Shown: positions 1 to 18,544 of the stretch, piece after piece | How the letters are laid out: each line of letters begins with the position of its first letter | Position numbering within the stretch: the first letter of the stretch is position 1 | From: Trueperaceae bacterium | GTDB lineage: Bacteria > Deinococcota > Deinococci > Deinococcales > Trueperaceae | Assembly: GCA_035703635.1 (NCBI GenBank) | Contig: DASSXV010000017.1 | Location: 1-18,544, forward strand | Direction: 5' to 3' | Length of the DNA: 18,544 bases | Made by a program: the position numbers and the translations under genes | The notes under the pieces: generated by a model | What the model saw: the letters and a program-made list of their open reading frames with translations, nothing else | What the model was told of the DNA's origin: nothing | Databases searched by the model: none

Positions 1-48
1 GTCGCCTGGCGCGGCTAGCGGAGCAGGGGGCGGCACTCACCAGCCTCG

Positions 49-966
49 ATGGCTGACGCCGCTACCCCCAACCCCGCGGCGCCCAAGCAGGCAACGCCGC
101 CGCTCGACGACATCATGCTCGCCATGGACGTCGTCGACACCCTGCGTCACCGCGAGCGCCTCGTCAGCGAGGAGCTGGCGTCTGAAGGGCGTGACGAGGC
201 GATGTTCGAGAACCTGCGGAGCATCTACGCCTCGCAGGGCATCACCGTCACGGATGAGATCCTCCGCCAGGGCGTAACGGGTCTCCGCGAGGGACGCTTC
301 GTCTACGTTGCGCCAGAGCGCCGCGCGGGTACGCGCTGGGCGTACTTCTACGTCAACCGCGCGAAGTGGGGGCGGCTGTTCCTAGCCCTCGCCGTCGTGG
401 CTGCGCTGCTGTTCTTCGGTTACGACGCCGCCTTCAGGGCCCCGCACCGTGCGCTGGTCTCTGAACTCAACAGCGTGCACGCCACGTTCATCGAGAAGTC
501 GCAAGACCCTGCAGCGACTGCGCGCGCAGACACGCTCTACGCCCTCGGCACCAGCGCCATCAGCCAAGGCAACGACCGCGAGGCGCGCGCGAACCTCGCC
601 ACCCTCACAGCGCTGGAGAGCCAACTCCTCGCGTCTTACACGCTGCGCATCTCGGCGGACACGACTGGCGTGTGGCGCGTGCCCGAACTCAACAGCCAGG
701 CCGCCAACTACTACATCATCGTCGAGCCGATCGACCGCAACGGCAAGAACATCGCGGTGCCCGTAACGAACGAGGAGACAGGCCTAACCCAGTCCGTGCG
801 CACCTTCGGGTTGCGCGTGTCCGACGCCACCTTCGAGGCCATCCGTCAAGACAAGCTCGATGACGGCATCATCCAGAAGAACGTCTTCGGCGAGAAGCAA
901 GCCGGCTTCTTGCAACCCGAGTACTACTTCGACACCACCGGCGCCACCATCACGAGCTGGGACTGA
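49..966 (+). CDS. DUF6384-family single-pass membrane protein (function unknown)
   Basis: 305-aa ORF. N-terminus LDDIMLAMDVVDTLRH...LRSIYASQGITV...GV..LREGRFVY matches my recollection of DUF6384. One hydrophobic helix (LFLALAVVAALLFFGY) follows a basic/aromatic stretch. C-terminal beta-rich domain (GVWR...NYYIIVEPID...VTNEETG). Family call is from memory, not from a search. Confidence 0.75.
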   Translation: MADAATPNPAAPKQATPPLDDIMLAMDVVDTLRHRERLVSEELASEGRDEAMFENLRSIYASQGITVTDEILRQGVTGLREGRFVYVAPERRAGTRWAYFYVNRAKWGRLFLALAVVAALLFFGYDAAFRAPHRALVSELNSVHATFIEKSQDPAATARADTLYALGTSAISQGNDREARANLATLTALESQLLASYTLRISADTTGVWRVPELNSQAANYYIIVEPIDRNGKNIAVPVTNEETGLTQSVRTFGLRVSDATFEAIRQDKLDDGIIQKNVFGEKQAGFLQPEYYFDTTGATITSWD

Positions 967-2573
967 TGATCTCCGGAGCCGCTACCCTCGACAAACTACT
1001 CAAGGCCATCAACCAGGAACAGGCGCGCATGGGCGAGGTCGACTCGGCGCTCAACCGCAGCAACGACGAGATGATCAAGCTCAACACGGGCTGGGTAACC
1101 GAACTCAGGCGCCTCGCTCAGCTGCGCCTCAGCTTCCTAGCCAGCAAGAGCGCCACGGTGGAGAACACGAACGACGAGCAGGTCGTCAAGTTCATAGCGC
1201 AACGCGACGCCGCTTACGATCAGCTGCGGCAGCAGCAGGCGCAACAGGCGGCAGCGACGGCGAAGCTGGAGGACGCCCGCACGGCCGCCAGCGCCGAGCT
1301 CGAGGCCGCGATGCAGGCCGTCGACGCCGCAGAGGCGGCAACGCAGAAGCGCCTCGAGACGGACGCCGCCTACCAGCGGCAGTTGGCCGCTACCCACGAG
1401 GCCGACCGCATAGCAACCCAAGCGGACGCCAAGGCCACCCAGAGCGAAGCAGAGCAGGAGACGAAAGGTGAGGCGTACCGCGCCGACCCACTCTTCTCCT
1501 ACCTGTGGCGCCGCAAGTACGGCACCACCGAGTACCGCCCAGGCGGACTGATCTTCGCGCCGCTCCTGCGCTACCTCGACGGGCGCGTCGCGCACATCGT
1601 CGGGTACCAGGACGCGCGGGCGAACTACTCGCGGCTGCTTGAGATACCCGTGCGCCTCCGCGAACACGCCGAGCGGGCGAAGGAGGCCGCTACTGCCGCG
1701 CACGCCGAGCTGCAACGCGCCGACCTGAAGGCGCGAGCGGACGACGGCATCGGCGCGCTCGAGAAGCGCCGAGACGCCGCGGAGCAGAAGGTCAAGGGCA
1801 TCGAGGAGCAGATCAAGGCAGCTGGCGCGGAGGCAGCCAGGCTGCAGGAGGCACTGAGCCGATTCGCGAACGGCGAAGACCCTGACTACCTGAACGCCGT
1901 GGAGTTCCTCCGCAGCGAGTTCGACCGCGCCCCGCTCGACGTCCTGCGGGCAAGCGCGCTTGCCACCCCGACGCCAGAGGACGACCTCGTCGTGGCGCGC
2001 CTCGCGGAGATCGCCAAACAGCGCGAGTCCCTCGCCGCCGCCATCACCGAACTACGCACTGGCGCGGCCTCCAACAGGCAACGCTTGCAGGAGCTGACTG
2101 AGCTGCGCAACGATTTCGCGCAAGCGGGCATGTCGTCGCCCCAGTCGGCGTTCAAGGACGAACGGGCCGTCGTGACCGGCATCTCACAGTACCTGGCGGG
2201 CATGATCACCCAACAGGCGCTCTGGCAACTGCTTAACCGCCAACGCACGGTCACCAATCGCGGCGTCGACCCTAACTTCGGCTCAGGCGGCTTCGGGCGC
2301 GGCACCGTTTGGGGCGGCGGTGGCGGCCCGACGGTCGACGCTGGCCAAGTGATCAACGTGGTCGGCTCCATCCTCGAAGCCATCGGACGTTCGTCTGGCG
2401 GTCGCTCGTCCGGCGGCTTCGGCGGCGGCTTCGGTGGCGGGTCCGGTGGGGGCTTCGGTGGCAGTTCCGGCGGCGGTCGCTCGAGCGGCAGCTCGCGTCC
2501 AAGCGGCGGCTCGCGGCCAAGCGGCGGGAGCATGCCGAAGCGCGGCGGCTTCAAGACGGGGGGCAAGTTCTGA
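966..2573 (+). CDS. Long coiled-coil hypothetical protein with Gly/Ser-rich C-terminal tail
   Basis: 535-aa ORF starting in a TGATG overlap with the upstream stop. A/E/Q/R-rich helical segments flank an aromatic insert (YRADPLFSYLWRRKYGT...LDGRVAHIVGY). Ends in GGFGG/SGGSRP repeats and GGFKTGGKF. Confidence 0.8.
   Translation: MISGAATLDKLLKAINQEQARMGEVDSALNRSNDEMIKLNTGWVTELRRLAQLRLSFLASKSATVENTNDEQVVKFIAQRDAAYDQLRQQQAQQAAATAKLEDARTAASAELEAAMQAVDAAEAATQKRLETDAAYQRQLAATHEADRIATQADAKATQSEAEQETKGEAYRADPLFSYLWRRKYGTTEYRPGGLIFAPLLRYLDGRVAHIVGYQDARANYSRLLEIPVRLREHAERAKEAATAAHAELQRADLKARADDGIGALEKRRDAAEQKVKGIEEQIKAAGAEAARLQEALSRFANGEDPDYLNAVEFLRSEFDRAPLDVLRASALATPTPEDDLVVARLAEIAKQRESLAAAITELRTGAASNRQRLQELTELRNDFAQAGMSSPQSAFKDERAVVTGISQYLAGMITQQALWQLLNRQRTVTNRGVDPNFGSGGFGRGTVWGGGGGPTVDAGQVINVVGSILEAIGRSSGGRSSGGFGGGFGGGSGGGFGGSSGGGRSSGSSRPSGGSRPSGGSMPKRGGFKTGGKF
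2484..2537 (+). repeat. In-frame 18-bp imperfect tandem repeat x3 (SGSSRP/SGGSRP/SGGSMP)
   Basis: agcggcagctcgcgtcca agcggcggctcgcggcca agcggcgggagcatgccg read directly from the sequence. Confidence 0.75.
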
Positions 2574-3754
2574 GCCGGAAGCGCAGCCGCGGCAAGGGCG
2601 CCACCAAGGGCGCCTCGCGCCCCATCAGCAAGGGCAGGCGCAGCAAACTCGGTGCGCTGCCTGGCACCGTCGTGTACACGGGGCCGGAGCGCACCTACGG
2701 CGCGCACCTCCAGCTCATCCGCTATCAGGAAGACGCGTACAACGAGCAGCAAGTCGACGACGTTACCCAACTCGCCAAGCTGTTGGCCGAGCCGGGGGTC
2801 CGCTGGCTGAACGTCGTCGGGGTTCACGACACGAAGCTCCTCGAAGATATCGGTCGCGCGCTAGAGCTGCACCCCCTCACCGTCGAGGACCTGGCCAGCC
2901 TCGGCCAGCGCCCCAAGGTCGAGGAGTACGACAGTTACTTGTTCATGGTCATGCGCATGCTCACGCGCCATGGTCAGCCGCTCCCGACGGACACTCCGGC
3001 GCCCGCGACCACAGACGGCACGCCTGCGGCCGCGGCCGTGAGCGCGCTGGCGGCTGGACCCCTCCACAGCGAACAGTTCTCGCTCGTGCTGCAAGACAAC
3101 CTGCTGATAACGTTCCAAGAGCTCGAGACCGACCCGTTCGGTCCGCTGAGGGAGCGGCTGCGCACCGGCCGCGGCCGCCTGCGCAAGATGGGCGCCGACT
3201 ACTTGGCGTACACGCTCATCGACTTGGTCATCGATCAGTACTTCGAGGTGCTCGAGGCGTACGGCGACGACCTGGAGTCCCTCGAGGAGGAGATCCTGCG
3301 CGGCCCGCAGCGGGACTCACTGCAGCGCGTCACGGACTTGCGCCGCGACCTGCTCGTCGTGCGCAGGGCCGTGTGGCCGCTGCGCGACGTGATGGGGTCG
3401 CTGCAGCGCAAGGACCTCGAGTACTTCTCCCCTGACGTGTCGAACTACCTGCGCGACGCGCACGACCATGCCGTACAGGTCATGGACGCGGTCGAGACGC
3501 AGCGTGAGCAGCTCACGAGCCTGCACGACATCTACCTGACGCTCCTCAGCGTCCGCATGAACGACGTCATGAAGGTCCTAACGGTCATCTCGACCATCTT
3601 CATCCCCCTGACGTTCCTGGCGGGGATCTATGGCATGAACTTCGAGAACATGCCCGAGTACCACTGGCGGTGGGCGTACCCGCTCCTGTGGGTCATCATG
3701 CTCAGCTTGGCTGGCGGCATGATCGTCTCGTTCAGGCGGCGCGGTTGGCTGTGA
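2570..3754 (+). CDS. corA: Magnesium/cobalt transporter CorA
   Basis: Contains G.LPGTVVYTG, WLNVVG.HD, LHPLTVED...QRPKVEEY, YLRDAHDH, two C-terminal TM helices with the GIYGMNF signature and MPE loop. Start is uncertain: CTG at 2570 is preferred (see findings); alternatives are GTG 2672 and TTG 2309. Confidence 0.95.
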   Translation: MSRKRSRGKGATKGASRPISKGRRSKLGALPGTVVYTGPERTYGAHLQLIRYQEDAYNEQQVDDVTQLAKLLAEPGVRWLNVVGVHDTKLLEDIGRALELHPLTVEDLASLGQRPKVEEYDSYLFMVMRMLTRHGQPLPTDTPAPATTDGTPAAAAVSALAAGPLHSEQFSLVLQDNLLITFQELETDPFGPLRERLRTGRGRLRKMGADYLAYTLIDLVIDQYFEVLEAYGDDLESLEEEILRGPQRDSLQRVTDLRRDLLVVRRAVWPLRDVMGSLQRKDLEYFSPDVSNYLRDAHDHAVQVMDAVETQREQLTSLHDIYLTLLSVRMNDVMKVLTVISTIFIPLTFLAGIYGMNFENMPEYHWRWAYPLLWVIMLSLAGGMIVSFRRRGWL

Positions 3755-3779
3755 GCGCGGCGCGCCGCTCGCGCTTGAG

Positions 3780-4397
3780 TTAGCGCCCCGACAGTTCCCG
3801 CAACGCGTTGATCAGTGGCCGCAGCACGTCGGCTTTGAGCTTGAGGGCGGCGCGGTTGACGACGAGCCGCGCGCTCGACTCCACGATGACGTCGACCTCC
3901 GTCAACCCGTTGGCGCGCAACGTTGCGCCCGTCTGCACGACGTCTACGACGGCGTCCGCCAAGCCGGACAGGCACGCGAGTTCCACGTTGCCGGCTAGCT
4001 CGACGACTTCGGCGGGGCTAGCGAGCCGCTTGAGGTATTCGGCCGTGACGCGCGGGTACTTGCTCGCCACGCGCTTGATCGGGCCAGTCGCGCCTTCCTG
4101 CCTGATCAGCGAGAGCCGGCAGGCGGCGAACCCCAAGTCGACGGGCGCGTAGAGGCGGCTGCCGTGCTCGAGGAGCACGTCGCGACCGACGACGCCAGCA
4201 TCTGCCACTCCCAGCTCGACGTAGGTCGGTACGTCGGCGTTGCGCATGACCAAGACGGTGGCGTGCTGGCCGGCATGGCGCAGCGCACGCTCGTCTTGGC
4301 TGAGGGTGAGGTCGAGGCCCGCGCTGCGCAGAACGCCGATGGCCTCGTCGAGGACCCGGCCTTTCGGCAGCGCGAGCACTAGTGGTGTGCTGCTCAC
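3780..4397 (-). CDS. hisG: ATP phosphoribosyltransferase, short form (HisZ-dependent)
   Basis: [64 protein letters not shown]. 205 aa with no C-terminal regulatory domain. GTG start overlaps the hisZ TGA. Confidence 0.96.
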
Positions 4398-5593
4398 GCT
4401 TCGTCACCTTGTGCTCCGCTGAGGATGGCCTGCAACTCTAGCCTGCGCGCCTCGCCAGCGGCGCCGCTCTCGCCCACGCTCCTGACGGCCCCGGCGACCA
4501 GGAGGAAAGGTATGCGCGCGGCCAGCGCCTCGCGCTCCGCCGCGCTCGGCTCGCTTGCCAGGGCGCGCGCCACCGCGATGCCGGCAGCGCGCAGGCGCCG
4601 TGCGGGCGGGTCGTCGAGGGTGAGGACTTGCGGCGTGATGCCCGCCTCACCGGCCCCCTGCGGCACCGCCCCCATCAGCCTTTCGAGGCCGAGGGAGAAA
4701 CCGGCCGCGTACGGCAGCAGCGCGCCGTCGTAGCGCCCACCGCCAAGGAGGGGCTGGCCGTAGTCGAGGGTGAACGCGCGGAACGTAACGCCCGTGTAGT
4801 AGCTGAGGCGCCGCGCCAGGCCCAGGTCGAGGAGGAGCTCGCTGGCGTCTTCGAACTCGGTGAGCACCCCTTCGAGGCGGTCGACGGCCGACTGCGCTGC
4901 AGCGTTCGGCGCGAGGCGCCGCGCCTCGTCTAGCACGCCTTCGTCGCCGTAAAGGTCCGGTGCTTGCAAGATGGCGTCCGCCACGCGCCCTCTGAGGCCG
5001 AGCGCGTCGATAAGGGCGAGCACGTCGGAGCGGTCCTTGCGGTCGATGGCGTCGGCCAGCGCGAGCTGATGCTCGTATGGCACGTCGGCCGCGTCCAAGA
5101 GCGCCTTGACGTAAGCGGGGTTGCCGACTTCTATGCGCGGCGCCAACCCGACCGCGCGCACCGACTCGCGCGCTAGGTGGATGATCTCGGCGTCCGCTCT
5201 GGCGTTGCTCACGCCAACCAACTCGATGCCGACTTGCGTGAACTCTCGCGTGCCAGCCAACTCAGGGTGGTGGGCGTGCCACACGGTGCCCGCGTAGCGC
5301 AGGCGCAGCGCCTGGCGCTCCCCGCCAGCCACGCTCGGGTAGGTGGAGGCGACGAGGTGCGCCAGGGCCGGCGTGAAGTCAGAACGCAAGGCCAACACGT
5401 CGCTGCCCTTGTCCGTCAGCTTGAACGCCTGCGCTTCGCGTGGGTGACTGGCGTCGTGATGCTCGAGGGCAGGCACTTCGACGGGCAGGTAGCCCCAGGA
5501 CGAGTAGAGCTCACGCAGTTGCGCGAGCGCCTTCTCACGTGCCGCGGCTAGTTCGGGCGGCGCGAAGCGCGTGCCTTCTGGGAGGCCCGTCAC
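4394..5593 (-). CDS. hisZ: ATP phosphoribosyltransferase regulatory subunit
   Basis: HisRS-like fold ([48 protein letters not shown]), directly coupled to short hisG. Confidence 0.93.
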
Positions 5594-6000
5594 CGCGCGC
5601 GCGGCTCCGCCGTTTGGCTGCGCCTCTCCGGGTCGAAGAGCGCGAGCAGGATGCCAGCCAGCGCCACTCCCTCGCTGACGACGAACAGGAGGTTGAGGAG
5701 AGTGAAGGCGCCGTCTATGAAGATCGATAGGAGCCGGCCAACGAGCACGGCGCCGACGAGTAGAGCGCTGGATCTCAAGTAGTAAACGGCGCCGGCGCGC
5801 TGCATGGTGCCGCGCATGATGAGCGCGGTGAGGGCTAAGTGCATGGCCCCGAAGGTGGCGCGCACTTGGCTGAGGCCGACCATGGCAACGACCTCGAGGC
5901 CGAGCATGCGCGCGGTGAACAGCGGGTTCACGAGCCCAAGCAAGCCGAGCGTGAAGGTGATGGCCGCCGCCACGTAAACGAGTTGAGACTTGACGTTCAC
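5590..6000 (-). CDS. DUF4345-like small multi-pass membrane protein
   Basis: About four hydrophobic segments with SQVRATFG and GRLLSIFIDG motifs. GTG start at 6000 chosen because the longer ORF (6159) overlaps proB and a TAGCAT box lies 7 nt upstream. Stop overlaps the hisZ start (GTGA). Confidence 0.7.
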   Translation of the reverse strand: MNVKSQLVYVAAAITFTLGLLGLVNPLFTARMLGLEVVAMVGLSQVRATFGAMHLALTALIMRGTMQRAGAVYYLRSSALLVGAVLVGRLLSIFIDGAFTLLNLLFVVSEGVALAGILLALFDPERRSQTAEPRAR

Positions 6001-6007
6001 GCCGCGG

Positions 6008-6016
6008 ATGCTATCA
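6008..6016 (-). promoter_or_regulatory. Putative extended -10 (TGaTAGCAT) for a leaderless DUF4345-hisZ-hisG transcript
   Basis: Minus strand reads TGA TAGCAT ccgcggc GTG. No Shine-Dalgarno sequence. Confidence 0.6.
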
Positions 6017-7153
6017 CCGGATGCTCTCACGCCGACGCGGGGCGCCTTGCGCTCCTGCGAGCGCGAGGTTGTCACGGTGGACGACTTCGTCGTAGTCCTT
6101 CTGCCCGAGCACCGCCGTGATCTCGCGGCTGTGCCTGCCCATGATGCGGCTGACGGCATCTGAACCGTAGTTCGTCAGGCCGACGCCGATGACGCTACCG
6201 TCGCTCTTCACGGCCACCGCGTCACCGAAAGTGAAGATGCCGGTCACGGCGGTTATGCCTCCCGGCAGCAGGCTCTTGCCCGACGCGAGGGCCTTGGCCG
6301 CGCCGGCGTCCACCTCAATGGTGCCGCGGACGGGTTGGTTGGCGATCCACGCCTTGCGTGCCGGTACGTGCGCCGCAGCCAGGAAGCGCGTGCCGCGCGC
6401 CTCGCCGCGCGCTAGCCCTTCGAGGCCGGCGCCGCCGCCGCCAAGCACGATGGTCTCGATGCCAGCGCCGGTAGCGATGCGGGCCGCACGGAGCTTCGTC
6501 GCCATGCCGCCAGTCCCGTGCGCCGAGCCGACGCCGCCTGCTACCGCCGCCACCTCGTCCAGATCGGTCACTTCCGTCAAACGCTTGGCCGCCGGGTTCT
6601 TACGCGGATCGGAGTCGTAGAGCCCGTCGACGTCCGTCAGGATGATCAGCACGTCGGCGTCCACCAGGTAACTCACCCAGGCGGAGAGGGTGTCGTTGTC
6701 GCCGAGTTTCAACTCGGCCGTAGCGATGCTGTCGTTCTCGTTGATGACGGGCACGACGCCTAATGCGAGGGTCGCTTCGAGGGCGCTCTTGGCGTTCACG
6801 TACCGTTCGCGCTCCTGCACGTCGCTTGCCGAGATCAGGAGCTGCGCGGTGGGTCGCGGGGCGAGTGCCCGCTCCCAATCGAGCATGAGGAGCGCCTGCC
6901 CTACCGCCGCCGCTGCCTGCTTCTCCGGCAGCGTGAGGGGGAGCTTGAGGCCAAGGCGTTGGCGCCCCGCCGCGCCCGCGCCAGACGAGACGATCACGAA
7001 CTGCGCTGGGGACTTCTGGGCTGCCGCGAGGACTTGGGCACCGCGCGCCACGTCCCACATCTTGTGAGGCGCTATGCGGCCTGACTCGTCGACGAGGGAG
7101 CTGGTGCCGACCTTGATCACGATGCGCCGCCAACGGCCAGTTACGCTCGACAT
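6014..7153 (-). CDS. proB: Glutamate 5-kinase with PUA domain
   Basis: RIVIKVGTSSL, VSSGA, KQAAAAVGQ, VPVINENDS, GDNDTLSA, LTDVDGLY, GTGGMATK, and PUA domain (VDAGA...SLLPGGI...VVHRDNL). ATG at 7153 preferred over 7180. Confidence 0.97.
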   Translation of the reverse strand: MSSVTGRWRRIVIKVGTSSLVDESGRIAPHKMWDVARGAQVLAAAQKSPAQFVIVSSGAGAAGRQRLGLKLPLTLPEKQAAAAVGQALLMLDWERALAPRPTAQLLISASDVQERERYVNAKSALEATLALGVVPVINENDSIATAELKLGDNDTLSAWVSYLVDADVLIILTDVDGLYDSDPRKNPAAKRLTEVTDLDEVAAVAGGVGSAHGTGGMATKLRAARIATGAGIETIVLGGGGAGLEGLARGEARGTRFLAAAHVPARKAWIANQPVRGTIEVDAGAAKALASGKSLLPGGITAVTGIFTFGDAVAVKSDGSVIGVGLTNYGSDAVSRIMGRHSREITAVLGQKDYDEVVHRDNLALAGAQGAPRRRESIR

Positions 7154-7160
7154 GCACGTA

Positions 7161-7166
7161 ATGCTA
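7161..7166 (-). promoter_or_regulatory. Putative -10 box (TAGCAT) for leaderless proB
   Basis: Minus strand reads TAGCAT tacgtgc ATG (7-nt spacing). No SD. Confidence 0.6.
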
Positions 7167-7191
7167 CTGCCTGACGGCAACGGGGCCGCGG

Positions 7192-7200
7192 TGCTAGACT
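7192..7200 (+). promoter_or_regulatory. Putative extended -10 (TGcTAGACT) for leaderless asd
   Basis: TGC TAGACT ccgccgc ATG(7208), 7-nt spacing. No SD. Confidence 0.65.
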
Positions 7201-7207
7201 CCGCCGC

Positions 7208-8233
7208 ATGCGCGTCGCGATCATCGGAGCCACTGGGGCCGTCGGCCAGGAACTCCTCGGCCTGCTCGAGGAGCGCCGCTTCCCCCTGACAGAACTGAAG
7301 TTATTCGCCTCCCCCCGTTCGGCAGGCAAGTCCGTTACGTACGGTGGTCGCAGCTACGTCATCGAGGCGTTACCCGCAGACGGCGACCTCGGCGCCGACG
7401 TCATCTTCTCCTCTGCGGGCGGCAAGCTGTCAGCGGCGAACGCCTGGAAGTGGGCCGCTAACGGCGGCGTCGTCATCGACAATACGAGCGCCTGGCGCAT
7501 GGACGAGCGCGTGCCGCTGGTCATCCCCGAGGTCAACGGCGCGGCTCTCGCCGGCCATCAGGGTGTCATCGCCAACCCGAACTGCTCGACGATCATCGCG
7601 CTCATGGCGCTTGCGCCCTTACACAGGGCGTTCGGTTTGAAGCGCGCCACCGTCGCGACGTACCAGGCGGTTTCCGGGGCGGGCGCTGCTGGCATCAGCG
7701 AGCTGCGCGAGCAGACCGCGGCCGTGCTGGCCGGTGGAGCGGGTCCTGGCGGCGAGCCGCTCGGCGCCGGGACCACCCCCGTCAAGTTCCGTCACCAGAT
7801 CGCCTTCAACCTCTTCAGCCACGACTCTGACGTCGGCGAGGACGGTTACAACGAGGAGGAGCGCAAGCTAACGCTCGAGTCGCGCAAGATCCTCGGCGCC
7901 CCCGAGTTGGCCATCAGCGCGACCTGCGTGCGCGTCCCCGTCTTCCGGGCGCATAGCGAGGCCATCCACGCCGAGTTCGAGCGGCCGGTCACGGAAGCCG
8001 AGGCGCGCGCCGTGTTGGCGACCGCTCCTGGGGTGCGCATGGTCGACGACCGCGCCAACAACACCTTCCCCATGCCGCAGGCGGCGAGCGGGCAGGACGA
8101 CACCCTCGTCGGGCGCCTCCGCGCGGACACGAGCTTGCCGGGCGGCTTGGCGCTGTTCGTAGCAGGCGACCAGATCCGCAAGGGCGCGGCGCTCAACGCC
8201 GTGCAGATCGCCGAGGCGCTGGCGGCCTCTTAA
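7208..8233 (+). CDS. asd: Aspartate-semialdehyde dehydrogenase
   Basis: VAIIGATGAVGQ Rossmann motif, VIDNTSAWRM, catalytic NPNCST, TYQAVSGAG, ATCVRVPVFRAHSE, DQIRKGAALNAVQIAE. Confidence 0.97.
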   Translation: MRVAIIGATGAVGQELLGLLEERRFPLTELKLFASPRSAGKSVTYGGRSYVIEALPADGDLGADVIFSSAGGKLSAANAWKWAANGGVVIDNTSAWRMDERVPLVIPEVNGAALAGHQGVIANPNCSTIIALMALAPLHRAFGLKRATVATYQAVSGAGAAGISELREQTAAVLAGGAGPGGEPLGAGTTPVKFRHQIAFNLFSHDSDVGEDGYNEEERKLTLESRKILGAPELAISATCVRVPVFRAHSEAIHAEFERPVTEAEARAVLATAPGVRMVDDRANNTFPMPQAASGQDDTLVGRLRADTSLPGGLALFVAGDQIRKGAALNAVQIAEALAAS

Positions 8234-8269
8234 CGGCCGCGCAGCAACGGCCGCACGCCGCTTGCCGCC

Positions 8270-9043
8270 TCACTCCGCCAGGCGGCCGCTGCGCTTGTAA
8301 ACCTCGTATGCGCCCCACTCACGCACGACGCGGTCGAGGCCAGCAAGGCGCTTTCCAACCGCGAGGTCGAAGCGCCACGCGCTGCGCCAGGCGCTCGGCG
8401 GCAGCGAGCGGAAATCGACGGGGAACGGCGTGACCGTCCAGCCTTGCGCGCGGAACGTGGCGAGCGCCCGCGGCATGTGCAACGCGCTCGTCACTAACAG
8501 CCAGGTGGTGCCGGGGGCCGGCGCAACGCGCTGGCGCGCCAAGATGGCCTCCTCGTAGGTGCTGCGCGCTTCACCCAAGTAAGTGACCTCGTGACCCCGC
8601 AGTGTTCGTTGGAAGAGGAGACCGGTGCCGTCGGCAGCGCGCCACTCTTGCCGCACCGCGTCCTCGAAGAGGCCCGTGAACACGACCCTCGCATCGGGGT
8701 ATAGCTCGGCGAGGGCCAGGGCGGCGAGCATGCGCTCGCCCGCGTCGTCAAGCGTGAGTTGCCCGCGCGCTGCACCGATGCGCCACTCGACTGCCCCGCC
8801 AAGCACGATCACGCCGTCGACGGTCGCCGGCAGGCTCTCAGGGGCGGCGACACGGCTCTCGAGCCCGTTGGCGAGGTACTCGTCCACGGGAGCGACCACC
8901 AGCACGAGCAGCGCCAACAGCGGGATGAAGAGCAGCCCGGCCGCGAGGCGGCCCGCGCGCAGGCGCCCCGCCACGAACGCGAGCAGGACGAACAGCACGA
9001 GCAAGGTACTCGGCGTGAGCAACCACCACACGGCTTCTAGCAT
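8270..9043 (-). CDS. YdcF/ElyC-like DUF218 membrane-anchored protein
   Basis: Two N-terminal TM helices, DGVIVLGG, ERM, FTG, E.RSTYEEA, LLVTSALHMPRA, PFPVDF, REWG motifs. Confidence 0.88.
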   Translation of the reverse strand: MLEAVWWLLTPSTLLVLFVLLAFVAGRLRAGRLAAGLLFIPLLALLVLVVAPVDEYLANGLESRVAAPESLPATVDGVIVLGGAVEWRIGAARGQLTLDDAGERMLAALALAELYPDARVVFTGLFEDAVRQEWRAADGTGLLFQRTLRGHEVTYLGEARSTYEEAILARQRVAPAPGTTWLLVTSALHMPRALATFRAQGWTVTPFPVDFRSLPPSAWRSAWRFDLAVGKRLAGLDRVVREWGAYEVYKRSGRLAE

Positions 9044-9100
9044 GTGGCGCCATCATGACCCGACGGCAGCGCACCCGTATGAACCTAGCTGCGGCTCGTA

Positions 9101-9106
9101 TATCCT
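9101..9106 (+). promoter_or_regulatory. Possible -10 box (TATCCT) for degV
   Basis: TANNNT hexamer in the AT-richest part of the divergent intergenic region, about 65 nt before the degV ATG, which has a GGAG SD at 9161-9164. Confidence 0.4.
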
Positions 9107-9170
9107 TGCAGGCACACCAAGGAAGAACCCCCGTGCGCGCGCCCCCGGCCGCCGAGTTATGGAGCACATC

Positions 9171-10022
9171 ATGAACCTCGCGATCATCACCGACTCGACT
9201 AGTGACCTGACGGCAGCTGAGCTGAAGCAGTTGCAGGTGGAGGCAGTGCCGCTTCACGTGCACTTCCAGGGAAAGACGTTCAAAGACTGGCTAGAGATCG
9301 ACCCGGCGAAGATAATCGCGGGCGTCGCGGCTGGCGCGGAGATGCCATCGACCAGCCAGCCGAGCCCGGCCGAGTTCTCGGAGGCGTACGCGCGCGCCAT
9401 AGCTGCCGGCGCTGACCAGATCCTCGTCATCTGCATCTCGTCAGGCATCTCGGGCACGGTGCAGTCGGCGACGATCGCCAAAGAAGGCTGCGCCGTGCCC
9501 GTCACGGTTTTCGACAGCCAAGCCGCCAGCCTTGGGCACGGCGAGATGGTGCGGGTTGCCGTGCGCCTGCGCAACGGCGGCGCCGACTTACCGACCATCG
9601 TCAAGGCGCTCGAGCGCATTCGCGACACGAACTTCATCATCTTCACCGTTGCCACCATGGATTACCTCCAGAAGAACGGGCGCATCGGCCGCGCGTCTGC
9701 GCTGGTCGGCAGCCTCTTGAACATCAAGCCTCTCCTCACCCTCGAGGACGGCAAGGTCGGACCGCTCAGCCGCGCACGTGGCCTTAAGAAGGCGCAGCAG
9801 GAGATGGTCGACCGCTTGAAGGTCTACGCGGACGCCGCTAAGGGGCCCATCGTCCTCAACTTCATCCACGTGCAGGACCTTTCCGCCGCCGAGGGCTTGC
9901 GCAACGCCGTTGACGCCGCTGGACTGAAGTACGAGTTCGGTGGATTCCACGAGATCGGCGCGGTGATCGCTTCTCACGTTGGACCGAACACTTTCGGGCT
10001 GTACGCCCACGAGGCGGTCTGA
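9171..10022 (+). CDS. DegV/FakB-family fatty-acid-binding protein
   Basis: IITDSTSDL, PSTSQPSP, ISSGISGT, VFDS, YLQKNGRIG, LLNIKPLL, IGAVIASHVGP. GGAG lies 6 nt before ATG 9171. Confidence 0.93.
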   Translation: MNLAIITDSTSDLTAAELKQLQVEAVPLHVHFQGKTFKDWLEIDPAKIIAGVAAGAEMPSTSQPSPAEFSEAYARAIAAGADQILVICISSGISGTVQSATIAKEGCAVPVTVFDSQAASLGHGEMVRVAVRLRNGGADLPTIVKALERIRDTNFIIFTVATMDYLQKNGRIGRASALVGSLLNIKPLLTLEDGKVGPLSRARGLKKAQQEMVDRLKVYADAAKGPIVLNFIHVQDLSAAEGLRNAVDAAGLKYEFGGFHEIGAVIASHVGPNTFGLYAHEAV

Positions 10023-10148
10023 CCTGAGCGAGTATCGGGCGAGCGCTGCGCTCGAGTGAGGGGTTGCACGGTTAACGCCTAGCTGCTCTAGGCAGCAACC
10101 TATCTGCAGCACGCCACCTAATAGCGGCGGCGCTAACGTCGCAACACG

Positions 10149-11678
10149 ATGTTCGCCGCCGCCACGTCAGCCACCATCTTCGGAGTAGAGGCCATCCTCG
10201 TTCGCGTCGAGGCCTTCGTGAGCGGCGGCCTGCCTAGCTTCACCCTCGTCGGCTTGCCTGGAGCCGCGGTTCAAGAGTCGCGGGAGCGCGTTCGGGCCAA
10301 CCTCAAGCTCCTCGGGCTGCCGCTGCCGCCAAGCCGGATACTCGTCAACCTCGCCCCGGCAGACGTGCGCAAGGAGGGTCCTGCCCTCGACCTCGCCATA
10401 GCGCTCGCGCTCCTTGCCGCTGAGCGGCGCGTGCCAACAAGGGCGTTAGACGGTCTGGTCGTGTTCGGTGAGCTAGCGCTCGACGGGAGCTTGCGTCCCG
10501 CTCGCGGAGGCGTCGCCATCGCCCTCCTCGCGGCTGGCCTAAGCGCCAAGCGCGGCGCGCCATACGCGGTGCTAGCGCCGCCAGCCAACGCACGCGAGGT
10601 AGCGCTCGTGCCCGGCGTTGCAGTCTTCGCGCCGCGCAACCTCGCGGAGGCCGTCGGGCACCTTACTGGCCGCGCCACGCTCCCCCGCTACCTAGCACCG
10701 GAGCAGGCCGACCACGGCCCGCGCAACGTGGCGTCAGCGCCGACTCCGGACCTACTTGACGTGCGCGGCCAGGCACTCGCGCGCCGGGCATTAGAGGTGG
10801 CCGCCGCCGGCCGCCACAACATCCTCCTCACCGGCCCGCCCGGTGCAGGCAAGAGCATGCTCGCGCGGCGCCTTCCCGGCATCCTCCCACCGCTCCTCGA
10901 TCACGAGGCCATCGAGGTGACGCGCGTGCACTCGAGCGCGGGCCTCCTACGCGGTGGGGGCTTGATCCGCGCGCCGGCGTTCAGGCAACCCCACCACTCA
11001 GGTTCGGAGGCAGGAGTGATCGGCGGCGGCAACGTTGCCCGCCCCGGCGAGGCGAGCCTCGCTCACTTGGGCGTGCTCTTCCTTGACGAGTTACCAGAGT
11101 TCTCGCGGCCGGTGCTCGAGGCGCTACGTCAGCCACTGGAGGACGGGGTCATCACCATCTCGCGCGCCAGCGGCAGCGTGCAACTCCCTGCCCGGTTTCA
11201 ATTGGTGGCGGCCAGTAACCCGTGCCCATGCGGTTATCACGGGTCCACGGACGACTCGCATCAATGCACCTGTCCACCCGCCGCGGTGCTGCGCTACCAG
11301 CGCCGGCTCTCCGGGCCGCTCCTAGACCGCCTCGACCTGCGCGTCCACGTCGCACGGCTAACCGAGGAAGAACTCCTCGCCGCCGCCCCTGGCGAGTCAA
11401 GCGCCGCCGTTGCCGCGCGCGTGGTCAGCGCTCGCAACCTCGCGCTCGAACGCCAAGGCGTGCCCAACGCCTACCTGTCGGGGAGGGAGCTGACCGCCAA
11501 CACCGCGGTGGCCGGCGCCAGCCAGGCTGTTCTCGGGCGCATCGTGCGCAGCCTCAGGCCAAGCGCACGCGGCCTCGACCGGTTGCTGCGTGTGGCCCGC
11601 ACGGCCGCCGACTTGAACAACTCCACAGTGGTTGGGGCAGAACACCTGCTCGAGGCGTCTGGTTACCGTGGCGGCTGA
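10149..11678 (+). CDS. comM: ComM/YifB Mg-chelatase-like AAA+ ATPase
   Basis: LVGLPGAAVQESRERV, NLAPADVRKEG, GELALDG, Walker A GPPGAGKS, PHHS, GEASLAHLGVLFLDELPEF, LRQPLE, Zn motif NPCPCG...CTC, SGPLLDRLD, SARG...VARTAADL. Confidence 0.93.
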   Translation: MFAAATSATIFGVEAILVRVEAFVSGGLPSFTLVGLPGAAVQESRERVRANLKLLGLPLPPSRILVNLAPADVRKEGPALDLAIALALLAAERRVPTRALDGLVVFGELALDGSLRPARGGVAIALLAAGLSAKRGAPYAVLAPPANAREVALVPGVAVFAPRNLAEAVGHLTGRATLPRYLAPEQADHGPRNVASAPTPDLLDVRGQALARRALEVAAAGRHNILLTGPPGAGKSMLARRLPGILPPLLDHEAIEVTRVHSSAGLLRGGGLIRAPAFRQPHHSGSEAGVIGGGNVARPGEASLAHLGVLFLDELPEFSRPVLEALRQPLEDGVITISRASGSVQLPARFQLVAASNPCPCGYHGSTDDSHQCTCPPAAVLRYQRRLSGPLLDRLDLRVHVARLTEEELLAAAPGESSAAVAARVVSARNLALERQGVPNAYLSGRELTANTAVAGASQAVLGRIVRSLRPSARGLDRLLRVARTAADLNNSTVVGAEHLLEASGYRGG

Positions 11679-11798
11679 CCGCCCCTACATGAGCGTCAGA
11701 TTAGGTGAGCGTGAGTGACATTCGGCACACCCGCTACCAGAGCCCGCTGGCGCCGGTTCGTTTCTACTTACTCCTAGCCATTCCGCTTCTCAGGTCTG

Positions 11799-11807
11799 TG
11801 CTACATT
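11799..11807 (+). promoter_or_regulatory. Putative extended -10 (TGcTACATT) of the oxidase operon
   Basis: TG-n-TANNNT in a low-GC intergenic stretch about 65 nt upstream of the start; strong SD AGGAGG at 11862-11867. Confidence 0.55.
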
Positions 11808-11878
11808 TGCTCACAGATTCTGGGGCCAAAACCCTTCGCAATGCCCCGATTCAAGACCCCAAGGAGGGAATCGTGCCC

Positions 11879-12970
11879 ATGAGGTGGTTGAGGCGGGTCC
11901 TGCCCGTCGCCGTTCTCGCGCCGTTGTTGACTAGCTGCTCGCTGCAAGGCATGCAGTCTATGTTCAGCCCGGCCGGAAGCATCGCACAGGAGCAGTTGGA
12001 CCTGTTCATGTGGACGTGGTACCTGAGCATCCCGGTGATGATCGGTGTGTTCGGAGCCATGTTCTACGTCCTCGTTCGCTACCGGCGGCGTAAAGGCGAC
12101 CCGGAACCCGAGCAGTCGCACGGCAAGCCAGCTGTCGAGGTCATCCTCACTGTCGTGCCAGTCCTGATCATCGTCATGGTGGCGATCCCCACCGTGCGGT
12201 CGATTTTCCGGACCCAGTCGCACGTCGTGGCCACCAGCGACGACATCCAAGTGAACGTCATCGGGCACCAGTGGTGGTGGCAGTTCGAGTACCCCGACCT
12301 CGGGATCACGACCGCGAACGAACTCCACGTACCTGTTGGCAAGCGCGTCATCCTCCACCTCAACTCGGCGGACGTCGTGCACGCCTTCTGGGTGCCGCGC
12401 CTCGCAGGCAAGGTCGACCTCATCCCTAACCAGAACAACCAACTCTGGTTCGACACCAACGAGGACAGCATCGGCATCTACCCCGGCCAGTGCGCCGAAC
12501 TCTGCCTGGGAGCGCACGCATACATGCGCTTCCGCGTCGTCGTATCCGCGCAAGACGACTTCGACAGCTGGACTGCCGAGTTCCAAAAGCCGGTCGTCCA
12601 GACCGTGGCTAGCGACCCGCTAGTCACCCAAGGCCGCCAGCTCGTGGCCAACAAGGGCTGCATCGGCTGCCACAACATCGGCAACTACGCCGAGGGCGTT
12701 ACTTACGGCCAGCCGCAGTTCCCTGACCTGACCAACTTCGGCCTGCGCAACACCGTCGGGGCTGGTGTACTCGATGCAACGCCGGAGAACGTCGCCAAGT
12801 GGATCGCCGACCCGCAGTCCGTCAAGCCGGGCAACCGCATGCCGACCCTATGGGCCGCCAACGACCCGAAACGTGACCAGGAGGCGGCTGCCATCGCCGC
12901 TTACTTGCTGAGCCTCGGCGTCGCTGATACCAACCAGGCGCTCGCTCATGCTTCAACGGGAGGCAACTGA
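11879..12970 (+). CDS. coxB: Cytochrome c oxidase subunit II with fused cytochrome c (caa3 type), predicted lipoprotein
   Basis: Lipobox LTSC, two TM helices, GHQWWWQFEY, CuA ligands DVVH...CAELCLGAHAYM, C-terminal CIGCH...KPGNRMP heme c domain. Start is ATG 11879 or GTG 11873 after AGGAGG. Confidence 0.95.
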   Translation: MRWLRRVLPVAVLAPLLTSCSLQGMQSMFSPAGSIAQEQLDLFMWTWYLSIPVMIGVFGAMFYVLVRYRRRKGDPEPEQSHGKPAVEVILTVVPVLIIVMVAIPTVRSIFRTQSHVVATSDDIQVNVIGHQWWWQFEYPDLGITTANELHVPVGKRVILHLNSADVVHAFWVPRLAGKVDLIPNQNNQLWFDTNEDSIGIYPGQCAELCLGAHAYMRFRVVVSAQDDFDSWTAEFQKPVVQTVASDPLVTQGRQLVANKGCIGCHNIGNYAEGVTYGQPQFPDLTNFGLRNTVGAGVLDATPENVAKWIADPQSVKPGNRMPTLWAANDPKRDQEAAAIAAYLLSLGVADTNQALAHASTGGN

Positions 12971-14862
12971 TGGCCACGACGCAGACCGCGGTATCCACGC
13001 GGGGTAGGCTCTTCGTCCGCCCAACCTGGACGAGGGGCATCGGCTCCTGGCTGACCACCGTCGACCACAAGCGCCTAGGCATCCTCTATATCGTCTCGGC
13101 GTTCATCTTCATGGGCGCCGCCGCCACCGAGGCGTTCATCATGCGCCTCCAACTCCTCACCCCGAACATGAACGTGGTCAACCCCGACCAGTTCAACCAG
13201 CTATTCACCATGCACGGCGTGACCATGGTGTTCCTCGCCATCATGCCGCTAGGCATCGGCTTAGCCAACTACTTCGTGCCACTGCAGATCGGCGCGCGCG
13301 ACCTCGCGTTCCCGCGCCTGAACGCGTTCGGGTATTGGGTCTACGCGTTCGGCGGCCTGATGATCTACACGTCATGGTTCCTTGGCGGCGCACCAGACAT
13401 GGGCTGGGTGGCTTACGCGCCGCTAACCTCGCTGTCGCACAACCCTGGCCTAGGCGTCGACTTCTACATGTTCGGCCTGTTCATCAGCGGCATCGGCACG
13501 ACGGGCACGGCGATGAACCTCATCGTGACCATCGTCAGCATGCGCGCTCCCGGCATGACCATGATGCGAGTGCCCGTGTTCGCCTGGATGATGCTCATCA
13601 CGTCGTTCATGATCATCTTCGCGTTCCCGCCGCTCACGATCGCGTTCCTCGAGATCATCCTCGACCGAACCTTCGGCACGCTCTTCTTCGTGCAAGAAGC
13701 AGGGGCGCTGCCGATCTTGTGGCAGCACCTGTTCTGGATCTTCGGTCACCCGGAGGTCTACATCATCATCTTGCCCGCCTTCGGCGTGATCAGCGAGATC
13801 ATCCCGACGTTCTCGCGCAAACCGCTGTTCGGCTACCCGATCATGATCCTCTCCGGTATCCTCATCGGCTTCATGGGCTTCGCCGTGTGGACCCACCACA
13901 TGTTCACCACCGGCCTCGGCCCCGTCGTGAACACCGCTTTCTCGCTCACTTCGTTCGTCATCGGCATTCCGACGGGCGTGAAGATCTTCAACTGGCTCGG
14001 GACCTTGTGGGGCGGCAGTATCAGGTTCACTACTCCCCTGCTGTACGCGCTCGCCTTCCTCGTGACGTTCACCCTCGGCGGCATCACCGGCATCATGGTG
14101 GCCATGCCGACCTTCGACGCGCAGGTGCACGACACCTACTTCGTCGTGGCGCACTTCCACTACGTGATGGGCGGCGGCGCCCTGATGGCGTTCTTCGGCG
14201 CCCTCTACTACTGGTTCCCCAAGATGACGGGCAAGATGATGTCCGAGCGCCTCGGCAAGATCGCCTGGGTGTTCACGGTGCTCGGCTTCCACCTGCTCTT
14301 CTTCCCGCAGCACCTAGCCGGCATGCTCGGCATGCCGCGCCGCATCCAGACCTACCCAGAAGGCATCGGCCTGGAGCTCGTCAACATGCTCTCCACCATC
14401 GGCAGTTGGGTGATGGGCGTCGGCCTCATCCTCATCCTCGCCGGCGTCATCCACGCCTTCTTGCGCGGCAAGCCAGCAGGCAAGGACCCGTGGGACGCCC
14501 GCACCCTCGAGTGGACCACGTCATCCCCGCCTGCGTACTACGACTTCCCCGTTCAGCCGGTCGTCAACTCCCTCGATCCGCTCTGGGTCGAGAAGCACCC
14601 AGGCGCCATGGGCGGCGTAACCGCACCAGACCCTGAGAGCGGCAAGGCGTACGACGCCCACGGCATCCACATCCCTGGCCAGTCGTGGTTCCCGTTCGTC
14701 GCTGCCCTGGCCCTCGCCATCGGCTGCTACGGCCTCATGTACGACAACATCATCTTCGCCATCATCTGCGGCCTCGCGTTCATCTTCTGCATCTTCGGAT
14801 GGGCCTACGAGGGCGTAGGCGGCACGCACTTGCACCTTGACCTCGCGGAGGAAGGCCAATGA
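12970..14862 (+). CDS. ctaD: Cytochrome c oxidase subunit I, A1-type heme-copper oxidase
   Basis: DHKRLGILY, FTMHG, RDLAFPRLN (D-channel), WIFGHPEVY, WTHHMF, PTGVKIF (K-channel), VVAHFHY, GMPRR, plus two extra C-terminal TM helices after HIPGQSWFP. Confidence 0.97.
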   Translation: MATTQTAVSTRGRLFVRPTWTRGIGSWLTTVDHKRLGILYIVSAFIFMGAAATEAFIMRLQLLTPNMNVVNPDQFNQLFTMHGVTMVFLAIMPLGIGLANYFVPLQIGARDLAFPRLNAFGYWVYAFGGLMIYTSWFLGGAPDMGWVAYAPLTSLSHNPGLGVDFYMFGLFISGIGTTGTAMNLIVTIVSMRAPGMTMMRVPVFAWMMLITSFMIIFAFPPLTIAFLEIILDRTFGTLFFVQEAGALPILWQHLFWIFGHPEVYIIILPAFGVISEIIPTFSRKPLFGYPIMILSGILIGFMGFAVWTHHMFTTGLGPVVNTAFSLTSFVIGIPTGVKIFNWLGTLWGGSIRFTTPLLYALAFLVTFTLGGITGIMVAMPTFDAQVHDTYFVVAHFHYVMGGGALMAFFGALYYWFPKMTGKMMSERLGKIAWVFTVLGFHLLFFPQHLAGMLGMPRRIQTYPEGIGLELVNMLSTIGSWVMGVGLILILAGVIHAFLRGKPAGKDPWDARTLEWTTSSPPAYYDFPVQPVVNSLDPLWVEKHPGAMGGVTAPDPESGKAYDAHGIHIPGQSWFPFVAALALAIGCYGLMYDNIIFAIICGLAFIFCIFGWAYEGVGGTHLHLDLAEEGQ

Positions 14863-15473
14863 GCGCCGAAGCAAGCACCGCCGCCACGGGCGCCGTGGCG
14901 GCGCCATACCGTTCCAGCAAGCTGCCAGACGTCAAGTTGATGATGTGGGTGTTCCTCGCGTCAGACACCATGTTCTTCGGCTCGCTGATCGGCACCTACC
15001 TCGCCTATCACAACCGCAGTCTCGTCGGCCCCATGCCGCGCGACCTCTTCGACATCCCGCTAACCACGGTCAGCACGTTCGTGCTGCTCATGTCGAGCTT
15101 CCTCATGGTGCTCGCGCTCCACTCGCTGCGCGAGAGCGACATTGGCAAGTTCCGACTGTGGACACTTGGCGTCGCCGTGTTCGGCTCCATCTTCCTCGGG
15201 TTCCAGGTCTACGAGTTCACGCACTTCGCGAACGCGGGCCTGAGCATCCACCAGAACCTCTTCGGGACGACGTTCTTCATCCTTACCGGAACCCACGGGG
15301 TCCACGTGACGGTAGGCGTGCTCTGGCTAGTCAGCCTCTTGATCACCTCGTACCTGCGACCCATGCAGGCGAAAGACGCCGTCTACCTAGAGATCGCCGG
15401 CCTCTACTGGCACTTCGTCGACATCGTGTGGATCGTGATCTTCACGGTCGTCTACCTCGTGGAATTCTTGTGA
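14859..15473 (+). CDS. ctaE: Cytochrome c oxidase subunit III (short, 5-TM)
   Basis: MWVFLASDTMFF, TFVLLMSS, FLGFQVYEF, FFILTGTHGVHV, GLYWHFVDIVWIVIFTVVYL. ATGA overlap with subunit I. Confidence 0.95.
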   Translation: MSAEASTAATGAVAAPYRSSKLPDVKLMMWVFLASDTMFFGSLIGTYLAYHNRSLVGPMPRDLFDIPLTTVSTFVLLMSSFLMVLALHSLRESDIGKFRLWTLGVAVFGSIFLGFQVYEFTHFANAGLSIHQNLFGTTFFILTGTHGVHVTVGVLWLVSLLITSYLRPMQAKDAVYLEIAGLYWHFVDIVWIVIFTVVYLVEFL

Positions 15474-15489
15474 GCGGGGCTCTCGACTA

Positions 15490-16524
15490 ATGGCTGAAAG
15501 CAAGCACTCCTCCGTCACCAGCTACGTGATCGTCGCCCTCATCCTTGGCGTCATCACCTACATCGAGTTCGCGCTCGTCGAGTACCCGCAAGCGTGGCTC
15601 GGTAGCACCTGGACCCTCGTCTGGCTGATCGCCCTCTCGATCGTCAAGTTCATCATGGTCGTCATGTTCTTCATGCACCTCAAGGACGACGACCGCACCT
15701 ACACCGGCTTCTTCTCTAGCGGCATGTTCATAGCCCTAGCCACGTTCGTCGGCTTGACGGCCATGTTCGTCCTGCCGCGCGCCGTGGCCTCCACCAAGCC
15801 GGAGAACGTGGCAGCGGCCAACGCCGCCCACGCCGAGGTACCGGAAGCCTTGCTCGAGAACGTCGAGACGGGCGGCGCGTCACGCACGCCAGATCAGATC
15901 GCTGACACCCCCCGCGTGGCGGACCGCAGCGTGGGGATAACGCCCCCGACCGCAAGCAACGATGCGTCCACCTACAGCGTGACCGCCCCAACTACCGCGG
16001 CAGCTGGCACCCCGGCAGCAGCTGGCACCCCTGAAGCGGCGCCAGCTCAGGCTGGTGGCGCCGACGAGGCACCAGCAGCGGCCACGCCAGCCGCTGAAAC
16101 GCCAGCCGCAGCAGCCCCTGTCGAATGGGATGCCGCCCACGGCGCCACCGTCTTCAACTCCAACTGCATGGCCTGCCACCAGGCGACCGGCCAGGGCATC
16201 CCGGGAGCATTCCCGCCGCTTGCTGGTCACGCGGCTGACATCTACACGCTCGACGGCGGCCGCACCTACCTCCTCGACACCGTGTTGTTCGGCCTGCAAG
16301 GCCAGATCAACGTCAACGGGGCGGTTTACAACGGCGTCATGCCTGCCTGGAACCACCTCCCAGACGGCGACATCGCCGACGCCCTCAACCACGTGCTCAC
16401 CGCGTGGGGTACCGCGCCGGCAGGGTTCACGCCGTTCACGGCAGCCGACGTGGAAGCGCGCAGGCCTGACGCCCTCACCGCGGCCGACGTGCACGCCCAC
16501 CGCGAGGCCATCGGCCTGCAGTAA
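15490..16524 (+). CDS. Cytochrome c oxidase subunit IV (CtaF/COX4_pro-like) fused via a long linker to a cytochrome c552-like domain
   Basis: Residues ~1-98 form three TM helices with T..EF and KF..VV.FFMHLK motifs. Residues ~99-210 are an Ala/Pro/Thr/Glu linker. Residues ~211-344 contain CMACHQATGQGIPGAFPPLAGH...GLQGQI.VNG..YNGVMP. Confidence 0.9.
   Translation: MAESKHSSVTSYVIVALILGVITYIEFALVEYPQAWLGSTWTLVWLIALSIVKFIMVVMFFMHLKDDDRTYTGFFSSGMFIALATFVGLTAMFVLPRAVASTKPENVAAANAAHAEVPEALLENVETGGASRTPDQIADTPRVADRSVGITPPTASNDASTYSVTAPTTAAAGTPAAAGTPEAAPAQAGGADEAPAAATPAAETPAAAAPVEWDAAHGATVFNSNCMACHQATGQGIPGAFPPLAGHAADIYTLDGGRTYLLDTVLFGLQGQINVNGAVYNGVMPAWNHLPDGDIADALNHVLTAWGTAPAGFTPFTAADVEARRPDALTAADVHAHREAIGLQ
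15997..16032 (+). repeat. In-frame 18-bp tandem duplication (AAAGTP x2) in the linker
   Basis: gcggcagctggcaccccg gcagcagctggcacccct, 16/18 identical. Confidence 0.8.
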
Positions 16525-16567
16525 CTACTGCCCTAACCTCGGCAAGCCGCCATGCGGCGACCCGAGA

Positions 16568-16619
16568 CTGAACCCGAACCGAGCACTGCGGTTACCCGCC
16601 GTGCTCGGTTTGGGTTTAG
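16568..16619 (+). terminator. Long stem-loop after the oxidase structural genes (terminator or mRNA stabiliser)
   Basis: ctgaacccgaaccgagcac-t-gcgg[ttac]ccgc-c-gtgctcggtttgggtttag: 23 bp with two G-U pairs and one mismatch. No clean poly-U tail beyond the stem. Confidence 0.65.
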
Positions 16620-16684
16620 CATGGCACCACGCCCCGCTGGTCCCTAGAAGGCATCGGGCGGCGGCGGGAGAAGGACCTCAAGAG

Positions 16685-17503
16685 ATGCTCTACCTAGACT
16701 GGCAGTTGGAGCCCGTGCTCCTCGGAATGATCGCCACCGCAGCCGTGGCGTACTACCTCTCGGTGGGCCCGCTGCGCAAGCGCATAGCACCAGGGCAGCC
16801 GTACCCGACCGGGCACGCCATCGTCTTCGGGCTCGGCCTCCTGGCGCTGTTCCTAAACGAAGGCTCGCCCCTACACGACCTCGCCGAACGCTACTTGCTC
16901 TCGGCGCACATGCTGCAGCACCTGACGCTCACGTACGCCATCGCGCCGATCATCCTTGCAGGCACACCAAAGTGGCTGCTCAAGGCCTCGCTCGCCAACG
17001 CGCGCATGCTGCCGGTAACGAAAGTACTGCTCAGCCCGCTCATGGCTTTCGTGGTGTTCACGCTGGTGCTCTCCGTCTACCACCTACCCGCCATCTACGA
17101 CCTGGCGCTGTCCAACACTTCCCTGCACCACGCCGTTCACATCGTCATCCTCTTCGCATCCCTGATGGTCTGGTGGCCCATCATGAGCCCACTCGAGGAA
17201 CTCCCGCGTCCCGCGTTCATCGTGCGCATCGCGTACCTCTTCCTCCTGCCCGTCGCTCAGCTCCCGATCTTCGCTGGCATCACCTTCGCACCCGAACCGC
17301 TCTACGCCGCGTACGCCAACATGCCAGTGCGCGCCTTCGGCCTGTCGGTCCTCGAGGACCAGCAGATCAGCGGCGCCATCATGAAAGTAGCTGGCCTCAT
17401 CGCGTTCGGCATCCCGTTCATCGTCACGTTCCTGCAGTGGTTCATGAGCGAGGACAAGGGCCAAAGCTGGCGCCCTCAACCGCGGACACATAAGCCGTCG
17501 TGA
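16685..17503 (+). CDS. ctaG: Cytochrome c oxidase assembly factor CtaG (caa3/Bacillus type)
   Basis: Multi-TM protein with SPLHDLAERYLLSAHMLQH, APIILAGTP, YHLP.IYD, WWP, DQQISGAIMK. ATG 16685 follows a purine-rich gggagaagga stretch. Confidence 0.9.
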   Translation: MLYLDWQLEPVLLGMIATAAVAYYLSVGPLRKRIAPGQPYPTGHAIVFGLGLLALFLNEGSPLHDLAERYLLSAHMLQHLTLTYAIAPIILAGTPKWLLKASLANARMLPVTKVLLSPLMAFVVFTLVLSVYHLPAIYDLALSNTSLHHAVHIVILFASLMVWWPIMSPLEELPRPAFIVRIAYLFLLPVAQLPIFAGITFAPEPLYAAYANMPVRAFGLSVLEDQQISGAIMKVAGLIAFGIPFIVTFLQWFMSEDKGQSWRPQPRTHKPS

Positions 17504-18147
17504 GCGCAGCAACTAATCCCCTGCCAGGCAAGCTCCACGCCATCGCCTTCGACTGGGGAGGCGTATTCACCGAGGGCACGTTCGACTCCAGCGCCCACGC
17601 CCGCCTTGCCGAGCTTCACGGCCTGCCCGCCACCACCGTAGAGCCGCACTACCTGCACCTCATGGAGGCGTTCGAGGTAGGTGCGTACGACATGGCGGAG
17701 TTCCACCGCCGCTTCCAAGCGGCAGTCGGTGCCTCGTCAAGCCTCCCAGAGTTCCGCACCGCGTTCCTGGGCGCCGTGCGCGAGCGGCCGGCCATGTACG
17801 AGCTGCTGGCGGGGCTACCAGACGGCATCAAGATCGGCATGCTCTCCAACAACGTGCCGGAGCTATGTGACCTCGTGCGCGACGACCCACGCATGCGGCG
17901 CGTGCAAGCGCCCGTCTTCTCCAACGAGATAGGCGTCCGCAAGCCGGAACGAGCCGCGTTCGACGCCCTCTGCGACGCGCTCGGCTTGCCGCCGGAAGCC
18001 ATCGTGTTCATCGATGACAACGCCGCCAACATCGCCGCCTGCAACGCCCTCGGCTTCGCGGGCCTGCTCATCGACGACCTACCGAGTTTCGCGGCGCGCT
18101 GGCGCGCGACGCTGCCCGCACTAGCCCTACCGCGAGGCCTCGCGTGA
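17500..18147 (+). CDS. HAD-superfamily phosphatase (YihX-like, subfamily IA)
   Basis: Motif I AFDWGGV, motif II LSNN, motif III SNEIGVRKP, motif IV VFIDDNAANI. GTGA overlap with ctaG. Confidence 0.9.
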   Translation: MSAATNPLPGKLHAIAFDWGGVFTEGTFDSSAHARLAELHGLPATTVEPHYLHLMEAFEVGAYDMAEFHRRFQAAVGASSSLPEFRTAFLGAVRERPAMYELLAGLPDGIKIGMLSNNVPELCDLVRDDPRMRRVQAPVFSNEIGVRKPERAAFDALCDALGLPPEAIVFIDDNAANIAACNALGFAGLLIDDLPSFAARWRATLPALALPRGLA

Positions 18148-18544
18148 GCGGCCGCAGGGACGACGCGCAGTACGTCGAACACCTAGGCGACGACCGCGCC
18201 CTCTGGGAACCAGAGGCCACCGAACCGCGCGCCTTCAAACTGATCCAGGGCTACCTGTGGCACCCACGCGAGCAACAGCACGACATGGCCGCGCTTCTCC
18301 CGGAGGAGTTGGGGCCGGACGTCCACTTGCTCCTAGACGCCATGCCTGCAGCGCCGTTCACCTTCTTCGAGGACGGCACCCTCAGCGCTACCCAGGTCGT
18401 TTACCAGCTAACGGTAGTGGCCATCGTGCAGCCTGGCCAAGACCCGGCTGACCTGCTTCCCGAGATGGCCGAACGGCTCGAGGAGCGCCTCAACGCCACC
18501 CCAGCAGACGTCGGTTGGCAGCTCATGAGCGACCTGCGCGAGGT
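18144..18544 (+). CDS. DUF3208-like Deinococcus-Thermus protein (3' end just beyond the window)
   Basis: Absent from the ORF track. Open frame from GTG 18144 (GTGA overlap): MSGRRDDAQY...KLIQGYLWHPRE...PFTFFEDGTLSATQVVYQLTV...VGWQLMSDLRE. The QGYLWHP/FFEDGT/YQLT/VGW..DLR motifs match my recollection of DUF3208. Confidence 0.7.
   Translation, partial: MSGRRDDAQYVEHLGDDRALWEPEATEPRAFKLIQGYLWHPREQQHDMAALLPEELGPDVHLLLDAMPAAPFTFFEDGTLSATQVVYQLTVVAIVQPGQDPADLLPEMAERLEERLNATPADVGWQLMSDLRE

Follow-up and report, generated by a model that had tools for sequence, protein, structure and literature searches.

Why would subunit IV of a terminal oxidase carry a heme of its own? Known members of the CyoD/QoxD/CtaF type are about 100–110 amino acids long and free of cofactors. 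In a Trueperaceae bacterium (Deinococcota; GenBank assembly GCA_035703635.1, contig DASSXV010000017.1), the corresponding gene encodes 344 amino acids, in one frame with zero internal stops, and its product includes a heme c domain, so it departs from the norm of a small, cofactor-free subunit IV. A first reading of the locus, made from the letters of the DNA only (hereafter, the sequence-only reading), proposed that a single uninterrupted frame joins subunit IV to a cytochrome c552, which would give the oxidase a second, built-in electron donor. Unless another locus is named, positions refer to the window, by which we mean the whole stretch of 18,544 nucleotides that was analyzed.

A cytochrome c552 on oxidase subunit IV

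The fusion gene is the fourth in an operon with the order II-I-III-IV, where it follows the gene for subunit III, and ctaG comes next (Table 1). Judged from its genes, the oxidase is a caa3-type enzyme of the A family: subunit II has both CuA and heme c, and the genome encodes heme a synthase (two matches to CtaA) as well as cytochrome c maturation genes. Across 38 aligned rows, the CuA ligands of subunit II (H168, C205, E207, C209, H213, and M216) and its heme ligands (C261, C264, H265, and M321) are invariant; together with the Pfam matches, this bears out the earlier claim that subunit II already carries a heme c. In subunit I, H260-P261-E262-V263-Y264 is invariant in the alignment, and the best solved match is aa3-600 of Bacillus, which scores above the caa3 of Thermus (2yev_A). 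Subunit I of the T. thermophilus caa3 has the YS motif of the A2 type. Because that enzyme (PDB 2YEV) has fused subunits I and III, while here I and III are separate and subunit I has GHPEVY, the two are not orthologues. At the start of the contig (49–2573, + strand), the gene for a one-helix membrane protein adjoins the gene for a 535-amino-acid coiled-coil protein with a Gly/Ser-rich tail.

Table 1. Features of the oxidase operon and of the fusion protein, in window coordinates.
Feature	Position	Strand	Evidence
Subunit II: lipobox Cys20, two helices, CuA domain, C-terminal heme c domain	11879..12970	+	Pfam COX2_TM, COX2, Cytochrom_C
Subunit I, 630 aa, A1-type (GHPEVY)	12970..14862	+	TIGR02891 above cut-off
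Subunit III, short, 204 aa	14859..15473	+	Pfam COX3
Subunit IV-cytochrome c552 fusion gene (P0001, 344 aa)	15490..16524	+	single ORF, spanned by independent contigs
Subunit IV membrane domain, three helices, aa 8-100, COX4_pro / CyoD-CtaF type	15511..15789	+	Pfam, hydropathy, model, CyoD profile match
Conserved outer arm, aa 116-165, consensus DGxSR..DxPxPKD..PP	15835..15984	+	alignments; kept in unfused L066/L067
Low-complexity Ala/Pro/Thr/Glu tether, aa 166-210, length variable among relatives	15985..16119	+	composition, model
Monoheme class I cytochrome c552 domain, aa 211-344 (CXXCH 16165-16179; Met284 16339-16341)	16120..16521	+	sequence, Pfam, fold
CtaG caa3 assembly factor	16685..17503	+	Pfam Caa3_CtaG, 171.7 bits

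Pfam finds COX4_pro (PF03626) at residues 13–85 of the fusion protein (42.4 bits, cut-off 28.9) and Cytochrom_C at residues 215–306 (36 bits, cut-off 21.3); TIGR02229 and TIGR02847 also match, with scores below their own cut-offs. There are three hydrophobic segments (residues 12–30, 43–61, and 77–95), and AlphaFold models helices at residues 8–31, 38–64, and 69–100. With a broad profile (A6), the membrane part matched CyoD of E. coli (6wti_D) across all three helices (E = 6.9e-5); a narrower profile (A1) gave zero matches. Foldseek with the membrane part gave no match either, and VIA-align aligned it to 6wti_D at 96 of 99 positions (Z = 7.5, rmsd = 6.0), a score that unrelated helical bundles also reach.

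Two further contigs span the frame itself without gaps: X15, from an RNA library, covers 15438–16488, and X14, from a DNA run, covers 15687–17500. The three differences from the window that they share are all silent. This rules out a frameshift or an assembly artifact as the source of the fusion. (The RNA-library contig shows presence in that library, which is not proof of transcription. The raw-read run X23 had no coverage of the gene.) The fusion is real, and the Pfam domains, the helices, and the spanning contigs agree with the single frame that was first proposed.

Between the two domains, the sequence-only reading saw a low-complexity linker of about 110 residues. This description fits about 45 of them (residues 166–210), of which 22 are alanine and for which AlphaFold gives a pLDDT under 50 over residues 166–194. 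It does not fit residues from about 116 to 165, which form a conserved arm. Prolines P141 and P143 of the arm occur in 90% or more of 38 aligned rows, the arm is retained even in proteins that have no cytochrome, and AlphaFold models two short helices there at moderate confidence (pLDDT about 55–85 by ten-residue block). A prediction of the arm (residues 100–170) in complex with subunits I and II gave a score of 0.00 and a mark of 0.32, in a run without controls, a result that speaks neither for nor against docking. Among 51 mono-heme proteins, the linker ranges from 57 to 282 residues; in the 39 of these where the motif pattern matched, the spacing from the arm to the cytochrome domain is 17–217 residues (median 59). 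At 3.5 Å per residue, a tether of 45 residues could reach about 160 Å at most. A separate signal peptide within the linker had been named as a finding that would speak against a tethered domain; by hydropathy, there is no second hydrophobic signal there.

CyoD has its N-terminus inside and its C-terminus outside, and our literature search found no paper that states this topology. Given the homology to CyoD and the lipoprotein-anchored versions of the same cytochrome domain (below), the heme domain of the fusion protein probably lies outside the membrane, on the CuA side.

As for the identity of the cytochrome, residues 216–343 match the c552 of T. thermophilus with E = 1e-37, and Foldseek places the domain on 1c52 with a TM(target) of 0.93, an rmsd of 1.7 Å, and 51% identity. 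These values confirm it as a Thermus-type c552 (CycA). The heme motif CMACH is at residues 226–230 (16165–16179) and the ligand M284 lies within YNGVMP, while FFMHLK of the subunit IV part is at residues 60–65; all three are where the sequence-only reading had put them. C226, C229, H230, and M284 are invariant across 59 aligned rows. After the Thermus protein, the closest solved relatives are the c domains that copper nitrite reductases carry on a tether.

The domain is acidic: it has 13 Asp or Glu residues and 4 Lys or Arg, with zero Lys. The surface of T. thermophilus c552 is basic and lysine-rich, and four homologues belonging to family f3 range from neutral to basic. We considered whether tethering compensates for the lost surface lysines, and we dropped this idea because the free c552 of the same genome is equally acidic.

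Candidate electron-transfer partners and a proposed shuttle

The sequence-only reading suggested either a bc complex or alternative complex III (ACIII) as the source of electrons, and only the second of these was found. A full ACIII operon, on contig C15, comprises five-heme ActA, ActB, ActC, ActD (by Pfam), the monoheme lipoprotein ActE, ActF, and an ActG-like protein. (ActA proteins of the family have 5 CXXCH motifs only.) Cytochrome b (PF13631) was not found in this genome, which is 97.65% complete, or in 17 genomes of the same genus, so we rejected the bc complex as the upstream partner.

The ActG-like gene, which is the last of the ACIII operon (L001:6505–7314, − strand; G000 C15:10501–11313), encodes one helix and, on an Ala/Pro linker, another c552 domain, 54% identical to the one on subunit IV. 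Among 26 further ACIII loci of the family, this gene carries c552 in 17 (with 2–3 copies in two), lacks it in 8, and is cut in 1, so c552 is retained more consistently on subunit IV. Another ActC-like (NrfD) gene, 56% identical to the first, has no other Act genes detected nearby (L307:6135–7787; G000 C62).

The genome also encodes a stand-alone c552 (C2:40371–40874; 56% identical) with a signal-like sequence at its N-terminus and, in addition, three more membrane or fusion genes with c552, including a CcoO-c552 fusion. The earlier reading had offered the absence of a free cycA as a check and had raised the possibility of electron transfer without a diffusible carrier; given the free c552, that possibility is unsupported.

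We lean, by a little more than an even chance, toward the view that the tethered c552 is a shuttle that ferries one electron at a time, on its leash, from ACIII to subunit II, where either the heme c or the CuA would accept it. In this scheme, the fusion protein would be built into the oxidase as its subunit IV and would anchor c552 outside the membrane by three helices (N-in, C-out), the conserved arm, and a flexible tether of about 45 residues. The domain would pick up a single electron where the heme wire of ACIII ends, which could be at ActE, the last heme of ActA, or the c552 of ActG. Once loaded, it would swing across and reduce the heme c or the CuA of subunit II. The oxidase would thus hold two c hemes, one fixed and one mobile, and the captive carrier would couple quinol oxidation by ACIII to oxygen reduction, alongside free c552 rather than replacing it.

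Thermus c552 is the donor to the ba3 and caa3 oxidases (PMC3561395), and the homology of the tethered domain to this physiological donor argues for the shuttle. Several observations in the genome argue against it. With free c552 and the c552 of ActG both present, the need for another tethered copy is not obvious. The candidate partners (the CuA domain, ActE, and ActA) are all net acidic, as is the c552 domain, so there is no charge complementarity. Finally, c552 is fused to many proteins in this family, and a general habit of making such fusions fits as well as a specific role.

Other redox enzymes are encoded in the genome. Sec-type NosZ is present (TIGR04246 above cut-off), in a Sec-type (clade II) nosZ cluster with a monoheme cytochrome c gene upstream (L007:3081–8949; G000 C88). 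A cbb3-like cluster (L003:51–3742; G000 C35) has a CcoN-like gene, a CcoO-c552-like fusion, and a short membrane gene, and a gene with a soluble domain, a helix, and a cytochrome c takes the place of CcoP. Two genes lie at contig ends, one for a divergent heme-copper subunit I without any NCBIfam match (L004:3–1799) and one for a diheme membrane cytochrome (L006:7906–8865); these are possibly one NO reductase-like pair.

Could the tethered heme be a branch point that diverts electrons to the N2O reductase, the NO reductase-like enzyme, or the cbb3-like oxidase? Potential acceptors exist, namely NosZ, the CcoN/CcoO pair of the cbb3-like cluster, and a divergent enzyme that is the third of the heme-copper type; the relatives tethered to copper nitrite reductases point in the same direction; and the extra heme of Neisseria CcoP is a precedent (PMC8552683). 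We nevertheless consider a branch point improbable, because the fusion is near-universal in the family (below) and because a terminal oxidase would be an indirect site for an outlet when ActG and free c552 are available.

Spread of the fusion and its natural variants

At an E threshold of 0.001, the fusion protein had 504 homologues. Both domains are present in 119 of the 120 that were listed, and every NCBI organism label among the matches listed is Trueperaceae. A match to subunit IV was found in 108 of 128 genomes of the family (our family tallies include the unpublished genome G089), and we examined 80 of the 107 loci outside the bacterium's own genome. Of these, 65 are fused, with one CXXCH in 53, two in 10, and three in 2 (lower bounds for any locus that is cut). 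Another 4 are interrupted, by runs of N inside the linker (L013, L047, and L055) or by a contig edge (L030), and 11 are unfused (2 in genus g15 and 9 in g27). At one locus, L060, what looks like a frameshift interrupts the tandem domains. Overall, the fusion is represented in 29 of 32 genera. The survey of domain architectures that was called for at the outset thus identifies the fusion as a family trait of the Trueperaceae, and its breadth, with 4 more loci merely cut by gaps or contig ends, favors the shuttle. In a sample of 261 genomes from the phylum, PF03626 was found in 12 of 184 genomes from other families, in open frames of 115–273 amino acids.

Some proteins have more than one heme domain: c552 is doubled or tripled at 12 of the 65 fused loci, and 36 of 121 homologous proteins have two CXXCH motifs. 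In g13 and g14, one c552 copy follows helix 3 immediately after a spacer of 12–19 residues, which is too short for a far swing. Such arrangements would suit an electron store or entry port that collects from soluble c552 or from periplasmic dehydrogenases, with tandem copies as a buffer for the four-electron reaction with oxygen. However, in 53 of the 65 fused loci a lone domain hangs from a long tether, and the near-identical tandem copies in L068 look like recent duplications, so we give the store or port quite a low probability.

Also in favor of the shuttle, ActC is present in 112 of 128 genomes of the family, versus 22 of 128 for cytochrome b. In g27, ACIII was not found (0 of 10 genomes) and cytochrome b is present (10 of 10). 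There, the old locus retains a degenerate subunit IV remnant of about 120 amino acids with no oxidase genes around it, and in one genome (G095; L301 and L302) an operon with the order II-I-III-ctaG-Rieske-cytochrome b/c lies beside gyrB, where the bacterium's own genome has ACIII. This exchange of chains supports the shuttle but counts as one event. On the other side, twelve genomes of the family outside g27 have cytochrome b as well as ACIII.

The unfused genus g15 is surrounded by fused genera on a tree of subunit I (87 rows, quick method, several starred branches). Its subunit IV ends after the arm, at 186 amino acids, and c552 is instead a lipobox-anchored protein with an acidic linker of about 240 residues, whose gene adjoins ctaG far from the oxidase operon (L298:3259–4482; L299). 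In G027, a g15 genome on a single contig, this lipoprotein is the only c552-type match. It is 72% identical to the fused domain of g25 and 67–70% identical to the domains of g16, values that do not single out one origin. In g16, a second, lipobox c552 gene lies between the fused subunit IV and ctaG (L071:1740–2426, − strand; L075; L077). Its identity to the fused domain is about 80%, and in two genomes it is 81–83% identical to the fused copy of the same genome. Together, g27, g15, and g16 suggest that the domain acts outside the membrane and stays tethered, though by an anchor that can be swapped. The tethered shuttle gains from the persistence of c552 on a lipid anchor in a genus nested among fused ones. 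At the same time, if the anchor is exchangeable, it may be of no importance that the attachment point is subunit IV in particular.

This raises the question of whether subunit IV is a mere export signal and membrane anchor. The c552 would then be a general carrier similar to cytochrome cy, co-expressed one-to-one with the oxidase and either serving any nearby complex or cleaved off. The lipid anchors that replace the fusion in g15 and duplicate it in g16 would be expected, as would the wide range of linker lengths in the 51 mono-heme proteins and the presence of c552 on ActG, on a ba3-like subunit II, and on CcoO. We find this unlikely, albeit worth keeping in mind, because the fusion occurs in 29 of 32 genera and the c552 of ActG in just 17 of 26 ACIII loci, because the linker lacks a second hydrophobic signal, and because three unrelated carriers occur on this same subunit. 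(In a tree of 71 c552 domains, based on 136 columns and a quick method and with 5 starred branches, there are 12 changes, at least 3 of them forced, and the tree does not show one origin for the tethered domains.)

The unrelated carriers come from other taxa. Outside the Trueperaceae, a cytochrome c is fused to subunit IV in 9 of 56 loci (8 of the 16 labelled Dehalococcoidia and 1 labelled Bacteroidota). These cytochromes are not c552-like (best E = 0.027) and are nearer to the heme domain of subunit II. A blue-copper domain replaces the cytochrome in other proteins (representatives P0263 and P0267), and four metagenome loci (L198–L201) have this form in caa3-type operons with the order II-I-III-IV. 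In ten checked loci with such other carriers, subunit II with CuA and heme c is kept. That unrelated carriers occupy the same position is another argument for the shuttle.

One or two cytochrome c domains of types other than c552 were seen on subunit IV at L112, L113, L126, L127, L129, L133, L145, L160, and L164; L133 has two CXXCH motifs in subunit II as well. Further fusions to such domains are at L205–L212 and L238 and in P0236 and P0167. P0174, P0178, P0179, and P0188 have a subunit IV with an N-terminal domain of about 120 amino acids that belongs to no Pfam family, and one of them also has a C-terminal cytochrome c. A search across the class Dehalococcoidia gave mostly short open frames. 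The ESM Atlas has further clusters that combine subunit IV with cytochrome c, with Gemmatimonadota as the commonest phylum (score 0.89), which we treat as a lead only.

For 50 of the 56 genomes outside the Trueperaceae, we tallied ActC and cytochrome b. Each of the 9 genomes with a cytochrome c fusion has an ActC-like gene and lacks cytochrome b, and fused subunit IV occurs in 0 of 23 genomes with cytochrome b. These 9 genomes represent only two or three lineages, so the association is consistent with the shuttle but is not a statistical test. Also, in 18 of the 27 genomes with ACIII only, subunit IV is unfused, which weighs against the shuttle. On the subunit I tree, fused versus unfused requires 4 changes and the type of carrier requires 6, which fits either repeated fusion or one fusion followed by swaps and losses.

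Comparison with known systems

The membrane part of the fusion protein is like CyoD, QoxD, and CtaF in its three helices, in the HL motif before helix 3, and in its place after a short subunit III; the conserved arm, the tether, and the heme c domain have no counterpart in those proteins. The cytochrome part is like Thermus c552 (1c52 and 1dt1) in fold, identity (51–53%), CXXCH and Met ligand, and heme-edge motifs. Thermus c552 is a free periplasmic protein, whereas the domain here is covalently tied to the oxidase, acidic, and lysine-free. The three-domain heme-Cu nitrite reductases of Ralstonia pickettii (3ziy) and Pseudoalteromonas (2zoo) have a related c domain (36–42% identity) that is also tethered to the copper enzyme it serves. 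Unlike the subunit IV fusion, they are soluble, with a short linker and with donor and acceptor in one chain.

Tethered shuttles between complexes III and IV are known. In the ACIII-aa3 supercomplex of Flavobacterium johnsoniae, a mobile, membrane-anchored monoheme domain at the N-terminus of ActA is the proposed shuttle from ACIII to the A-type oxidase (PMC8552683, PMC5928083), and ActE proved dispensable (PMC8552683). That shuttle sits on the donor complex and replaces the heme c of subunit II; the one proposed here is on the oxidase, subunit II keeps its heme c, and ActA has five hemes. In Rhodobacter, cytochrome cy, found in III-IV supercomplexes, has a long linker, is confined to the membrane surface, and coexists with a soluble carrier (PMC8361435). 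Whereas cy works with bc1 and brings an anchor of its own, the Trueperaceae c552 is held by an oxidase subunit and would be fed by ACIII. The Trueperaceae protein shares with both a monoheme domain, a flexible linker, a membrane anchor, and a complex III in the genome. CtaE and CtaF of Mycobacterium smegmatis face complex III (PMC8361435), which, with the mobile ActA domain, is a precedent for the shuttle. The precedent on the other side is Rhodothermus marinus, which has ActABCDEFG with a five-heme ActA, a monoheme lipoprotein ActE, and a caa3, and for which direct transfer from ActE to subunit IIc, without such a shuttle, was proposed (PMC5928083). ActG of R. marinus is cofactor-free; in the Trueperaceae, ActG often carries c552 and subunit IV almost always does.

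The combination of domains has been listed before. Table A3 of PMC8756737 includes "COX IV" among the domains found with a Chloroflexi-type cytochrome c (PKB63614.1 and PIQ26724.1), apparently without discussing it, so the general architecture of a subunit IV plus a cytochrome c is uncharacterized rather than unseen. COX1-COX4 fusions (PMC4013037) are a different architecture. In the open literature, we found no characterization of a subunit IV-c552 fusion; most subscription journals lie outside that scope, and we call it novel provisionally. Automatic names from JGI already give both domains, but other annotation says either "subunit IV" or "cytochrome c," which hides the fusion. Tethered III-IV electron shuttles are a known kind, and what is provisionally new here is the unexpected anchor, an oxidase subunit IV.

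The fusion would give a positive role to a subunit usually seen as structural. Proposals differ on how ACIII hands electrons to an oxidase, with direct transfer from ActE in Rhodothermus and a mobile ActA domain in Flavobacterium, and the Trueperaceae add a third layout. Their natural variants (0, 1, 2, or 3 domains; ActG with or without heme; protein or lipid anchor) make tethered versus diffusing transfer testable. More broadly, and as a tentative suggestion that we would not yet bet on, the outer end of subunit IV may be a general and hitherto undescribed socket in which bacteria that use ACIII mount a captive electron carrier, filled at least three times by unrelated carriers: c552 in the Trueperaceae, other class I cytochromes c in Dehalococcoidia and other taxa, and blue-copper domains in further lineages. 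The ACIII-caa3 chain of the Trueperaceae, perhaps wired by leashed c552 on both ActG and subunit IV and with a clamp-like arm, would then be a third ACIII-oxidase architecture beside those of Rhodothermus and Flavobacterium.
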